A stretch of DNA of 64,000 bases, from the IMG/VR virus record IMGVR_UViG_3300037249_001000, positions 75,540 to 139,539 of that record. One strand, written 5' to 3'. Shown here one piece after another: positions 1-64,000 of the stretch. The position numbers and the translations under genes are program-made. Source of the stretch: a virus. Taxonomy: Duplodnaviria > Caudoviricetes. The notes beneath the pieces were generated by a model, which worked only from the letters and a program-made list of their open reading frames with translations, ran no database searches and was not told where the DNA came from. How positions within the stretch are numbered: position 1 is the first letter of the stretch; each line of letters starts with the position of its first letter.

Positions 1-2
1 AT

Positions 3-65
3 AGAAGACGTTTATCGTATACAGCTATAACTAGGGCAATTAATTCAATTACTATAGTTGTGTGA
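3..65 (+). CDS. C-terminal end of a superfamily 1 (RecD/Dda-like) helicase, partial
   Basis: Frame 3 reads RRRLSYTAITRAINSITIVV*; YTAITRA is SF1 helicase motif VI. Confidence 0.7.
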   Translation, partial: RRRLSYTAITRAINSITIVV

Positions 66-126
66 ATATTTATATACTATTATTTTGTAGTAAAATATAA
101 TTTTATACTAAAAGGAGAGAATAAAA

Positions 127-726
127 ATGTTATTGTATTCAATCAATCAAACAACCTTGCACATTTCAACAAAAGATGGTGATGTTGAAAGAATACCAAA
201 AGATTTTTTCTATGATAATTTTAGAAATAGTCGTTTGAAAAAATCAATTAATGAAATATGTATTAGTGGAAAAATAAGTGGAATTGGAGAATCTGCATTT
301 AGGAATCTTCCAAATTTAAAAATTGTTAGACTTATACCAGACATTATTTGTAACATAGCTAGCAATGCGTTTTCTGATAATATGCAGCTACTTAATGTTG
401 AAATGAATAATAATATTTTATCACTTGGACCATCATCGTTTGAGCATTGTCCTAGTTTGATAAATGTTAAATTTTCAGAAAGTTTAGTTATTATAGGTCA
501 TAGAGCATTTGCTGATGATGTATCATTACATTATAAGAATATTAATATTCCTTATACACTTAACTTTTGTGATGAAAGTGCATTTGACGGATCATCTATC
601 GATATGAGCGTTTATTTAGAAGATATACACCGTAGTGTACGTTGCAGAAATGAATCTATTAATACAACAACACCTGCAGGTTTACACTATAAAGAAGTAA
701 GTAAATATAAGAGAGAGGTTAATTAA
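127..726 (+). CDS. BspA-like leucine-rich repeat protein
   Basis: Repeated IGxxAFxxxxxL units (IGESAFRNLPNL, IASNAFSDNMQL, LGPSSFEHCPSL, IGHRAF); RBS AAGGAG. Confidence 0.75.
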   Translation: MLLYSINQTTLHISTKDGDVERIPKDFFYDNFRNSRLKKSINEICISGKISGIGESAFRNLPNLKIVRLIPDIICNIASNAFSDNMQLLNVEMNNNILSLGPSSFEHCPSLINVKFSESLVIIGHRAFADDVSLHYKNINIPYTLNFCDESAFDGSSIDMSVYLEDIHRSVRCRNESINTTTPAGLHYKEVSKYKREVN

Positions 727-727
727 T

Positions 728-1060
728 ATGGCTAATAATAGAAACACGTATCAGCAAACATATAATGTTTCAGTTCCTAAAGCTGAATTGTTAGATTTTG
801 TAGTATATAATCAAGAACTAAATAAAAAAGACTATAAAATCTTTTTAATGCTTTTAACTGAACTGGATGGATATTCTAAATCATCAAACAGTAAAGAAGA
901 CCCGAGGAATTTTACAAAAATTGATACAGAGCAAATATCAACAAAGCTTTGTATCGATGAATCCGATGTAAAGAAGTCAATTAAAAAATTGACTAAAGAA
1001 GGTATTATTGAAAAAGGTAATACAACGAATATGAAAAATGGGTATAGATTTAGATTTTAA
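728..1060 (+). CDS. Winged helix-turn-helix DNA-binding protein
   Basis: EQISTKLCIDESDVKKSIKKLTKEGII is a typical wHTH pattern. Confidence 0.65.
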   Translation: MANNRNTYQQTYNVSVPKAELLDFVVYNQELNKKDYKIFLMLLTELDGYSKSSNSKEDPRNFTKIDTEQISTKLCIDESDVKKSIKKLTKEGIIEKGNTTNMKNGYRFRF

Positions 1061-1080
1061 TGTGAAAGGATAAATAAATA

Positions 1081-1500
1081 ATGAAACAATATCATTCATT
1101 TAGTAACTTTAGTAAGGGATATTACCTCATGAATATACTTAGTAATATATCAAAACTCTCTAAACAAAAAACTTTATATGACATAGATGATCAACTCAAG
1201 ACTAAAATTGAAAAGTTCTTAGTTATAATGAATTTAGATTATTATAATGATTATTACAACACTAAAGCCATGATTTCCATAATCATGCGAATACTAAATA
1301 AACGATTGTCTGAAGAGCTACCTAATGATATAAAAGACAAATATTTATCTTTAAGAAAACTAATAGCCCTTCACCAACGTGTTATGTGTAGTCTAGAGTT
1401 AGAAAGAATAAATAAATATACTGAACTATATGGTCAAAATTCAATTAGAGAATTATCAAATGATATTGAAAACTATCTTGAGTTATTACAAAATATTTAA
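1081..1500 (+). CDS. Hypothetical protein
   Basis: 139-aa ORF with RBS, in operon context. Confidence 0.6.
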   Translation: MKQYHSFSNFSKGYYLMNILSNISKLSKQKTLYDIDDQLKTKIEKFLVIMNLDYYNDYYNTKAMISIIMRILNKRLSEELPNDIKDKYLSLRKLIALHQRVMCSLELERINKYTELYGQNSIRELSNDIENYLELLQNI

Positions 1501-1521
1501 AAATAAAAGGAGATAATAATT

Positions 1522-2130
1522 ATGGAAAACAAAGATTTAGAAAAAGTAGTGGTTGAAAATAATGATCATAAAGATATGTATATTAAAAGAGTAATTGACG
1601 AAGATCCCAATCGTATTGATATGGTTGCAGCAGACATATTGTTGTCGATTGAAAACTTAAAAAGTAGACATATTTCATTCCAAGCATTATCTATTTCCTA
1701 TCTTCAAGTTGCAAATGAAATTAAAGAATTTTTAGATTGTATTGGTTTAAGATATAACCGCCTTTTATTAGGATATGCATATAACCAATATGAAGTTAAT
1801 GATCCTGGGGTAGATATTTCTGAAATAATAGCATTTCTCAGTAAATGCTATAATGATGATAAGTTTACTACTGATGAACAATACAAGTTTAATGCTAGTG
1901 TAAAATATCTTATATACTATCATCAATTAATTCATAACCAATGTAGATCTGATCTTTATAAATATTTTAAATCTGAATCTAATGTAATAGATAGATTAAT
2001 GAAATTAAGAGATAATCTAAATTCATTAATTGAGAACCATGGTGAAGAACTTAAGAACTATAGTGAAGAACTTACTCAAATGGTTCTAAGTTCAAAACAG
2101 ATATTGAAAAATAATACTGAAAACATGTGA
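1522..2130 (+). CDS. Hypothetical protein (C-terminus paralogous to 2224..2562)
   Basis: Strong RBS; ends ELTQMVLSSKQILKN. Confidence 0.65.
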   Translation: MENKDLEKVVVENNDHKDMYIKRVIDEDPNRIDMVAADILLSIENLKSRHISFQALSISYLQVANEIKEFLDCIGLRYNRLLLGYAYNQYEVNDPGVDISEIIAFLSKCYNDDKFTTDEQYKFNASVKYLIYYHQLIHNQCRSDLYKYFKSESNVIDRLMKLRDNLNSLIENHGEELKNYSEELTQMVLSSKQILKNNTENM

Positions 2131-2223
2131 ACCTAATATAGAGTTATATGTTTAGTTATATATTATTAAGTTGATATGAATATATTATTCATAAATATTT
2201 TTAATTTAAAGGAGATAATAATT

Positions 2224-2562
2224 ATGGCAATTTTCTTTCAACCCTCAGAAGACGATGTAAAGGTACTTAAGGAGAAGAGTGGAATTTCATTCCCACCATC
2301 ACTCGAAGACTTTGAGATACTTACGGAAAGGTATAACATGGTTAAGGAGAACATTGATAACCTTGATACAATGGACTTTTCAAGTGAGATTAAAGGTAGT
2401 TTTCGAATGATTTTCGATTTAATCTCTAAAGATTATAAGGAGATCGAAAGATGTGTTTCCGAGAATGAAGACTGTATAGTCCTTAAATACAGAGACGTTT
2501 ATAAACGACTTGGCGAACTGATTCAATTAATGCTTAGTTCAAAACAGTTGTTGAAAAATTAA
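2224..2562 (+). CDS. Hypothetical protein (C-terminus paralogous to 1522..2130)
   Basis: AAGGAG RBS before ATG 2224; ends ELIQLMLSSKQLLKN. Confidence 0.65.
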   Translation: MAIFFQPSEDDVKVLKEKSGISFPPSLEDFEILTERYNMVKENIDNLDTMDFSSEIKGSFRMIFDLISKDYKEIERCVSENEDCIVLKYRDVYKRLGELIQLMLSSKQLLKN

Positions 2563-2665
2563 TTATTAATAACAATCAATAAAGTTCATTTTAAAGTTGT
2601 CCATAAAAATAAAGTGAAATTAAATTATAACCATTAGTTATATAAATTTCACTTTATTTTTTTAC

Positions 2666-2711
2666 CCGTATTTTTAATATATATATTGATATATTATTTT
2701 TGTGTCATAAT
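2666..2711 (+). promoter_or_regulatory. Putative early (virion RNAP) promoter, extended motif CCGTATTTTTAATATATATATTGATATATTATTTTT(T)GTGTCATAAT
   Basis: Recurs at about 8 sites upstream of small genes; core TATATTAT resembles phiKZ/AR9 early promoters. Confidence 0.7.
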
Positions 2712-2741
2712 ATAAAAATATATAAAAAGGAGGATAAGATT

Positions 2742-2948
2742 ATGACAGGATTTGAATATGGAAGGAGATTTGAAGGTTTTGATCCTTCAAATAACCAGGA
2801 GAAAATTAAAATTGTGACAGTTGTCATTGATGGTAGGAGGGTTGCTATTCCGGAGGAGCAAATCCTTAGAGCATTTGCTCCTAAAAAGAAAAAAGAAGAA
2901 TCGTGGATTCCAGAGAAAGCTTCTACTGAGGAGTTCTGGAAAAAGTAA
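2742..2948 (+). CDS. Small hypothetical early protein
   Basis: AAGGAGG RBS, ATG 2742; lies between the early motif and a terminator. Confidence 0.65.
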   Translation: MTGFEYGRRFEGFDPSNNQEKIKIVTVVIDGRRVAIPEEQILRAFAPKKKKEESWIPEKASTEEFWKK

Positions 2949-2955
2949 TAATAAA

Positions 2956-3000
2956 AGAGAGTTAAGAAAGGAGGTGAAAACCAACTCTCTTTTTTTTTAT
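2956..3000 (+). terminator. Intrinsic terminator with a Shine-Dalgarno sequence in its loop (copy 1)
   Basis: GAGAGTT..AAAGGAGGTGAAAACC..AACTCTC followed by a T run; near-identical copy at about 5577..5620. Confidence 0.7.
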
Positions 3001-3048
3001 TTGTCTTAAAACTTTTTAATAAATTCATAATTAGGAGGAAATAATATT

Positions 3049-3855
3049 ATGGGTAAAAATTTTTTAATTGATGCATTAAGAACAGCTAATCCTAAATCAT
3101 CTATGTTTACAGGTGATGCTTCTGTTTTATCTTATAAAACAGGATTTCCTATTTTAGATTATTATTTAGGTTACTTAGTTAATGTACATGATGAGAACAA
3201 TCAGATTGTAGAACAATATCCAAGTATTGGTATTGCCGCAGGTTGTTATCTTACATTTATAGGTAAGCCATCTACAGGTAAAACAACATTTGCTGTTCAA
3301 GTTGCGTCTAATATTGTAAGACCATTTGATAATGGTTCTGTGATTCATTATGACCTTGAAAAAGCAATGAACTATTCAAGAATTCAAATTCTTTCTAAGT
3401 TTAATATGAAAGAAATGAATGAGGGAAAATATATACTTAAACAAGAGAAAACATCTATTCAGGATATTAAATCTGCTATTATGCAAATTTATAAAGAGAA
3501 AACAAGAAATCCTGAATTGTATAAGTATAGTACAGGAAAGAAAAATGAATTTGGTGATGAAATTTTTTTATATGAACCAACGGTTGTTATCATTGATTCT
3601 ATTCCTATGCTTAGTTCTGCTATAAATGAGAATGATAAAAAAGAAGCAGCTAAACTTGAAGAAATTTCATCACAAACCGATAGAATGAGACTAACTGCTG
3701 AAATAGGAAGATTTTATTCAGAACTTCAGCAGTATATTAAAGAAGCAAATATAATAGTTATTTCCATTAATCAGATTAAAACTAACCCTGACATGGGTAT
3801 TGTTAAATCACCATCTGAAATCCTTTATTTGAGTACTAACGAATCTCTGCCTGGT
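3049..3855 (+). CDS. uvsX: RecA/UvsX-like recombinase, exon 1
   Basis: Walker A GKPSTGKTT, YDLE, Walker B VVIIDS, ISINQ; ends ESLPG at the intron 5' splice site. Confidence 0.85.
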
Positions 3856-4248
3856 AAACAAATCTGCCACAAAATAGCGTAAGCTATTGGACAAACTCTC
3901 CTAATTACTGGGAACTTCTATTAATAGGACAATCAGTAACGAAGTATCTTACTACGATAAGATATGTGTTCAACGACTATCGGAAGCTATACAATCATAT
4001 AGAAATGTATGATTTGAGAATAGTGTGAGTTGAAATACTTGCATGAAGTGAGTAGAGTAACGCCCAAGTTATTGGGGTTGGTAGTTAGATGAGATTAGTC
4101 TAACATAAACCCATTAAAGTGAAACGGAGAGCTCCAGTATATTTGGTAACAGAATATATTGGATGAAGATATAGTCTGAACGTTTATAGAAATATAAAGA
4201 AAGTATTTATACTTGTATGAGTCTAACGAACTCGTATTAACATTTTTG
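3856..4248 (+). mobile_element. Group I intron in recA/uvsX (393 nt, no ORF)
   Basis: Exon ends in U (GGT) pairing with GCC in P1; core elements GTTCAACGACTA and GAAGATATAGTCT; terminal G4248; splicing restores LPG|GKAPQFLA (RecA TPGGRALKFYA motif). Confidence 0.9.
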
Positions 4249-4674
4249 GGAAAGGCTCCGCAATTCCTTGCAAACTATTTATTTAAATTTGTTGCAGTTG
4301 GTGGTGAAAAATTTACAGATGAAGATGATGGTTTTGATGGTTTTGGTTTAAAGATGCTTATTGTTAAATCAAGAACAAATCAAGCTGGTCAGACAATTCA
4401 TTTGCTATATGATAAAGTAAGAGGAGTAGATTCTCTACGTTCCTCTGTTGAATACTCAAAAGAACAAGGATATTTGAATGGAAATAAAAATGGATATTAT
4501 TTTGTAGACGATAAAGAAAATAAGTTTACAAAAAAGAATATGCATGAAGATTTTAAGAATAATAAAGAACTTTATAAAAAATTATATTCTTTAATTATTC
4601 CTGAATTAACAGAGAGATTATCAGCTATTAGTGTAGAAGAAATGGAAATAGTCGATGATGAAATGGATTATTAA
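4249..4674 (+). CDS. uvsX: RecA/UvsX-like recombinase, exon 2
   Basis: GKAPQFLA...IVKSR, in frame with exon 1 after splicing. Confidence 0.85.
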   Translation, partial: GKAPQFLANYLFKFVAVGGEKFTDEDDGFDGFGLKMLIVKSRTNQAGQTIHLLYDKVRGVDSLRSSVEYSKEQGYLNGNKNGYYFVDDKENKFTKKNMHEDFKNNKELYKKLYSLIIPELTERLSAISVEEMEIVDDEMDY

Positions 4675-4687
4675 GGAGAGAATAAAA

Positions 4688-5137
4688 GTGCCAGTTATAG
4701 ATTTAAGAGAAAATAAAGGTAATATGACTATACCTGGAATAGTTCCAAAACCACATGTAGAAGATGATTCTATAAAATATAAAAATATTAGACAGCTACC
4801 ATCTAGTAATAACGATCAAGCAAAAATTATAATAAATATAGTTTACAAAAACTTTTCTGAATTATTTGAATTATCTCAATATAATAATACAGAAATTCCA
4901 CAAAAAATATATAAAGAATATCATGAAATTGTTTATTTATTAATAACACATAGAAGAAATGGTTGGGATTATTATTTTAATACAATTAATGGATATGGAA
5001 GAGATAGATTAGATGACTTTAATGAAGAATTACTTAAAGGTATAGATGCATTTAAAAATGATGATTTGTTTAATAATATGGTAAATCTTGATAATTTAAT
5101 TAAGGATAAAATTGTATATAATGGTGTAAAAGACTAA
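4688..5137 (+). CDS. Hypothetical protein
   Basis: ORF 4655..5137; RBS AAGGAG favours the GTG at 4688. Confidence 0.55.
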   Translation: MPVIDLRENKGNMTIPGIVPKPHVEDDSIKYKNIRQLPSSNNDQAKIIINIVYKNFSELFELSQYNNTEIPQKIYKEYHEIVYLLITHRRNGWDYYFNTINGYGRDRLDDFNEELLKGIDAFKNDDLFNNMVNLDNLIKDKIVYNGVKD

Positions 5138-5169
5138 ATGAAATACGGATAATAAATATTATTTATTAT

Positions 5170-5211
5170 CCGTATTTTTAATATATATATATTGATATAT
5201 TATTTTTGTGT
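5170..5211 (+). promoter_or_regulatory. Putative early promoter (extended motif)
   Basis: CCGTATTTTTAATATATATATATTGATATATTATTTTTGTGT; overlaps the 3' arm of the upstream hairpin. Confidence 0.7.
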
Positions 5212-5254
5212 ATATGAAATTTCATAGAAAAATAAAAACAAGGAGGTAAAAACT

Positions 5255-5569
5255 ATGAAATATACAACAATTGCATTCCTCATGAAAGTGAGGAATACAT
5301 ATAAAAGAAATAAAACAAGTAGAGAGAATTTTCTGCCTATTTGGGCAGATAAATTGTTACAAGATATCGGAAACATGGAGGACGTGTCCGATGAGTTCAT
5401 TAACTTCATGAGCATAGTGGTTCAAAAGGGGAGTCCTTTATGGAATCCCCTTAAGGATTCAATAATTGATTCAGATAATCCCAATCCTTACATGGAGTGG
5501 GAGTATGATGATATTATTATACCAGGGGGGATACCAGGTTTCCTGTATCCATTCTGTTTGTTGATGTAG
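5255..5569 (+). CDS. Hypothetical early protein
   Basis: AAGGAGGT RBS; flanked by early motif and terminator. Confidence 0.65.
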   Translation: MKYTTIAFLMKVRNTYKRNKTSRENFLPIWADKLLQDIGNMEDVSDEFINFMSIVVQKGSPLWNPLKDSIIDSDNPNPYMEWEYDDIIIPGGIPGFLYPFCLLM

Positions 5570-5576
5570 GAGAAGA

Positions 5577-5620
5577 GGAGAGTTGTGAAAGGAGGTGAAA
5601 ACCAACTCTCTTTTTTTATT
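5577..5620 (+). terminator. Intrinsic terminator with a Shine-Dalgarno sequence in its loop (copy 2)
   Basis: GAGAGTTGTGAAAGGAGGTGAAAACCAACTCTC followed by a T run. Confidence 0.7.
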
Positions 5621-5662
5621 TTTTTATAGTTATATATAATTTAGGTATACATATTAAATATT

Positions 5663-5726
5663 CGGAGAGCAACACTCCTACGACTAATTAAAGTTGCAGT
5701 CACCCAAGACGTTAAAATGGGAGAAA
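5663..5726 (+). ncRNA. Candidate structured cis-regulatory leader RNA (copy 1)
   Basis: 64-nt element nearly identical to 50680..50743(-); two hairpins with loop-pairing partners, directly before the RBS and ATG. Confidence 0.6.
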
Positions 5727-5737
5727 CGGAGATTATT

Positions 5738-6811
5738 ATGATTAGACATTATGAAGGAAAATTAGGAGTATTTGATTATGATGATACTGAATGGGAAATT
5801 ACAGAAACTGGTAGTAATCCTTATACACATGGTCGCTGTAAAGAAAGTCTTCGCTATATTGGAGATAAAGTTGAAGGTGAAGATATTATAATTCCCTTTG
5901 GAGTTAGTGATTGCTCTTATATGTTTGCAGGGTGCACATCTCTCACAACAGCACCTACGATTCCTGAAGGAGTTAGTGATTGTGACTGCATGTTTATGGG
6001 GTGTACATCTCTTACAACAGCACCGATTATTCCAGATGGAGTAAGAGCTTGTTCAAGTATGTTTCATGGGTGTACATCTCTTACAACAGCACCTACGATT
6101 CCTGAAGGAGTTAGAGACTGTTGGGCAATGTTTAAGGGGTGCACATCTCTCACAACAGCACCTACGATTCCTGAAGGAGTTACTGTTTGTGAATGCATGT
6201 TTATGCGGTGTACATCTCTTACAACAGCACCTACGATTCCTGAAGGAGTTAGAGAGTGTTGGGCAATGTTTGCAGGGTGCACATCTCTCACAACAGCACC
6301 TATAATTTCCAAAGGAGTTACTGTTTGTGAATGCATGTTTATGCGGTGTACATCTCTTACAACAGTACCTATGATTCCTGAAGAAGTTGTAGACTGTTGG
6401 GCAATGTTTAAGGGGTGCACATCTCTCACAACAGCACCTACGATTCCTGAAGGAGTTATTAATTGCTCTTATATGTTTGATGGGTGCACATCTCTCACAA
6501 CAGCACCTACGATTCCTGAAGGAGTTATTGATTGTGACTGCATGTTTTGTGACTGTTCATCTCTTACAACAGCACCTCAAATTCCCGAAGGAGTTACAGA
6601 TTGTTCATGGATGTTTAAGGGGTGCACATCTCTCACAACAGCACCTCAAATTCCCACAGGAGTTAGTGATTGCTCTTATATGTTTGCAGGGTGCACATCT
6701 CTCACAACAGCACCTACGATTCCTGAAGGAGTTATTAATTGCTCTTATATGTTTGCAGGGTGCACATCTCTCACAACAGCACCTGAAATTCCTGAAGCAT
6801 ACACATACTAA
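5738..6811 (+). CDS. BspA/DUF285-like leucine-rich repeat protein with 13 x 23-aa repeats
   Basis: IPEGVxxCxxMFxGCTSLTTAPx repeats; GGAG RBS favours ATG 5738. Confidence 0.85.
   Translation: MIRHYEGKLGVFDYDDTEWEITETGSNPYTHGRCKESLRYIGDKVEGEDIIIPFGVSDCSYMFAGCTSLTTAPTIPEGVSDCDCMFMGCTSLTTAPIIPDGVRACSSMFHGCTSLTTAPTIPEGVRDCWAMFKGCTSLTTAPTIPEGVTVCECMFMRCTSLTTAPTIPEGVRECWAMFAGCTSLTTAPIISKGVTVCECMFMRCTSLTTVPMIPEEVVDCWAMFKGCTSLTTAPTIPEGVINCSYMFDGCTSLTTAPTIPEGVIDCDCMFCDCSSLTTAPQIPEGVTDCSWMFKGCTSLTTAPQIPTGVSDCSYMFAGCTSLTTAPTIPEGVINCSYMFAGCTSLTTAPEIPEAYTY
5891..6795 (+). repeat. Intragenic tandem array of 13 x 69-bp units
   Basis: Constant core (tgcacatctctcacaacagcacctacgattcctgaaggagtt) alternating with variable codons. 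Confidence 0.9.
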
Positions 6812-6935
6812 TAATAAAGTTGTACAGATAATAGATTTATTTCTATTATCTGTACAACTTTTGTTTAAAACTTACTTTGATTATATATTATTTTTTTGTT
6901 TTGAAAATGTATTTTAATAAAAAGGAGATAATAAT

Positions 6936-9221
6936 ATGGCAGAAGTACAAAAGTATTCATTAAAAGAAAAATTAACAGAAGCTGACAAAAGTTTATATAG
7001 GTCACCTTCTCTTTATGGTATGAGTGCTTTAACTATACCACGTTACATCAATTCAATGAGGTCGGTTATGTTTACTAACCACCTCAAACAATTTTTAACT
7101 CCACTTGACCCTGATTATCCATTTGTATTTACAAATGCAGAAAATCTTGTTGGTGAACATAGTAGTGGTTATAGGAGAATAAAACATGAATCCGAAGTAT
7201 ACCGAAAAGTTGTTAAATATGAAGATATACTTGGTAGTGATGCAAACGTATACAAACTTTTTATTCTTGATAAAAAGAAAAAGAAGTTTGATGTAATTGA
7301 AAGAAAAGAAGTTGAAGACCTTACAGAAAATTTCGGTTTTAATTATAATAATGAAGAAATTGATAAATATTCTGAAGGTGATACTATAAAGAAAGATACC
7401 GTTCTTTATAAATCGACTTCTTATGACGATGATATGTTTTATGGTTATGGAAAGAATACAACTGTAATGTATACATTAGACCCATATACATCTGAGGATG
7501 CAGCAGTTGCTCGCAGAGGTTATGCTGATAACTATAAAACTATTGAAACAGAAGTTATTCAAATTAAATTAAATGATAATGATTTTCTGTTGAATCTTTA
7601 TGGTGAGGAAGATGGGGAATATAAACCTCTTCCAGATATTGGTGAAACATGCACTGGCATTCTTGGTGCAATAAGAACCCAATTCAATGATCAACTACTT
7701 TATGATTTTAAATCATCTTCATTAAATAAAATTCATGACGGTGATAGAATTATTTATGTAAATGATACAAATGAAATTGTAGATATTACGATATTTTCTA
7801 ATAACGAAGAAATTGTTGATACAATTTTCAATACTCAAATTAATAAATATCTTGAGTCTCAAAATAAATATTATCAAGAGATTTATGATACATGTAAAGA
7901 AATAGTTGAATTTTGTGATTTTAATGCAGGATATTCATATTCACAAGAAATAGATTATTTGTATAAACGTTCTGGTGAAATGTTGGATACTAAAAAGAGA
8001 TGGAAAGAGGGTGACACATCTTTTGCTAATATGGTAATTGAAATAGTCATTCGCAAGGAAGTTCCTTTACGTAAAGGCTGTAAATTGAGTGGACGCTATG
8101 GGAACAAATCCGTTATCTCAGAAATTAGAGACGATGATAAAATGCCATTTACTGAAGATGGAAAGCCTGTTGATTTACTTCTCAATCTTCTTGCTATTAT
8201 TAACAGAACAACTTCATTTGCTATCTATGAATTAATTATAACATCTATTTGTTATAAAGTTCGTCAGAAAATGAAAACATTAAATTCTTATGAAGATAAA
8301 GAAAAATTAATGTTCGATATAATTAATGAATTTAACGAAATTCAGTATGAAGACATGATAAAGAGTTATAACAAATTATCTGATTCTGAAAAGAAATTAG
8401 TTATAGATGAAGCAATAACCGAAGGCATCTATATTAATCAGTCACCTGTAAAAGAAACCAAACCTATCTTTTATCGAATTAAAGATATTCTTGATAAATA
8501 TGATTGGCTTCAACCAGATTTTGTATATATTAAAGATAGCAATGGTAGAAAGATTAAAACTCTTTCTCGTCATTGGATTGGAGATATGTACATTATTAAA
8601 TTAAAGCAGTCTGATAGAAGAGGATTTAGTGCACGCTCTACTGGTACTGTTGATATTAAGGGAGTACCAACTCGGTCATTTAAATCGAAAAATCATATGG
8701 AAAAACACTCAGATTCTGCGATCCGTTTTGGTGAATCAGAGACATTGAACTTTTCTATAGGTGTTCCAAGTGAAGATATTGCATTATTTAATTCTGTTTA
8801 TCGCACATCAATAAAAGGAAGAGAGCAACTTGTAAAAAGTATGTTTAATTTTGATGGAAAGAATAATGAAAATAAAACTAAAATTGATTCTGCATATACA
8901 TCTCGTGTTGCAGAAATATTTGCAGTATTCTTTAAATCATTGGGACTTGAAATTGATTTTGTTGATGAAGATAGCGTTGTACGAGGTTATGATAATAATG
9001 AAATTAAACTTCATACTACTGATGATGGGGAAACTCTTCTTTGTACAGATTATGAGTTTTTCTTGAAACAGAGATATGATGAAATTAAAGAAGAGATTCT
9101 TAAAGAAAATATTATTATGACTGATGAACAACTTAAATCAGAAATTGAAGCAAGACTTAAAGAAAGGAAATTCATTAATGGACCGTTGTATGATGAAGAT
9201 GGTTCATTATTGTTTGAATAA
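6936..9221 (+). CDS. Multisubunit RNA polymerase beta subunit, C-terminal half (probably non-virion RNAP)
   Basis: RSVMFTNHLKQ, SEDAAV, GCKLSGRYGNKSVIS, DLLLN, MYIIKLKQ..SARS, IRFGESE; early motif at 6882..6898. Confidence 0.9.
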   Translation: MAEVQKYSLKEKLTEADKSLYRSPSLYGMSALTIPRYINSMRSVMFTNHLKQFLTPLDPDYPFVFTNAENLVGEHSSGYRRIKHESEVYRKVVKYEDILGSDANVYKLFILDKKKKKFDVIERKEVEDLTENFGFNYNNEEIDKYSEGDTIKKDTVLYKSTSYDDDMFYGYGKNTTVMYTLDPYTSEDAAVARRGYADNYKTIETEVIQIKLNDNDFLLNLYGEEDGEYKPLPDIGETCTGILGAIRTQFNDQLLYDFKSSSLNKIHDGDRIIYVNDTNEIVDITIFSNNEEIVDTIFNTQINKYLESQNKYYQEIYDTCKEIVEFCDFNAGYSYSQEIDYLYKRSGEMLDTKKRWKEGDTSFANMVIEIVIRKEVPLRKGCKLSGRYGNKSVISEIRDDDKMPFTEDGKPVDLLLNLLAIINRTTSFAIYELIITSICYKVRQKMKTLNSYEDKEKLMFDIINEFNEIQYEDMIKSYNKLSDSEKKLVIDEAITEGIYINQSPVKETKPIFYRIKDILDKYDWLQPDFVYIKDSNGRKIKTLSRHWIGDMYIIKLKQSDRRGFSARSTGTVDIKGVPTRSFKSKNHMEKHSDSAIRFGESETLNFSIGVPSEDIALFNSVYRTSIKGREQLVKSMFNFDGKNNENKTKIDSAYTSRVAEIFAVFFKSLGLEIDFVDEDSVVRGYDNNEIKLHTTDDGETLLCTDYEFFLKQRYDEIKEEILKENIIMTDEQLKSEIEARLKERKFINGPLYDEDGSLLFE

Positions 9222-9232
9222 TAATTAATTGG

Positions 9233-9262
9233 TTGGGGCAATAAAAAAATATTGCCCCAATT
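9233..9262. terminator. Hairpin between the RNAP genes
   Basis: TTGGGGCAAT..ATTGCCCCAA inverted repeat, followed by early motif TATATATTATTTTTT. Confidence 0.55.
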
Positions 9263-9327
9263 GGTTATATATTATTTTTTGGACTGCGTAGAAATATGTA
9301 GAATTTATAAATAAGGAGATAATAATT

Positions 9328-10560
9328 ATGGGTAAGAAACAATCAGTGCATATTAGACGTCTTAATTGGGACATTTCCTTTTATGCCGATATGCTAGACG
9401 GTAACGGATTTCAAATAATTGAACCATCTGGTATTTCGATTAATGGTATGAAGAAAAAATCATTATATGGTGCTTCATCACCATTATATGGTACAAGTTA
9501 TGAAGATGAACAATCGTTTATTGAACGATATAGATGTTCATGTGGTGAATTTAAAGGTAGATTATTTGAAGGGGAAGAATGCCCACTTTGTCATACTAAA
9601 GTAGAATATAAATCTAGTAATATTAATGTTACTGGATGGATTTCTTTAGGTATTAAAAGATGCATTAATCCATACTATTTCAATATTCTTCTTTCAGCAA
9701 TAGGTAAAAATGTATTTACTGAAATTATATTTAGTAAATATCGTGTTACTACAGACGGTCAGAGAAAGAAATTAACAGCAGATGACCATATGGATGTAGT
9801 ACCGGAATCAATTTATTCGTTTATTGGTATGAATGAGTTTTATAATAATTATGAAGAAATTCTCACATATTTTAAAAATAAGAAGAAAAATAAAGCTCAC
9901 ACTTTTGATGTTTTATTAAAAGAAAAAAGAGCTGTATTTACTTCTCACATACCAGTATATTCGACAATGTTAAGACCACAATCAATTACATCCGATACAT
10001 TTTATTTTGGTAGTATTGATAAAATTATTAATACATTATATTCACTTAGTGAACACTTAAAAGATGCAACAGATGTAGAAGAAGATTATATTCTGGAAAG
10101 AATCCAGAAAAAAGTTAATAAAATGTGGGACATTAACCTTGAATTAATCAATGGTAAAGAAGGATGGGTAAGACATCAATTGCTCGGTGGTTCAATGAAC
10201 TATACTGCAAGAAATGTAATTATTCCCGATCCGACTCTTCATGATAATGAAGTTGATTTATCATATAATACATTTTTGGAGATGTATAAGTATAAGATTA
10301 TTTATTATATCATGCAACTTGATAATACATCATTGTCCAGAGCATATGAGACATGGAAAGATGCATTTAGATTTGATGAAAAAGTGTATCAAATTATGTT
10401 ACATGTATTGGATAAAGAACAACCAAGATTATTGATAAATCGAAATCCTACATTGAATTATTACTCAATGATATTAATGAAAATAAGAACTATTAAAAAA
10501 GATATCACCGATTATACCCTGTCAGTTCCGCTTAGCATACTGCCAGGTCTTAATGCGGAT
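9328..10560 (+). CDS. RNA polymerase beta' subunit, exon 1
   Basis: Zinc finger CSCG..CPLC, MLRP, ARNVIIP, NRNPTL; ends PGLNAD. Confidence 0.9.
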
Positions 10561-10916
10561 CAACTTTCAAGGTCCGAGAGCACAGTAATGTGTTTCTATG
10601 TACGTTGTGAACTCCTAACAAGAGGTGTGACGAAAGTTGCTAACGGTATCAGTTAAATAAGTCACTTAAGTTTAACTTAAGTAGAGCGAATACACTGACT
10701 AAGAAAGCCTGAGGTCCTGAAAAGGATAGCTTGGTAATACCGTGCTGTTATTTTTAAAAGTGATTTAAAAATAGTAGTGTAGAGACTAACAAAAGCAATT
10801 TTAAATTGTAAGTAGGGTAGGTTTTAGTTTGAGGGCTAGAATCGAAGTGCAACGCCCCTATATTAATATAGGGTGAAGATATAGTCCACGCTGTATCGAA
10901 AGATATGGGTTTCGTG
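10561..10916 (+). mobile_element. Group I intron splitting the catalytic NAD|FDGD motif (356 nt, no ORF)
   Basis: P1 CGGAU/GUCCG with U.G pair at the splice site; GTAGAGACTA and GAAGATATAGTCC core; terminal G10916; splicing restores NADFDGD. Confidence 0.93.
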
Positions 10917-13247
10917 TTTGACGGTGATATCTTAAATATAATAGGTCTTATGAATAAAGCATTTGTATTCATGTTTAGAAAATATGACCCAGTAATGAGA
11001 ATGATTATTAGTAGAGATTCACGTCTCATCAATGAATACTTTTCTATCAATAAAGGTCAGTTAATTGATTTGTATACATTTGCAACTTATGATGGTGAAG
11101 ATGGTTGTAATACTGAAGAATATTATCCTGAAGAAGAAACTATTCAGAAAGATAAGTTTAGTCTTTTAGTAGATTCACCTATTATAAATAATACAAGAGA
11201 ATTAAAAGCATGGTTAAAAGATATATATATCTTAGAGGATTATTTAGAGTCATATGAACAATATAGAATATTCCAGACTAAGATTTATAATATTCTTAAA
11301 GGCTGTTTTGTAATTCCTCAGTGTAGAGATTATCCTATAAGATTTAAATTTACGGCTAATTCAAAAGAATATGTATTACCATTAAGATTGTTTATAATAA
11401 ATACTATTCTTTGGTATCCATTTGTAGAACTTAATGGAATAAATGTTTTAGATGAATCGTTTATCATATTTAATCCAGAAGTATTACCTAATATTGAAAA
11501 TTATCTTAATGATAATTTAATTAGTATCCTTACTGAGTATCATGTTAAGCCTTCAAGTATGAACTATGCTATTTCAGAAGTTTTGTACAATCTTAGAGGT
11601 ATTTCTAATGATTATTCTATTATTCTTGGTTTGGATTTTAATATTCCTATGTTTACAAAACTTTATTCTGAAAATGATAGAATACGAGAAATAATGGAGT
11701 GTCATTTTGAAAATGATGCTCAACCACATGAAATTGAACAAGAATTATCTGTATTGGAAAAGGAATTTATCGGTATTGTTACTGGATTGAAAGATAACCA
11801 TTTAGGTATTGCATTAAGAGCTCAAACAGGTATTAAACATAAACAGCTTACAGAGTTTGCAATATCTGAAGGACTTAAACCAGATATATCTGGTAGAACT
11901 ATTCCAATTCCAATTCAAACATCAACATTGATTGGTGGTACTAATACACCTAGTGCACAATATATTGATGCAGCTGCAGCTCGTAAGTCATTGATTATGA
12001 ATAAAAAGGTTATGGGTATTGCAGGTCATTTTGGTAAAACAGTTCTTATGAGTGCTCGTACTCTTAGTATGAGTACAGAAGTCTCAGATTGTGGAACAAA
12101 ACATCTGGTTGCTTATGATGTTTTGAATAAAACTATTCTTAAGAAACTTACTGGTAAATTTTATAGACTTACAGATGACCCTGAAGAAGAATTAAAACTT
12201 CTTAATGCAAAGAAAGATAAAAATCTTATAGGTAAGACAATTTATGTACGTTCCGCTGCAACATGTGCTTGTAGAAATCAACATCATGTATGTGCTAAAT
12301 GTGTTGGATTAACTGCTGTAATTAATGCAGATATTTCAGATGGTATTTCAGCATTTGAATCAGAAGAAATTACAAAAGTTGTTAATCAGAATATTCTTTC
12401 TGCAAAACATTTGTTGTCAACAAATTCTGAAGAGATTAAATTCAATAAAGAATTTTATGATTTCTTTACAATTGTAGGTGGTGAAATAAATCCGATTGTT
12501 AATGAAAATTCTAATGTTAATATAAAGGATTATGCTATTTATGTTGACCCAAGTGATATTGTAAAGATGGAAGAAATGGATGATGATTCATTGTACAATA
12601 CAGTTATTGAAACTGGTAGATTCTTCATTCGTAATATCAATGATCCATCTGAACCTGATATTGTTATTCAAGTAGAGGGTGAGAAAGAAATCTTTATAGA
12701 GGAAAGTATATTGGCTTTATTAAGATCTGGTAATAACATGATTAAGTTTACAGACCTTGAAGATGATGATAAACTCTTTGAAGTTATTATTATGAATAAT
12801 GAGTTGACAAAACCATTGTATGAGTTGATGCATTTGTTGGATAAACAGAGTAAGGATACTATTAATATTGATATTGATTATATTAGTAATAAATTCCTTA
12901 GTTTGGTAATTGATGCAAAGATAGATGTATCTGCTATCGCATGTGAGCTTATTATTAATAGACTTATTCGTTCAGCTGAAGATATTTATCGCCGTCCTGA
13001 TTTCTCAAAGGATACGTTAGAACCATATGTAATTTTTACAGTGAGAAAATCATTGGAAAAGAATCCATCACCTTTGATGGGGATAGGTTTCCAGAATATT
13101 AAACGTCAGTTGTTATCGAATGATTTGTTTGAAAAGAGAACTGAAACATCATATATTGATAACTTCTTTAAACCAACAATATCAACGGAGAATTTGTCTA
13201 AATATGCTGTTTATTATGATGAAAACTCATTAAACAGTCCTAAATAA
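10917..13247 (+). CDS. RNA polymerase beta' subunit, exon 2 (includes the whole beta'-C part; spliced product 1187 aa)
   Basis: FDGD, bridge helix AAAARKSLIMNK..AGHFGK, DCGT, RSAATC..CAKCVG zinc site, QNILSAKH. Confidence 0.88.
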   Translation, partial: FDGDILNIIGLMNKAFVFMFRKYDPVMRMIISRDSRLINEYFSINKGQLIDLYTFATYDGEDGCNTEEYYPEEETIQKDKFSLLVDSPIINNTRELKAWLKDIYILEDYLESYEQYRIFQTKIYNILKGCFVIPQCRDYPIRFKFTANSKEYVLPLRLFIINTILWYPFVELNGINVLDESFIIFNPEVLPNIENYLNDNLISILTEYHVKPSSMNYAISEVLYNLRGISNDYSIILGLDFNIPMFTKLYSENDRIREIMECHFENDAQPHEIEQELSVLEKEFIGIVTGLKDNHLGIALRAQTGIKHKQLTEFAISEGLKPDISGRTIPIPIQTSTLIGGTNTPSAQYIDAAAARKSLIMNKKVMGIAGHFGKTVLMSARTLSMSTEVSDCGTKHLVAYDVLNKTILKKLTGKFYRLTDDPEEELKLLNAKKDKNLIGKTIYVRSAATCACRNQHHVCAKCVGLTAVINADISDGISAFESEEITKVVNQNILSAKHLLSTNSEEIKFNKEFYDFFTIVGGEINPIVNENSNVNIKDYAIYVDPSDIVKMEEMDDDSLYNTVIETGRFFIRNINDPSEPDIVIQVEGEKEIFIEESILALLRSGNNMIKFTDLEDDDKLFEVIIMNNELTKPLYELMHLLDKQSKDTINIDIDYISNKFLSLVIDAKIDVSAIACELIINRLIRSAEDIYRRPDFSKDTLEPYVIFTVRKSLEKNPSPLMGIGFQNIKRQLLSNDLFEKRTETSYIDNFFKPTISTENLSKYAVYYDENSLNSPK

Positions 13248-13380
13248 TTTTTCATTTAATAGTAACAGTATAATAAAAAAATCTTTTTGTTTTTCAAATG
13301 ACATTACCTTCCTAAATAATTATAAAAAAAGAAAGATATGATACTGACCATCATATCTTTCTTTTTTCTTTTACCCATAA

Positions 13381-13392
13381 AACATTAGAATA
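13381..13392 (+). promoter_or_regulatory. AR9-type late promoter AACA-N6-TA
   Basis: AACATTAGAATA upstream of the internal-protein operon; one of at least 12 such sites. Confidence 0.65.
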
Positions 13393-13426
13393 AACCAGAT
13401 TATATCAAAATAAAGAAGGTGACTTA

Positions 13427-14305
13427 ATGTATAATTTTGATAATGATCTAATAGACAAATATGAACAGATTAAACATAAAATTTATGTTGAATATTGTAA
13501 TAATAATATCACCCTTAATCAAAGAGAGATATTACTTAAACGTGCTCAAAATGATATTTTTAATAATGAATTTAATTTTATAATCGAATCTGATGAAAAT
13601 GGAACTTCATCAGATATCATAGAACAAAAGCAATTAAAATCTATGGCAATAGGTAGAATGTTAGGAAAATTAGCATCAGAAAAAAAAGATTTGATCGAAG
13701 AATCAATAAAAAATATAGATGAAGAAAAACGAAACGATATTCATTTTATTTTTTTAAATCGTGACGATGAAGTTAATTCAATTATAAAAATATTAGATTA
13801 TTTTTATAAATTTATTACAGATCCATCTAGTGATTCCGAAAATTATAATCATAGAAAAGATGATTTAATTGCTGAATTAAATCATTCTTGTAAAAATGTT
13901 AAAATTGAATCATATTCGATAAATTCATATATTAATAAATTTAAGGTAGAATTTAATGATTCTGAAATTAATCAGTATGAAAAAAAGTATAATATGGCTT
14001 TTAGTAGTTCACATATAAAAGATATTTTAGAAAAATATCCAGATAATGTCGCAATTATTAAAAATTCATATACTGATTTTTTTCGTTGGTTTGATGTATT
14101 ACTTGGATATAAGAATATGTATTTTAACCAAATGTGTAGATCAGTAAAAATTTCAGAAATATATCAGAATCAATTATATGAAGATTATAATAATAACAAG
14201 AGTTCTTATAGTGATTTAAGAAGTGGTAACACATTATTACAAAAATTATTTCAATCAGTTTATAAAGAATATTATGATGTTATTAATTCAAAATTTGAAT
14301 ATTAG
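13427..14305 (+). CDS. Putative internal head protein with SHOCT-like leader
   Basis: IYVEYCNNNITLNQREILL, then IIES candidate cleavage site. Confidence 0.5.
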   Translation: MYNFDNDLIDKYEQIKHKIYVEYCNNNITLNQREILLKRAQNDIFNNEFNFIIESDENGTSSDIIEQKQLKSMAIGRMLGKLASEKKDLIEESIKNIDEEKRNDIHFIFLNRDDEVNSIIKILDYFYKFITDPSSDSENYNHRKDDLIAELNHSCKNVKIESYSINSYINKFKVEFNDSEINQYEKKYNMAFSSSHIKDILEKYPDNVAIIKNSYTDFFRWFDVLLGYKNMYFNQMCRSVKISEIYQNQLYEDYNNNKSSYSDLRSGNTLLQKLFQSVYKEYYDVINSKFEY

Positions 14306-14317
14306 AGGTGATAGTTT

Positions 14318-14785
14318 ATGACTCAAAAAGATCTTGTTATATTAGAAATATATAATAGATATTCTCGTGGAGAAATAACGACCGAACAACGTGATTTATT
14401 ATTTGATAAATGTGAAGAAGTATTTGATGAAAAAGGTTTGTTTAGTAAGAAAACAAATCCATATGCTCAAGCATTTATGGATGATAATAATAAATTTATG
14501 CAAGACCAATTAAAACAACGTCAAGCTGCTGTATCACAATTACAAAGTTTAAATAGTACTTTAAAAAATCAAGAAAATAGTTCTAATAATAGATATTCTA
14601 TGAGTAAATATGAATATGAATTAAAAAATCTTGATATGCAAATAAAAATGTGCAAAGAAAAAATGAAGAATCCATCTTCTAAAGAAGAAAAAAAGAAATT
14701 AGTTGATACTTTAAAAAATCTTACAACAGAATATAGACAAAAACAAAATGAATATAAAAAAATACAAAAACAAGCAAAGAGGTGA
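14318..14785 (+). CDS. Putative internal head protein with SHOCT-like leader
   Basis: N-terminus KDLVILEIYNRYSRGEITTEQRDLLFDKC is nearly identical to that of 19188..20423. Confidence 0.55.
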   Translation: MTQKDLVILEIYNRYSRGEITTEQRDLLFDKCEEVFDEKGLFSKKTNPYAQAFMDDNNKFMQDQLKQRQAAVSQLQSLNSTLKNQENSSNNRYSMSKYEYELKNLDMQIKMCKEKMKNPSSKEEKKKLVDTLKNLTTEYRQKQNEYKKIQKQAKR

Positions 14786-14791
14786 TTTTTA

Positions 14792-15991
14792 ATGGAGAAC
14801 CTATACGATATCAGTAAAGAAATTAGAATACTTGATAGTGAAATAAATCGATATTCTTTTTTATTAGAATCGGATGAAAGTACTATTGATAATTATTATT
14901 TAACTGGTGATTCTTTATTTATAGAAGCTGATGATTCTAATAAGAGACCATCTATTTTAGCTTCAATAATCAATGCAATTAAAAGATTTATTACAAAATG
15001 TAAAGCTAAATTTTTTAAATTAATTGGATCTGATAAATATAAAGAATATGAAAAAGAGTTATCTGAAAATAAAAAACTTGCTAATAAAGAGGTTAAGTAT
15101 AATCCTAGAACTAAAGAATTTGATGTTATTAATAAAGATACAAAAGATATTAATGAAATAATCAATAAAATTAAAAATGGAACAGCAACTGATGAAGAAA
15201 TTTCAAGATTAGAAGAGCAAGTTCATAAGCATAAAGGATTAAATATAGGAGGGATTGCAGCAGGTGCAGGATTAACCGCATTTACTTTATATCAATTATT
15301 TAGTGAAGTCAAAAAAAGACAAAATGAAAAAGAAAAAATAACTGACGCTGATTTTCAGTTTATATATCAGCCGAGTTTATTAGATCCGAATAAAACAGCG
15401 TTTTCTGATGAGCAGATTAGACAACTCCAAAAAGCATTTGCAATTGCTAAAGAAAATATTGAAGAACGAAATACCTTACTTTTGAAAACACAACAAGATA
15501 TGGATGCTATATTAGATAGTGAAATGAAAGAACTTTTATCAGCACATGCTGAATCATCGTATGACGCACGAAAACTTGCTGAAAAACAAGTTGGTATTGG
15601 TAAGAAATTTAAAGAAAATAAAAATAATGATATTAATAAATTTAGAAATCAACACATATCTAGTGATAATCAATTAAATAATTATGATAATGATATTAAA
15701 AATAAGTCTAATACAGAAAAACAAAATATAGCAAGAAAATTAAGAAATGAAATTGATGAAAATGATGATTATATGCATTCTAAAAGTTTAAAACAAAATT
15801 TAAAAGATAAAGCTAATGTTGCAGCAGATCATATCATTTATCATGCGGATTATAAACAAGAAAAAGAAAAAGAGAGAGAAGACGCTAAAGAACGAAAAAA
15901 GAAAGAAAAAGAAAGAAAACGTGCAGCTAAAGAAGAAAATAATAAAATGAAAAGAATGTTTAGAGAGGGTGTTAATTATTATGATGACTAA
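14792..15991 (+). CDS. Putative internal head/ejection protein
   Basis: Acidic leader with LLES and FIEA sites, then amphipathic helix SILASIINAIKRFI; coiled-coil body. Confidence 0.5.
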   Translation: MENLYDISKEIRILDSEINRYSFLLESDESTIDNYYLTGDSLFIEADDSNKRPSILASIINAIKRFITKCKAKFFKLIGSDKYKEYEKELSENKKLANKEVKYNPRTKEFDVINKDTKDINEIINKIKNGTATDEEISRLEEQVHKHKGLNIGGIAAGAGLTAFTLYQLFSEVKKRQNEKEKITDADFQFIYQPSLLDPNKTAFSDEQIRQLQKAFAIAKENIEERNTLLLKTQQDMDAILDSEMKELLSAHAESSYDARKLAEKQVGIGKKFKENKNNDINKFRNQHISSDNQLNNYDNDIKNKSNTEKQNIARKLRNEIDENDDYMHSKSLKQNLKDKANVAADHIIYHADYKQEKEKEREDAKERKKKEKERKRAAKEENNKMKRMFREGVNYYDD

Positions 15992-17666
15992 AGAAGAAAA
16001 AAATTCCATTGCTTCTATTATTTATGAAAGATATTCTGTTGGAGAAATTTCATTAGATGAACGAGAGGATTTACTTAAAGAATTAAATAATAAATATATA
16101 AAAGAGAATACTCTTGTAGAAGATTTTGAAATAGACGAAGATGTTTTGGATAAATTGAATATGTTTAAGGAATCAGTATACGATAAGTATGCTAGAGGTG
16201 AAATTACATTAGAAACAAGAGAAAAATTAATTACTAGAGCTAACGAAGAATTTGCTGATATGTATATGGAGTCGGACCAAGTAAATATCTTTAAGAAAAA
16301 AATGGATGAACTCCGAAGAAAAAATTCACATAAACGTGATGATTTTAAAAAGAAAAAAATGAATAAATTTAATAATAATGCTATTGCTGCTATAAAACAA
16401 ATTATAGAAAAGAATGAACGTAATTTAAAAGGTTTAATTTTTTGCTATCCTCATTATACTCATTTAATGAGAAAAGATGCGGCAGACGCTGTTAAACAAC
16501 TTCGTGACATTATTGAAGAAATCGATCCTGTACAAAAAAGTGTAGAAGAAAATAAAGATGTTGTTAATAAATATAAAAAAACATCTGATGAAATTGGAAA
16601 AACATTTAAAAAATACGAAGAAGGAATTAAGGGTTATATGATACAAGTTCATGTTGGTGAATTTTATAAAAATTTATGTGAATTTGCTAAACATATGACA
16701 GACGATATTAACTGGTTAGAATCAATAGATAAAAATATGTACGACATTGTGACAGCCAGATCTAAAAAAATTAAAGATAAAGCGATATATAATGCATTAA
16801 ATTCTATGTATTCTGATTATTGTCAATTCTCTTTATTTATATTAGATTTATATACGACAGAAATTTATTCTTATCTTAGAGGTATAAGCATTTTAAATAA
16901 ATATAATAAACAGCATAAAGAACATGAATTGACCCCTGAAGCTCAACGTATAAAAAATGTTGATAACGATCCAATGTTGAATAGTTTGATGAAAAAAGGT
17001 TCTAAGAATAAAAATGGATATTATTTAGATTTTACTGATGATAGTAATCCGAAAGATAGTTATACTACAAGAAAGTATAATTTATACACAAATGACAGTG
17101 ATGACCATATAAAAGAGTCCGCTTATGAAAGATATTACAATGGTGAAATTTCTTTGGATGAATTTATTACAGAGGGATTTATTAAAACAAAAATAGATGA
17201 AATAAAAGCAAAGAAAGATAAGAAAAATGAACTAGAAATTGAGTATTCTATTAAAAACGCGGCATCATCTGATTTAGATAAATTTTATAAAAATTGTGAT
17301 TTTGCTATATTTACAAATAAAAAATTTAATGATAAAGATGCTAAAAATTTATCAAAAAAGTTATATAGTATAGATGGTTTTAATAAATCTATAAAAACAA
17401 TTAATTTCTTTATAGTTGATGGAAAAACCATGAATAAAAAGTATGATTTAAATGCTTCGAAATATAAAGATAATGATATATTAATTATTTTTCCATTAAA
17501 TTTATTTAAAACAACTAATAGTATAGTTATAGCTAAGCAAATGACAAATTCAAGATATTTTAATGATATCGTTGATAATAATGAATACAGAGAAGTTCAA
17601 GCTGGTCATCATAAAATGAGTGAACAGGTTGAACATATTGATAAATATTTTAAATCATTAAAATAA
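15981..17666 (+). CDS. Putative internal head protein with three SHOCT-like motifs
   Basis: IYERYSVGEISLDERE, VYDKYARGEITLETRE, AYERYYNGEISLDE. Confidence 0.55.
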   Translation: MMTKEEKNSIASIIYERYSVGEISLDEREDLLKELNNKYIKENTLVEDFEIDEDVLDKLNMFKESVYDKYARGEITLETREKLITRANEEFADMYMESDQVNIFKKKMDELRRKNSHKRDDFKKKKMNKFNNNAIAAIKQIIEKNERNLKGLIFCYPHYTHLMRKDAADAVKQLRDIIEEIDPVQKSVEENKDVVNKYKKTSDEIGKTFKKYEEGIKGYMIQVHVGEFYKNLCEFAKHMTDDINWLESIDKNMYDIVTARSKKIKDKAIYNALNSMYSDYCQFSLFILDLYTTEIYSYLRGISILNKYNKQHKEHELTPEAQRIKNVDNDPMLNSLMKKGSKNKNGYYLDFTDDSNPKDSYTTRKYNLYTNDSDDHIKESAYERYYNGEISLDEFITEGFIKTKIDEIKAKKDKKNELEIEYSIKNAASSDLDKFYKNCDFAIFTNKKFNDKDAKNLSKKLYSIDGFNKSIKTINFFIVDGKTMNKKYDLNASKYKDNDILIIFPLNLFKTTNSIVIAKQMTNSRYFNDIVDNNEYREVQAGHHKMSEQVEHIDKYFKSLK

Positions 17667-17687
17667 TGAAGAAAGGGATGAGATAAT

Positions 17688-18410
17688 ATGAACCTTTCTG
17701 AAGTTATAACTCGTATTAAATTAAAATTAGGTATTATGAATATTGCTGCTCCAATACAAAATCTCGATGGTACTATTTCAACTATTATTAAAGAAATAAC
17801 TATTCCAGATTTTTCTTTGTATAATCCCGATAAACAAAATATTCGTTTAGAATTAAAGGATTTAGAAAGATTAGAACATACAAATAGTTACGATACATAT
17901 CTTTTACCTGATTTTAAAACGAAGAAATTGTTATATGTATTTAATGTATACTATGATGATTCTACATTAGCAGGATTTGGTCATTATGGTGGAGCATTAC
18001 CTATGGTAGGTGGTCATATGATGGCTCAAGCTTTATCATCTAATGCTGCTGCTAATTTATATAATTTAATGATGCCTAAGATGACATTTGAATATATTCA
18101 TCCACGGCGTATTAAAATATTTAATCAATATTCAGAATCTAAATTAGTTTTTGAATTAGGATTCCAACATGATGTATCATTAGCATCTATTCCTGAAACA
18201 TGCAGAACTTCTTTTATGGAATTAGCTTTACTTGATGTTAAAGAAAATTTATATCCTATTTTTAAAAATTATACAAATTTGTCAACCGCTATTGGTAATA
18301 TTGATTTAAAGATAGAATCATGGGAATCAGCAGAAAGTGACCGTAAAGAATTAATTAATACATGGAACAATAGTTATCATTTAGATTTTACACCAATGTA
18401 TTATGCTTAA
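17688..18410 (+). CDS. Putative neck/head-completion virion protein
   Basis: N-terminal VITRIKLKLG resembles T4 gp13-like neck proteins; structural context. Confidence 0.4.
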   Translation: MNLSEVITRIKLKLGIMNIAAPIQNLDGTISTIIKEITIPDFSLYNPDKQNIRLELKDLERLEHTNSYDTYLLPDFKTKKLLYVFNVYYDDSTLAGFGHYGGALPMVGGHMMAQALSSNAAANLYNLMMPKMTFEYIHPRRIKIFNQYSESKLVFELGFQHDVSLASIPETCRTSFMELALLDVKENLYPIFKNYTNLSTAIGNIDLKIESWESAESDRKELINTWNNSYHLDFTPMYYA

Positions 18411-18419
18411 ATATAAAAA

Positions 18420-18458
18420 TATGAAGACAAGTATGGATTATCCATACTTGTCTTCATA
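18420..18458. terminator. Bidirectional terminator hairpin
   Basis: ATGAAGACAAGTATGGAT/ATCCATACTTGTCTTCAT inverted repeat between convergent units. Confidence 0.7.
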
Positions 18459-18516
18459 AATAGGAAAATTAAAAGCGGTTTACTATAGGAAATAATAATA
18501 TAGAAATTCTGTAACG

Positions 18517-18605
18517 TGGTGCCGGTGACGAGATTTGAACTCGTACGGGTTATACAATCCGAGGGATTTTAAGTCCCTTGTGTCTGCCTATTCCACCACA
18601 CCGGC
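18517..18605 (-). tRNA. tRNA-Leu(UAA)
   Basis: GCCGGTG..GACTTAAAATC anticodon arm, long variable arm, GTTCAA T-loop, encoded CCA. Confidence 0.95.
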
Positions 18606-18637
18606 AAATATTTATTTCCTATGTATATATAATTAAG

Positions 18638-18709
18638 CTGGGCTGGCGAGATTCGAACTCACGGATGACGGAGTCAAAGTCCGTTGCCTTACCACTTGGC
18701 GACAGCCCA
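18638..18709 (-). tRNA. tRNA-Gln(UUG)
   Basis: TGGGCTG acceptor, GACTTTGACTC anticodon arm, GTTCGAATC; CCA not encoded. Confidence 0.93.
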
Positions 18710-18828
18710 TTATATTAGATGTTTTACTAATGACTCAGTTGGATCTACGTATAGGATATAGGAGTTGTCAAATAATATATCTAACCAACTGAGTCAAATT
18801 TTTCATTACGACTCTCTATTGAGTTGTA

Positions 18829-18904
18829 TGGTGAACCATCGGAGATTCGAACTCCGGACACCTTGATTAAAAGTCAAGTGCTCTGCCTACTGAGCTAATG
18901 ATTC
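18829..18904 (-). tRNA. tRNA-Lys(UUU)
   Basis: TAGCTCAG D-arm, TGACTTTTAATCA anticodon arm, encoded CCA. Confidence 0.95.
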
Positions 18905-18913
18905 ATATAATAG

Positions 18914-18988
18914 TGCAGCCTCAGGGACTCGAACCCTGGACCAACCGGTTATGAGCCGGTAGCTCTAACCAAACTGAGCTAAGGCTAC
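18914..18988 (-). tRNA. tRNA with CAU anticodon, most like tRNA-Ile2 (lysidine type)
   Basis: ACCGGCTCATAACCGGT anticodon arm matches the Firmicute Ile2 pattern GGCTCATAACC. Confidence 0.85.
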
Positions 18989-19002
18989 ATTTTTTTTGTC
19001 AT

Positions 19003-19014
19003 TACTTTTATGTT
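19003..19014 (-). promoter_or_regulatory. AR9-type promoter upstream of the tRNA cluster
   Basis: AACATAAAAGTA on the minus strand, about 15 nt before the first tRNA. Confidence 0.55.
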
Positions 19015-19187
19015 ATGTTATAAATAATTTTTTATTTAATTAAATTATTTATTTTCGAGATTAATTATGTGTTAGTACTATAATAAAAAATTATTCGTTT
19101 TTATTATAAGAGAAATATTTTAAATATTGAAAAATAAAAAATGAAGCTACACTTATTTAACCAAAAATGAACGAGGTGATAATATAA

Positions 19188-20423
19188 ATGACAAATATAA
19201 ATCACAAAGATCTTATTATATTAGAAATATATAATAGATATTCTCGTGGAGAAATAACAACCGAAGAACGTAATATGTTATTTAATAAATGTGATGAAGT
19301 ATTTAATGAAGCTGGTAATATATTACTTAATGAAGATAGAGTAGAATATAATTGTGATACATTGAGACCCAATTCAAATAATAATATTTTATTTATTACC
19401 GGATTTTCTGGTTCGGGTAAATCAACGTTGATGGACGAACTTTATCAAAAATATCAAGATAAAATTATTATGGTTTCAGGTGATTTCTTTTTTATGACAT
19501 GTAGATATAAGTATAGAAAAGATATGTCAGCAAAATATGGAAATAAAAATTTTAATTTTAACAGAAATGAAAAATTTGGTTTCGATAGTGAAAAAAGTAG
19601 ACAGTTTCTTGGACCTATAATAACTAGATATTTTGATATCTACTATGATTCAATCACACTATCATATGACAAATTTAGTAATCCAGAATTAATAAAATAT
19701 TGGGAACATTTTGTTCTTTGGTTATATGATGATATCAATAAAAATAAATATTTATACAGAGATAAAATTATTGTTGCAGAAGGAACGCAAATCTGCAATT
19801 CAAACCCAGAATTATATAAAGATCATGCAGTAATAATTACAGGAACATCTGCATTGGTTTCATATGCTCGTAAAGCTAATAGAGATATCATTATCCCTAA
19901 AAAATATGATTGGAAACATATGAAAACATTATTAACAATGATTCCTGTATATATAAAAGATATGGGAAATATAAATAGATTACAAAAAACTATGGAAATG
20001 TTTGATGAATCTACTAAATATGATAAATATTTAAATGATGTGAATGAAATAATATCTAAACTATCTAAAGAAGAATCAAATTATATTGGCAGAGGACAAT
20101 GGGTTGATTCTGAATATGTTATATATAGAAAAGTTGAATATAACGATAATATACCAATAGCTTTTATTGATGTATATTTGATGCCTAAATATGAAAATAC
20201 CGGATTAATAGTTATTGCTGTTTCTAAAGATGCTCGTGGTAAAGGTATTGGAAAGAAACTTGTGAAAGGAGCTATTAATTCTCTTAAAAGTAATAAAGAT
20301 ATTGATAGATTACGATGGAAAGTTGATTCTAATAATAAAATATCTATAAATATGGCAGAATCGTTAGGTTTCGAATTATCTGAAACTACTAAAAAGGAAA
20401 AAATTTATTATTATAATTTATAA
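19188..20423 (+). CDS. SHOCT-like leader + P-loop nucleotide-kinase-like domain + GNAT acetyltransferase
   Basis: GFSGSGKST; VSKDARGKGIGKKLV and NKISINMAESLGF GNAT motifs; leader shared with 14318. Confidence 0.8.
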   Translation: MTNINHKDLIILEIYNRYSRGEITTEERNMLFNKCDEVFNEAGNILLNEDRVEYNCDTLRPNSNNNILFITGFSGSGKSTLMDELYQKYQDKIIMVSGDFFFMTCRYKYRKDMSAKYGNKNFNFNRNEKFGFDSEKSRQFLGPIITRYFDIYYDSITLSYDKFSNPELIKYWEHFVLWLYDDINKNKYLYRDKIIVAEGTQICNSNPELYKDHAVIITGTSALVSYARKANRDIIIPKKYDWKHMKTLLTMIPVYIKDMGNINRLQKTMEMFDESTKYDKYLNDVNEIISKLSKEESNYIGRGQWVDSEYVIYRKVEYNDNIPIAFIDVYLMPKYENTGLIVIAVSKDARGKGIGKKLVKGAINSLKSNKDIDRLRWKVDSNNKISINMAESLGFELSETTKKEKIYYYNL

Positions 20424-20441
20424 AGTAAAGGAGATATAATT

Positions 20442-20729
20442 ATGAATGATTTTTATTGTGAAACTTGTGGTATTGACACAGAGAATATTAAGGATACAAC
20501 AATTGTAAAAGAATATGATAGTGATTTTGTACTATATTCAACAGGTTGTCCAAAATGTAATGTATTGGAAAAAAAATTAAAAAGTAAAAATGTGGATTTT
20601 GTTATTGAAACAGATATTGATGCTATTGTTAAAATGGGATATACATCAGCTCCAATACTTTGGTATAGAAATGCGGATAAGTATTATACTTTTGCTGAAG
20701 CGGTTAACTTCGTAAATAATATTATTTAA
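20442..20729 (+). CDS. NrdH/glutaredoxin-like redoxin
   Basis: LYSTGCPKC..SAPIL; directly upstream of nrdD. Confidence 0.8.
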   Translation: MNDFYCETCGIDTENIKDTTIVKEYDSDFVLYSTGCPKCNVLEKKLKSKNVDFVIETDIDAIVKMGYTSAPILWYRNADKYYTFAEAVNFVNNII

Positions 20730-20752
20730 ATATAGAAGGGAAAATAAGTATC

Positions 20753-22738
20753 ATGGTTAATATTTTAAAAAATATAAAATCTTCATTTAAAAAATTTTTA
20801 TATAAAGATAAATCGAAAAATAATTTTTCGATTGAATTAGATTTATATGAGCCGTTCGTTAAATCCCTTAAACGACTTGAAAAAAAATACGGAAACGAAT
20901 TTACTAAATTAAATTCGTTATCAAATGAACAATTAAATTTTACAACTTTTATTGATGCTTTTATTGATAGTAAAAACGTAGCAAATGCATCTATTGATGC
21001 TAATGCAAATGTAAAAGCAAAAGACATTTGTGCTTTAGAAAATGAAATGTGTAAGCCACACGAAAAGTTACTTGCTTATAATAAAATCTTTTATGAATTA
21101 GATAAAGTTCATGGAAGAGAGTTTGCAAATAAATGGTTGGAAGAAGAATGGTCTGGTGCATCATATTTACATGATGCTTATTCAGCTACCTTTAAACCAT
21201 ATTGTTTTGCTTATGACCTTGAAGATTTTGTAAATAAAGGTCTTTTCTTTGTAGATGGGTTTGGTGGAAATGCACCAAAACATCTATCAACTTATGTTAC
21301 GCTTGTTAAGGAATATGTATCATGGGCATCTAATAGAACTAGTGGTGCTTGCGGTCTTCCATCATTCCTTATTCATGCATTTTATTTTTGGAAAAAAGAC
21401 GTTGAAAACGGTTATTATATAAAAGACCCTATGTATTATAGAGATCAATGTTTTCAGGAATTTATATATGGTTTGAATCAGCCATATCTAAGAATTGCAC
21501 AATGTGCATTTACAAATATTTCTATCATGGATAGACCATATTTAGAAGAAATTTTTGGTGGAAGAGAGTTCCCCGATGGGACATTTGTAATCGATTATAT
21601 TGAAGAAATTATTCAATTTGAAGAAGACTTTATGCGAATAGTTTCTGATATTAGAGAAGAACAAATGTTTACATTCCCTGTTTTCTCATATTCACTTCTT
21701 TTCCAGAATGGTAAATTTGTTGATGAAGAATTTGCTAGATGGTGTAGTGACCATAATGTTAAATGGTTTGATTCTAATTTCTTCGTTGGTAATGATGTTA
21801 CATCATTGAGTTCTTGTTGTAGACTTGTTAATGATTTTAGCAATTTAAAAGGATTCATTAATTCCATAGGTGGAACATCTATAAAGATTGGTTCAATAAA
21901 AGTAAATACAATTAACCTCATGAGAATTGCATATGAATCTGAAGGTTATATAGAAAAATACTTTGAGATTCTTAGAGATAGAGTTAATACTTGTATTCTT
22001 GTATTGGATACAGTGCGTCACATTATTCAACGGAACGTAGAAAAAGGGCTACTTCCAAATTATACACATGGACTTATCGATATGAAGAATCAATATAATA
22101 CAATTGGTATTAATGCTTTATATGAAGCAGTTAGATATTTTGGATTTATAGAAGAAGACGAGTTTGGTAATAAAAGTTATACTGAAGAAGGTTTAGAGTT
22201 TGCATCAGATATTCTTGATACTATTAATGAGGTTAAAGATTCGTTTGATTTTGATTATAGTATTAATGTTGAAGCTGTGCCGGGTGAGAGATGTGCAGTA
22301 GTTCTTTGTCAGAAAGATTCAAAGTTGTATGAAAATACATACGATGATTTCATTTATGCAAATCAATGGATTCCTCTTACAGAGAAATGTAGTCTTGATG
22401 AAAAAATTAAACTTGGTGCTATTTTGGATAAAAAATGCGGTGGTGGACAGATTTGCCATATTAACGTAGATGGTAAGATTGATAAAGAGACCGCATGGAA
22501 ATTATTGAATAAAATCGCTAATCGTGGTGTAATTTATTTTGCATTCAACGGCATGATTTCTGTATGTGAAAATACACATGGATTTTTTGGTGACGTGTGC
22601 CCTAAATGTGGAAAACATAAAGTTGATACTTTCCAGCGTATAGTTGGTTATCTTGTACCATCATCAAACTATTCTAAAGAAAGATACAAAGAATTTAAAG
22701 GTAGGTATTGGTATGATCTCAACGACTCAGTGGTATAA
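20753..22738 (+). CDS. nrdD: Anaerobic (class III) ribonucleoside-triphosphate reductase
   Basis: YLHD, PYC, SCCRL, EAVPGE, CxxxH..CPKC zinc site, RIVGYL glycyl-radical motif; no ATP cone. Confidence 0.93.
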   Translation: MVNILKNIKSSFKKFLYKDKSKNNFSIELDLYEPFVKSLKRLEKKYGNEFTKLNSLSNEQLNFTTFIDAFIDSKNVANASIDANANVKAKDICALENEMCKPHEKLLAYNKIFYELDKVHGREFANKWLEEEWSGASYLHDAYSATFKPYCFAYDLEDFVNKGLFFVDGFGGNAPKHLSTYVTLVKEYVSWASNRTSGACGLPSFLIHAFYFWKKDVENGYYIKDPMYYRDQCFQEFIYGLNQPYLRIAQCAFTNISIMDRPYLEEIFGGREFPDGTFVIDYIEEIIQFEEDFMRIVSDIREEQMFTFPVFSYSLLFQNGKFVDEEFARWCSDHNVKWFDSNFFVGNDVTSLSSCCRLVNDFSNLKGFINSIGGTSIKIGSIKVNTINLMRIAYESEGYIEKYFEILRDRVNTCILVLDTVRHIIQRNVEKGLLPNYTHGLIDMKNQYNTIGINALYEAVRYFGFIEEDEFGNKSYTEEGLEFASDILDTINEVKDSFDFDYSINVEAVPGERCAVVLCQKDSKLYENTYDDFIYANQWIPLTEKCSLDEKIKLGAILDKKCGGGQICHINVDGKIDKETAWKLLNKIANRGVIYFAFNGMISVCENTHGFFGDVCPKCGKHKVDTFQRIVGYLVPSSNYSKERYKEFKGRYWYDLNDSVV

Positions 22739-23231
22739 TCATTCCACTTTTAAAATAAAAGATATTAAAGATGAAGTATTTCAAGATTATTATAAATCGT
22801 CCATGTTAATTTCTACATCACAATGTGATTGGAAATGTTGTACTGAACAAAATATGGACAATTCAATTTGTCAAAATTCTGCTATATCATCTAATCCAAC
22901 GGTTGAGTATTCTATATCTGATATTTATAATAGATATAAAAATAATGAACTTACTGAAGCTATAATAGTTGGTGGATTAGAACCATTTAAGCAATTTGAA
23001 GAATTGGTTTGTTTAATTGATTATTTCAGAGCTCAAGGTTGCTATGATGATTTTGTTATATATACAGGATATTATGAAGATGAAATTAAAGATGAAATAA
23101 CTAGATTAAAAAAATATCCAAATATTATAATTAAATTTGGTAGATTTATAATAAATTCAGAATCAGTATATGATTCTGTTTTAAAGATTAATCTTGCATC
23201 GAAAAATCAATATGCAAAAAAAATATCCTAA
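22713..23231 (+). CDS. nrdG: Anaerobic RNR activase (radical SAM)
   Basis: CDWKC..CQN, GGLEPF, IYTGY, KFGRF, ASKNQ. Confidence 0.88.
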   Translation: MISTTQWYNHSTFKIKDIKDEVFQDYYKSSMLISTSQCDWKCCTEQNMDNSICQNSAISSNPTVEYSISDIYNRYKNNELTEAIIVGGLEPFKQFEELVCLIDYFRAQGCYDDFVIYTGYYEDEIKDEITRLKKYPNIIIKFGRFIINSESVYDSVLKINLASKNQYAKKIS

Positions 23232-23284
23232 AAAATAAAGATAGTAAACGAATATTCTGTTTACTATCTTTATGTTGACGGTTA

Positions 23285-23470
23285 TTAAATATAATAACCG
23301 TCAACATCTTTTTCATTTAAACCATTCTGCTCCATATAATGATGAAGAAGAGCGGTTTCCATGCCGCTCTTCTTCATCATAAGATACTGCATGATATGTC
23401 CGAGTCTTTTTAAAGACTCGAAATCATCTTCATGCAGAGCTTCCTGCATTTTTTCTTTTATTGATGTCAT
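23285..23470 (-). CDS. Small hypothetical early protein
   Basis: AAGGAGG RBS; early motif at 23501..23548(-). Confidence 0.6.
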   Translation of the reverse strand: MTSIKEKMQEALHEDDFESLKRLGHIMQYLMMKKSGMETALLHHYMEQNGLNEKDVDGYYI

Positions 23471-23500
23471 AATTAATTCCTCCTTTTTATTAATATATAT

Positions 23501-23548
23501 ATTATGACACAAAAATAATATATATATATTAATAAATTAAAAATACGG
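23501..23548 (-). promoter_or_regulatory. Putative early promoter (extended motif)
   Basis: Minus strand CCGTATTTTTAAT..TATATTATTTTTGTGTCATAAT. Confidence 0.7.
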
Positions 23549-23579
23549 AAAATAAATAGGTTAATTATTATTAACCTAT

Positions 23580-23759
23580 TTATTTTGTTTTCTTTAAAAT
23601 AGCAAGCATCATTAATGAAATTAATGATAAAATACCTGTACTAAATGATATACTGAAACATGATTTTAAAAATATGACCACCGATAATACTATCAAATAA
23701 ACCATCATAAATATTACTTTCTCTTTGTTAGAAACTTTTTCCTGATTATTTTTTCTCAT
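23580..23759 (-). CDS. Small two-transmembrane protein (59 aa, not in the ORF track)
   Basis: MRKNNQEKVSNKEKVIFMMVYLIVLSVVIFLKSCFSISFSTGILSLISLMMLAILKKTK; AAAGGAAG RBS. Confidence 0.5.
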   Translation of the reverse strand: MRKNNQEKVSNKEKVIFMMVYLIVLSVVIFLKSCFSISFSTGILSLISLMMLAILKKTK

Positions 23760-23846
23760 TAATTACTTCCTTTCTCAGAGCAAATCGGTATTCTAGGTAT
23801 TAAACCTAGAATACCTTTTAATATGTTTGTTTATTTTTAGAGATGA

Positions 23847-24431
23847 TTAATTCGTGCTACCGAATCCACCATCCCTTTTTTTTAGTTCAGAATTATCTAA
23901 ATCATTTGATGCGTAGAACACTTCATGGAAAATACCCTGAACAAATGATTTGCCTTCATTAAAATGAATAGAGCCTTCTGCAAGTGGTAGAAAACCTTGA
24001 TAATCGAGCTTAACCATGATGTGTCCTTCATTTGAACTATTATAGTAATCAGAATCAATGATACCAATAGTATTCGCTATTTTTAAATTATTCTTGAATC
24101 CTAAACCTGATTTAGGATAAATATCAAGAGAATAACCAGGCATCATATTACATCTAATTCCGGTAGGAATTACAATAGATTTAGTTATCCCTAAATCAAA
24201 AGCAAATGGTGTGTAAAAATCATATCCAGCACTTTCATATGTTGCACGTGATGGTATTTTGATTTTTTTATACAACTCGTCACAAAACTCATCAAATGAT
24301 ACATCATTAATAGGATAATTAGTTATAATATTATAATTATCCATATTACTTTTTATCATACTATTCATATCTTTTTTAAATTGTTCCTGGCTCACCTTTT
24401 CAAAGTGAGCCACATAAAATCCTTCTATCAT
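23847..24431 (-). CDS. dut: Trimeric dUTPase
   Basis: All five motifs present: AGYDF, PKSGLG, GIIDSDY, FVQGIF, RDGGFGST. Confidence 0.92.
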   Translation of the reverse strand: MIEGFYVAHFEKVSQEQFKKDMNSMIKSNMDNYNIITNYPINDVSFDEFCDELYKKIKIPSRATYESAGYDFYTPFAFDLGITKSIVIPTGIRCNMMPGYSLDIYPKSGLGFKNNLKIANTIGIIDSDYYNSSNEGHIMVKLDYQGFLPLAEGSIHFNEGKSFVQGIFHEVFYASNDLDNSELKKRDGGFGSTN

Positions 24432-24501
24432 ATTACTATTCTCCTTTACTTTATTATAAATATTTATAATAAAGTAATAGTTAGAATTAAAAAGTATTAC
24501 T

Positions 24502-25506
24502 TTACTTACGATCTATCGATTCCATCATTTGATCTATATATTTATCTATCATTGGATTGTTACAAAAGAATTTGCAATATGCTAAAGCATACATTCCTAT
24601 TATTAATTCTTCATTATCGCCAAAATTTCTTTTTGTATAAACTAATGGTAATGATTTACAATAACATCTAAATAATGTAGAATTCTTATTCTTTTTTGTA
24701 GACAAATCTATTGCACACCCAAGCGATTCGATTAAAACTCCTAAATCATATTGAGTAGTTGCGTTTTTAATATATTTAAATTTTGGTAAAACATCTAAAT
24801 TAGTTTTACCAGTTGTTATCATATATGATAACTTTAATATACTATCTATTGCAATATCTTCAGGCATTACGATAGATGAATTAGAAGTTGGTATTCCTAC
24901 TTCTAATTCATCTGTTATATTTCTAATATGATTGTTTATATCAATCGGATCCGTTTTCCTACTGGTAATAAATGAACAATGATGGTTTATTTGTAATATT
25001 ATATTTTTATAAGCTTGACCATTTGATTCAAATATATCAATAAATTTAATAAAATCATTGATAATTTTAGATAATTCAAAATATATCTGTTCATATTTAG
25101 CCGGTTCATTGTTTAAAATGTAATAACGATTGTTATACAGTTTTTCTATACGGTTGATAGTTAATCTTATGAAAAATGTTAAAAATCGTAATTTAAAAGT
25201 ATAGGTATCTTGAGGATACATATATTCAAAATAATCTAGTCTTGATGAATTTAGAAATTCATCAGTTTCAATGAATTTAATCTTCTTTTCAAGGCTTAAC
25301 TCATTATTTATTTTTATCCTATTGATGTAATAAATCACATCGATGAGATAATTCTGAAATTGCTCCGTCATGAAATCGATAATCTGAGCAGGTTCGTTTA
25401 AATCGTTGGGAACATTAAGATTAATGGAAAATGCCTTGTCAAATTCATTAACATGTCTGCGTACATTGTTTGCCTTTTCAAATACTGAGGTTGTTTTGTT
25501 ATTCAT
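24502..25506 (-). CDS. Hypothetical protein
   Basis: 334-aa ORF with RBS. Confidence 0.6.
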   Translation of the reverse strand: MNNKTTSVFEKANNVRRHVNEFDKAFSINLNVPNDLNEPAQIIDFMTEQFQNYLIDVIYYINRIKINNELSLEKKIKFIETDEFLNSSRLDYFEYMYPQDTYTFKLRFLTFFIRLTINRIEKLYNNRYYILNNEPAKYEQIYFELSKIINDFIKFIDIFESNGQAYKNIILQINHHCSFITSRKTDPIDINNHIRNITDELEVGIPTSNSSIVMPEDIAIDSILKLSYMITTGKTNLDVLPKFKYIKNATTQYDLGVLIESLGCAIDLSTKKNKNSTLFRCYCKSLPLVYTKRNFGDNEELIIGMYALAYCKFFCNNPMIDKYIDQMMESIDRK

Positions 25507-25602
25507 AAAAAATCGTCCTTTCTATTTGTAAAATAATGTATATTTTTCCATTAAGATAATATATAAATACAGAGTTTGGTATAAAACCAAACTCTGTATT
25601 TA

Positions 25603-28059
25603 TTACAGACCATCTAAACCGAGGTCATCTCCGTCGTCACCATTTTCATCTTTAGGTTTAAGTTCATTATCTTTTGCAGCAATTTTAGCTTTCTTTTGTA
25701 AGTCGATCATAGATTGTAAATTAATCATTGGTAATTGCTCATCAGCTAATAATTTTTTAAATTCACGAATTTCTTCTTTAACAGATTCATTATCAGAATT
25801 TTCGCCATATAATAATGTAACCATAAATTCAGCAAATGATGTAAATGAATTAATTGCTTCAGATTTTGTATTATTTGATGTTTGTTTAGGTGGTTGAAGT
25901 GTAAATGTAAAATTTTCAATCAATGTTTCAGGAATTTGTGTAGAAGATCTCATTATCTTCTTATACCACTCTGTAATAGAAGAGTTAAAATCTAATTGAT
26001 AATTTACTACACGTCCATTAAACTTTGTATTATTTTGTTCTACAACTTTAGCAAAATCTGCTTCATTCATATAGTTAATTATAGCAGCAGGAACACCTGT
26101 ACCAAGAATATAACTATTTTTAAGATTTTCCATTAAGTCATTATTTAATTGAACATCTTGACCGCTTAAAATTTCTGTTTCAATAGGTCTATCACCACCA
26201 TTACCAACAGGAACATACATTTCACTACCAGATCCAACCTTATTAATCAATGTAGTATAGTTAAATAAATCATATATATTAATTTGACGAGATTGTTTAA
26301 TACGTGCAATCTCTTGAACTTTATTTGCTAAATTTTTATCTATACCACTTGTTTTGATATAGTTTACTTTCATATCATTACTATTTAAAATAATAGACAT
26401 AATTTTGAATAATAAAAGCATCAAGTATAATTTAGCATAGAATAAAGATTTCTTAATCATTGACTGCCCATATCCATCTTCATCTTCATCTATTTTAAAT
26501 TCTTGAATATATTCAACTGGGATATATTGAAACTTTAGTCTTTTCTCATTAAGATTATAATGTTGAATAGCTTCAACGATTGTTTTCTTAAACTTTTCAT
26601 TTTCTTTTAGAAACTGTTTATCAAAAGAACTTACTATAACTTTTGCAAGAGAGTCAATTACACTTTGTTCTCTTGAATTATCATTAAATTTAGTATAATA
26701 TAAATTTGAAGTTACTGCACCTGATAATGGTGTGATATCTTCAGTTTCAATGTAATAATATCCGATAATTTGAGACATAATCTTTATAGGTATTATATGT
26801 GTAGGATCTATCAACTTAATATAACAATCTGAAATATCATCAAAATTTTCTGTCTTACCTTTTTTCTTATCATCAGAAAATGTTACACCTTCTGCTGAAG
26901 AGTCTAATATTTGATTAAATTTATTTTTTGATTTTGACGATTTGGATTTCTTAGTCTTTCTTTCAGATTCAGTTAATATTTTACTACCGCTTTCGTTTAC
27001 ATATTCATGAGAAAGAAAACTTAATGAATCAATTCCTTCCTCAAATATAGGTAATGGAACTGAATCATTACAAACTGAAATATTACTTAAGATATTTTCA
27101 ATATCATTAATAAATGCTTCTTTATCAGGAAATTGTTCTTGGTTTGGATTAGCACTTTCCATACCCATTTTTTCCATAGATTTACTATACGAAGTTCTAT
27201 CTTTATTATTATTTCTTTTAGTTATTTCATTACAATATTCATTGTAAATGAGTTCGCTATATTTTATTCTTTTTTTATTTTTGATTTTTGTAGTTGAAAC
27301 TGATTCATGAATAATAAACTCATCATTATTATCACGTGAATTTACGTATTCCAACAATGTTTTTTCATGATACATTTTATTTTTACCATTTTGCTGATTC
27401 ACAAAATCATTAAATATTTTAGAATATGGAATTGTATATGCAAAATATTCACCATACTCAAGTGTACGAGGAATAACAAAATTTTTTAATTTTTCTCTTA
27501 GTTGAAAATCTTTCTCCATCTGTTCAACCAAAGGTATGTAATCTTCCATATCTTTGTCATCGCAATTTTCAAAAGCTAACGTACGTGACATACGACCTTC
27601 TACAACATCTGCTTGAATAACTGCATCTCTTGTAATATTAACTGCCTCGCTAAGTTCAATTAACTGGGATGCAATCTCATGTAAATCTGCTTGTTCAATC
27701 ATTCTATTTTTATATGTTTCTTGAATAAATTCTTGTAACATATTTTCATTATTCATAGAATTTTGAAATTGGTCAGATATAATAGTTTCCATCGCAGTTT
27801 GTTTTCTATCATTAGAAGTTAATTTAGACAAAAAAGATGATGCTGTATTATCACCTGATATATTATTTATTTCATTTTTCATCAACGATTGAAATGTTCT
27901 ATCAAGAGTATCAACATCTGATTCTCTATCTGTACCATATAGTACTAATTCAGCACTACCAATAGTATTAGAAAGTTGACGAAATATATTACGAAACTTT
28001 TTATCATTAGTTATTTTAGGAGTTTTTTCTTCCATTTGTTTTCTATTTGCTCTGGGCAT
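25603..28059 (-). CDS. Portal protein (T4 gp20-like)
   Basis: ELSEAVNITRD, LEYGEYF, GQSMIKKS, EMYVPVGNGGDRPIETEILSG, GVPAAI match T4-type portal motifs; late promoter at 28091..28102(-). Confidence 0.8.
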   Translation of the reverse strand: MPRANRKQMEEKTPKITNDKKFRNIFRQLSNTIGSAELVLYGTDRESDVDTLDRTFQSLMKNEINNISGDNTASSFLSKLTSNDRKQTAMETIISDQFQNSMNNENMLQEFIQETYKNRMIEQADLHEIASQLIELSEAVNITRDAVIQADVVEGRMSRTLAFENCDDKDMEDYIPLVEQMEKDFQLREKLKNFVIPRTLEYGEYFAYTIPYSKIFNDFVNQQNGKNKMYHEKTLLEYVNSRDNNDEFIIHESVSTTKIKNKKRIKYSELIYNEYCNEITKRNNNKDRTSYSKSMEKMGMESANPNQEQFPDKEAFINDIENILSNISVCNDSVPLPIFEEGIDSLSFLSHEYVNESGSKILTESERKTKKSKSSKSKNKFNQILDSSAEGVTFSDDKKKGKTENFDDISDCYIKLIDPTHIIPIKIMSQIIGYYYIETEDITPLSGAVTSNLYYTKFNDNSREQSVIDSLAKVIVSSFDKQFLKENEKFKKTIVEAIQHYNLNEKRLKFQYIPVEYIQEFKIDEDEDGYGQSMIKKSLFYAKLYLMLLLFKIMSIILNSNDMKVNYIKTSGIDKNLANKVQEIARIKQSRQINIYDLFNYTTLINKVGSGSEMYVPVGNGGDRPIETEILSGQDVQLNNDLMENLKNSYILGTGVPAAIINYMNEADFAKVVEQNNTKFNGRVVNYQLDFNSSITEWYKKIMRSSTQIPETLIENFTFTLQPPKQTSNNTKSEAINSFTSFAEFMVTLLYGENSDNESVKEEIREFKKLLADEQLPMINLQSMIDLQKKAKIAAKDNELKPKDENGDDGDDLGLDGL

Positions 28060-28174
28060 TTACATTCTCCTTTCATATTAATCTCACATTTAAAAAAATG
28101 TTTTCAGTAAGGGTTTTAAATAAAAAAAAATAAGACTATGAAGAATCACCAGAATTCTTCATAGTCTTTATTTC

Positions 28175-28426
28175 TTATTTATTATTTTGAAGATATGAAC
28201 TCCATAAGCACATATCTGGATTGTCCATCTCCCTATACAACGAACTCATACGTTGCCATACGATGTATAAGTTATCTGATGTATAAATGGAGCCTGTAAG
28301 TAATTCCTTACAAAAATCAACAGCTTTTTCGGCTGTCTGAACAATCGCTATAGTCTCCATATAATAATTTCTACCAGTAGTTGACACGATATCTATTTTT
28401 CTCTGAATAGCAAAACATTCTGTCAT
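28175..28426 (-). CDS. Small hypothetical early protein
   Basis: Same AAGGAGGAATTAATTATGACA start context as the 23470 gene; early motif at 28455..28500(-). Confidence 0.6.
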   Translation of the reverse strand: MTECFAIQRKIDIVSTTGRNYYMETIAIVQTAEKAVDFCKELLTGSIYTSDNLYIVWQRMSSLYREMDNPDMCLWSSYLQNNK

Positions 28427-28454
28427 AATTAATTCCTCCTTTATAATATTTTTT

Positions 28455-28500
28455 ATTATGACACAAAAATAATATATCAATATATATATTAAAAATACGG
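28455..28500 (-). promoter_or_regulatory. Putative early promoter (extended motif)
   Basis: Near-perfect reverse-complement copy of 2666..2711. Confidence 0.72.
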
Positions 28501-28532
28501 ATAAAGAATATAATATCCTTTATCCGTATTAA

Positions 28533-29153
28533 TTATTCTAATGGTATGAATAAATATCTCATATTTAATTGGAAATACTCATAATGAAATTCAAATAATA
28601 ATTGATGTAGTTCATTATTCCCATTATAGTTATCTATATATGAATAGAATAAACTATTAAATGTTTTTTCAGTTAATAGTGGAAATAATGTTTTACTTAT
28701 AACAACTGATGTCTGTCCACATACATCTTGATTTTCATCATACGTATTAACTGTAAATATTATTGATTCTGAATTAAATAATGCTTTCTTTTCATCTTCA
28801 TTAAAATGTAAATAATCCCAATGTAATTCAGATGTATCAGTTTCAAATTTATTTTTATATTCAGTTAATTTATTAATTATTTTCTTTTTTTCATTTTGAT
28901 CAGATATAAAGCTAATTAAATCCATATTATCTTTAGCATTACGTACAGAATTAACATGGATTATATCAGTACCATTTGGATTTAATTTACGACATAACTC
29001 CATTATATCAGGTTCTAATATACAATAATAATATCCCCTAGTAGTTTCATCTGATTTATCTCCAGGTAATACATAATAATTGTATATAATATAAAAATCC
29101 GTAAAGAAGTTTGATAACTTAACAAATAAATCTCTTATAGTTTTCTTAGCCAT
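28533..29153 (-). CDS. Hypothetical protein downstream of DNA polymerase
   Basis: 206-aa ORF, closely coupled to the polymerase gene. Confidence 0.6.
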   Translation of the reverse strand: MAKKTIRDLFVKLSNFFTDFYIIYNYYVLPGDKSDETTRGYYYCILEPDIMELCRKLNPNGTDIIHVNSVRNAKDNMDLISFISDQNEKKKIINKLTEYKNKFETDTSELHWDYLHFNEDEKKALFNSESIIFTVNTYDENQDVCGQTSVVISKTLFPLLTEKTFNSLFYSYIDNYNGNNELHQLLFEFHYEYFQLNMRYLFIPLE

Positions 29154-29157
29154 AATA

Positions 29158-30969
29158 TCACCCTAATTTCTTTTTTAATTCTGTATATATTTCTGATGCT
29201 GATGGAAGATTTAACCATTTATTACCAGTAGTAATATAATCACCAGTTTGGAAGTTATCAATAACTTCTTTAGCAACATCATCGGAAAAACTATCATTAT
29301 TTTCTTCTACAAGTTGGAAATCTGTAATACCGTTAAATTTAATATCTCCACCACGAACATCATATTGGTCACATGGAAGTATCATTTTAAATATTAATGT
29401 AGATGGGTCAATATTCATTTCGAATATTGTTGACGGATAGAATGCTGTCATATCCATATCAATAGAATATCTAAAAATATTATTTGATTTATGATTGAAT
29501 AATTTCATACCGAAATTATCTATTAGTAATGGATTACCAACAAGAGCACCCTCAAACTTTGAATCCTCATCGTCTTCATTATCTTTTTCTTTATTATCTT
29601 TACCATTATATAGAATAGCATTTACGTTTTGACCTGGAATCATACCATTATCAAGATAAAATAAATACTGAACATTTCTTAATTTTACAGTTTGTTTAAA
29701 CTCATTTTCATATGGAGTTATATTTTGATATGATGTAAAATAATAAGTATATACATCGGTAGTTCGTTCTTCAATACCTTTTTGAAGAAGTACGTCCTTT
29801 ATGTTATACAATACATACATTAACCAATTTCTATAACCGAGAGTTTTCAAACTACCCTCTTCTGAATAATCTAACTTTTCGTCGCCAATTTCTCTCTTAG
29901 CAATATAAGTTAATTTATTGGAACGTAATTCTTGTTGACCTTTTCGTATTGCTGCATATACAATCATTTGGTCAAAGAATACGGTATATGATGAAATTTT
30001 AAAAAAATCAGATTTATTTTTAACTGCAAAATTTATTGTATCTTTTTTAAAATAACATTCTTTAACAGGAAAATCAGGATGGCACATTATTTCTTTTGTG
30101 TCATATCCAAGAGTTTCTATACGATTAATAATATATGGAATATCAAACGATATATTCCATACACCAACAAAATCTAATTTCAATTGATTAATCAATTGAA
30201 ATAAATGAGATAACATTTTTATTTCATCTTTATAGAAATAAAAATTATATATCATATCAGGATATGATTCATCAAATTTTTCATGTGCTTCTCTTTTAAG
30301 TTCTTCAATATTATTTAAATAATATTCTTCAGTTTCATGTCGTGTTTTATATAAATTTCTTTTAAAATCATCATTACTATTACATTTTCTATCAACTAAA
30401 ATAAATGTATACGATTTATTATGAGTTATATCTATAAATGTAACTAAATCTATTGGGTCAAATACTGGATTAGGAAAACCTGTAGATTCCAATGTATCAA
30501 CCTCAATATCTAAAAATCCAATTGATAAATTTTTTGGTCTATCATTATTAAAATATTTCATCCACTGATATCTATACCACGTTCTAATATCATAATCAGC
30601 ACCATATACATATGGGTACATCATAAATTCTTTTAATCCTTTATAATTATGAGTTGTAAAACAATCTTGTAATTTTTGTTTTCCTCTATCACCCATATCG
30701 TTTGCTATTTCATAAATTATATCTTTATAAACAACAGTTTTCTTTTCAACCATATCAATAGTTGCATAATTCTTATTATTTAAATGATTTCTAAATTCAG
30801 GCTTTTCAAAATAAATATCCATTTTAGGTTCTTCTATAGTCTGCATATATTTTTCATCAGTATCAATATCTTTCCAAATAAGATATAAATAATCTTTTGT
30901 TCCATTCTTTTTATTTGCTTTAATATATTGAACATCTAATAACATAGATGATTCTTTATTGATTTTCAT
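29158..30969 (-). CDS. Family B DNA polymerase, N-terminal subunit of a split enzyme
   Basis: ExoI DIEVD, ExoII WNISFDIPYI, ExoIII YNIKDV, FEGALV, motif A DMTAFYPS; motifs B and C absent. Confidence 0.88.
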   Translation of the reverse strand: MKINKESSMLLDVQYIKANKKNGTKDYLYLIWKDIDTDEKYMQTIEEPKMDIYFEKPEFRNHLNNKNYATIDMVEKKTVVYKDIIYEIANDMGDRGKQKLQDCFTTHNYKGLKEFMMYPYVYGADYDIRTWYRYQWMKYFNNDRPKNLSIGFLDIEVDTLESTGFPNPVFDPIDLVTFIDITHNKSYTFILVDRKCNSNDDFKRNLYKTRHETEEYYLNNIEELKREAHEKFDESYPDMIYNFYFYKDEIKMLSHLFQLINQLKLDFVGVWNISFDIPYIINRIETLGYDTKEIMCHPDFPVKECYFKKDTINFAVKNKSDFFKISSYTVFFDQMIVYAAIRKGQQELRSNKLTYIAKREIGDEKLDYSEEGSLKTLGYRNWLMYVLYNIKDVLLQKGIEERTTDVYTYYFTSYQNITPYENEFKQTVKLRNVQYLFYLDNGMIPGQNVNAILYNGKDNKEKDNEDDEDSKFEGALVGNPLLIDNFGMKLFNHKSNNIFRYSIDMDMTAFYPSTIFEMNIDPSTLIFKMILPCDQYDVRGGDIKFNGITDFQLVEENNDSFSDDVAKEVIDNFQTGDYITTGNKWLNLPSASEIYTELKKKLG

Positions 30970-31205
30970 ATTTAACGTCCTTTCTTTTTAATGTTAATTT
31001 GGTGTTTTTAAAAAAATAACATATTATTAATTGGCGGTATCATGAGTACAGAATAAGATGAGATAAACTTTTTTAATGTTTATCTCATCTTATATTTATT
31101 TAATGTTTATTCAGGATGTTTTTCATTCCATTCTTTAACTAACTCAAGAATTTTTCTATTACATTCACAGATATCTGAATAAGAATTCATAATCACCGAC
31201 CTTAT

Positions 31206-31664
31206 CTATAAATTCAATTCTTTGAAAATCTTTTTTAAGTTCTCATTTTTAATTATATTTAATTTTAATAAATTAGAAACAAAATCAATTAAAAGAACGT
31301 TAGATAACTCAATAAATTCAATATCAATATCAGCATTTTTTAATAATTTAAAATTAAATATATATTCATATTTTTCAATTTCGTCTAATAAATCAGTACT
31401 TTCTAATTCTATTGGTTCACAACAATAATTTACTATCATATCATAGAATTCTTCAAATAAATCAAACTCTCCTAATGAACTTGTATCCACATTTTCAGTT
31501 TCCAATAATTTTAATAAATTTTTGTAATTATTAATATACTGAATTAAACCAAACGCAATTTTTTTACGTTTTTTCTTAATTGATAGAGATATAAATTTGT
31601 AAATAATCAAAAATATTAACCATGCTGATATAACAGTGATAATGAAAATTATGTCGATATTCAT
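31206..31664 (-). CDS. Hypothetical membrane-anchored protein
   Basis: N-terminal hydrophobic helix followed by KKKRKK; strong RBS. Confidence 0.6.
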   Translation of the reverse strand: MNIDIIFIITVISAWLIFLIIYKFISLSIKKKRKKIAFGLIQYINNYKNLLKLLETENVDTSSLGEFDLFEEFYDMIVNYCCEPIELESTDLLDEIEKYEYIFNFKLLKNADIDIEFIELSNVLLIDFVSNLLKLNIIKNENLKKIFKELNL

Positions 31665-31876
31665 TTGTATACCTCTCCTTTATTCTAAACATTAATATAA
31701 CTCAATACTATGTATTGAATATTTAACTTGATTAGCTCATAGTTTTTCACCTCTTTTTGTAATTTTGATTGCTACTATAATAGTATATTGTCTATACTGA
31801 AATAATAATATATAATCAAGTTAAATATAAAAAAAAGAAAGTCACTCTGATGTTTTATATCAGAGTGACCTCATAC

Positions 31877-32077
31877 TCAAGCAGCATTACTAATATACTG
31901 CTTGAGTATTTTCATAATATCGAGCAGCTCATCGAATGTGAGCTGCTCGATATCTGTTCGTCCATCGATGAGCTTATTCAACTCATCACCCAGCTCATCA
32001 TCAACGGAAGATGCGTTGTTGTTCATTATTATAATGAACGACAACATAGATATTAAATTTTTAATATCTTGTAGCAT
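31877..32077 (-). CDS. Small hypothetical early protein
   Basis: AAAGGAGGTG RBS; early motif at about 32107..32150(-). Confidence 0.55.
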   Translation of the reverse strand: MLQDIKNLISMLSFIIIMNNNASSVDDELGDELNKLIDGRTDIEQLTFDELLDIMKILKQYISNAA

Positions 32078-32209
32078 AATAACACCTCCTTTCTTTATAT
32101 TTTATTATTATGCTACAAAAATAATATATAAATATATATATTAAAAATACAATAAATAAAAATAGATACTAAAAACAGAAAAATAATTTATATTGAACGA
32201 GGTGAAAAT

Positions 32210-33220
32210 ATGAGTGATAAAAATGATTTTGATTCATTGGTTCCTGGTAATAAAAAAAGTAAAAGAGAAAAAATACTGGAGCAACTTGATGAACTAGATA
32301 ATGAAGAAATAATACCTCAAAAAACTACAGAAAATAATTCTTCAAATTTTTTACCATCTTCACTTTCTCCTAAGAAAAAAAAGAAAAACACTCAACCTCA
32401 AAAAACAGAGGATGAGTGGTTTAATGATTTGATAGAAACATCAGAATTAAGAGTAACAACTGGAAAAAGAAAATCAATGTTTGATGATGTTTTTAATCCT
32501 GATGGGAAGAAGAAAAAGAAGAAAAAGAAAAATAAAAATGAACCAACAGATTATGAAAAAAAGTTTGAACCTGAAGCCGCTTTATTAAGAAGCTTATTGA
32601 TTGACCAAAACAAGTTTGTTGATTCATTGCAAAAAGAATATGATTTTCTTAAAAGTAATAAATCTACTTCAAGAGGAATTAATAAAAATATTACGGATCT
32701 TATTAGTAATATAACTAATGCTAGAAATTTATCAATGCAATTAATTGATAAAAATACATCACTTAAAAAGACTATTGCAGATTTAACAATGAAGGAACGT
32801 AAAGAATTGTTTGGTAATTCATTAGATGATGTTGAAAATCTTAATGATTTTGCATCTACATATTTAAAACAAATGATTTCTGAAAGGCATCAATTGATGG
32901 CAGGAACAAATTCGGATATATCTGATTATTCAATTGATGAGATGGCTAGTATTGTTAGTGATACATTACTTAATTCTGAGGATGCTGAAGAGCGTAGTGA
33001 TGAAACTAGAAAATATTTAGAATATGAAAATAGAAACGTAACAGTATATGTTTATATGAATCCCTCTGATGAAACAGATTATGATTACGTTGCAATTGAT
33101 GAAAACGGTGATGAACTAGATGATTATCCTTTACCGTTTAAAGGAAAACTAACCGTTAATAGATCTACTAATATGGCAACTGATATTTATGGTCAGAAGT
33201 ATATAATCAGATGGAGATAG
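32210..33220 (+). CDS. Hypothetical late protein with lysine tracts
   Basis: 336-aa ORF; AACA-N6-TA at 32174..32185. Confidence 0.65.
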   Translation: MSDKNDFDSLVPGNKKSKREKILEQLDELDNEEIIPQKTTENNSSNFLPSSLSPKKKKKNTQPQKTEDEWFNDLIETSELRVTTGKRKSMFDDVFNPDGKKKKKKKKNKNEPTDYEKKFEPEAALLRSLLIDQNKFVDSLQKEYDFLKSNKSTSRGINKNITDLISNITNARNLSMQLIDKNTSLKKTIADLTMKERKELFGNSLDDVENLNDFASTYLKQMISERHQLMAGTNSDISDYSIDEMASIVSDTLLNSEDAEERSDETRKYLEYENRNVTVYVYMNPSDETDYDYVAIDENGDELDDYPLPFKGKLTVNRSTNMATDIYGQKYIIRWR

Positions 33221-33223
33221 AGA

Positions 33224-33259
33224 ATAAGAAGATACAGAAAACTGTATCTTCTTATTCTT
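33224..33259. terminator. Bidirectional terminator
   Basis: AGAATAAGAAGATACAG/CTGTATCTTCTTATTCT inverted repeat between convergent genes. Confidence 0.7.
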
Positions 33260-34130
33260 AATTTTCGATCATTGGCATGTAACCTGATATATTGATGTAT
33301 ATTCCACATTTTTTCATAATATATGCAAATGAATCAGAATCTGCAATTTTATTTATTCCGTTTAACTCGACTGTAACATTATTGATTGTATCGAAAGAAT
33401 ATTGATTTTCATTGTATGTTATATTTGTTGTGTTTTTAATTGGTGTTGACCCAACAAATGTGTTTGTAAATTCTTTTAAATTAGATTTTTTACTAATCTG
33501 AATATTAAATGAATCTGATAAAATAGGAACTGGTAATTTAAAATTATTTAGTGTTAGTGTATCCATATATGTAACAGTTCTATCATAATCGAAGTTTGAA
33601 TAACAAATATATGTATCAATATTATTTCTTTTCCGTACAACATAATTACATATAGGAATAAATGTTTGTGCTGTAATAAAACCATCAGAACTAACTCTAC
33701 AATTCCATGTATATTCATGTGATGATAGTCTATCCGTTACAATATTAATATGAGGTACATTTGATTCTGTTGATTCACCATAAATAAATAAACAGCTATC
33801 ATTATGACCATCATCATTCATATCTATTGTATGATATTTGAATGTTGATGTTGAATATTTGGTATATGTATTACCAATATTATTTTTAAAGTAAATATAA
33901 TTTTGATCATCTATTAGTATTTTTCTTTTATTTACTAAATTAATTTTATAAATCATTGAATTTACGTTAATAATTTCACATTCATCATCATTCATAATAG
34001 TTTTGATATATGGTTGTAATGTTGTATTGCTATCCCATACTATATCTTCTCCACGAACTTTAACAAAAAATGGAATGTAAGACCCGTCCGAAGTAGGGAC
34101 TGTTATAAACCCACTAGGTATATCTATCAT
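33258..34130 (-). CDS. Hypothetical, probably virion protein
   Basis: 290-aa ORF in a late unit. Confidence 0.55.
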   Translation of the reverse strand: MIDIPSGFITVPTSDGSYIPFFVKVRGEDIVWDSNTTLQPYIKTIMNDDECEIINVNSMIYKINLVNKRKILIDDQNYIYFKNNIGNTYTKYSTSTFKYHTIDMNDDGHNDSCLFIYGESTESNVPHINIVTDRLSSHEYTWNCRVSSDGFITAQTFIPICNYVVRKRNNIDTYICYSNFDYDRTVTYMDTLTLNNFKLPVPILSDSFNIQISKKSNLKEFTNTFVGSTPIKNTTNITYNENQYSFDTINNVTVELNGINKIADSDSFAYIMKKCGIYINISGYMPMIEN

Positions 34131-34148
34131 AATTTATACCTCCCATTC

Positions 34149-35114
34149 TTAAACAATTTTACTTAATTCATTATAAAAAATATTAGAACCACTAATATTT
34201 TTTATAATATCATTAATAATCGGTTGATTTACCAAGAAGCTACCATTATATGCACAAATAAGTACAAATAAAAAATATGGAAACGTATCCATACTCAATG
34301 TGGCAGGAATCTTAAAATTATTAATATAACATTCAACGAAATAACGTGTAGTAAGTTTAGCCATTCTAGGAGAGAATTTAGATATGAATGTGATTAATTC
34401 AGATATATCATCAATACCAGCAGATGTATATTGATCATCAACTAATCTTAAATTCATTTTGTTTGGTGATATAATATTTTGACAAGCATAATTGAAAATT
34501 AAATCTTTATTAGCACATTCCCAAACTTTTTCTAAATAAAATCTTGAAATAATAAATGAAACACTGTTATACAATTCTTGATCCATAGAAAGAGCGAATT
34601 CTTTATTAAGAATTCTAAGCATCATAGAAGTGTATATATTAGATGTTAATCTCATTAAACCTGTTGACCTATTGATTGTTGTGCCATTATCATAATATTT
34701 TAATGCAAGATAAGCTCCTTCCATTAAAACATATAAATCTTTCATCGGTATATTTAAAATTTTACCACCATATGCTTCTCCATTATCACTAATTGTACCA
34801 AATTTATTTACAAAAATAAGTGCTTTATTATTACTACCTGTTTTAATAACAACAAATGGAATAGCTTGAGAAACTATAACAGTGTCTGAATAAAGTAAAA
34901 TAATATCCCCATGTTCAAATGCTAATAAAACCTTTTCAACTAATGGTGAAAATCTCGTTCTTTTTATTTGAAGAATCTGCTCTTCAATATATGAAGAATC
35001 TAATCGTTTTCCAGTTTTATATGCTTCACTAATACGAAGTGTAACACTTTTATTAGTATTAAACATTGAATATATATAAGAGTCACTTAAAGCTGATTCG
35101 GAAACATAATTCAT
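34149..35114 (-). CDS. Hypothetical, probably virion protein
   Basis: ORF with AAAGGAG RBS; late promoter at 35148..35159(-). Confidence 0.6.
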   Translation of the reverse strand: MNYVSESALSDSYIYSMFNTNKSVTLRISEAYKTGKRLDSSYIEEQILQIKRTRFSPLVEKVLLAFEHGDIILLYSDTVIVSQAIPFVVIKTGSNNKALIFVNKFGTISDNGEAYGGKILNIPMKDLYVLMEGAYLALKYYDNGTTINRSTGLMRLTSNIYTSMMLRILNKEFALSMDQELYNSVSFIISRFYLEKVWECANKDLIFNYACQNIISPNKMNLRLVDDQYTSAGIDDISELITFISKFSPRMAKLTTRYFVECYINNFKIPATLSMDTFPYFLFVLICAYNGSFLVNQPIINDIIKNISGSNIFYNELSKIV

Positions 35115-35344
35115 GTTATATTCTCCTTTCATTAGTTTATAAACTATTAAGGGAATGTTTTAAGGTAGACTATTTAATCAAAAAAAAGAAAGATATTTAT
35201 AATAAATATCTTTCTTTGTAGTTATGTTAGTACTAATTAATGGAATTCCTCATAATTAATCCTATCTATAAACAGTTTATACTTATCTTAAAAACAATGA
35301 TATAAAATGACTGTCATACAAATTTATAGAGAGGAGGAATTATA

Positions 35345-38300
35345 ATGTCAGAGAATCTTCAAAATTTATTAAGAGAATCTTTACTTAATAACTCATATGA
35401 TTATAGTTCAATGCATGGTGCTCTTCGTATGACATGGGAAAATAGTTATTCATATTTATATAATTTACAAAAAAATTATGTTGAATTTGAAGACCTAGAA
35501 TATATATCTAATGATACTGATAAAAGTTTTAAACGTATTGGTAGATTATATAATGATAAATTATTTCGAGCATGTTTTGATGTAAATTATGATTTTATTC
35601 ATATATGTGATCGAGAAGAATTTCATGAAAGTGAATTTTACTTTAATGAATTTACTTTTTATGATATGGTATATAACCCAAGTATTTTTAAAAAAATACC
35701 AATTATTATTGTTGATGGACAATGTTTATGGGATTATAAGTTACGTATAAATAAAAAAATTATATCAGTTATACTTCCATTTAAACGTGATTTTGTAATT
35801 GATTTAAAACGTAATCCAGAAACTGATGAATTAATTTATTTAGATCATAATATAAGAATTTTAGTTATTGATAATATCTATTATTATGAATTTGAGTCAG
35901 TTAGTGCAATTGGAAATGATTATAATAATGGTGCTCAATCATTATGGTATAATTTTTATGGTACAAATAATGCAATTACTAAAAATGGAGTAACTGTACG
36001 CACAAAAACAAAATGGAAGTTGGGTTTAGATGTTACGGATATATTAAAAAATAATAATATAAATTCTACAGATGGTTTATTTATTGCTACTATAAACAAA
36101 AATGTCGAAAATAAAAAAAATCTTAAAGAATTCTTTAGTTCTGGGATATTAATATCAAGTGATGTTTCAATGGATCCAATGTCAAGAAAATATACTTGCG
36201 ATTTTCTATTAGGTGACGACCTCCATGAAAAAATATCTGATCAGGATAATAAATACACAATTCATGTTTTATATGTAAACAACTTACATGGTTATGCATT
36301 ACCTATAAGTCGCCACGATATAAACTCAGAATGGTATACTATAATAGATGGTGCACAGGCATCAGAAATTCTTTATGGAGAACATGATTCATCAGCAGAT
36401 AATAGAATGACCAAAGATATTATTTGTGATGAAAATGGAGAATGCAATGTATTTATGATTCAAAATAACAATAATAATATTTTAACACCATATGCCATGC
36501 CCATACCGGTTGAAAATTTAATTGTTATTAAATTAGATCAAGAAGACAATGCTACATTAATGATAAATACAGAAACTGTTAGATTATATTATCCTAATAT
36601 ATATAGAATAGCTGATCCAGATCGTCAACCTGGTGATAGATATCATGTATACTATTTTTATCATAATGCTACATTTTTACAATATACACCTATGTATGAT
36701 TATTTTTATAGGTTTTTACAAATAAGATATAATGAACGACCTATAGAAGAAATTATTGATTTTATTTATCGTGGTGTTGCTGATCTTTCATCTTTTACAG
36801 AAGAACAGGCAAATGAATTAATGAGTACATTTATAAAAATAATGGAATATCAATATTTTAATCACAAATATGGTGAGGTTGATTTCCTTAAACGATATAA
36901 ATTATTGCCTCAAAACATTGATAAAGAAGTCGTTGAATGTAAAGATGAAACATTAAAAGAATGGATAAATGTTAATCCATTTGTTTTACGTGATTATGTA
37001 ATTGAACAAGATAAACTTTATTCTTCAGTTTATCATTTATGGACAAATACATTAGATTTATCAACACATCTACGAACAAATACATTTGAAGAATCAAAAC
37101 ATGAAATAAATGCTTTTCTTGATAATGATGATACATATTTTACAGAATATGGTAAACGTTATGATCAGACTGGTCAATATATTGGCATGTTTAGTGTAGA
37201 AGAATTAAATCAAAAATTAAGTGCTGATTTACAAAAGAAACGTCATAAAATACAAATAAGTGACGACTGGTATGAATTAAACGGAGAATATTATGTTTTT
37301 TCATTTAGAAATGATGATACTATAAAAAATAATTTACTAGATGCACGTGTTTTTGTTGATGGTCTTCATGTAGATGACTTAATTCAAGAAAAATACTATT
37401 TTACTGATTATTTTTATATACCAGTAGAATTGGTTACTGATGATAGCTATATTGAAATTGAAATATTCCCGACGTATAAATATGGTGAACGGGTAAAATT
37501 TGAATCAATGGATGATACAAAAACTATAACTTTATTAGAACCCGCCGATCAAATTTTCCCAACAGCACAAGATTTATTTTATATGGAACCATCTGGTCAT
37601 TTAATTGGTGATGAACATCATAGTCAGTTAGTATCTACAGATGCAAAAGGAATTAAAGAAACAGTAAAAATATCATCAAAACAGTCTATTACAATTGGAA
37701 CAGATAGACCATATTATGATACAACAATATATTCAAATGAATTGTTTGAGATTACTGCTAAATATAAAGATGGTGATTTTGTTGTAAAAACAACTGATCC
37801 TGAAAAACCAGTTAAATTTACAAGATTATCTACTTTTGAAATTAAACCTCTTCGTAATTATGTTGTAAATAAAGATTTATATGTAGGAATATCTAAAATT
37901 CCTAATTATATAAATTATACAATTGATAGAGAAGGTTATCCATATATTGCATTAGTACAAAATGAAAATAACTTTAAATTTAATATAGATTATTTGAGAA
38001 TATTTAGAAATGGCAGATTACTTCCTAGACAAAAATATTGTTTCTTTTCTTCATTCTTTTTCCCAAGAATACAGTTTACAGATTATATGTATCCAGGTGA
38101 TGTTATTCATATTGATATAACACCGTATAGATATAAAGAAATATATTATCAAGAAAGATTGGTGCGTGGTCAAACACTAATTAATCTTAAAGATGTTATA
38201 ACAAAACCATTTGATATTAGATATTATGATGTTTATATGAATGGTAGAAAACTTGGTTTAAATAGTGTATGGACAATTTCTCCATGGGAAATTACTCTAA

Positions 38301-38896
38301 CAAATTTATTATCTTTAAGTAATTTACAAATATTCGAAAAAGAACGTGATTGGGAATATTTTGGTACTAATTATAAAGAAGCTCAATATTACTATACGAT
38401 TGATGATTTATTCGGTTCTTCTTTTATTACGGAACCTGAAAAAAATCAAATCATTAAAGAAATGATTGAAGAAGCTAAAGAACCAGAATGCAATATTAAA
38501 CCTCCTGTTGATATTGAACCACCAATAGATTTTACAGATGACCGCCAATATCCTCATGTTAGTGAATTTTATTTTAATGAATTAATTCCAAAGACATTCG
38601 TTGATCCAGATACGAAACAGTTTGATGATGATATAATGAAAGAAGAATATACAACAGTCGATGATGTTTATAGAGTACATACTGTTGATTCATATAGAAC
38701 TGAAAATGAGAAAGAACGCCGTAAAAATTATGTGGATGCTCTTGCATTAAATCCTGACGAATATATTGAAGGTGCAAATGACGAACATCTAACATATGTG
38801 TATTGTGTTGGTCATCCTGACAAAGTAGATAACGAATTACTTTCTCAAACACCTAATAATTATTATGAAGAGGAGGAAATAGATAATGCCTATTAG
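35345..38896 (+). CDS. Large virion structural protein (baseplate/tail-associated)
   Basis: 1183 aa; repeated VFVDG/IFRNGR/VYMNGR beta motifs seen in jumbo-phage baseplate proteins; late promoter 35293..35304. Confidence 0.55.
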   Translation: MSENLQNLLRESLLNNSYDYSSMHGALRMTWENSYSYLYNLQKNYVEFEDLEYISNDTDKSFKRIGRLYNDKLFRACFDVNYDFIHICDREEFHESEFYFNEFTFYDMVYNPSIFKKIPIIIVDGQCLWDYKLRINKKIISVILPFKRDFVIDLKRNPETDELIYLDHNIRILVIDNIYYYEFESVSAIGNDYNNGAQSLWYNFYGTNNAITKNGVTVRTKTKWKLGLDVTDILKNNNINSTDGLFIATINKNVENKKNLKEFFSSGILISSDVSMDPMSRKYTCDFLLGDDLHEKISDQDNKYTIHVLYVNNLHGYALPISRHDINSEWYTIIDGAQASEILYGEHDSSADNRMTKDIICDENGECNVFMIQNNNNNILTPYAMPIPVENLIVIKLDQEDNATLMINTETVRLYYPNIYRIADPDRQPGDRYHVYYFYHNATFLQYTPMYDYFYRFLQIRYNERPIEEIIDFIYRGVADLSSFTEEQANELMSTFIKIMEYQYFNHKYGEVDFLKRYKLLPQNIDKEVVECKDETLKEWINVNPFVLRDYVIEQDKLYSSVYHLWTNTLDLSTHLRTNTFEESKHEINAFLDNDDTYFTEYGKRYDQTGQYIGMFSVEELNQKLSADLQKKRHKIQISDDWYELNGEYYVFSFRNDDTIKNNLLDARVFVDGLHVDDLIQEKYYFTDYFYIPVELVTDDSYIEIEIFPTYKYGERVKFESMDDTKTITLLEPADQIFPTAQDLFYMEPSGHLIGDEHHSQLVSTDAKGIKETVKISSKQSITIGTDRPYYDTTIYSNELFEITAKYKDGDFVVKTTDPEKPVKFTRLSTFEIKPLRNYVVNKDLYVGISKIPNYINYTIDREGYPYIALVQNENNFKFNIDYLRIFRNGRLLPRQKYCFFSSFFFPRIQFTDYMYPGDVIHIDITPYRYKEIYYQERLVRGQTLINLKDVITKPFDIRYYDVYMNGRKLGLNSVWTISPWEITLTNLLSLSNLQIFEKERDWEYFGTNYKEAQYYYTIDDLFGSSFITEPEKNQIIKEMIEEAKEPECNIKPPVDIEPPIDFTDDRQYPHVSEFYFNELIPKTFVDPDTKQFDDDIMKEEYTTVDDVYRVHTVDSYRTENEKERRKNYVDALALNPDEYIEGANDEHLTYVYCVGHPDKVDNELLSQTPNNYYEEEEIDNAY

Positions 38897-40160
38897 ATTA
38901 GATACTGGTCATGAATATTTGCCAACGTTGGTTGTAAAACCAGATATGCGTTTTGCCAATACGTTTTTAGATACAAAATATCGTGATTATGCTGTTCCTG
39001 GAGAAGCATTGATGGATAAAGTATCTGGTGAATTATTTATGAAACGACCTATAGATGGACGTGTAATAAGTTTTTTCCAAAATAAAAAAATGCTTCATGA
39101 TTTAACTCTTGAATTAAGAATCATGATGGTTAATAATGAAAATTTCGTGTATCCTGAAAAAGATGATAATGCTTTTTTTGTATCAGCAAATTATGATCTA
39201 TTAACAATTAATAATGAACAACCTATAGATTTATTAAATGATTATATTGAAATTCCAGAGGCTGGAAATAATGTTGATAATATAAATACATTAAGTTTTA
39301 ATATATCATCGTATGCTAATGGATTTTTTATAAGAGTATCTACAAGAGATTGTGATAAACCTATTATTGAATTTCTTGTTAATAAATATAATACATTATT
39401 TAAGAATTATGATGGCGATAATTCAGAATATTATGAAGAACACACACTTTTTGAAACTAATGAATTGTGGGAAGATTCTAGTTGTGTTATACACTATACT
39501 GCTACTAAATATAAAAATAATAATCCAATCGCAGTAATGTATTCAAGTTGTCCAATTAGATTAAATGAGAGTTCATGTGTTTTATTACCTGATGGGTTTC
39601 CAAGTAATATAGATCCTGAATTAAGAGATTGTGATTATATTAATATTGCTATTACAGACATTAATTTTAGGAAAATCCAATTTATATATAATCATAGAGA
39701 TTATTTTGAAGATAGAGACCTAATAAATAATTATTATAAGTTAATTTTTGCTGACGGTGTTATTAAACCTGCTGAAATAAATGTAATGTATTTTGTTGAT
39801 AATGTTAATCATATTCGTTTATTAGGTAATGAATTTTTATTAGCTCTATTAGATATACCATATATTAATAGATATATGGCTAAAATGTCAAAATTAAAAG
39901 AAGCTTCACAATTTTTAACTACTATTAAAGAACCTAGTGTTATTGATTGGGATGCCAATACTTGTTGGGCAGAACGTATAAGAGATGTATATAAAGGTGG
40001 AGAAACACGAAGAACAACTTCTCCCAATTCTTTTGAAGATATTGCGAAATACTTCACTCGTAATTCTGCTGCAATTTCTGGTAATATTATAACTGAAGCT
40101 GAATTAAACGAAGATCCAGATAATCATGATAGTGATTTCTTACTTATTGATGAGGGGTGA
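38886..40160 (+). CDS. Putative virion structural protein
   Basis: 424-aa ORF overlapping the previous gene. Confidence 0.5.
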   Translation: MPIRLDTGHEYLPTLVVKPDMRFANTFLDTKYRDYAVPGEALMDKVSGELFMKRPIDGRVISFFQNKKMLHDLTLELRIMMVNNENFVYPEKDDNAFFVSANYDLLTINNEQPIDLLNDYIEIPEAGNNVDNINTLSFNISSYANGFFIRVSTRDCDKPIIEFLVNKYNTLFKNYDGDNSEYYEEHTLFETNELWEDSSCVIHYTATKYKNNNPIAVMYSSCPIRLNESSCVLLPDGFPSNIDPELRDCDYINIAITDINFRKIQFIYNHRDYFEDRDLINNYYKLIFADGVIKPAEINVMYFVDNVNHIRLLGNEFLLALLDIPYINRYMAKMSKLKEASQFLTTIKEPSVIDWDANTCWAERIRDVYKGGETRRTTSPNSFEDIAKYFTRNSAAISGNIITEAELNEDPDNHDSDFLLIDEG

Positions 40161-40166
40161 TTATGA

Positions 40167-40346
40167 ATGTCAAAATCATTAGTTTTAACAGATTATAATA
40201 TATTAAATGCCGATGCAAGTGAAACTGATACCGATGCAGACAGATATTTAATTAAAATTGAATCAACCGAAAGTAATTTTAATATGCCTGAAAAAATAGA
40301 ACTTAAAAGTAATGATATATTTTTAAAAGATAAAACAACGAGGTGA
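40167..40346 (+). CDS. Small hypothetical protein (59 aa, not in the ORF track)
   Basis: MSKSLVLTDYNILNADASETD..KDKTTR*; fills the operon gap, GGGGTGA RBS. Confidence 0.55.
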   Translation: MSKSLVLTDYNILNADASETDTDADRYLIKIESTESNFNMPEKIELKSNDIFLKDKTTR

Positions 40347-40351
40347 TTATT

Positions 40352-40588
40352 ATGGTAAATGCTAGTGATGTACTACTTCATTCAAAAGATAGTGATAAAA
40401 CTGAACGAATAATTTTTCCAGTAACACGACATCAAAATATTATCGGTGCTCCTAATGTTTTATCTTTAGATCAGAAAATACATGAAAGTTACGGTTCAGT
40501 ATTTTTACTGTTACAAACTGATACAGTTTCAATTGATGAAGATAAATTAAATGAAATAACTAATTATAGATTAACAGGTAAACGATAA
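40352..40588 (+). CDS. Small tail-associated protein (putative)
   Basis: IIFPVTRHQNIIG resembles fibre-associated yP.T....v motifs. Confidence 0.4.
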   Translation: MVNASDVLLHSKDSDKTERIIFPVTRHQNIIGAPNVLSLDQKIHESYGSVFLLLQTDTVSIDEDKLNEITNYRLTGKR

Positions 40589-40607
40589 GAAAGGAGAGAA
40601 AATTCTT

Positions 40608-40838
40608 ATGGCTGATAAAATTAAAGGTAGATTACAAACACCTATTGATGAAACAACTGGTGAACGTAAAGATATTCATCTTATAACAACATCAGATGAA
40701 GTTCTTGTACCCGATGGGAATAATGAACCTAAAATATTAACTAATGTTTTAAATAATATGCATGTTAATATTGTTATTAGTTCGGTAGATAGAAAACCTA
40801 CATATCCTACTGTATGGTTTAGAACAGATGATCAATAA
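40608..40838 (+). CDS. Small tail-associated protein (putative)
   Basis: IHLITTSDEV..KPTYPTVWF; strong RBS. Confidence 0.45.
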   Translation: MADKIKGRLQTPIDETTGERKDIHLITTSDEVLVPDGNNEPKILTNVLNNMHVNIVISSVDRKPTYPTVWFRTDDQ

Positions 40839-40887
40839 AATTATGGTAGAGAATGAAATATAAATTCATTCTCTACCATATTATATT

Positions 40888-41248
40888 TTAAAAATTTGTC
40901 GCTTTATCAAAATCAAAAGGTTCAAATTCATCATTATTATTTTTTTTATTTTTCTTTGGTTTTTCTTCTCTTTCAATGGCATTGGTTTTTCCACGTTTGG
41001 ATTCAACAGATTCAAATTTAGATGCTATTGATGTGGTTGATATAGGTTCTGCAAAATCGATATCATCTATTAATCTAATTTCATTTCCTGGTTCAAATGG
41101 ATGATTAAAATATTCCAATCTACGAAGTTTTTCATCTTCTTCAGCAGATCTATAACGACGTTTTAATAATTTAAATGTTAGAAATAATTCACCAGTATCA
41201 GATTTAACTTCTGGATTAATAATACATATTACGTCGCTGTTCTCTATG
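40888..41248 (-). CDS. dnaB: DnaB-like replicative helicase, exon 2
   Basis: Splicing gives AWEI|IENSDVICII..LLKRRY (DnaB IEQDAD..KxR motif). Confidence 0.85.
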
Positions 41249-42556
41249 CTTTTATGTTCATATAAGTTCGTTAGACTCATATAAGTATAAATACTTCTTT
41301 ATATCTCTATAAATGGTCAGACTATATCTTCATCCAATAACTCTATTACCAAGTTATTGGAGCTATTCATTTCACTTTAATGGATTTATGTTAAACTAAT
41401 CTCATCTAACTACCAACCACTTGGCGTTACTCTACTCACTTCGTGTAGATATTTCAATCTACCTTATTTTCAAATTATAAATTTCTTTATAATTATATAG
41501 CTTTCGATAGTCGTTGAACTATAAATAATCTTTATATATCTCCTTTCTACGAATTTTCCGTATTGTTGCCATCCTACTTTCTTTTTTACTTCCATCTGTA
41601 TAAATTTCATTGAATATTTCAATATTAGAATATCCTTTATTAATTAACTCATTAATTAATGGAATTTTAGCAACAGTTTCTTCTTGTTGAGGTGTCAATT
41701 TAGTTTTAGATGAAAAATCATATTTTTGTGATATTTCATTCCATGCTAATCTGTTTTTAATACGTACTAATAATTGACGATATTTCTTTTCATTAGGTAA
41801 GTTTAATAATTGTAGAATTTCATCATAAGATTTTTCTTCGGAAAGATATTGACAAATTTTTTCAGCTTGAGTATTTGTTATTAAAGCATATACACTATTT
41901 TCACATGTTGTGTTTATTTCTTTACGTTCAAATGCTGCTTTAGTATTTTCACCATGAGTCTTTATTTCTAAATTTAAGTAAAAATTATTTAATCCGTTAT
42001 TATCCAGATGATCAGGTACTAAATTTTCTTTTGGAACATTTTTATACCTTTTTGGAATTTTTAAGAAACAGTGTGCAACTAATTGATGGACAAGAACCCA
42101 TTCTTTTTTGCCATTTTTCATTTCTAAATATACAGCATAGTAAGGATGTTTCTTTTTATTAGCAACTTTAAAAGTTACTCGTTCTTTTGTTTCCTTAATT
42201 CTTACATCACCATAATTACTAACTTCATAGATATTATTTTTAACTTTTTTAAAATTTTTCAATACCTTCCATTCTTCAAAATATCCAACATAAGTCATTA
42301 ATTATTCAACTCCTTTATAATAATTTATGTTATGATATATAATTGATTATTTATAGCTGCGGATTATCTCTATCTCCAATCTTATTACTATACCTTAGGC
42401 ATTACCCTTCGCCACTATAATATCACTATTATAGTTTAGTAATTGAAGCTTAGCAAGCATATTATAAATAATATGTCTGGTTTGCAAGACCAGAAATTTC
42501 CCGCATTTAGAATAGTTGTTTTATATACATTACTGTATATGGAGACCATAGAATTA
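41249..42556 (-). mobile_element. Group I intron in dnaB (1308 nt) carrying a homing endonuclease
   Basis: P1 GGAGAU/GUCUCC; core GTTCAACGACTA and GAAGATATAGTCT; terminal G at 41249; phase-2 junction restores a 565-aa helicase. Confidence 0.9.
41519..42298 (-). CDS. Intron-encoded NUMOD4-HNH homing endonuclease
   Basis: EEWK..YEVSNYGDVR (NUMOD4), VHQLVA..F..PDHLDNNGLNNFYLNLE..EN (HNH). Confidence 0.9.
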   Translation of the reverse strand: MTYVGYFEEWKVLKNFKKVKNNIYEVSNYGDVRIKETKERVTFKVANKKKHPYYAVYLEMKNGKKEWVLVHQLVAHCFLKIPKRYKNVPKENLVPDHLDNNGLNNFYLNLEIKTHGENTKAAFERKEINTTCENSVYALITNTQAEKICQYLSEEKSYDEILQLLNLPNEKKYRQLLVRIKNRLAWNEISQKYDFSSKTKLTPQQEETVAKIPLINELINKGYSNIEIFNEIYTDGSKKESRMATIRKIRRKEIYKDYL

Positions 42557-43893
42557 ATCTCCCATGCTCCAGCAATAGCATCCCTTCCAACAAGTTTAGT
42601 AACATCTTCTTTTTTAGCTTGTATTGCGGCATCAACTACACTAGCACCACTTCTATTTAACTGTTGGGCTGTTATTACAGGTATATCAAAGAACTTTGCA
42701 AGCTCCTTCAATTCATTTGTAATATTTTTTAATTCAGTTTTTTCTGTATCAGCTTTTTCAGCCGGTCTTATTCTTTTTAAATAGTCTATTATAAGAGTTA
42801 TTACTTCAACTCCATCGTCTGCTAAATCTTGAATAAGAGTGTATAAATCGTTAGTATCCAATTCTCTATTCTTATATTCTTTAATTATAATATCTATATT
42901 ATTTTCACCAGTTAATTTAAATCCACCTTGTCTAATTTTTTTCTTTATTTGTTTAGGTGTATAATTTCTGATATCATCTGAATCAATTGCCATATTATAT
43001 AATCTTTCAATTGTTTCCGGTATATCATTTTCTAATGTTAAAAATAATACAGCAGGTCTTTTATCAGGATCTTTAGTTTGAATATTTGGATTATACTTAC
43101 GAATATCAATCGCTGATTTTAAAAGTATAGTTGATTTACCTTTACCTGGAAAAGCTAAATATGTATATAAGCGTTTACTTAAATACCCAGGAGCTAAAAT
43201 TGTGTTCCATCGTTGAATACCTGTTACAAATATTCTATTTCTATCTTTAAGTTTTGTAACAGCATCTTCAATAACTTGGTCAAATATATCGTCTTCTAAT
43301 GAAAACATTTGATCACTATTTAAGCTACGAGTTGCTCTATTTATGCTTATAATACTATTAGCAATTTCATATAAATCTTTACTAACTGATTGATATGTTT
43401 TAAATTCTCCGTTATTAATTTTATCAAATATTTCTTGAATTGCATCTTTTACAGATATTGAATATCCGTATGCTAAAGCATCTTCTAATCGTTTTATAAG
43501 ATGTTTACTTTCTTCATGTGTAATTTTATCAGTTCCTATATTTTCTATAATAGAAGCTTTATAATCATCACATTCTAAATCATCTAAACAATATTGTTTT
43601 AAATATTCATCAGATTCAAATCCTTGAGTAAGTTTTCCATCAAGGGTTTTTTTAATTATCCAAATTCTATTTAAAGCTTCTTGATTATCTCTATATTCAT
43701 ATAAATCTAAGTTATTAAATAATTTATTTATATTAGTTAGTGTTTTTCTCGTACGTAATACACTATCTTTATAAATGAATGATAAAGTCATATTAAGAGT
43801 TATCAAATTAAATTTTAGTTTAATAGGTTTCATTTTTAAATCTTTAATATTTAACATTTTTTTCGTTGATATTGGTTTAACAACATCTTCCAT
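42557..43893 (-). CDS. dnaB: DnaB-like replicative helicase, exon 1
   Basis: AFPGKGKS, FLTLEN, LIIDYL, ELKELAKFFDIPVITAQQLNR; late-type promoter at 43920..43931(-). Confidence 0.9.
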
Positions 43894-44008
43894 TTTATTA
43901 CCTCATTTCTTCGGTTGATTAGATTTTTGTTGTTAAAACAATAAAAAAAAATATATTAGGTTATTTTAAATAACCTAATATATTTATACATTTAGTTATG
44001 CTTATATT

Positions 44009-44569
44009 TTAGATATTTACTATAAACGGGTTATCGCTATCAACTGTTGCACTGATAGTAATTTTTGTTTCAGCATTAGATTGGATATCTATGTGTGGTG
44101 CTACAATATCAGCATTATACAGTCTTACAAATTTTATTTCGCCATGATCTGTATTAATGTAATTTCTATCACCTGCGGTTTCAACCATATTTAAAACCAA
44201 GGTTGATTTTTTACCCATTCCTATATAAGCACCATTAATAATTTTACTATTAACGATGGATGCATTGTATACCTCAGCATCTCCGTCAACTATCGAACTC
44301 ATAATAACCGAATTTTTTCGAATTTGAGCATCGCCTGAAACAATAGAATTGCCAATAATCATTGATGTTTCATCAATAAATGCTCCACCATCTTGAGAAA
44401 GATTCTCTTCTCTCTCAATCCAACCACCAATCTCTCCTTCAGATAAAATCCGTGATGGCTTACCAAAATCACCAATAGTATAAATATCTGTTAAATATCT
44501 AATTTGATGAAGTTCGTGTCCATTAACATCTATTGTTTCGCCTGTAAATTCATACTTCTTATCTGACAT
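44009..44569 (-). CDS. Hexapeptide-repeat (left-handed beta-helix) protein, paralog 1
   Basis: KYEFTGET..LHQIR..GEIGGWIEREENLSQ head followed by hexapeptide repeats. Confidence 0.75.
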   Translation of the reverse strand: MSDKKYEFTGETIDVNGHELHQIRYLTDIYTIGDFGKPSRILSEGEIGGWIEREENLSQDGGAFIDETSMIIGNSIVSGDAQIRKNSVIMSSIVDGDAEVYNASIVNSKIINGAYIGMGKKSTLVLNMVETAGDRNYINTDHGEIKFVRLYNADIVAPHIDIQSNAETKITISATVDSDNPFIVNI

Positions 44570-44668
44570 ATTTTAACATCCTTTCATTTAAAAAAATTAA
44601 AAAGTGGAGTATTAATTTATAATACTCCACTTTTTATTATAATGCACGACTTATCTAAATAATAAAAA

Positions 44669-45319
44669 TTAGATAAGTCGTGCATTATTAGCATAATTCA
44701 AATTACCATCAATAACAACTTCGCCTACAATCGCTGCGCAACCAGAAATACTTGCATTATCTTTGACAACTGCATCCTCTGCAACAATTGCATGCTCATA
44801 AACGCATGCATTACCAGACACAGTTGCATTTCCAGTTACTGTTGCACAACCAGAAATACTTGCATTATCTTTGACAACTGCATCCTCTGCAACAATTGCA
44901 TGCTCATAAACGCATGCATTACCAGACACAGTTGCATTTCCAGTTACTGTTGCACAACCAGAAATACTTGCATTATCTTTGACACCACAGCTCGATCCCT
45001 TAATAACTGCATGATCAGAAACCGTAACATTATCATCAACAACAGCTTTACCAGCAACAATTGCATAGTCAGTAACTTTAGTATGCCCTTTAATCATAGC
45101 ATTATCCATGACAATACCATTATCCATGACAATAGCATTATCTCCAACCCATGCGGAGCCGTGTTCGAGATTCTCTTCTCTCTCAATCCATCCGCCAATA
45201 TCACCACGTTTAACATCATGGTAACCCAAATCAGTTGTAGCTCTGATTCGATTGAGAGTATGACCCATGTACTTTCTTGTCTCACCTGTAAACTCATATG
45301 TTCTTTTTACATCACTCAT
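44669..45319 (-). CDS. Hexapeptide-repeat protein, paralog 2
   Basis: YEFTGET..LNRIRA..GDIGGWIEREENL; V.dnA repeats. Confidence 0.8.
   Translation of the reverse strand: MSDVKRTYEFTGETRKYMGHTLNRIRATTDLGYHDVKRGDIGGWIEREENLEHGSAWVGDNAIVMDNGIVMDNAMIKGHTKVTDYAIVAGKAVVDDNVTVSDHAVIKGSSCGVKDNASISGCATVTGNATVSGNACVYEHAIVAEDAVVKDNASISGCATVTGNATVSGNACVYEHAIVAEDAVVKDNASISGCAAIVGEVVIDGNLNYANNARLI
44739..44984. repeat. Exact 108-bp tandem duplication (about 2.3 copies) inside paralog 2
   Basis: caaccagaaatacttgcattatctttgaca recurs at 44739, 44847 and 44955. Confidence 0.9.
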
Positions 45320-45478
45320 ATTATTATCTCCTTTATATAAAATATATTAAGAATAGTTCTGCTTTTTACTGGATCAAGCATAACCTAATGACATAAAAAT
45401 AATATATAAATTAATAAATTAAAAATACATGTAAAGATACCTTTGTTAATCACAAAGGTATCTTTACTAATTTTATTA

Positions 45479-45832
45479 TCACTTCAAATTCTCTTTATCT
45501 AAATCTAAACATTCTTTTATTTCTGTAATATACCAATCTATGGTTGTATATATATTAGGATCTTCATCTACATGACCGATAGTTGAACGAGCACCAATAA
45601 CTCCATTTTCTTGTTCAATATAAAAGTCATCTTCATCATATATATCATGATTATTATAAAAATCTATTGGATTTCCATAATAATCGAAATATGACGGTGG
45701 AACTTCACCGTCATTAATCATGCTTACTTTTAATTCATTATAAGCGTCGTTAATATTAGTAAACACTTTAACTTTTATAATTTTTTTGTTATTCCTGAAT
45801 GGTAAATCATAAATTTGAACGTATACATACAT
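45479..45832 (-). CDS. Hypothetical protein
   Basis: 117-aa ORF in operon. Confidence 0.55.
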   Translation of the reverse strand: MYVYVQIYDLPFRNNKKIIKVKVFTNINDAYNELKVSMINDGEVPPSYFDYYGNPIDFYNNHDIYDEDDFYIEQENGVIGARSTIGHVDEDPNIYTTIDWYITEIKECLDLDKENLK

Positions 45833-45833
45833 A

Positions 45834-46265
45834 TTACCTTCTCCTCTTCAAATATTTTAAATGTGTTATTTTAATTGATGATCCTGTAAATCCTACGATT
45901 TCATATTCAGGATATTGATCATTCCATGTCTTACGTAATTCATCAGTTTTCATTATATAATTATATAATGATATTTCACTAACTGAGAATTTGTTAATGA
46001 GATTTTTCAATTCAATCAATAGTTCATGGAACATATAAACTTGAGTATCTGACATATTAAATGATTCTTTAAAATACTTATTAAACCACTCTTTGTCATA
46101 AAACTCATCGACCTTTTTATAGATATTGCCAAAATCAGTATCATTAAATTGACAATCTTTTAGTTTCAAATTATTAAATTCTTTTTCCTCCATATCTAAT
46201 TCAAAATTTATGATAATAGATTCACTATGATGATTATCAAAATTACTTATTGATATATAATGCAT
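45834..46265 (-). CDS. Hypothetical protein
   Basis: 143-aa ORF in operon. Confidence 0.55.
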   Translation of the reverse strand: MHYISISNFDNHHSESIIINFELDMEEKEFNNLKLKDCQFNDTDFGNIYKKVDEFYDKEWFNKYFKESFNMSDTQVYMFHELLIELKNLINKFSVSEISLYNYIMKTDELRKTWNDQYPEYEIVGFTGSSIKITHLKYLKRRR

Positions 46266-46266
46266 T

Positions 46267-46779
46267 TTATTTTTTCCTCTCTTTACTTTTAATATAATCT
46301 TCTCTCATAACTTCAAAAATTATGGTATCATATATTTTGCCATCCATTAATTTAATAGTCTGATGTAATTGTCCAACTTCTCTACCTCCAAATCGTTTAC
46401 ATAAATTGCGATAACCTCTAACAGCAGGATTATCTACACAACAATTCCATTCCATTCTATTAAAATTATAAACCATAAAGATATTGTCAATAGCTTGAAG
46501 TAAATCGTGAGCGTATGTAACACTACCGCCTTCTATAAAACTAATAGCAGCAAACGAAGGAACAGACATTGTCTCATAATTAACACCATACATAATATAA
46601 CCAAGTATTTCACCTTTATCATTTACTGATACAAACTGGTGAACCTAATTATTACTATCATCAATTGTTGGTATACTTGCAGATGTACCAAAATGATAAT
46701 ATTTATATTTCATATCATACATAGTTTCTACAAATTTAACATGAAGCTCAGCAGTATACAAATTAGCAGGTTTTAACAT
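46267..46779 (-). pseudogene. RimJ/RimL-type GNAT acetyltransferase interrupted by one in-frame TAG (46645..46647)
   Basis: AAGGAG RBS and ATG at 46779; MLKPANLY..IDDSNN*VHQFVSVNDKGEILGYI continues in frame to DNPAVRGYRNLCKRFGGREVG..DGKIYD. Confidence 0.75.
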
Positions 46780-46872
46780 TTTTAACGTCTCCTTTAAAAA
46801 AATAAATATAAATAAAAGTTATGCAGATGATAAGATTCTACTCCTATCATCTGCATTGTTAAATATTGAAAT

Positions 46873-47475
46873 TTATTCAAATTTTATTTTCAAATAAATT
46901 TCAGGTGTAGAATTAATTCTTGCATCACCAGCAATGAACTTATCAACTACTCTACTGTTACCTGAAATAACAGCATTTCCTGAAATATCTGAACAACCAA
47001 ATACCGCAGCACCATCCATAATACACGCATGACCATGAATCGAAGCATCGCCGAACACCATTGCATTATCGATGATTCCTGTTTCATCTGAAACATTTGC
47101 GTTTCCAAATACAGTTGCATCATTCATTACATATGCGAGACCATAGACATGTGCATTATCGAATACTCTACTATTATATGATATAACAGCTGTGCCTGAA
47201 ATGACAGCGTTACCGTAAACCATGCTATTATCACGAAGCTTTGCATGGTCGCCAACTTGAGCATTTTCCAGAACCATGCTGTTATCATAAACCCAGCTAA
47301 AACCCGTCTGGGAAAGATTACCCTCGTGTTCGATATACCCTCCGAGTTCGCCCTTTCTCACATCACCAAATTGTTTCAATGCTCTAATACGATAAAGAGT
47401 ATGAACTTCCTCATCATTACCACGGTTGATAATTACGTCGATTTTATCATTCATCATCAATGCATACTTTTTCAT
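46873..47475 (-). CDS. Hexapeptide-repeat protein, paralog 3
   Basis: LYRIRALKQFGDVRKGELGGYIEHEGNLSQ + V.gnA repeats. Confidence 0.8.
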   Translation of the reverse strand: MKKYALMMNDKIDVIINRGNDEEVHTLYRIRALKQFGDVRKGELGGYIEHEGNLSQTGFSWVYDNSMVLENAQVGDHAKLRDNSMVYGNAVISGTAVISYNSRVFDNAHVYGLAYVMNDATVFGNANVSDETGIIDNAMVFGDASIHGHACIMDGAAVFGCSDISGNAVISGNSRVVDKFIAGDARINSTPEIYLKIKFE

Positions 47476-47661
47476 AATTTATACGACCTTTCTTCATAAC
47501 TTCGTCTATCCCTAAATAGACTTACATATTAAATATCCATATGTATTTAAATAAAGTATTTAAATACGTTGAAATAATATATAAATATTTTTCATACCAT
47601 AATGTAGATTTTTTAATAAAAAACAATATACTAAGCGGGTCATTAAATAAAGAGGAAGAAT

Positions 47662-47883
47662 ATGACTAATAACTATTTTGTTGCAACTAAATATAATAAA
47701 TATGCCGGAAATATCAAGGATAAATTTTTAGATTTACAACACTCCTTCAATATATTACAATATGCAAAATAGAGTGCTGTAATAGCTAAAAATAATTATG
47801 AAAAGACATTTCATGTTTTTGATATTTTTGGTAATATTATTTATACAGCGGAACATAATAAAACGCATAAATTACTTAATTAA
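47662..47883 (+). pseudogene. 73-codon late gene with one in-frame TAG (47770..47772)
   Basis: Late promoter 47622..47633 and RBS; MTNNYF..QHSFNILQYAK*SAVIAKNNYEKTFHVFDIFGNIIYTA..; ends 3 nt before the next ORF. Confidence 0.55.
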
Positions 47884-47886
47884 GAG

Positions 47887-48168
47887 GTGTTAAAAATGTT
47901 AGGAACACTTAATGCTATGAGACGTGAACGAGCTGAAAGAATTCGTGATGTTTTATATATTCGTGAATTATCTGAAAACGATGTAGATGATCGTATTTCT
48001 CGTGCTGATCGTATACTTAATGGTAAAGCTGACCCTATTGGTTATAAAGGTATTCCTGAATTAGCTAATAGAATCTCCATTGACGATGGTTTTAAAGATG
48101 ATGAAATTAATAGAATTCTTACAGCAAATAGAGATATAACATTCGATGAAATGTTAGGTATTAAATAA
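47887..48168 (+). CDS. Hypothetical late protein
   Basis: 93-aa ORF (start possibly ATG 47896). Confidence 0.6.
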   Translation: MLKMLGTLNAMRRERAERIRDVLYIRELSENDVDDRISRADRILNGKADPIGYKGIPELANRISIDDGFKDDEINRILTANRDITFDEMLGIK

Positions 48169-48173
48169 GGAGA

Positions 48174-48602
48174 ATGGCTATGAATAAATTAGTTACAATT
48201 GAATCAGCTGGTCCGATTAAAATGATGGGTGATATTAACGGACCAATTAAAACGCCCTGTTCAGTTTCTACAAATGTAATTATTGACTTATTAAATTCGG
48301 GCAAAGTTGTATACGAGGTTAATCCCAAAAATCATGCAGAAAAAATTAGATTAACTCGTTTGAATTTACATTCAAATAATTTCCCAGCAAACAATACTAG
48401 TAAAGTTGATAGTAGAAAGCAAGCTATTAAAGCTCGTATTAGAAAACATGAAGAAAGAGTTCAAAAGGCTGTAGCTCAAAAAGAAGCTGCTAAAAAAGAA
48501 ACTTTAAAGCAGATTCAGACTACGCCAGACGTTAAAACTACAAACTCATCTTCGGGTTCTTTTATTTCAAATAAAAGTTCAAGAAAGAAAAAAAGAAGAT
48601 AA
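48174..48602 (+). CDS. Hypothetical protein with basic C-terminus
   Basis: 142-aa ORF ending SRKKKRR. Confidence 0.6.
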   Translation: MAMNKLVTIESAGPIKMMGDINGPIKTPCSVSTNVIIDLLNSGKVVYEVNPKNHAEKIRLTRLNLHSNNFPANNTSKVDSRKQAIKARIRKHEERVQKAVAQKEAAKKETLKQIQTTPDVKTTNSSSGSFISNKSSRKKKRR

Positions 48603-48681
48603 TTTTTTATAAAGAGAATACTTTATTTAGTATTCTCTTTATTTATTACTGAAACTATTAAATAAAGGTAGGTGTTTATAC

Positions 48682-49455
48682 ATGGATGAAATAATTAATG
48701 AATTAACTCAAATATCCGACGCATCAATGCTTTATATTAATAATAGATTTGATACAGTTTTATTTGAATATAATGATGCTTTATATACTAATCATTATGT
48801 AACAGAAAGTGAAAAAGAATCTTTAATAACAACGGTTAAAAAATTCTTTGTTAATTTAATTGAATCAATTAAAAATTACGGACGAGAATTATCTATTAAA
48901 ATTGATTACGCTATGAGAGAAAAAAAAGTAAAAGAAAACCTAGAAAAACTTAAAAAAGAAATAATAGAGAATAAAGAAAAAGGTAACCAATATGTTGAAA
49001 TGATTGATTATTGGAATTATAAGAATAAATATCTTGAATTAAATAAAAAACTTACCGTGTATGCAAAAAAGATGTCTAAAATGCATTATAATAAAACATG
49101 GGAAATTGAAGATGATTTAGAACGATTTAATATAATAATTAATGATTATTCTACTATAATGGAAGAAGCATCACAAAAGAAAATTACAGTTAAAATAGAT
49201 AAAGCATTGGAATTTGTTGAAGATGAATTAAGAGGTAAAGGTGAAGTATTATCAACATTAAATGAATCTATGAGACTATTTCAAGATATGAATAGAGAAG
49301 CTCAAATGTTAGAATCTAAATTAGATAGTTTAGGTGCAGATGTTATTCCTAAACAAACCAATCTTCTTATTCGTATAGCGAATGCTATAAGTGCATTCGT
49401 AAAAAAATTTGTAACTAAATTTGTTATGGGTGTTACATTTTTATTCGGAATTTAA
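48682..49455 (+). CDS. Putative internal head protein
   Basis: Leader with VTES site, then amphipathic SLITTVKKFFVNLIE helix as in 14792 and the 56464 family; next to the protease. Confidence 0.5.
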   Translation: MDEIINELTQISDASMLYINNRFDTVLFEYNDALYTNHYVTESEKESLITTVKKFFVNLIESIKNYGRELSIKIDYAMREKKVKENLEKLKKEIIENKEKGNQYVEMIDYWNYKNKYLELNKKLTVYAKKMSKMHYNKTWEIEDDLERFNIIINDYSTIMEEASQKKITVKIDKALEFVEDELRGKGEVLSTLNESMRLFQDMNREAQMLESKLDSLGADVIPKQTNLLIRIANAISAFVKKFVTKFVMGVTFLFGI

Positions 49456-49506
49456 ATTAATAAAAAACAATGATATAATTATATATACCGAAAGGAGAAA
49501 TATATT

Positions 49507-50388
49507 ATGCTAATTCGTCATAATAAAGATTGCTCCGATATGGGTTGCGTATTTATTTCAGAAAAAAGTAATATGGATTGTAGAGATATTACTGGAGTAG
49601 ATGTACATGATAAGCATGGTGTATTTTTTGTATCGTTTGATGCAAACTTACATTCATTTGATGTAATTAATAGAAACAAACGTCGTTATCTATTATCAAA
49701 TGTAAAAAGTGCTATTGAAGAATCGGAAAAGATTCAATCTTGGTTGGCAGATAATGCATGGTTTGGTGAGATGAATCACCCAACTCAATATTATAAAAGC
49801 CAAGAATTAACTCCTGAAAGATTACAAGACCCTGCATTGGAGAATAGGTCACATAAAATTTTAAGACCAACATTTAATGGTAATTTATTACAAGCACATA
49901 TTGAAACAGCATCAGGTACAGATGTCGGTGTTGGTTTCGCTAAAGAAATTATTCAAGGATTAAAACCTGCATTTAGTTGTCGTGCTGTTGCTACAATGCA
50001 AATGATTGATGGAAAACCGACTGTACTTATTCGTAGATTAATTACATACGATTGGGTTCTTTATCCGTCGCATAAAGAAGCACATATTATTAGTGAACCA
50101 AAACTTGTTGAAAAGTGTGTTAATGTATATAAAGAAAGTACAAATGATAATACAGATGAATATGTACCTGACTTTATGATTTCATTAAAAGATGTGCTTA
50201 AAAATGTTGGTGAAATAGATGCCAATGTATCTACTATTATGGAATCGTTTGATTTAACATATGATGATATAATTGGTGTTAATAAAAAGCATGATAAAGT
50301 TATTATTAAAGATGTGGATAATAGAATTTATGCTAATATAAGTCCTGAAACAAAACATAGAATAGATGATTTCTTTTCATCATTTTAA
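49507..50388 (+). CDS. Prohead core protease (T4 gp21-like)
   Basis: NRNKRRY, GEMNHP (catalytic His), SH.I, PAFSCRA (catalytic Ser), TYDWVLYPSH; late promoter 49466..49477. Confidence 0.85.
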   Translation: MLIRHNKDCSDMGCVFISEKSNMDCRDITGVDVHDKHGVFFVSFDANLHSFDVINRNKRRYLLSNVKSAIEESEKIQSWLADNAWFGEMNHPTQYYKSQELTPERLQDPALENRSHKILRPTFNGNLLQAHIETASGTDVGVGFAKEIIQGLKPAFSCRAVATMQMIDGKPTVLIRRLITYDWVLYPSHKEAHIISEPKLVEKCVNVYKESTNDNTDEYVPDFMISLKDVLKNVGEIDANVSTIMESFDLTYDDIIGVNKKHDKVIIKDVDNRIYANISPETKHRIDDFFSSF

Positions 50389-50447
50389 AAAAAAATAAAG
50401 AGAGAGTGAAACAAAATTCATTCTCTCTTTATTTTTTTAATCTTTTC

Positions 50448-50669
50448 TTATTTTTTATTTTTTAATCTATTAATCTCTTTTTTCCATTGGTTTGCAAACT
50501 CTCTTTCCGCTTCGTTTTTTGCTTTGGAAAATACTGAGTCAATCGTATTTTCCATTTCGATTATACTTTCGGTCACAATATCTTCATGTGATCTTGTTGT
50601 ATTTGCTTCCTTTTCGAGAATTTTATTTTTGAGGATTTCCTCGGGTCCTATAAATATCATTCTACCCAT
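50448..50669 (-). CDS. Small hypothetical early protein
   Basis: AAAGGTGAG RBS before ATG 50669; follows the leader RNA copy 2. Confidence 0.6.
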   Translation of the reverse strand: MGRMIFIGPEEILKNKILEKEANTTRSHEDIVTESIIEMENTIDSVFSKAKNEAEREFANQWKKEINRLKNKK

Positions 50670-50679
50670 AAGACTCACC

Positions 50680-50743
50680 TTTCTCCCATTTTAACGTCTT
50701 GGGTGACTGCAACTTTTATTAGACACAGGAGTGTTGCTCTCCG
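50680..50743 (-). ncRNA. Candidate structured cis-regulatory leader RNA (copy 2)
   Basis: Reverse complement CGGAGAGCAACACTCCT-GTGTCTAATAAAA-GTTGCAGTCACCCAAGACGTTAAAATGGGAGAAA; early motif just upstream. Confidence 0.6.
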
Positions 50744-50832
50744 TTTATTACTATAAAAATAATATATATATATATGAATTTAATTAAAATACGAAGAACT
50801 GTAAGATTTTATGTCTTACAGTTCTTCATTAA

Positions 50833-51099
50833 TTATCTATTGTTTTCTAAAAACATTTCTAAAGCCAACGCGAGTTGATCAGGACACGATGTATCTTTAT
50901 TTCCACACTTGATATTTTTACATCTATCAATAACATCTTGTACGTTCATTCCTTTTACAAGACTTCCAATACCAAGTTGATTACCAACACATCCGCCTAC
51001 AAATTTTACGGAATTTATAATAAAATCTTCATCAACTTTATCAATATCAAAGTCCATTAATCTACAACAAACTCCACCAGGTTCATATATAAATTTCAT
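50833..51099 (-). CDS. TSCPD-domain protein (TIGR03905-like)
   Basis: GVC..FVGGCVGN..IKCGNKDTSCPDQLA. Confidence 0.85.
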   Translation of the reverse strand: MKFIYEPGGVCCRLMDFDIDKVDEDFIINSVKFVGGCVGNQLGIGSLVKGMNVQDVIDRCKNIKCGNKDTSCPDQLALALEMFLENNR

Positions 51100-51135
51100 G
51101 TTTATCACCTTTCCACTAATTAAGGATGAAACGGT

Positions 51136-51456
51136 TTAATCCGTTTCATCCTTAAGAATTTTTATATTAATCTCATTTTTTGTTGATTCAATTGTAATGT
51201 TATCAGAATCATCTAAATTAGAGTTTAGCTTTTTACATATTTTATCGACATCAATATTAGAAAACACAACTACAATTTTAAGAACATTTAACTCTGTTTT
51301 TTCTTTATATTTTAATTTAATAATGTTGTCTGAAAAATCTTTTAAAAGCCAATACAAACGGATGAACTTTCTATACTTCATTGCAATGATTTCATATAAG
51401 ACATCCATATCATCTTCTGATAAAGCATACAAATAGTTAGTCATGCTCTTCTTCAT
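51136..51456 (-). CDS. Hypothetical protein
   Basis: 106-aa ORF with RBS. Confidence 0.55.
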   Translation of the reverse strand: MKKSMTNYLYALSEDDMDVLYEIIAMKYRKFIRLYWLLKDFSDNIIKLKYKEKTELNVLKIVVVFSNIDVDKICKKLNSNLDDSDNITIESTKNEINIKILKDETD

Positions 51457-51512
51457 GAAAAATATCCTTTCTTAGCTTTTATTAAAGTAAGAAGTCCTAC
51501 AGATATTATCAT

Positions 51513-51764
51513 TTATTTTTGCATAATGCGTTGACTAATATTGCGTCGTTCAGCCTCAGCGGTTTCTTTTTCCATTTTCTTAGTTTCTTCAATCAGACGA
51601 TTCTCGCGGGCTTCTTTGATCGCATATAGTTTTTTGAATTCCATACCAACGATGTCATCTATACTCAACTCACCTTTAAACAAGGCTAAAGTAGTTTCTA
51701 TAAACCTTGAATATTCGTCAAGTCGATTTCTGTACTGATCAACCGTTGATATGTCTGAAAAACC
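51513..51764 (-). CDS. Overlapping -1 frame ORF (T4 gp51-like or chaperone extension), candidate frameshift product
   Basis: ..FIETTLALFKGELSIDDIVGMEFKKLYAIKEARENRLIEE..IMQK*; frame opens just before G GTT TTT. Confidence 0.5.
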   Translation of the reverse strand, partial: GFSDISTVDQYRNRLDEYSRFIETTLALFKGELSIDDIVGMEFKKLYAIKEARENRLIEETKKMEKETAEAERRNISQRIMQK

Positions 51765-53497
51765 AGATCATCAATTGTAAGATCAAGATCCTTTGTGACA
51801 TTACCACAATGCGGACATTTAACATCGCCGAATGAGTAATTCACTTGATATTGTGTCTGAATCTTATTACTCATTGTAGCAATAATCTTAATTTCCTCAG
51901 GACTGATAGAATAAATAGCATCAACAATATCCTTATAACCCTCACACAAAATATATGAGTTAGGATTATCATTCTTAGGAATACGAACTGACAATACAGT
52001 TGTAAGAAGAAGCATATTATTCTTATATACATCGTTGATATCGTTACCGAATGCCTGCTTAAATGTCTCGTCATCAATTACAGGAATAAAGTTATAGAGG
52101 AACTCATATGCAGATGCAATACCAAGTTCTACAATGTAACCTGAATATGGGAGTTTAATAAACTTAGAATTTCTTACAGCAGCTTTCTTATAGATATCTT
52201 CATATTCATTAGGATCGGCAGATGCAAGCTGAGCCATCTTATTAAGAAGAACTTCATCAGACTTATCAAGTCTAAGAATACTTCTTGTTGCATAATCCCA
52301 ATCAAAAGTTTTATTACATGAGTTACGTCCACATCTCAAACTAATTGTCTGTACTTCAGGGAACGTAGCAACAAATAAACCATATACAGCAAGTGAAATA
52401 TCTGTATATGCAAAATTCTTAAGAAAATCTTCAAATGAATCAAACGGACCATTTGAAATATTCTTCATCTTATTGTAAATGATAGCAAGTCTCTTATAAT
52501 ACTTATCAACATTTACTGCATCCATTGAAAGTGAAATATCTGCAATCTCACCGTATGTAAGACCAGTCATATCTGCCTTAAATCCAGATGCAGGGAAAGA
52601 AATAGTTGTCTTTGAACCAGACAACTGATAAGTATTAATCTTACCTGTAAAGCTATCTCTTTCAGGTTTCTCAGTTGTAATAGAAGCAATATCAAGAACT
52701 TCAACTTGTGTCAAACGAATCTCATTTGCTTCTGCCATTTTCTTACGTTCATCTTCACTAAGAATAAAATCGGTACCAAGACCAGTTTTATCAATAATAA
52801 GATTAATTGTCTTACTCTTAGTATCTTCTTCTTCTTTATGTTCAATATCTTCAACTTTAGCAGTCAAAGGAACTGAATCAGGAATAGGTTCCTTACCATC
52901 AGCAATTCTTCTTGCATTCTCAGCATCACGATTCATAACAAGATAATCGTTTTCCTTGCTATACGGAGGATCATTCTCTGTTCTTAAACGAATAAACTTT
53001 GGAATAACATTATTTCCATTACTATCTTTTTCATAATCAAAATATGCTTTACCAGTTTCATCGAACCTAACAAGAGAAATTTCATGAACCATTTGAGAAT
53101 ATTCTGTTGAAGACTCAAACTGCTTTAATGGAATAATAGCAGCTCTCTGCTTCAAGAGCATTTCAGATTCATCCATGGTTGCTTTCATGCGTTCTCTTCT
53201 CTCGTCAGCCATAGGATTTTCAAAAACAGTACGTTCTTTTCCATCTTCCATCTCTTTTCTTGTTACAGTTGCACCAAGTTGTGCATTCTTCTTTTTATTC
53301 AACTCAGCAGCAAGAGGTGATAATTCTTTATTAGATTTAGGAGTATTATCAGACAATGCTGAATCAATAGGAGATGTTTCTACGGTCGGTTTTTGAGTTG
53401 TGGGAGTTGTAATGAACTCACTCAAATCCATTGCATCATCTTTAACAGCATTATCAAATATATTATTACTGTTTTTCTCATTAAATAAATCAGGCAT
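51698..53497 (-). CDS. Putative baseplate hub / tail assembly protein (T4 gp26-like C-terminal part)
   Basis: CGRNSC and CPHCG zinc pairs; low-complexity acidic N-terminus; follows the gp25-like gene. Confidence 0.5.
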   Translation of the reverse strand: MPDLFNEKNSNNIFDNAVKDDAMDLSEFITTPTTQKPTVETSPIDSALSDNTPKSNKELSPLAAELNKKKNAQLGATVTRKEMEDGKERTVFENPMADERRERMKATMDESEMLLKQRAAIIPLKQFESSTEYSQMVHEISLVRFDETGKAYFDYEKDSNGNNVIPKFIRLRTENDPPYSKENDYLVMNRDAENARRIADGKEPIPDSVPLTAKVEDIEHKEEEDTKSKTINLIIDKTGLGTDFILSEDERKKMAEANEIRLTQVEVLDIASITTEKPERDSFTGKINTYQLSGSKTTISFPASGFKADMTGLTYGEIADISLSMDAVNVDKYYKRLAIIYNKMKNISNGPFDSFEDFLKNFAYTDISLAVYGLFVATFPEVQTISLRCGRNSCNKTFDWDYATRSILRLDKSDEVLLNKMAQLASADPNEYEDIYKKAAVRNSKFIKLPYSGYIVELGIASAYEFLYNFIPVIDDETFKQAFGNDINDVYKNNMLLLTTVLSVRIPKNDNPNSYILCEGYKDIVDAIYSISPEEIKIIATMSNKIQTQYQVNYSFGDVKCPHCGNVTKDLDLTIDDLVFQTYQRLISTEIDLTNIQGL

Positions 53498-53523
53498 TTT
53501 TAATCCCCTTTCAAATTTATTAA

Positions 53524-53940
53524 TTAGATGTATTGTTGTTTATTAAAAACAAAATTAAATTGTAAAGCTCCATAACTATCCATAGTAACACCTAATACTA
53601 ATTCATTTCTCGCATTAGAAATAATCGTAGGTATTTTAAATACTATCATAGGTTGCTCTTTATATCTAGCTTTTATTACATCAAAATCACCATCAGTAAT
53701 TTGAGGAACAAAATCACTACATTGGGCGGCTAGAATAGCTTTGACCATAGTAGTATCAAAAGTATCATCGAATGAATATAAATACTGACTTATATTCATT
53801 CCTAATTGTGGTATACTTGGATAAAATCCTGGCTTACCAAATAATAGTGTTAATATATTATAAGCTACAGTTTCCGATTCTGATAATGATTTTGGTTTAT
53901 TATAATGATTAAGACCAAATACCGGATCAACAGCCATTAT
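53524..53940 (-). CDS. Baseplate wedge protein (gp25-like)
   Basis: ILTLLFGKPGFYPSIPQLGMNISQYLY matches the gp25 ll.T..Ge....P.fG..l..yl pattern. Confidence 0.65.
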   Translation of the reverse strand: MMAVDPVFGLNHYNKPKSLSESETVAYNILTLLFGKPGFYPSIPQLGMNISQYLYSFDDTFDTTMVKAILAAQCSDFVPQITDGDFDVIKARYKEQPMIVFKIPTIISNARNELVLGVTMDSYGALQFNFVFNKQQYI

Positions 53941-54055
53941 ATTATCCACCTTTCTATTAAATTAAACAAATGTCTTATATATAAAAATAAATTTCCTTAT
54001 ATTAATATATAAAAAACATTGTTTTAAAGCATTGTATTTATTGTGAGGTGATAAA

Positions 54056-56446
54056 ATGGGTACAAAAAGAATTACATGTAAATTTTGCGGTGAATACATG
54101 AAATCATACGATTTATATGTTTCTCATATAGAATCATCTCATTCAGAATCCATTCCTCAAGATATGACTGCATGGAGATTTGTTTATTATTTAAAAACTG
54201 GTAAAACTCATGGGTCATGTATTATATGTAAAAATGATACTGAATGGAATGAAAAAACTCATAAATACCATAGATTCTGTAATAATCCAAAATGTAAAGA
54301 AAAATATGTAGAAACATTTCAAAATAGAATGATTGGTAAATATGGTAAAGTAAATTTACTTAATGACCCAGAACAACAAAAAAAGATGTTAGCTAATAGA
54401 AAAATTAGTGGAGTATATACTTGGAGAGACCATGTACATGAAACTCCTTATACTGGTACGTATGAATTAAGTTTCTTAAAGTTTCTTGATGAAGTATTGG
54501 AGTTTAATCCTGAAGATGTGATTGGACCATCTCCTCATACATACTATTATATATATGAAGGTCAAAAACATTTTTATATTCCTGACTTTTTTATTCCATC
54601 GCTAAATTTAGAAATAGAAATAAAAGAGGGGACTAATAATCATCCAAAAATTCAAGCAGTTGATAAAGTTAAAGAAAGACTTAAAGATGAAGTAATGAAA
54701 TCTAATTCTAACAGTTTCAATTATATAAAGATAATTGAAAAGAATAATTTTAGATTTATTGAATTTTTAGATGAAGCTAAAAAGAGATTTCTAAATGGTG
54801 ATAAAAGACCTATTGTTATGTGTGAATCAGTTGAGGATAATTTATTTGATGAATTAATTACCGAAAATAAAATTATAAATGATAAAGATATTTATTATAA
54901 TAAAGATAAATTTGATTCTGGAGAAATTAATCTTTGTTTTATAACAGGTCATTCAGGTTCAGGTAAATCAACTATGGGTAGAGATATGGAATCCGATAAA
55001 ATAGAACATTATGATTTAGATGATGTAATTTATAACTGGAACTTTTCTGATTCTAATTTAAAAGAATATGGTGATTTAATATATTCTTTTTTTAGAGGTT
55101 TTGGAAAAAAATATAGATACATATCTCGTAAAGATTGGGATAATGACCCAACATGGGATAATAAAAACGAGTATAAAGATGCATATGAAATTTCCATAAT
55201 TAAAGATTTTATTAAATATACAAAATATTACGTTAACTCTCATAAAAATATTAAGTTTGTTATAGAAGGTGTATGGATTTTTCATTTTATTGAACCAAAA
55301 GAAATTGATAATTATGCAGTATATATTAAAGGAACATCCCAAACAATTAGTTCTATTCGTGCTGCAAAAAGAGATTCTGAAGGTGATAATAAATTTAAAA
55401 AGTCTATAGATTTTATAAAACAAATAGCATCACCAGGACGTACAAAAAAGTATATTCATGATGAACAAAAAGTAGTAAAATTTAGAAATTATTTTAAAGA
55501 TAAAATTAAAAAACAAAAAATAATAACTGAAACAGTTGAAGATAATTTATTTGATGAATTAATTACTGAAAATAATAAATTTCATCTTTATCATATATCT
55601 AATAGACAAAATATCAAAACTATTAATCCATCAATTCCAAATAATTTTATGACAAAAAACAATTATGAGGAAAATAAAACAAAAAGAGTTTGTTTTGCTC
55701 CATCGATTGATCAATGTTTAATGGGACTTTCAAGAAATTGTGAAGGGGAAGAATTTTATGTTTATATCCCAGTCAAACATTATAAAACATATTCTCCAAA
55801 TATTAAAGATGTGCCTGATTCAGGTATAACTGGAGAGATATGGATTAAAGAACCTGTTGATGTAATTTGTCTTGGTAAAATAAAAGTATTAGATACCAAC
55901 AAATCTCCAGGCAAATTATATACATATGGTAATGGGCAAACAGCAGAATTATATGCTTTTGATTATAAATGGATTGAAAAATATAAACAAAAAGAATCAC
56001 CGGAACGCACAAAAAATTATATCCGTGATGAACAAAAAGTAGTAACTGAATCAGTTGATGATGTAACAAATAAACCAATTATTAAAACTAAAAATACATA
56101 TATGATTAAAAATGATAAAGGAACTATTATATCCAAATTAAATTATTATGAATATAAAGTTAAAAATTTTGATTGGATTTTGATGGCTGATCTTGATACT
56201 AAGCCAGATTATAGAGGTAGAGGATTAGCTACTAAACTTATAAATGAATTATATAGTGACATAACAAAAAATACAAATAAGGGTTTATATTTATTTGTAA
56301 AATCGGATAATCGGACTGCTATTAGATTATATACTAAATTAAATTTTAAAAAGGTAAAAAATTATACATTAAAAGATGGTGAGTATATTATAATGGCAAA
56401 AGGTAATGCCGATATGTCTCAATTTGATAAAATGAATTTTTCTTAG
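54056..56446 (+). CDS. Multidomain protein: Zn fingers + TnsA/gp4-like PD-(D/E)xK nuclease + P-loop kinase + ART-like domain + GNAT
   Basis: CKFC..H..H; YIPDFFIPSLNLEIEIK; GHSGSGKST; LYHIS..RVCFAPSI..TGEIW; YRGRGLATKL..NRTAIRLYTKLNF; late promoter 54015..54026. Confidence 0.8.
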   Translation: MGTKRITCKFCGEYMKSYDLYVSHIESSHSESIPQDMTAWRFVYYLKTGKTHGSCIICKNDTEWNEKTHKYHRFCNNPKCKEKYVETFQNRMIGKYGKVNLLNDPEQQKKMLANRKISGVYTWRDHVHETPYTGTYELSFLKFLDEVLEFNPEDVIGPSPHTYYYIYEGQKHFYIPDFFIPSLNLEIEIKEGTNNHPKIQAVDKVKERLKDEVMKSNSNSFNYIKIIEKNNFRFIEFLDEAKKRFLNGDKRPIVMCESVEDNLFDELITENKIINDKDIYYNKDKFDSGEINLCFITGHSGSGKSTMGRDMESDKIEHYDLDDVIYNWNFSDSNLKEYGDLIYSFFRGFGKKYRYISRKDWDNDPTWDNKNEYKDAYEISIIKDFIKYTKYYVNSHKNIKFVIEGVWIFHFIEPKEIDNYAVYIKGTSQTISSIRAAKRDSEGDNKFKKSIDFIKQIASPGRTKKYIHDEQKVVKFRNYFKDKIKKQKIITETVEDNLFDELITENNKFHLYHISNRQNIKTINPSIPNNFMTKNNYEENKTKRVCFAPSIDQCLMGLSRNCEGEEFYVYIPVKHYKTYSPNIKDVPDSGITGEIWIKEPVDVICLGKIKVLDTNKSPGKLYTYGNGQTAELYAFDYKWIEKYKQKESPERTKNYIRDEQKVVTESVDDVTNKPIIKTKNTYMIKNDKGTIISKLNYYEYKVKNFDWILMADLDTKPDYRGRGLATKLINELYSDITKNTNKGLYLFVKSDNRTAIRLYTKLNFKKVKNYTLKDGEYIIMAKGNADMSQFDKMNFS
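54824..56045 (+). repeat. Two pairs of intragenic direct repeats at domain junctions
   Basis: E(S/T)VEDNLFDELITEN at about 54824 and 55529; SPxRTKxYIxDEQKVV at about 55430 and 55997. Confidence 0.85.
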
Positions 56447-56463
56447 ATTTGGGGTGATAAATA

Positions 56464-57366
56464 ATGGATAGAGATATATTTTTATTTGAAAAAATGAATG
56501 AAATATATGATAATAAAATTTCTTTTATGATAGATTCATTGAATAACCAATTAAAGATTAATATGTTAGAAGCACAATATAAAGTAATTACAGAATCAGG
56601 TACTAAAGAAGATTTTGAATATCTTTACATGGAAGCACAAGAACAAATGAAAGAAAAGAAAAAAAGTATATTTAATAGTATAATTGAGTGGGTTAAAAAA
56701 ATTAAAGATAAAATAGTAGATTTCTTTACTAAGAAGAAAATAGAAAAAAAAATAAATGATTTACCTGATAAATTTCAAATTGATGAAGGATATGAAAAAC
56801 AATTTAAAGGTTTTAAAAAATTTCACGAATGGCTTATTAGACCAATAAATCTATTTAAACAAAAAAACTATAAAGCGTTAACATTTGACCTTATTAAAAA
56901 AGGTGCAGAAATTACATCAACTGCAATCGTAATCAATCAATGCAACAATATTATTTCAATGAATAAGCCATTTTTAAAAGAATGTGCTAATTGGATTTTG
57001 AAAGTATTTAAAACAGATTGTGATGAAATATTAAAAGTTTTTAAAATAAATGATGATGATTCATTACCTATAAAAAATTTAAAAGTAATTATTAGTATGA
57101 TTAATAAATTAGTAAGTTCAGCGTTAAATTGGTGTATTATTGTACCAAGTAAAGCTATTTCTAATATATATAGTAAATCGGTAGAAAAAACATTAAATAA
57201 AACCATGTTCAGAAATCATACTATTTCCAAGAAAAACATAGATAAAATGAATGAGAATGATTGGTATGAAGAACTCGATGATGGGATACTTGATAAAAAA
57301 ACAGGAAAATTTATTTCATACGATGAAATAATAAAAAAGAATGAAGAAAAACATAAACAATGCTAA
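56464..57366 (+). CDS. Putative internal head protein, family B
   Basis: Leader MDRDIFLFEKMNEIYDNK..MLEAQYKVITESGTKEDFEYLYMEA shared with 59742 and 60833. Confidence 0.6.
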   Translation: MDRDIFLFEKMNEIYDNKISFMIDSLNNQLKINMLEAQYKVITESGTKEDFEYLYMEAQEQMKEKKKSIFNSIIEWVKKIKDKIVDFFTKKKIEKKINDLPDKFQIDEGYEKQFKGFKKFHEWLIRPINLFKQKNYKALTFDLIKKGAEITSTAIVINQCNNIISMNKPFLKECANWILKVFKTDCDEILKVFKINDDDSLPIKNLKVIISMINKLVSSALNWCIIVPSKAISNIYSKSVEKTLNKTMFRNHTISKKNIDKMNENDWYEELDDGILDKKTGKFISYDEIIKKNEEKHKQC

Positions 57367-57378
57367 GGAGGATTAATA

Positions 57379-58704
57379 ATGTATGAATTAGATAATTTAT
57401 TTTCAGAAATTATGTTAGAATCTCCAATTCTTCATAAATCAGAAGTTGATATCGCTTCTGAATATAAAATGGACATTTTAAATCATTGGGTTGATTTGTC
57501 ACATGATTTTAAAACACAAATAAGACTGACTCCTCAAGACATTGCAAAAGAATATAAAGAACGACACCACGAGAAAATGAAATTAAGTAGATTCTCAAAT
57601 TCATTTATGAAAATAAATGAAAACTTTGTTGATATTGTAGTACCTATTAATGCTACATTTCATAATAGATTTTCTGATATTTACAAAGATATTACCGACC
57701 ATATTTCTGAATATGATGTATATGACAAGGCTGATGATGATTTAAAGTTAATTAAAAAATTAAAAGAATTATTATTCTTACCAGTTGAATCAATGGATAC
57801 TATTACATATATATTCGTTGAGTTTTGTCGTATTTTAAGAAATATAGACAAAGATTGTGAAGGGCTCATTAATTGTTTTTTACGATTATTAAATTATAAA
57901 TTAGATACACTGGAGATAGAATTAAATTATTATAATCAAAATACTTATTTATCTGGTGGAAATTATTATGGAAGAATTTTATATACCATTCAATCAATAA
58001 ATGAAAGTAAAAATCTTCCTGTATTAATACCCGATTTATCTGCTTTAGTTTATTTATTTCTTAAAGAAATACATGCTCTTGAATCAGGTGGAATATTTTT
58101 TTATAAATACTTTAAACAACCCGTAGCTGATATTGTTCTTAAAAGAGTTGAAGAAATGAAAAAACAAAATATAGATTTAATGGATGTATTAGATATGATT
58201 AATATTAATTCATTCCCTAAACCTATATTAAATAAAAATAAACTAACTGAAAATTATGATAATTCCTTTATATCAGATGAAAAACTTGGTGAATATTTAC
58301 TCTTTGGTCCTAATATTTTTAGAGATTTAGAAACTGATATGAGTATATATGAAATAATTCATAAGGCTTTTTCCTTTACTAAAGAAGATATTGAAGGATT
58401 ATTTGATATAGATACAGATAGTTGTGAGGCTTTATTTATACTAAGTTCAGATAGTAAGATATTTTTAAAATTAACTGAAGATCTTCAAATTATGGATATT
58501 TTACGAAAAGAAGATGGTAGATTTTTAACTTTAATGAAATATAAAGACATTGATGATATTTATCTTGCATATGAGTGTCATTATAAGGAAAATATACATA
58601 ATGTAAGAAGTGTATTAGGTGTATCTCTTCTTGGTAAAAATGAAAATATTATTATTCCTAATGATGAAGAGAGAAAATATAAATTTATATATGGAAAGGA
58701 TTGA
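57379..58704 (+). CDS. Hypothetical, probably virion protein
   Basis: 441-aa ORF in late operon; IMLES near the N-terminus. Confidence 0.55.
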   Translation: MYELDNLFSEIMLESPILHKSEVDIASEYKMDILNHWVDLSHDFKTQIRLTPQDIAKEYKERHHEKMKLSRFSNSFMKINENFVDIVVPINATFHNRFSDIYKDITDHISEYDVYDKADDDLKLIKKLKELLFLPVESMDTITYIFVEFCRILRNIDKDCEGLINCFLRLLNYKLDTLEIELNYYNQNTYLSGGNYYGRILYTIQSINESKNLPVLIPDLSALVYLFLKEIHALESGGIFFYKYFKQPVADIVLKRVEEMKKQNIDLMDVLDMININSFPKPILNKNKLTENYDNSFISDEKLGEYLLFGPNIFRDLETDMSIYEIIHKAFSFTKEDIEGLFDIDTDSCEALFILSSDSKIFLKLTEDLQIMDILRKEDGRFLTLMKYKDIDDIYLAYECHYKENIHNVRSVLGVSLLGKNENIIIPNDEERKYKFIYGKD

Positions 58705-58709
58705 TAATC

Positions 58710-59729
58710 ATGTCTAAAGATTTAATATATAATGCAGTTACAATTCTTATGGAGAGCGATGTATCTGATAGAAAAAACTTTGGTACTGAATTTTATAATA
58801 CTAGAATGATTCTTGAAGATGTAAATTCTCCTGTAAATGTAAAATATAAAGAAAAACTTTATCAATCAGTAATTGATAAAGGACATATAGATTTTGGTAG
58901 TATTCCAGCATCTAAAGGTGATATTACAAAATATTCTGGCTATACTAACATGATGGAAGTTCTTAATGTTATTATGAAATTAGGAACAGCTGAAAAATCT
59001 AATGCTGTTAAATATGCTAAAATTGTTTTAGAAGCGATTGGTAATATTCAGTCATTATCACAAGTTTATCAAAGAGGTTTTATGACTAAAACTGAATATG
59101 TAATGCTTGAATATAATACATATGTATATACATGTGTTGAAGCAACAACAGCTTTGATATATGAGTTTGTTGAATACATCAAACTTCCGGGTAAACAAAC
59201 TTATGACATTAAACTTGTCAATACTAACCTTAGAGCAAATCTTTTTTATTTTGAGCAACTTACTAACTTTAATAATGTAAATACTAATATGCGTGATAAT
59301 TATAAAAAGATGCTTGAAGGTATGATTAACGGTGGTAAAGATAATTTTATTGGCGGAACAGAAGCTTTAGGTCTTGCTGCTATATCGTTGGCTGCTTTAG
59401 CTATTATTCCTATTACAAGAGAATTGATTTATCATTTCTATAATTTGAGAACTAATTTATCAAATGAGTTAGAATTACAAGCAGCTTTTCTTGAGATGAA
59501 TAGAGCTTGCGTTGAATCTAATGAAGAATTTACAGCTGAAAAGAAAACTAAAATTTTAGCAAAGCAAGAGAGTTGTAGAAAAACATTAATCATGCTTGCT
59601 GAAAAAATCAGAATTAAAGAAGTTAAAGTTACTAAAGATAGTAAAAGAGAACTTGAAATGGATAATAAAAAAATAACTGCTAATAATATTAGAGACGAGG
59701 TTTCTAATTCAGCATTAGAATTATTATAA
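58710..59729 (+). CDS. Putative virion protein with one hydrophobic segment
   Basis: ALGLAAISLAALAIIPITR; ILMES near the N-terminus. Confidence 0.55.
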   Translation: MSKDLIYNAVTILMESDVSDRKNFGTEFYNTRMILEDVNSPVNVKYKEKLYQSVIDKGHIDFGSIPASKGDITKYSGYTNMMEVLNVIMKLGTAEKSNAVKYAKIVLEAIGNIQSLSQVYQRGFMTKTEYVMLEYNTYVYTCVEATTALIYEFVEYIKLPGKQTYDIKLVNTNLRANLFYFEQLTNFNNVNTNMRDNYKKMLEGMINGGKDNFIGGTEALGLAAISLAALAIIPITRELIYHFYNLRTNLSNELELQAAFLEMNRACVESNEEFTAEKKTKILAKQESCRKTLIMLAEKIRIKEVKVTKDSKRELEMDNKKITANNIRDEVSNSALELL

Positions 59730-59741
59730 AGGAGAATTATT

Positions 59742-60815
59742 ATGAATAAAGATACTTTATTATTTGAAAAAACAAACCAGATATATGATAATAAATTTGA
59801 TTTTATGATTAAAAGTTTTACAAATCAATTTGAATGTAACTTATTAGAATCTCAATATAAAATTATTAAAGAATCTGGAACTAAAGAGGATTTATTTTAT
59901 TTATATACTGAGGCAAAAGAAGATTTTAAACAGAAAATGTTATCGATTATTAAACGAATTAGAGATGAAATGGTAAAATTTATAAATCAAATAAGTTATA
60001 GTATTGGTAAATTTATGACATCATTACAGATAAAAATATATTCTAAAAAAATTGAAAATATGGAAAATTTTTTAATAAATAAAATTGGATTAAGTAATGA
60101 AGATGCGATTGCATTTACTGAAAGATTTTCAACATATGCAGCAATATTAGAAAAAAAGATGATGATTTATGATAAATTTACGTTAATGGTCGAACAAAGA
60201 AATGTTAGAGGAGAACCAATTACTGAACAAGAATTAGAACAATTTGAAAGAGCTTTATCTGAAGTAGATCTACAATATAAAGACCAAAAAAAACTTATTC
60301 GTCCTCAATATACAACATGGAATTTATATAAAAAATCATTTAATCCAGAATTTTATAAATTTATGTCTATCAATGTGGATAAAACTTATTCTGCAGTAAG
60401 AAATAAAATAGATAATGAGCCAAATCCTACTATTATTAGTAGATTAACTTCATTTTTCAAACGCCAATTTAACGATATTAGCACATATTTAAAAAATACA
60501 TCTGCTGCTATGAGTGAATTAAAAGAGATCAGTAAAAATCGACATATACCAAAAGATACAACTAATTATGAAAAATTGGCAGAAACAATGTATATATTAA
60601 ATGAACTTGATCGTATAGACATTAATAATGCTAAATTGAGAAATGAAGTTAACCAAATACGTATTCAAGCTGATAGATTGGATAGAATGGGAATAGAATA
60701 TAATGATCCTGATTTATTGGCACAAGCTGAAAATCTCAGAGATAGAGCAAGAATTGCTCAAAGAGAAGCAAATTATTATAATAGAAATAGTTATAATAAT
60801 TTTTATAATTATTGA
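59742..60815 (+). CDS. Putative internal head protein, family B leader with unrelated body
   Basis: MNKDTLLFEKTNQIYDNK..LLESQYKIIKESGTKEDLFYLYTEA. Confidence 0.6.
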   Translation: MNKDTLLFEKTNQIYDNKFDFMIKSFTNQFECNLLESQYKIIKESGTKEDLFYLYTEAKEDFKQKMLSIIKRIRDEMVKFINQISYSIGKFMTSLQIKIYSKKIENMENFLINKIGLSNEDAIAFTERFSTYAAILEKKMMIYDKFTLMVEQRNVRGEPITEQELEQFERALSEVDLQYKDQKKLIRPQYTTWNLYKKSFNPEFYKFMSINVDKTYSAVRNKIDNEPNPTIISRLTSFFKRQFNDISTYLKNTSAAMSELKEISKNRHIPKDTTNYEKLAETMYILNELDRIDINNAKLRNEVNQIRIQADRLDRMGIEYNDPDLLAQAENLRDRARIAQREANYYNRNSYNNFYNY

Positions 60816-60832
60816 TAAAGGAGACAAGAATA

Positions 60833-61702
60833 ATGGATAGAGATATATTTTTATTTGAAAAAATGAATGAAATATATGATAATAAACTTTCTTTTATGAT
60901 AGAATCTTTAGATACACAAATGAAAATTAATATGTTGGAAGCACAATATAAAGTTGTTACAGAATCGGGTACTAAAGAAGATTTTGAATATTTATATATG
61001 GAAGCAAAAGAAGAAATAAAAGAAAAAAAGAAAGGTATATTTGATGGTATAATAAAATGGTTACAAAAAATTAAAAATAAAATAGTGGATTTCTTTACCA
61101 AGAAAAAAATAGATAAAAAAATTAATGCTTTACCTGATAAAGTTGAAGTAGATGAATCTAAAAAGAAACAATTTTCATTATTCGAAAAGTTTCATAAATG
61201 GTTAATGAAACCGATTAATTTATTTAAACAAAAAAAATATAAAGAATTGACTGCAGATTTAGTTATGAAAGGAAGCGAAATAGTATTAGCATGTTTTGGT
61301 ATTAAAGAAGTTTATAAATTTATCATATTGAATAAATCTGAAATAAAACAAAAAGCTGATTGGATATTTAAACATTTTAAAACAAGTTGTGATGATATAG
61401 AATCTATGTTAAAAAATACTTTAAGTCATAACGATGATGAATCGTTCCCAATGAAAATACTTAGAGATTGTGTAGGATTTATTGGTAGAATATCTAGTAA
61501 AGCATTAGATTGGATCGTAACTATAGGTCATGTACCAAATGCAGTAGCAGATAAAGTAGGTTATAGTATATATAAAGATAACCAAAGAGATAAAGAAGAA
61601 TATGCCGCTAGATATGAAAAAGAAAAAAACGGAACACTTAAAAAAGGTGATATAAAATGGGGTTATCGTACTAATATAGAACCTTTACCAAAAAAAGGAT
61701 GA
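60833..61702 (+). CDS. Putative internal head protein, family B (close paralog of 56464)
   Basis: Near-identical first 150 aa; AAGGAG RBS favours ATG 60833. Confidence 0.6.
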   Translation: MDRDIFLFEKMNEIYDNKLSFMIESLDTQMKINMLEAQYKVVTESGTKEDFEYLYMEAKEEIKEKKKGIFDGIIKWLQKIKNKIVDFFTKKKIDKKINALPDKVEVDESKKKQFSLFEKFHKWLMKPINLFKQKKYKELTADLVMKGSEIVLACFGIKEVYKFIILNKSEIKQKADWIFKHFKTSCDDIESMLKNTLSHNDDESFPMKILRDCVGFIGRISSKALDWIVTIGHVPNAVADKVGYSIYKDNQRDKEEYAARYEKEKNGTLKKGDIKWGYRTNIEPLPKKG

Positions 61703-61708
61703 TAAATA

Positions 61709-62437
61709 ATGGCTATCACACCTAAAAAAAGAGAAGCAATGGAAACTCTTATTTATGATTTTTTCACAGCGTTTGATAAAACTGGAACTAATACAAATCA
61801 TTATAAGATTCTATTTCAAAAAATGTCTGACGCCGAGTTCGATAGATATTTTAAAGCATTCTTTGCTAATAAAAAAGCATATCTTGTTTTAAATGTTGCT
61901 GATTATGAAAACAATATTAAGCTTGAAGATATTGAACGTGCAGCTAAAGTTTTAAAAATTCCATTGTTTGAAAATGTATATCTTCCACACATTTCAATGG
62001 ATAAATCTAAAGTCATTTGTACTAAAGAACCTGTACCAGTTGGATATCTTAATATTAAACGTACACAGCAAACAGTTAGTAAAAAAAATGGTATGAGTAC
62101 AAATATTGATACACGTGCAGCATTAACTGCTCAGGTTACAGGAGCAGATAAAAATGGACGTGAATCTGATGTAGAGAATACTATGTTAGTATCAATGGAC
62201 ATGGTTGATACATTACGAGAACTTAATGGTCCTCGTGCTGATGACTTAGTAATGAAGAATCAAATGTTACAAGAGATTGCTTTAAATGGATATGCAAGAT
62301 TAGATGACCTTGAGGATAATCCTGAGAATAAGACTACATTAAATACAGTAAACGTATTCTTACTTGGAATGGGATTAAATTCGGATTTAGTAACAAGCGG
62401 ACTTATGCTAAAGTCAGAATTAAAAAAAGAATTATAA
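61709..62437 (+). CDS. RNA polymerase beta subunit, extreme C-terminal fragment (probably virion RNAP)
   Basis: PVPVGYLNIKRTQQTVSKK..LTAQVTG..GRESDVE..LRELNGPRADD parallels the beta region H-I/switch motifs; lies in a late structural operon. Confidence 0.7.
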   Translation: MAITPKKREAMETLIYDFFTAFDKTGTNTNHYKILFQKMSDAEFDRYFKAFFANKKAYLVLNVADYENNIKLEDIERAAKVLKIPLFENVYLPHISMDKSKVICTKEPVPVGYLNIKRTQQTVSKKNGMSTNIDTRAALTAQVTGADKNGRESDVENTMLVSMDMVDTLRELNGPRADDLVMKNQMLQEIALNGYARLDDLEDNPENKTTLNTVNVFLLGMGLNSDLVTSGLMLKSELKKEL

Positions 62438-62488
62438 AAAAATAAAGTTGTACGGAATTTTCATGATTCCGTACAACTTCTTTAATGC

Positions 62489-62812
62489 TTATGCACAATG
62501 AGCGTTATAGAAACGCTCAACTTCTTTATAGAATTCATGAGCATTTCTCATATCCTCACTATTGAATGAACGGCTCTTCTTACCGTTCAACGACTCAACG
62601 AAACTCTGCAATTTTTCGTTGAGAAGCTCATATTCTTCGAGCTCTTCGTCTGTTACAATCTTACCCCTACCCTGATAATACCTGCCAATTTTTGTCATGA
62701 TGTAGGCAGCCTTAATCAAGTCTTTACCCTTGATTGTGGAAACAGCCATATCAACAACAATTGCTGTAAGGGCAGCAGAAGCAACACCAATAACTACTTT
62801 TTTACTTAACAT
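62489..62812 (-). CDS. Small early protein with N-terminal hydrophobic helix
   Basis: AAGGAGG RBS; early motif at 62843..62888(-). Confidence 0.6.
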   Translation of the reverse strand: MLSKKVVIGVASAALTAIVVDMAVSTIKGKDLIKAAYIMTKIGRYYQGRGKIVTDEELEEYELLNEKLQSFVESLNGKKSRSFNSEDMRNAHEFYKEVERFYNAHCA

Positions 62813-62842
62813 AATAATTTTCCTCCTTTTATTTATTTTCTT

Positions 62843-62888
62843 ATTATGTTACAAAAATAATATATCAATATATATATTAAAAATACGG
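62843..62888 (-). promoter_or_regulatory. Putative early promoter (extended motif)
   Basis: Minus strand CCGTATTTTTAATATATATATTGATATATTATTTTTGTAACATAAT. Confidence 0.72.
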
Positions 62889-62930
62889 ATAAAGAGAACT
62901 GTAAGAAATAATCTTACAGTTCTCTTATTA

Positions 62931-63743
62931 TTATGACAATTCGTTTACACTCTTAATTTGAGCACTATATGTACTCCAGTTAGAAGCTGATTTATATGTA
63001 TCAACTTTATCGTCAGATACATAGATATATCCACTACCACTTCCAATAGGAGTATTACTAAATGCATCTGTATTTATCAAGGTACATGTACCTGATATCT
63101 CTGTACCAATAATTATTTTTGTTAAACTATTGCAGTTTCTAAACGCACGTGTTTCAATACATGATATTTTTGGTAATTCTACATTATTTAATGGTATACA
63201 ACCATAAAATCCATTACCAGCAATATATGTTACTTTAGGAAGATTTACTGTTGCAAGACTGGAACAGCTATTAAATGCTGAACCACCAATATATGTTGCA
63301 TTAGGAAAATCAACACTTGTTAATTGAGAACAGTTAGCAAATGCATTTGTTTCTACGCTAGTAACATCGGTACTTTTAATTTCTGTAACGGTTCTCTGTA
63401 TAATTCCAACTGCATCTATTCCCTTAGATGTTAGAGCAAGTCTAACTGTTTCATTAATTCTATCTTCAAGAGCTTCAAGTTCTGTCATTACTGAACGAGA
63501 AATAAGTGTATAACTAGAACCATTCCAGAAAGCACACTCACCAGAAGCTTTTGCATAAAATGTATTAGTAGCACCTGTTGCGGGATAATTTTCACCATCA
63601 GGAATTAATACTACATTATTACTTACAAGCATATCACCTTTATAAAGCTGACCATTAGTTAAAAAATAAAGGGAGCCTATATCTTTTGTAACTAAACCGG
63701 TATATTGAGCTGGAGTCACTGAATAAAAATTTACATTAGCCAT
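62931..63743 (-). CDS. Putative tail-associated protein with BspA-like LRR C-terminus
   Basis: N-terminal TKDIGSLYF fibre-like motif; AFxxCxxLxxVxxP repeats; IYVSD..YKSASNWS cap; late promoter 63768..63779(-). Confidence 0.7.
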   Translation of the reverse strand: MANVNFYSVTPAQYTGLVTKDIGSLYFLTNGQLYKGDMLVSNNVVLIPDGENYPATGATNTFYAKASGECAFWNGSSYTLISRSVMTELEALEDRINETVRLALTSKGIDAVGIIQRTVTEIKSTDVTSVETNAFANCSQLTSVDFPNATYIGGSAFNSCSSLATVNLPKVTYIAGNGFYGCIPLNNVELPKISCIETRAFRNCNSLTKIIIGTEISGTCTLINTDAFSNTPIGSGSGYIYVSDDKVDTYKSASNWSTYSAQIKSVNELS

Positions 63744-63856
63744 TATTTATTACCTCCAATTTATTAATAAATAATTGTTGTGTATTTACTTTCTTAATAA
63801 ATAGCGTGACTAAACTTATTAGTCACGCTATTATATATTAAATTAATTAACTATTA

Positions 63857-64000
63857 TTAGAAAGTTTTCCATGTAAGAGTTGTTGTTGCAACTGTATCAT
63901 CTACATATTTCTTTGTAGCAGCATTAAGGTCGGTTGTTGGGGCACCTGCAAGTGTAACTGCACCCGTAAATGTACCACCTGCGGTAGGCATAAATGATGT
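63857..64000 (-). CDS. C-terminal end of a tail-fibre-like protein, partial
   Basis: MPTAGGTFTGAVTLAGAPTTDLNAATKKYVD fibre repeat motif. Confidence 0.7.
   Translation of the reverse strand, partial: TSFMPTAGGTFTGAVTLAGAPTTDLNAATKKYVDDTVATTTLTWKTF

Follow-up and report, generated by a model that had tools for sequence, protein, structure and literature searches.

The window analyzed here, a stretch of 64,000 nucleotides, comes from a 139.5-kb IMG/VR virus record, of which it forms the right-hand part; the record was estimated to be 58% complete. The phage has genes for an RNA polymerase beta-like protein and a phiKZ-type prohead protease, and is an AR9-like jumbo phage with 27% GC and its own RNA polymerase. 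Public sequencing runs placed it in bovine gut metagenomes and also gave RNA-library contigs covering both of the window leaders described below. Screening of the whole window against Rfam 15 at gathering score listed only four tRNAs (gene cluster at 18520-18988(-), with scores of 69, 65, 64 and 58 bits), and the same run missed a group I intron (RF00028) at 3864-4199(+), between the ORFs 3049-3882 and 4213-4674, that scored 61.4 bits against a gathering score of 50. As an intron above its gathering score thus went unlisted, the filters of the whole-window run evidently miss things. About 240 nt of this intron recur with 81% identity at 41281-41518(-), and a third related stretch is found outside the window, at G000:C1 66369-66739.

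A pattern search and nhmmer located a 64-nt element in two copies, copy 1 at 5663-5726(+) and copy 2 at 50680-50743(-). The two are identical at 60 of 64 positions and the mismatches, at element positions 18, 19, 21 and 27, all fall within a 13-nt spacer, confirming what a preliminary description of this DNA had reported; the same applies to its remark that the copies are GC-rich against an AT-rich background (44% GC vs 27% for the genome). Likeness between the copies ends at both edges of the 64 nt, the promoter-side flanks and the Shine–Dalgarno (SD)/start regions being unlike. When a gapped pattern with 34 fixed bases was used, it matched only copies 1 and 2 in the window, with no matches in 100 dinucleotide shuffles, and nhmmer run without filters over the 139.5-kb record gave no additional close copy of the 64-nt element.

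Each copy sits between an AR9-type early promoter and an SD/AUG, also as previously described. The early-promoter box TATATTAT occurs 22 times in G000. In the virion-polymerase promoter of AR9 this box is followed by 6 nt and then the transcript start (PMC5312081), and because of this match we placed the transcript starts of the present phage 6 nt past the box. By box and spacing, the units are AR9-type early (virion RNA polymerase) transcription units with predicted starts. The copy 1 promoter, TATATAAT at 5633-5647(+), has one mismatch to the box, with a predicted +1 at about 5647, and is preceded by the intrinsic terminator of the upstream gene, seen in the sequence as an 8-bp GC-containing hairpin and a T run at 5578-5617(+), which makes the copy 1 gene a stand-alone unit. 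After the element follow a purine tail AGAAAC, the SD core GGAG (5728-5731) and the AUG (5738-5740), together spanning 5722-5740(+), and the gene itself (5738-6811(+)) encodes an LRR_5 protein (BspA-type LRR). Copy 2 has an exact box (50766-50759) in its promoter at 50752-50766(-), with 6 nt to a predicted +1 at about 50752/50751. Its SD, GGUGAG at 50679-50674, and an AUG at 50669 lead into a 73-aa ORF (50448-50679(-) including the SD), again a stand-alone unit downstream of a terminator. The product is an ORFan of no known family, and an identical protein is carried by a 231-kb contig. Leaders with the element are 82-85 nt long, vs a median of 39 nt for the ordinary, A/T-rich early leaders.

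Modules of the element and selection on its sequence

The four complementarities named in the preliminary description (GGAG/CUCC, GCAAC/GUUGC, GUC/GAC and CCCA/UGGG) are all present, and its structural reading as two adjacent H-type pseudoknots holds, with relatives showing compensating changes. Read from the sequence, with compensating variants in relatives, knot A of copy 1 (5664-5697(+)) would consist of a hairpin, H1, pairing GGAG 5664-5667 with CUCC 5675-5678, a loop-downstream helix pairing GCAAC 5669-5673 with GUUGC 5693-5697, and the A/U-rich spacer (5679-5692) as third loop. Knot B (5699-5721(+)), read likewise and by comparison with other leaders, would have a helix S1 of GUC 5699-5701 with GAC 5708-5710, a helix S2 of CCCA 5703-5706 with UGGG 5718-5721, a lone A at each of 5702 and 5707, and a loop 3, rich in A, spanning 5711-5717. 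The corresponding positions of copy 2, on the minus strand, are 50742-50739 with 50731-50728 (H1) and 50737-50733 with 50713-50709 (loop-downstream helix) in knot A, and 50707-50705 with 50698-50696 (S1) and 50703-50700 with 50688-50685 (S2) in knot B.

In two runs, RNA-library contigs of the copy-2-type leader ended at 5665 and 5670, the latter end directly following Illumina adapter sequence. Both positions fall within hairpin H1, 11-16 nt past the predicted start. This is a weak hint, and the ends could reflect either a processed RNA end or an assembly effect.

A weak nhmmer match marked a diverged copy 3 outside the window, at G000:C1 36266-36200(-), with an exact early promoter upstream and a gene for a 145-aa membrane protein downstream. 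Its 3' half retains GUC..GAC and CCCA..UGGG, whereas its 5' hairpin is GGGA/UCCC in place of the GGAG/CUCC of copies 1 and 2, and its loop-downstream helix GCUUU:AAAGC in place of GCAAC:GUUGC. Two more early leaders bear only a knot-A-like module of a second type, with loop UUAUGCUU and downstream AAGCA and with hairpin stems GGU/AUC and UAAUAG/CUAUUA. One of these is found at 45319-45400(-) (module at about 45360-45385), ahead of the gene for a 216-aa repeat protein, and the other at G000:C1 31285-31351(-), ahead of that for a 101-aa membrane protein. Since some leaders hold only the second-type 5' module, the element is modular, with knot A on the 5' and knot B on the 3' side. The family has at least five related members among the leaders of this phage, and in it knot A is a lineage-specific accessory 5' module of two sequence types and knot B, an H-type pseudoknot of 28-32 nt, is the conserved core. 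The element had earlier been called duplicated; the two copies stand, while a limit to two does not, given these leaders and the occurrence of the 3' knot in other phages.

Comparison of related sequences pointed to selection on the element itself. In the leader L243 the element is identical to that of copy 2 at 63 of 64 positions, with the coding sequences at 74% DNA and 69% protein identity, and divergence equal to that of the coding sequence is seen in the 10-13 nt that separate the element from the AUG as well as in the 60 nt upstream. For copy 3 the leader showed 0 mismatches in 100 nt, vs 8% in the coding sequence and 4-10% in the flanks. A strain variant of copy 1, assembled in metatranscriptome-library contigs, has changes within the element only at 5689, in the spacer, and at 5711, where loop 3 begins, whereas its SD spacer and coding sequence do vary, and in a strain variant of copy 2 the element is kept with the SD region altered. 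Judging from these sequence comparisons, we regard the element as a real, selected, strand-specific and position-fixed 5'-UTR RNA, and that it is a structured and functional leader RNA appears highly probable.

Knot B in other phages

An initial metagenome pattern gave no matches, and leaders on metagenome contigs were first collected using a degenerate knot-B pattern in which the helices were fixed. In all, about 17 leaders, from several uncultured phages, were seen to have knot B. By blastp, L206 and L216 come from relatives in the same jumbo-phage clade; L207 and L213 also carry knot B; and L210, a contig with phage-like genes, has it downstream of a textbook sigma-A-type promoter. L208 and L211, at 52-58% GC and in a different context, are doubtful members.

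Protein homology gave leaders without the use of any helix-fixing pattern. For the gene downstream of the L206 copy, an ortholog with 43% identity lies on the 233-kb contig L235, where three consecutive early genes at 8878-11083(+) each have their own early promoter and knot B, with two of the three being paralogs at 59% identity. More remote members of this gene family supplied the leaders L249, L250 and L251, and orthologs of the copy 2 gene supplied L243, L244 and L245. Knot B comes and goes between orthologous leaders, such that the third gene of L206 is without the knot while its L235 ortholog has it, and L251 contains one intact and one decayed copy. In the latter, at L251 50-79(+), the two strands of S2 have been replaced together (GCAC / GC), but S1 persists, as do both junction A bases, loop 3 and the purine tail; the intact copy lies 350 nt away on the same contig. 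The genes downstream of the knots, encoding an LRR_5 protein, small membrane proteins and ORFans, are mutually unrelated, and the earlier statement that the leaders precede unrelated genes thereby agrees with products that share no family.

Outside these contigs the searches were negative within their scopes. The closest complete relative, G001 (250 kb, RNA polymerase 62% identical), has the same promoters, and blastn, regular expressions, a descriptor and a covariance model found no copy in it. In IMG/VR, searching with exact and gapped patterns, either for the full element or for its halves, yielded chance matches only, mostly within coding sequence. Among 185,000 species genomes of bacteria and archaea there was no genuine match to the knot, only chance matches inside coding sequence. 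Using blastn with knot B against 50,697 GenBank phage records returned nothing.

Compensating changes and alternative folds

S1 of knot B is GUC/GAC in most copies and GAG/CUC in L249, amounting to two compensating pairs. Aligned without gaps, L249 and L235a show 5 differences in 34 bases, of which 4 belong to this S1 swap; the comparison was done by hand, as the model missed L249 at E<=1. In S2, the L235a, L235b and L250a leaders have acquired a matched A:U pair by insertion of an A into the C-rich and a U into the G-rich strand, L244 has gained a matched C:G pair, and L245 and L250b have C-to-U changes that leave G.U pairs. In a model-fitted alignment of 19 distinct knot-B rows, 100% of the cells were paired, vs 30-58% when the partners were slid. 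The preliminary description had proposed that homologs be collected and covariation assessed. The homologs and the compensating changes were found, while significant covariation was not, with the covariation pair count over the 19 rows, many of which came from the helix-fixing pattern, being reached by the shuffle control in 148 of 500 cases. The covariation of knot B is thus real but thin, because its helices hardly vary and many rows were pattern-selected. With variation this low, and with the shuffle control not exceeded, the pairing pattern still identifies knot B as a predicted H-type pseudoknot.

In knot A, across eight leaders aligned by hand in A/U-rich sequence, H1 appeared as GGAG/CUCC, GGGA/UCCC, GGU/AUC and UAAUAG/CUAUUA, and the loop-downstream helix GCAA:UUGC was swapped for GCUU:AAGC, also between copy 2 and its ortholog L244. 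A generic pseudoknot descriptor was non-specific, with 2865 matches in this A/T-rich genome. Because of the hand alignment of A/U-rich sequence and the unspecific descriptor, we grade the fold of knot A as no more than probable.

Nested single-sequence folding did no better on the native sequences than on shuffles (z of -0.6 and +0.5), using a tool that ignores pseudoknots. RNAalifold, applied to alignment A9, proposed a rival nested long-range fold of -5 kcal/mol, in which 5675-5684 pairs with 5707-5723 and both knots are excluded. There the CUCC strand is paired with GGGAG of knot B, and GUCU of the spacer with AGAC, containing the GAC side of S1; two of the spacer differences between copies 1 and 2 keep the pairing (A-U to G.U and C-G to U.G). 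Since this alternative has two compensating pairs, the tandem-knot fold may not be the sole state. The modelled fold may represent a second conformer, or else a by-product of crowded SD-like and anti-SD-like words.

That the helices of knot B vary so little also bears upon what the structure could be for. One explanation would be a constitutive structural element with no specific partner, either protecting the mRNA from endonucleolytic or 5'-to-3' decay or keeping the SD unpaired and thereby boosting initiation. Stabilisers at the 5' end act on mRNAs in Bacillus, no more than about 10-16 nt separate knot A from the predicted transcript start, the leaders with the element are about twice as long as ordinary ones, and the RNA-library contigs of the copy 2 unit were deeper than their neighbours, although depth of this kind is a weak measure. 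Such a stabiliser should however have freely covarying helices, whereas distant phages show almost no variation in S1, S2 and the junction A bases. Furthermore, in the leaders having only knot B some 20-25 unstructured A/U-rich bases come before the knot, which is therefore not a 5'-terminal cap. We hold this explanation to be rather unlikely. As the helices are near-invariant across phages with proteins only about 40% identical, the bases themselves are suggested to be read.

The element could also be considered at the level of DNA or of RNA processing, as a recombination or promoter cassette similar to the PeSL, a DNA-protein operator, a second promoter, or an RNA processing or self-cleavage site. 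Identical promoter-leader cassettes in front of unrelated ORFans do recall mobile early-promoter cassettes, and the RNA-library contig ends at 5670 and 5665 are located inside H1. The compensating changes fall, however, on RNA pairs, the orientation is strictly sense, and the distance to the AUG is fixed whatever the promoter type. Nor were the more specific forms borne out: AR9 late promoters follow the rule AACA-N6-TA (PMC5312081), no such promoter lies in the element, and an embedded late promoter was accordingly rejected. Models of self-cleaving ribozymes (twister, pistol, hatchet, hammerhead and HDV-like) gave no match, and contig ends are not mapped RNA ends. A role at the DNA or processing level is, in our judgement, very improbable.

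Position at the Shine–Dalgarno tract and comparison with known systems

The geometry of knot B is compact, with a 3-bp S1, a 4-5-bp S2 and a single A at both junctions. Loop 1 measures 1-2 nt and the A-rich loop 3 spans the 3-bp helix with 6-11 nt, giving near-ideal H-type proportions; having only 3+4 pairs, the knot would be expected to be marginally stable alone. In 17 leaders, the distance from the end of the S2 G-run to the AUG is 11-18 nt, in one it is 6 nt, and all are in sense orientation. The last G of the knot runs straight into an (A)GAAAG purine tract, followed by the SD core, which is itself not sequestered by the knot. This tract is complementary to UCUUUC in the Bacillota-type 16S 3' tail, and with the G-run joined to it, the S2 helix would abut the SD/anti-SD helix on the ribosome. 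Early leaders with and without the element had equal predicted energies for the SD/anti-SD duplex with the 16S tail; a weak SD is thus not obviously what the knot makes up for, and we rejected this idea.

We also tried and discarded several further candidates: a conserved upstream mini-ORF starting from an AUG or GUG inside knot B (frames and stops vary among the copies), a mimic of the tRNA-Gly anticodon loop (position 33 is unconserved), a put-like antiterminator (knot B is also found behind a sigma-A-type promoter) and a ToxI-like antitoxin repeat (the element is without tandem repetition and has no Rfam match).

Because knot B follows both AR9-type promoters and the sigma-A-type promoter of L210, its role should be exerted at the RNA level and independently of the polymerase. 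Sense orientation, independence of promoter type, unrelated genes and near-invariant bases together argue for a role in initiation with base-specific recognition. The earlier suggestion of a riboswitch-like or protein-binding element of translational control fits the fixed position at the SD and the strong conservation, both of them features of sequence. Our best explanation, which we would give about an even chance as a whole, is a tandem-knot leader that serves as operator or modulator of translation initiation and is read by a trans factor. The element would thus be transcribed from virion-RNA-polymerase (early) promoters as a cis-acting 5'-UTR RNA, and the transcript would fold into two adjacent H-type pseudoknots, such that the folded knot B would lie flush against the SD/anti-SD helix as the 30S subunit docks. 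A trans factor, which may be a protein of phage or host or else the 30S platform itself, would then recognise knot B in a sequence-specific manner, the knot would act as operator or modulator of initiation, and a few stand-alone early genes would thereby share post-transcriptional control. Considering the parts separately, we infer an effect on translation initiation, and its direction, with the balance tipped slightly in favor of such an effect, whereas action through a trans-acting protein, with a presumed partner, is a tentative proposal of somewhat less than even probability.

Knot B might instead be the aptamer of a new small riboswitch class of preQ1-I size, with a ligand-dependent fold gating 30S access. 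A marginal 3+4-bp knot of 28-32 nt should need extra stabilisation, and the invariant junction A bases, the A-rich loop 3 and the very high sequence conservation would suit a binding site; furthermore, the 3' strand adjoins the SD (overlapping it in L213) and a mutually exclusive alternative fold is possible. In full form, this would be a phage-borne riboswitch by which giant and other gut phages gate the translation of selected early genes in response to a small molecule or signal of the host; knot A and the long-range fold would be its expression platform. Set against this, the downstream genes are without a common metabolic theme, there is no Rfam similarity, and the 185,000 bacterial and archaeal species genomes held no genuine match, whereas the riboswitch classes known to us are rooted in cellular genomes. 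We find both the aptamer and its full regulatory form distinctly unlikely.

To our knowledge, jumbo phages with their own RNA polymerases have been studied mainly with regard to transcription, and the translational control of their early genes is almost unknown. A compact, sequence-conserved RNA knot docked at the SD tract in a small regulon whose early genes are ORFans, common to several lineages of uncultured gut phages and absent from Rfam, gives a test object for three questions: whether phages time their early proteins by operator-like or riboswitch-like RNAs, what a folded RNA neighbouring the SD/anti-SD helix does to 30S docking in hosts of Bacillota type, and whether such short modules could be portable parts for translational control.

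As for known families, the preliminary description had been unable to assign the element to any, and this agreed with the Rfam covariance-model search, which gave no match at gathering score and, for the region 5560-5800 at E<=10, only three meaningless lncRNA/snoRNA matches (E>7). Among the closest known systems is the gene 32 operator of T4, T2 and RB69, which is also a 5'-UTR H-type pseudoknot upstream of a phage RBS, nucleating protein binding and controlling translation. That operator, however, serves one gene, is autoregulated by the gene's own product and has its knot far upstream of an unstructured A/U tract, whereas the present element precedes unrelated genes, has two knots, abuts the SD and is without sequence likeness to it; moreover, no downstream gene matches an SSB family. 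The preQ1-I riboswitch (RF00522) is likewise an H-type pseudoknot of about 30 nt with short junction loops, an A-rich third loop and a 3' strand at or in the SD, but in the element the C-rich strand precedes the G-rich one, the downstream genes are not queuosine genes, and the preQ1-I covariance model gave no match in 5560-5800 at E<=10. The pseudoknots of E. coli rpsO (S15) and the alpha operon (S4) similarly lie at the RBS, are recognised by protein and trap or block the 30S subunit; unlike the element, whose knot ends just 5' of the SD and for which a host factor is hypothetical, they include the SD and start codon and serve autoregulation by ribosomal proteins. The PeSL of T4-type phages are repeated early-promoter cassettes flanking ORFans, with a stem-loop that is a terminator upstream of the promoter, and act as a recombination module. 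The present cassettes are also repeated next to unrelated ORFans, but they carry the repeat within the transcribed leader, where it appears selected as an RNA fold.

The AR9 early units share the promoter grammar (TATATTAT, 6 nt, +1) (PMC5312081), and for them long 5' UTRs and a predicted early-UTR motif of unknown role have been reported (Lavysh et al. 2017, PMC5312081). The blastn search with knot B against GenBank phages gave nothing, and identity of the element with the AR9 motif would be hypothetical. We consider the element to represent an uncatalogued, modular, multi-gene family of leader pseudoknots in uncultured gut phages. Although it differs from each of the known types in defining features, by analogy it would work most like the protein-bound operators of gene 32, rpsO and the alpha operon, or like preQ1-I.

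Follow-up and report, generated by a model that had tools for sequence, protein, structure and literature searches.

A jumbo-phage nuclease gene with shuffled enzyme modules joined by candidate prohead-protease sites

The window analysed here is a stretch of 64,000 nt (positions 75,540 to 139,539 of IMG/VR record IMGVR_UViG_3300037249_001000). It derives from the genome of a cattle-gut jumbo phage, which encodes RNA polymerase beta-subunit pieces, a DNA polymerase and a prohead protease. One open reading frame of the window joins four modules through three short linkers. Its features are given below, with slashes marking candidate cleavage positions.

54056–56446, plus strand: polyprotein ORF, an open frame of 796 aa with its stop codon at 56444–56446
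54056–54817, plus strand: module 1 (residues 1–254), C2H2 and CxxC zinc fingers and predicted PD-(D/E)xK nuclease; phrog_15137, E=1e-60
54818–54868, plus strand: linker 1 (residues 255–271), MCE/SVEDNLFDELITE/N, candidate Glu sites E257 and E270
54869–55522, plus strand: module 2 (residues 272–489), predicted P-loop kinase fold with Walker A GHSGSGKST
55418–55478, plus strand: direct repeat copy 1, SPGRTKKYIHDEQKVV, at the end of the kinase module; repeat family D2
55523–55573, plus strand: linker 2 (residues 490–506), ITE/TVEDNLFDELITE/N, candidate sites E492 and E505
55574–56041, plus strand: module 3 (residues 507–662), predicted ADP-ribosyltransferase (ART) fold
55985–56045, plus strand: direct repeat copy 2, SPERTKNYIRDEQKVV, behind the ART-fold module
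56042–56062, plus strand: linker 3 (residues 663–669), VTE/SVDD, single candidate site E665
56063–56443, plus strand: module 4 (residues 670–796), predicted GNAT acetyltransferase (Pfam)

A sequence-only reading of this gene had proposed four modules, all of which were found using Pfam, PHROGs, Foldseek and VIA. The three related acidic linkers that it described lie between them with the letters it gave, and the joints read MCESVEDNLFDELITEN, ITETVEDNLFDELITEN and VTESVDD. In linker 1 the two candidate Glu sites flank a 13-residue acidic peptide. The 13-residue peptide VEDNLFDELITEN is present in two copies in the polyprotein, with 2 differences in 39 nt, and has no further copy in the rest of the 139.5-kb contig. 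A second repeat, SPxRTKxYIxDEQKVV, spans 61 nt with 87% identity between its copies and precedes linkers 2 and 3. Its two direct copies bracket the ART cassette, and the tail of the ART-fold module is a repeat of the C-terminal segment of the kinase module. The structural model had low confidence in linker 1 (pLDDT 54–60). Linker 2 was modelled within a long confident helix, which counts against a cut site there.

Residues 6–240 of module 1 match the PHROGs family phrog_15137, annotated as “endonuclease”. The PD-(D/E)xK motif (IPDFF...LEIEIKEG) is legible in the translation, as are the C2H2 and CxxC motifs, and we predict that the module is a PD-(D/E)xK nuclease with zinc fingers. The score against Pfam PvuRts1I-like_N was 20.8, below the cut-off of 27. 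By tblastn, residues 1–242 are 41–52% identical to AR9 g233, BpSp gp288, phiR1-37 g237 and UFVDC4_00081 of Staphylococcus phage DC4 (“endonuclease fused to N-terminal Zn finger domain”). Each of these is ∼238 aa long, terminates with the nuclease and is free of cargo. The nuclease is also anchored by its neighbour, a divergent 141-aa gene:

53524–53949, minus strand: synteny anchor, with equivalents AR9 g232, BpSp gp287 and phiR1-37 g236

The records label g232 of AR9 as a “base plate wedge subunit” and gp287 of BpSp as a “putative baseplate protein”; phiR1-37 g236 is listed as a “phage structural protein”. The layout in which the nuclease diverges from a gene annotated as baseplate wedge is the same in AR9, BpSp and DC4. 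This fixed position beside the gene is kept in phages of Bacillus, Staphylococcus, Yersinia and Fusobacterium and in dozens of metagenomic phages. By identity and gene order, module 1 is the syntenic orthologue of AR9 g233, BpSp gp288 and phiR1-37 g237, the last of which carries the record annotation “phage structural protein”. The consulted passages of the BpSp proteome paper do not name gp288. A megablast of the polyprotein gene against phage records gave no match. In a phmmer search of PDB sequences the nuclease, the kinase module and the protease were without match, and the ART module gave chance-level matches alone (E>1).

The models of modules 2 and 3 reached pLDDT values of 88.9 and 87.8. 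As neither had a Foldseek match at E≤0.001, the two fold calls rest on the consistency of weaker matches and on VIA Z values. For module 2, the top Foldseek matches were all dephospho-CoA, adenylate or UMP-CMP kinases or PezT (probability 0.99, E ∼2e-3). The elements GxSGSGKST, D, EG and R..R were conserved in 34 kinase-module sequences, and the match to Pfam AAA_18 was weak and below the cut-off. We conclude that the modelled fold is that of a P-loop nucleotide or small-molecule kinase. The module had been taken as a P-loop kinase that phosphorylates host targets. The kinase fold stands, but being of the small-molecule or nucleotide type it does not imply protein phosphorylation.

For module 3, 26 of the 27 top VIA matches were ART-superfamily chains, with Z values of 6.9 for TreX (rmsd 3.3, 105 residues aligned), 5.6 for EcPltA, 5.6 for LT, 5.2 for Scabin and 5.0 for Arr. 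These values are modest; what counts is that the matches agree. The best Foldseek match was Arr (E=0.11), an Atlas hint pointed to Arr-ms, and the module also matches phrog_5043 and phrog_10766. The model therefore suggests an ART fold. Two residues, R544 and E594, do not vary, and the latter directly precedes a strand, which is also where the catalytic Glu is placed. On strand 1 the position is taken by H or F (LYHIS or LYFLS), so neither an H-Y-E nor an R-S-E triad is conserved. Thus, of the earlier description as an ART-like domain that possibly ADP-ribosylates, the fold is upheld by VIA; the canonical strand-1 His/Arg is not conserved, and the activity is putative. Module 4 is a predicted GNAT acetyltransferase, with Pfam scores above the cut-offs for FR47 (39.8 bits against 22.1), Acetyltransf_1 (38.3 against 20.7), Acetyltransf_7 (33.7 against 27) and Acetyltransf_10 (25.4 against 23.6). 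Searches of Pfam and PHROGs found no peptidase family in the polyprotein, and most close relatives likewise have no peptidase module.

The gene lies among candidate structural genes and 3.7 kb downstream of the protease gene:

49507–50388, plus strand: predicted prohead (head-maturation) protease, Peptidase_S80; H91, S157 and D182 invariant; TIME/S (E246)
56464–57366, plus strand: first of three paralogues, two Glu sites near residues 35–47; weak match to phiKZ internal head proteins
57379–58704, plus strand: leader-bearing ORF with a conserved 15-residue N-terminal leader, MYELDNLFSEIMLE/S
58701–59729, plus strand: virion structural protein, phrog_23545; N-terminal leader ends ILME/S
59742–60815 and 60812–61702: two further paralogues of ORF 56464, each with two Glu sites near residues 35–47

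ORF 49507 matches Pfam Peptidase_S80 with 35.2 bits (cut-off 23.4) and phrog_3014 with E=2e-18, whereas against S77, the T4 gp21 family, it scored 17.6 bits, below the cut-off. It had been described as gp21-like. A prohead protease it is predicted to be, but of the phiKZ gp175 (S80) type. In an alignment of 33 homologues H91, S157 and D182 were invariant, and a motif h-[ML]-E-[SA], where h is a hydrophobic residue, was nearly invariant ∼45 residues from the C-terminus. The related protease gp245 of SPN3US trims its own C-terminus in a region comparable to the E246 site (PMC5694885). A scan of viral contigs with the protease gave no relative, and a complex prediction of protease residues 1–250 with polyprotein residues 244–283 scored 0.02 and was given no weight for or against.

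The leader MYELDNLFSEIMLE/S of ORF 57379 is invariant in homologues of 42–97% identity, in which the residues that follow it vary. It resembles the polyprotein linker EDNLFDELITE/N, and the leaders of ORFs 58701, 56464, 59742 and 60812 are similar to it. The structural-gene setting was confirmed: the baseplate-wedge equivalent adjoins the gene, and phrog_23545 and phiKZ_IP-like ORFs lie downstream.

Three lines of argument were set aside. The sequence AACA-N6-TA is present at 54015 and was considered as a late promoter, but the window contains 68 copies against 94 expected, so there is no enrichment. The sequence-only reading had called the polyprotein ORF late, a label that is putative. Contigs from RNA libraries cover part of the polyprotein gene and were rejected as transcription evidence, as such libraries may contain DNA. 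A genome-wide enrichment of the Glu-site motif was mild and too weak, at 0.74 and 0.49 per 100 aa for residues 20–60 of all ORFs against ∼0.3.

We then compared the module junctions across homologues. Among non-identical starts of kinase, ART or GNAT modules in distant homologues (P0021–P0121), [LIVMF]-x-E-[SANG] is found within 20 aa upstream in 85 of 106, compared with 16% of random windows of the same proteins, an enrichment of about five-fold; because the junction contexts are phylogenetically non-independent, a binomial p-value for 85/106 overstates the case. The first site behind the nuclease is h-x-E in 85 of 93 distinct cargo-bearing nucleases. At these 85 sites P1 is E throughout, P3 is I in 44, M in 21, V in 14 and L in 6 cases, and P1′ is Ser in 56. 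Orthologues without cargo (n=16, with less than 60 aa behind the nuclease) mostly end in ...PIFMx, which corresponds to P4–P2 of the first site, two residues short of the first Glu; some retain just a short acidic tail past h-x-E. Stand-alone ART-fold proteins open with leaders that end in the motif (MSIYLLE/S, MRFKLVE/S), as do stand-alone kinase-fold proteins (MYVNE/N, MYINE/S). The h-x-E-S motif also persists where the linkers of different lineages share no other sequence resemblance.

The motif is short, with a chance rate of ∼16% of 22-residue windows in this AT-rich proteome, and it also occurs inside the folded modules of the polyprotein (residues 166, 189, 238 and 402). About one fifth of the junctions are without it. 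Ahead of the kinase module the spacing of h-x-E is fixed (six residues in 43 cases), and there the motif could be part of the fold, not a cut site.

More than 900 homologues were found, on contigs of up to 297 kb. The nuclease is constant and the cargo is shuffled, even between phages with 97–98% identical nucleases. The cargo of the family comprises GNAT, ART-fold, kinase-fold, HAD, metallophosphatase, NUDIX and transglutaminase/papain-like modules; the papain-fold modules Gln_amidase, DUF553 or Transglut_core are present in some homologues. Among cultured relatives, Fusobacterium phage JD-Fnp1 encodes a 390-aa protein of nuclease plus cargo and, downstream of it, a cysteine peptidase whose leader reads IAE/S. 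One relative (P0010) equals the present polyprotein minus all that lies between linkers 1 and 2, and another (P0007) equals it minus all between linkers 2 and 3. At a further locus (L001) the flanking genes are 95–98% identical, yet nuclease and ART are the sole modules. Contigs from bovine-gut metagenomes end or branch at 54865–54868, in linker 1, and end at 55539 and 55570, in linker 2; one joins 54868 to 56075. As judged from these comparisons, the linkers are breakpoints at which cargo modules are gained, lost or exchanged, a role that the sequence-only reading had missed. Recombination at the linkers would explain why the cargo set differs between near-identical phages. What that reading had predicted for orthologues, a constant nuclease with variable cargo and conserved Glu-site linkers, was strongly borne out by the homologues and by both junction counts.

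As a virion-type nuclease is combined here with joints that resemble head-maturation protease sites, we infer that the polyprotein is probably loaded into the capsid, cut and injected. We propose a modular polyprotein of virion cargo that the prohead protease cuts in trans, with linkers that double as recombination points for cargo swapping. We assign a probability of about 0.6 to this proposal. The zinc-finger nuclease is conserved in AR9/phiR1-37-like jumbo phages, and the present lineage has enzymes appended behind it. Each of them follows a short acidic peptide ending in hydrophobic-x-Glu, mostly followed by Ser, and often with a second hydrophobic-x-Glu site ahead of the peptide. Under the proposal, the chain would be synthesised alongside the head proteins and enter the prohead, where the S80-type protease 49507 would cleave after E257, E270, E492, E505 and E665. 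The predicted products are a ∼30 kDa nuclease, two residues longer than its cargo-free orthologues, two 13-residue acidic peptides, and kinase-fold, ART-fold and GNAT enzymes of 222, 160 and 131 aa. The released enzymes would travel out of the capsid together with the DNA, to act on putative host or defence targets.

An alternative is a polyvalent effector that stays uncleaved, as one multi-enzyme chain in the capsid or the cytoplasm. Its linkers would be flexible spacers, conserved as points of homologous recombination. This would account for the exchange of cargo behind near-identical nucleases with breakpoints at the linkers, for the two deletion relatives, for the locus reduced to ART, for the contig ends and the joined contig, and for the near-identity of the linker repeats; packaged yet unprocessed polyvalent proteins are known as well (PMC5512222), the N4 virion RNA polymerase being one (PMC5512222). 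However, recombination requires DNA identity and no conserved Glu, whereas h-x-E-S persists in linkers that share little else. Stand-alone modules and neighbouring proteins, in which no modules are swapped, have leaders that close with the motif as well, and the cargo-free nucleases terminate exactly at the site. Recombination and cleavage are mutually compatible roles. We consider an uncleaved chain unlikely, at perhaps one chance in four.

It is improbable that the protein lies outside the virion altogether, as a selfish, homing-type or DNA-processing endonuclease whose appended enzymes serve as intracellular auxiliary or anti-defence functions and whose Glu motifs reflect composition. PMC10638138 reports several VSR-like homing-endonuclease domains in DC4, and the limited virion mass spectrometry list shown there does not include the nuclease orthologue; the lack of AACA-N6-TA enrichment, which leaves the late promoter putative, fits such a protein too. 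Unlike a mobile endonuclease gene, however, the nuclease holds one fixed position across phages of four bacterial genera and metagenomic phages, its phiR1-37 orthologue is annotated as structural, and the junction motif exceeds the background of the same proteins. Cutting of a cargo polyprotein by another enzyme, either a host protease or the papain/transglutaminase-like modules of some family members, would echo the built-in peptidases proposed to process polyvalent proteins (Iyer et al., PMC5512222), but it is very improbable given the lack of a peptidase module here and in most close relatives, and a motif that fits Glu-specific prohead proteases and recurs in the C-terminal region of the protease itself.

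The proposed cargo polyprotein is a variation on two known systems, the polyvalent proteins and the T4 cargo that carries capsid-targeting sequences or is of the Alt type. Polyvalent proteins (Iyer, Burroughs, Anand, de Souza and Aravind, 2017; PMC5512222) likewise combine unrelated effector domains in one chain (ART, GNAT, nuclease, NUDIX and papain-like), and the cargo types of the present family are those described for such injected proteins. Their genes also lie among virion genes, show extensive domain mosaicism and are proposed to encode proteins delivered with the DNA (PMC5512222). Processing there is ascribed to an internal zincin-like MPTase, frequent but not obligatory (PMC5512222), whereas the present protein lacks a peptidase module, a Glu-type prohead-protease motif with a leader-like acidic peptide stands at every joint, and a specific, syntenic jumbo-phage nuclease serves as the carrier. 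The words “linker” and “jumbo” are absent from the text of that study (PMC5512222).

In T4, IPI–III and Alt bear capsid-targeting sequences, short N-terminal leaders that end in (I/L)-x-E, to which the linkers ITE/N, ITE/T and VTE/S compare. The packaged ART Alt is cleaved by gp21 at ITE-6 and LTE-619 (PMC5694885). T4 uses a separate gene and one N-terminal tag per cargo, whereas here the tags are internal and repeated, and one gene thus supplies several cargos. T4 cargo is injected with the DNA, a step that we infer for the present protein. The T4 protease is S77, a family in which ORF 49507 falls short.

The proteases of phiKZ (gp175), 201phi2-1 and SPN3US (gp245) share the S80 family with ORF 49507 and cleave after x-x-E, with Ser favoured at P1′ in SPN3US (PMC5694885, PMC10052503). 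A single precursor can be cut at several places, and the protease also trims itself at the C-terminus (PMC10052503, PMC5694885). From the known substrates, N-terminal propeptides of 20–254 residues are removed and degraded, whereas here a chain of enzymes would be released. Their P3 residue is A, S or G, whereas P3 at the present junctions is I, M, V or L, so that an S80-type protease is paired with sites that are T4 gp21-like. We know of no chain of independent enzymes among the substrates of giant-phage prohead proteases. Picornavirus-like polyproteins, as single products cut at short conserved sites into separate enzymes, offer an analogy only: they yield RNA-virus replication and structural proteins and contain their proteases within the chain, neither of which is true here.

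If the joints are cut, one gene would let giant phages deliver enzyme sets that can change, and any module placed behind a linker of leader and Glu site would become capsid cargo. Recombination at the linkers would then alter the enzyme set inside a population. The T4 “load and clip” principle would extend to multi-enzyme chains, and polyvalent proteins would gain a trans-acting processing route. Hundreds of candidate host-takeover or anti-defence enzymes (ART-fold, kinase-fold, GNAT, HAD, NUDIX and papain-like) would come into view in uncultured phages of gut and rumen. The linker rule could also become a design principle for packaging foreign proteins in large phage capsids. In its broadest form, which we offer tentatively and at slightly under even odds, a single portable linker would act as a leader that targets the capsid, offer two Glu sites for cleavage and serve as the point of recombination, and the conserved virion nuclease would be a plug-and-play carrier. 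Jumbo-phage populations of the gut would keep reshuffling their injected enzymes, with one late gene serving as a hypervariable array of effector cassettes against host defences.

One annotation in Fusobacterium phages had suggested a nuclease inserted in a gyrase gene, which we rejected. The protein labelled “DNA gyrase subunit A” is an orthologue of 390 aa that joins nuclease and cargo and occupies the same syntenic place as elsewhere.

The window forms the final 64 kb of one contig of 139.5 kb (G+C 27%). The contig is from a jumbo phage and carries genes for split multisubunit RNA polymerase beta-type subunits, for a DNA polymerase and a DnaB-like helicase, and for an anaerobic ribonucleotide reductase. 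Near-identical DNA is present in bovine-gut metagenomes from many studies. Open reading frame 54056-56446 (+) encodes a polyprotein of 796 aa, built as follows.

Residues 1-254: module 1, nuclease (match to phrog_15137 'endonuclease', E=1e-60)
Residues 255-271: linker 1, MCESVEDNLFDELITEN
Residues 272-489: module 2, P-loop kinase fold (model from a 34-sequence alignment, pLDDT 88.9)
Residues 490-506: linker 2, ITETVEDNLFDELITEN
Residues 507-662: module 3, ADP-ribosyltransferase (ART) fold (model from 16 sequences, pLDDT 87.8, of residues 506-650, covering most of the module)
Residues 663-669: linker 3, VTESVDD
Residues 670-796: module 4, GNAT (over the cut-off for four Pfam families)

The three linkers and the nuclease, kinase, ART-like and GNAT modules had been proposed in a sequence-only reading, and all were recovered here. 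Zinc motifs of the C2H2 and CxxC types are present in the nuclease, as is the catalytic-type motif PD...EIEIK. The module 2 model matched solely P-loop small-molecule or nucleotide kinases (dephospho-CoA, adenylate and UMP-CMP kinases, PezT; probability 0.99, E ~2e-3). For module 3, 26 of the 27 top VIA matches were ART-superfamily chains (Z: TreX 6.9, EcPltA 5.6, heat-labile enterotoxin 5.6, Arr 5.0), and Arr was also indicated by Foldseek and Atlas. R544 and E594 are invariant, but neither His nor Arg is conserved at the canonical place on strand 1, so that any enzymatic activity of this ART-fold module is putative. Linkers 1 and 2 have a 13-residue peptide in common (39 nt coding, 2 positions differing), of which the 139.5-kb contig holds no further copy. 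A second repeat, SPxRTKxYIxDEQKVV (61 nt, 87% identity), lies at the end of the kinase module and again after module 3. The proposed AR9-type late promoter core, AACA-N6-TA, occurs 68 times in the whole window against 94 expected from shuffles; a late-promoter argument from it fails this chance test and was rejected, the pattern alone being no promoter evidence here.

Searching 5.8 billion proteins turned up >900 homologues, which measure 437-1393 aa and lie on contigs as long as 297 kb. As the sequence-only reading had anticipated, the nuclease is constant (in 105 of the best 120 homologues) and the cargo behind it differs in set and order, drawing on kinase-fold, ART-fold, GNAT, HAD hydrolase, metallophosphatase, NUDIX and transglutaminase/papain-like modules. 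Nineteen proteins have a nuclease 97-98% identical to that of the window and the same linker, yet differ in architecture (including nuclease-kinase-GNAT, nuclease-ART-GNAT, nuclease-ART and nuclease-X-kinase-ART-GNAT). Two homologues each equal the window polyprotein with one segment missing: all that lies between linkers 1 and 2 in P0010, and all that lies between linkers 2 and 3 in P0007. At locus L001 the flanking genes are 95-98% identical to those of the window and the cargo gene encodes only nuclease and ART. Contigs end at 54865-54868, 55539-55570 and ~56031 in three bovine-gut DNA runs, in one of which the ART module is nearly without depth, and a single contig of a further bovine-gut run joins 54868 to 56075. 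Within window positions 53500-57400, contigs of four independent bovine-gut runs (X2, X3, X5 and the RNA library X15) are broken exactly at the linkers and the 3' end of the gene, and 0.26-0.70 of the aligned records continue into unlike sequence. Such fragmentation points to numerous cargo variants existing side by side. Together, the near-isogenic variants and the breakpoints identify the linkers as cargo exchange points in natural populations. Other orders also occur: in L005 (7941-10976) the carrier is not first (leader, ART, kinase, GNAT, nuclease, then more), and in L006 (5625-11309) a chain of ~1895 aa combines a nuclease with transglutaminase-like, kinase, ART and NUDIX modules and two GNATs.

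Upstream of the polyprotein lies a protease gene.

49507-50388 (+): head-maturation protease, Pfam S80 (phiKZ gp175 family), 35.2 bits against a cut-off of 23.4

The sequence-only reading had called this protein gp21-like; S77 (T4 gp21) scored only below threshold. A near-invariant h-[ML]-E-[SA] motif (h, hydrophobic) occurs in the family ~45 residues before the C-terminus. Among 33 homologues, residues ~205-250 are a variable, gap-rich stretch flanked by E210 and E246 (TIME/S; the slash marks a candidate cut), both conserved Glu-Ser positions. Self-cleavage is likely at these sites and would remove a 47-residue C-terminal tail; SPN3US gp245 cuts off its C-terminal propeptide by itself in a similar region (PMC5694885).

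The anatomy of the polyprotein, its conservation, the shuffling of cargo, the synteny and the presence of a protease are observed; from these we infer packaging, cutting and injection, as well as all enzymatic activities. The chain would be made together with the head proteins, enter the prohead and be cut after E257, E270, E492, E505 and E665, giving a nuclease of the cargo-free orthologue length plus 2 residues, a pair of acidic peptides of 13 residues each, and three enzymes, now separate, that would exit together with the DNA. We give this whole mechanism a probability of about 0.6.

The joints resemble the sites of prohead proteases. Among homologues outside the close group, [LIVMF]-x-E-[SANG] occurs <=20 residues upstream of 85 of 106 non-identical module starts, compared with 16% of random windows of the same proteins. 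An h-x-E site stands at the nuclease end in 85 of 93 distinct cargo-bearing proteins, with I/M/V/L at P3, Glu at P1 and, in 66%, Ser at P1'. The sequence-only reading had expected conserved linkers; the Glu motif is conserved, and the linkers are in other respects unrelated between lineages (INESQVVLE, IIESEES..VFES, LAEN..VTEA and others). Stand-alone ART-fold and kinase-fold modules have N-terminal leaders of 5-20 residues ending with the same motif. The leader of ORF 57379, MYELDNLFSEIMLE/S, is invariant down to 42% overall identity, is followed by variable residues and resembles the polyprotein linker EDNLFDELITE/N. Comparable leaders are found in ORF 58701 (phrog 'virion structural protein') and in three paralogues with a common N-terminal region and two Glu sites (NMLE/AQYKVITE/S).

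56464-57366 (+): paralogous ORF
59742-60815 (+): paralogous ORF
60812-61702 (+): paralogous ORF

One of the three has a weak, sub-threshold match to phiKZ internal head proteins, and they are possibly inner-body or ejection proteins. Some caution is due: the motif is short and also found inside folded modules, and about a fifth of the joints are without it; ahead of the kinase module it lies at a fixed distance and may instead be part of the fold; and linker 2 is a confident helix in the predicted model. An uncleaved polyvalent protein, with linkers merely as spacers and recombination points, is an unlikely but serious alternative: it is partly true regardless, as linker recombination is observed, but it leaves unexplained the persistence of the Glu motif in linkers of diverged sequence and its place at the end of N-terminal leaders.

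A Zn-finger nuclease divergent from a small gene, annotated as baseplate or wedge in several records, is found in AR9 (g232/g233), BpSp (gp287/gp288), Staphylococcus phage DC4, phiR1-37 (g236/g237) and Fusobacterium phage JD-Fnp1. The same pair occurs in dozens of IMG/VR contigs and in the window.

53524-53949 (-): small partner gene, divergent from the polyprotein ORF at 54056 (+)

The phiR1-37 nuclease (g237) is annotated as 'phage structural protein'; an intracellular or selfish nuclease with add-ons is improbable. The form encoded by the cultured phages of Bacillus, Staphylococcus and Yersinia is ~238 aa long and cargo-free. Most of 16 distinct cargo-free metagenomic orthologues end in ...PIFMx, which is P4-P2 of the first Glu site of cargo-bearing forms; a few have only a short acidic tail behind h-x-E. 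In JD-Fnp1 (ON464759.1), 2956-4128 encodes a 390-aa orthologue in the usual syntenic position with ~150 extra C-terminal residues, for which the annotation 'DNA gyrase subunit A' seems to be an error. It is followed by a gene annotated 'cysteine peptidase', whose product has an N-terminal leader with IAE/S at its end.

The closest concept is that of polyvalent proteins (Iyer et al., 2017; PMC5512222), whose processing was ascribed to a built-in MPTase; the words 'linker' and 'jumbo' are absent from that text. Mechanistically, the nearest parallels are T4, in which gp21 clips the IPs and Alt at their capsid-targeting sequence, and the substrates of the S80 proteases in phiKZ and SPN3US; each of these precursors carries a single cargo. 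In T4, the packaged ART Alt has gp21 cut sites at ITE-6 and LTE-619; enzymes of the phiKZ type cleave behind x-x-E, with a preference for Ser at P1' in SPN3US (PMC5694885, PMC10052503). The hydrophobic P3 of the joints is unlike known S80 specificities. Cutting by a different protease is very improbable. In the literature searched we found no description of a prohead protease that processes a polyprotein in a jumbo phage. New here are the near-isogenic cargo variants with read-level breakpoints at linkers, the finding that cargo-free C-termini fall exactly on the first Glu site, the match between the ORF 57379 leader and the linker, the site conserved near the C-terminus of the protease and the fold assignments of modules 2 and 3.

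The window holds a second, shorter cargo-like chain.

19188-20423 (+): 411-aa chain with a leader ending VFNE/A, a P-loop kinase-fold module (28% identical to module 2), MFDE/S and a GNAT-like C-terminus

On three smaller phage contigs (L010, L011, L012) the same ART-fold module stands behind HHGIxGxKWGVR, a motif at the N-terminus; for L011 and L012 a GNAT-like region precedes it and h-x-E joints are absent. This appears to be an alternative way to attach the same cargo.
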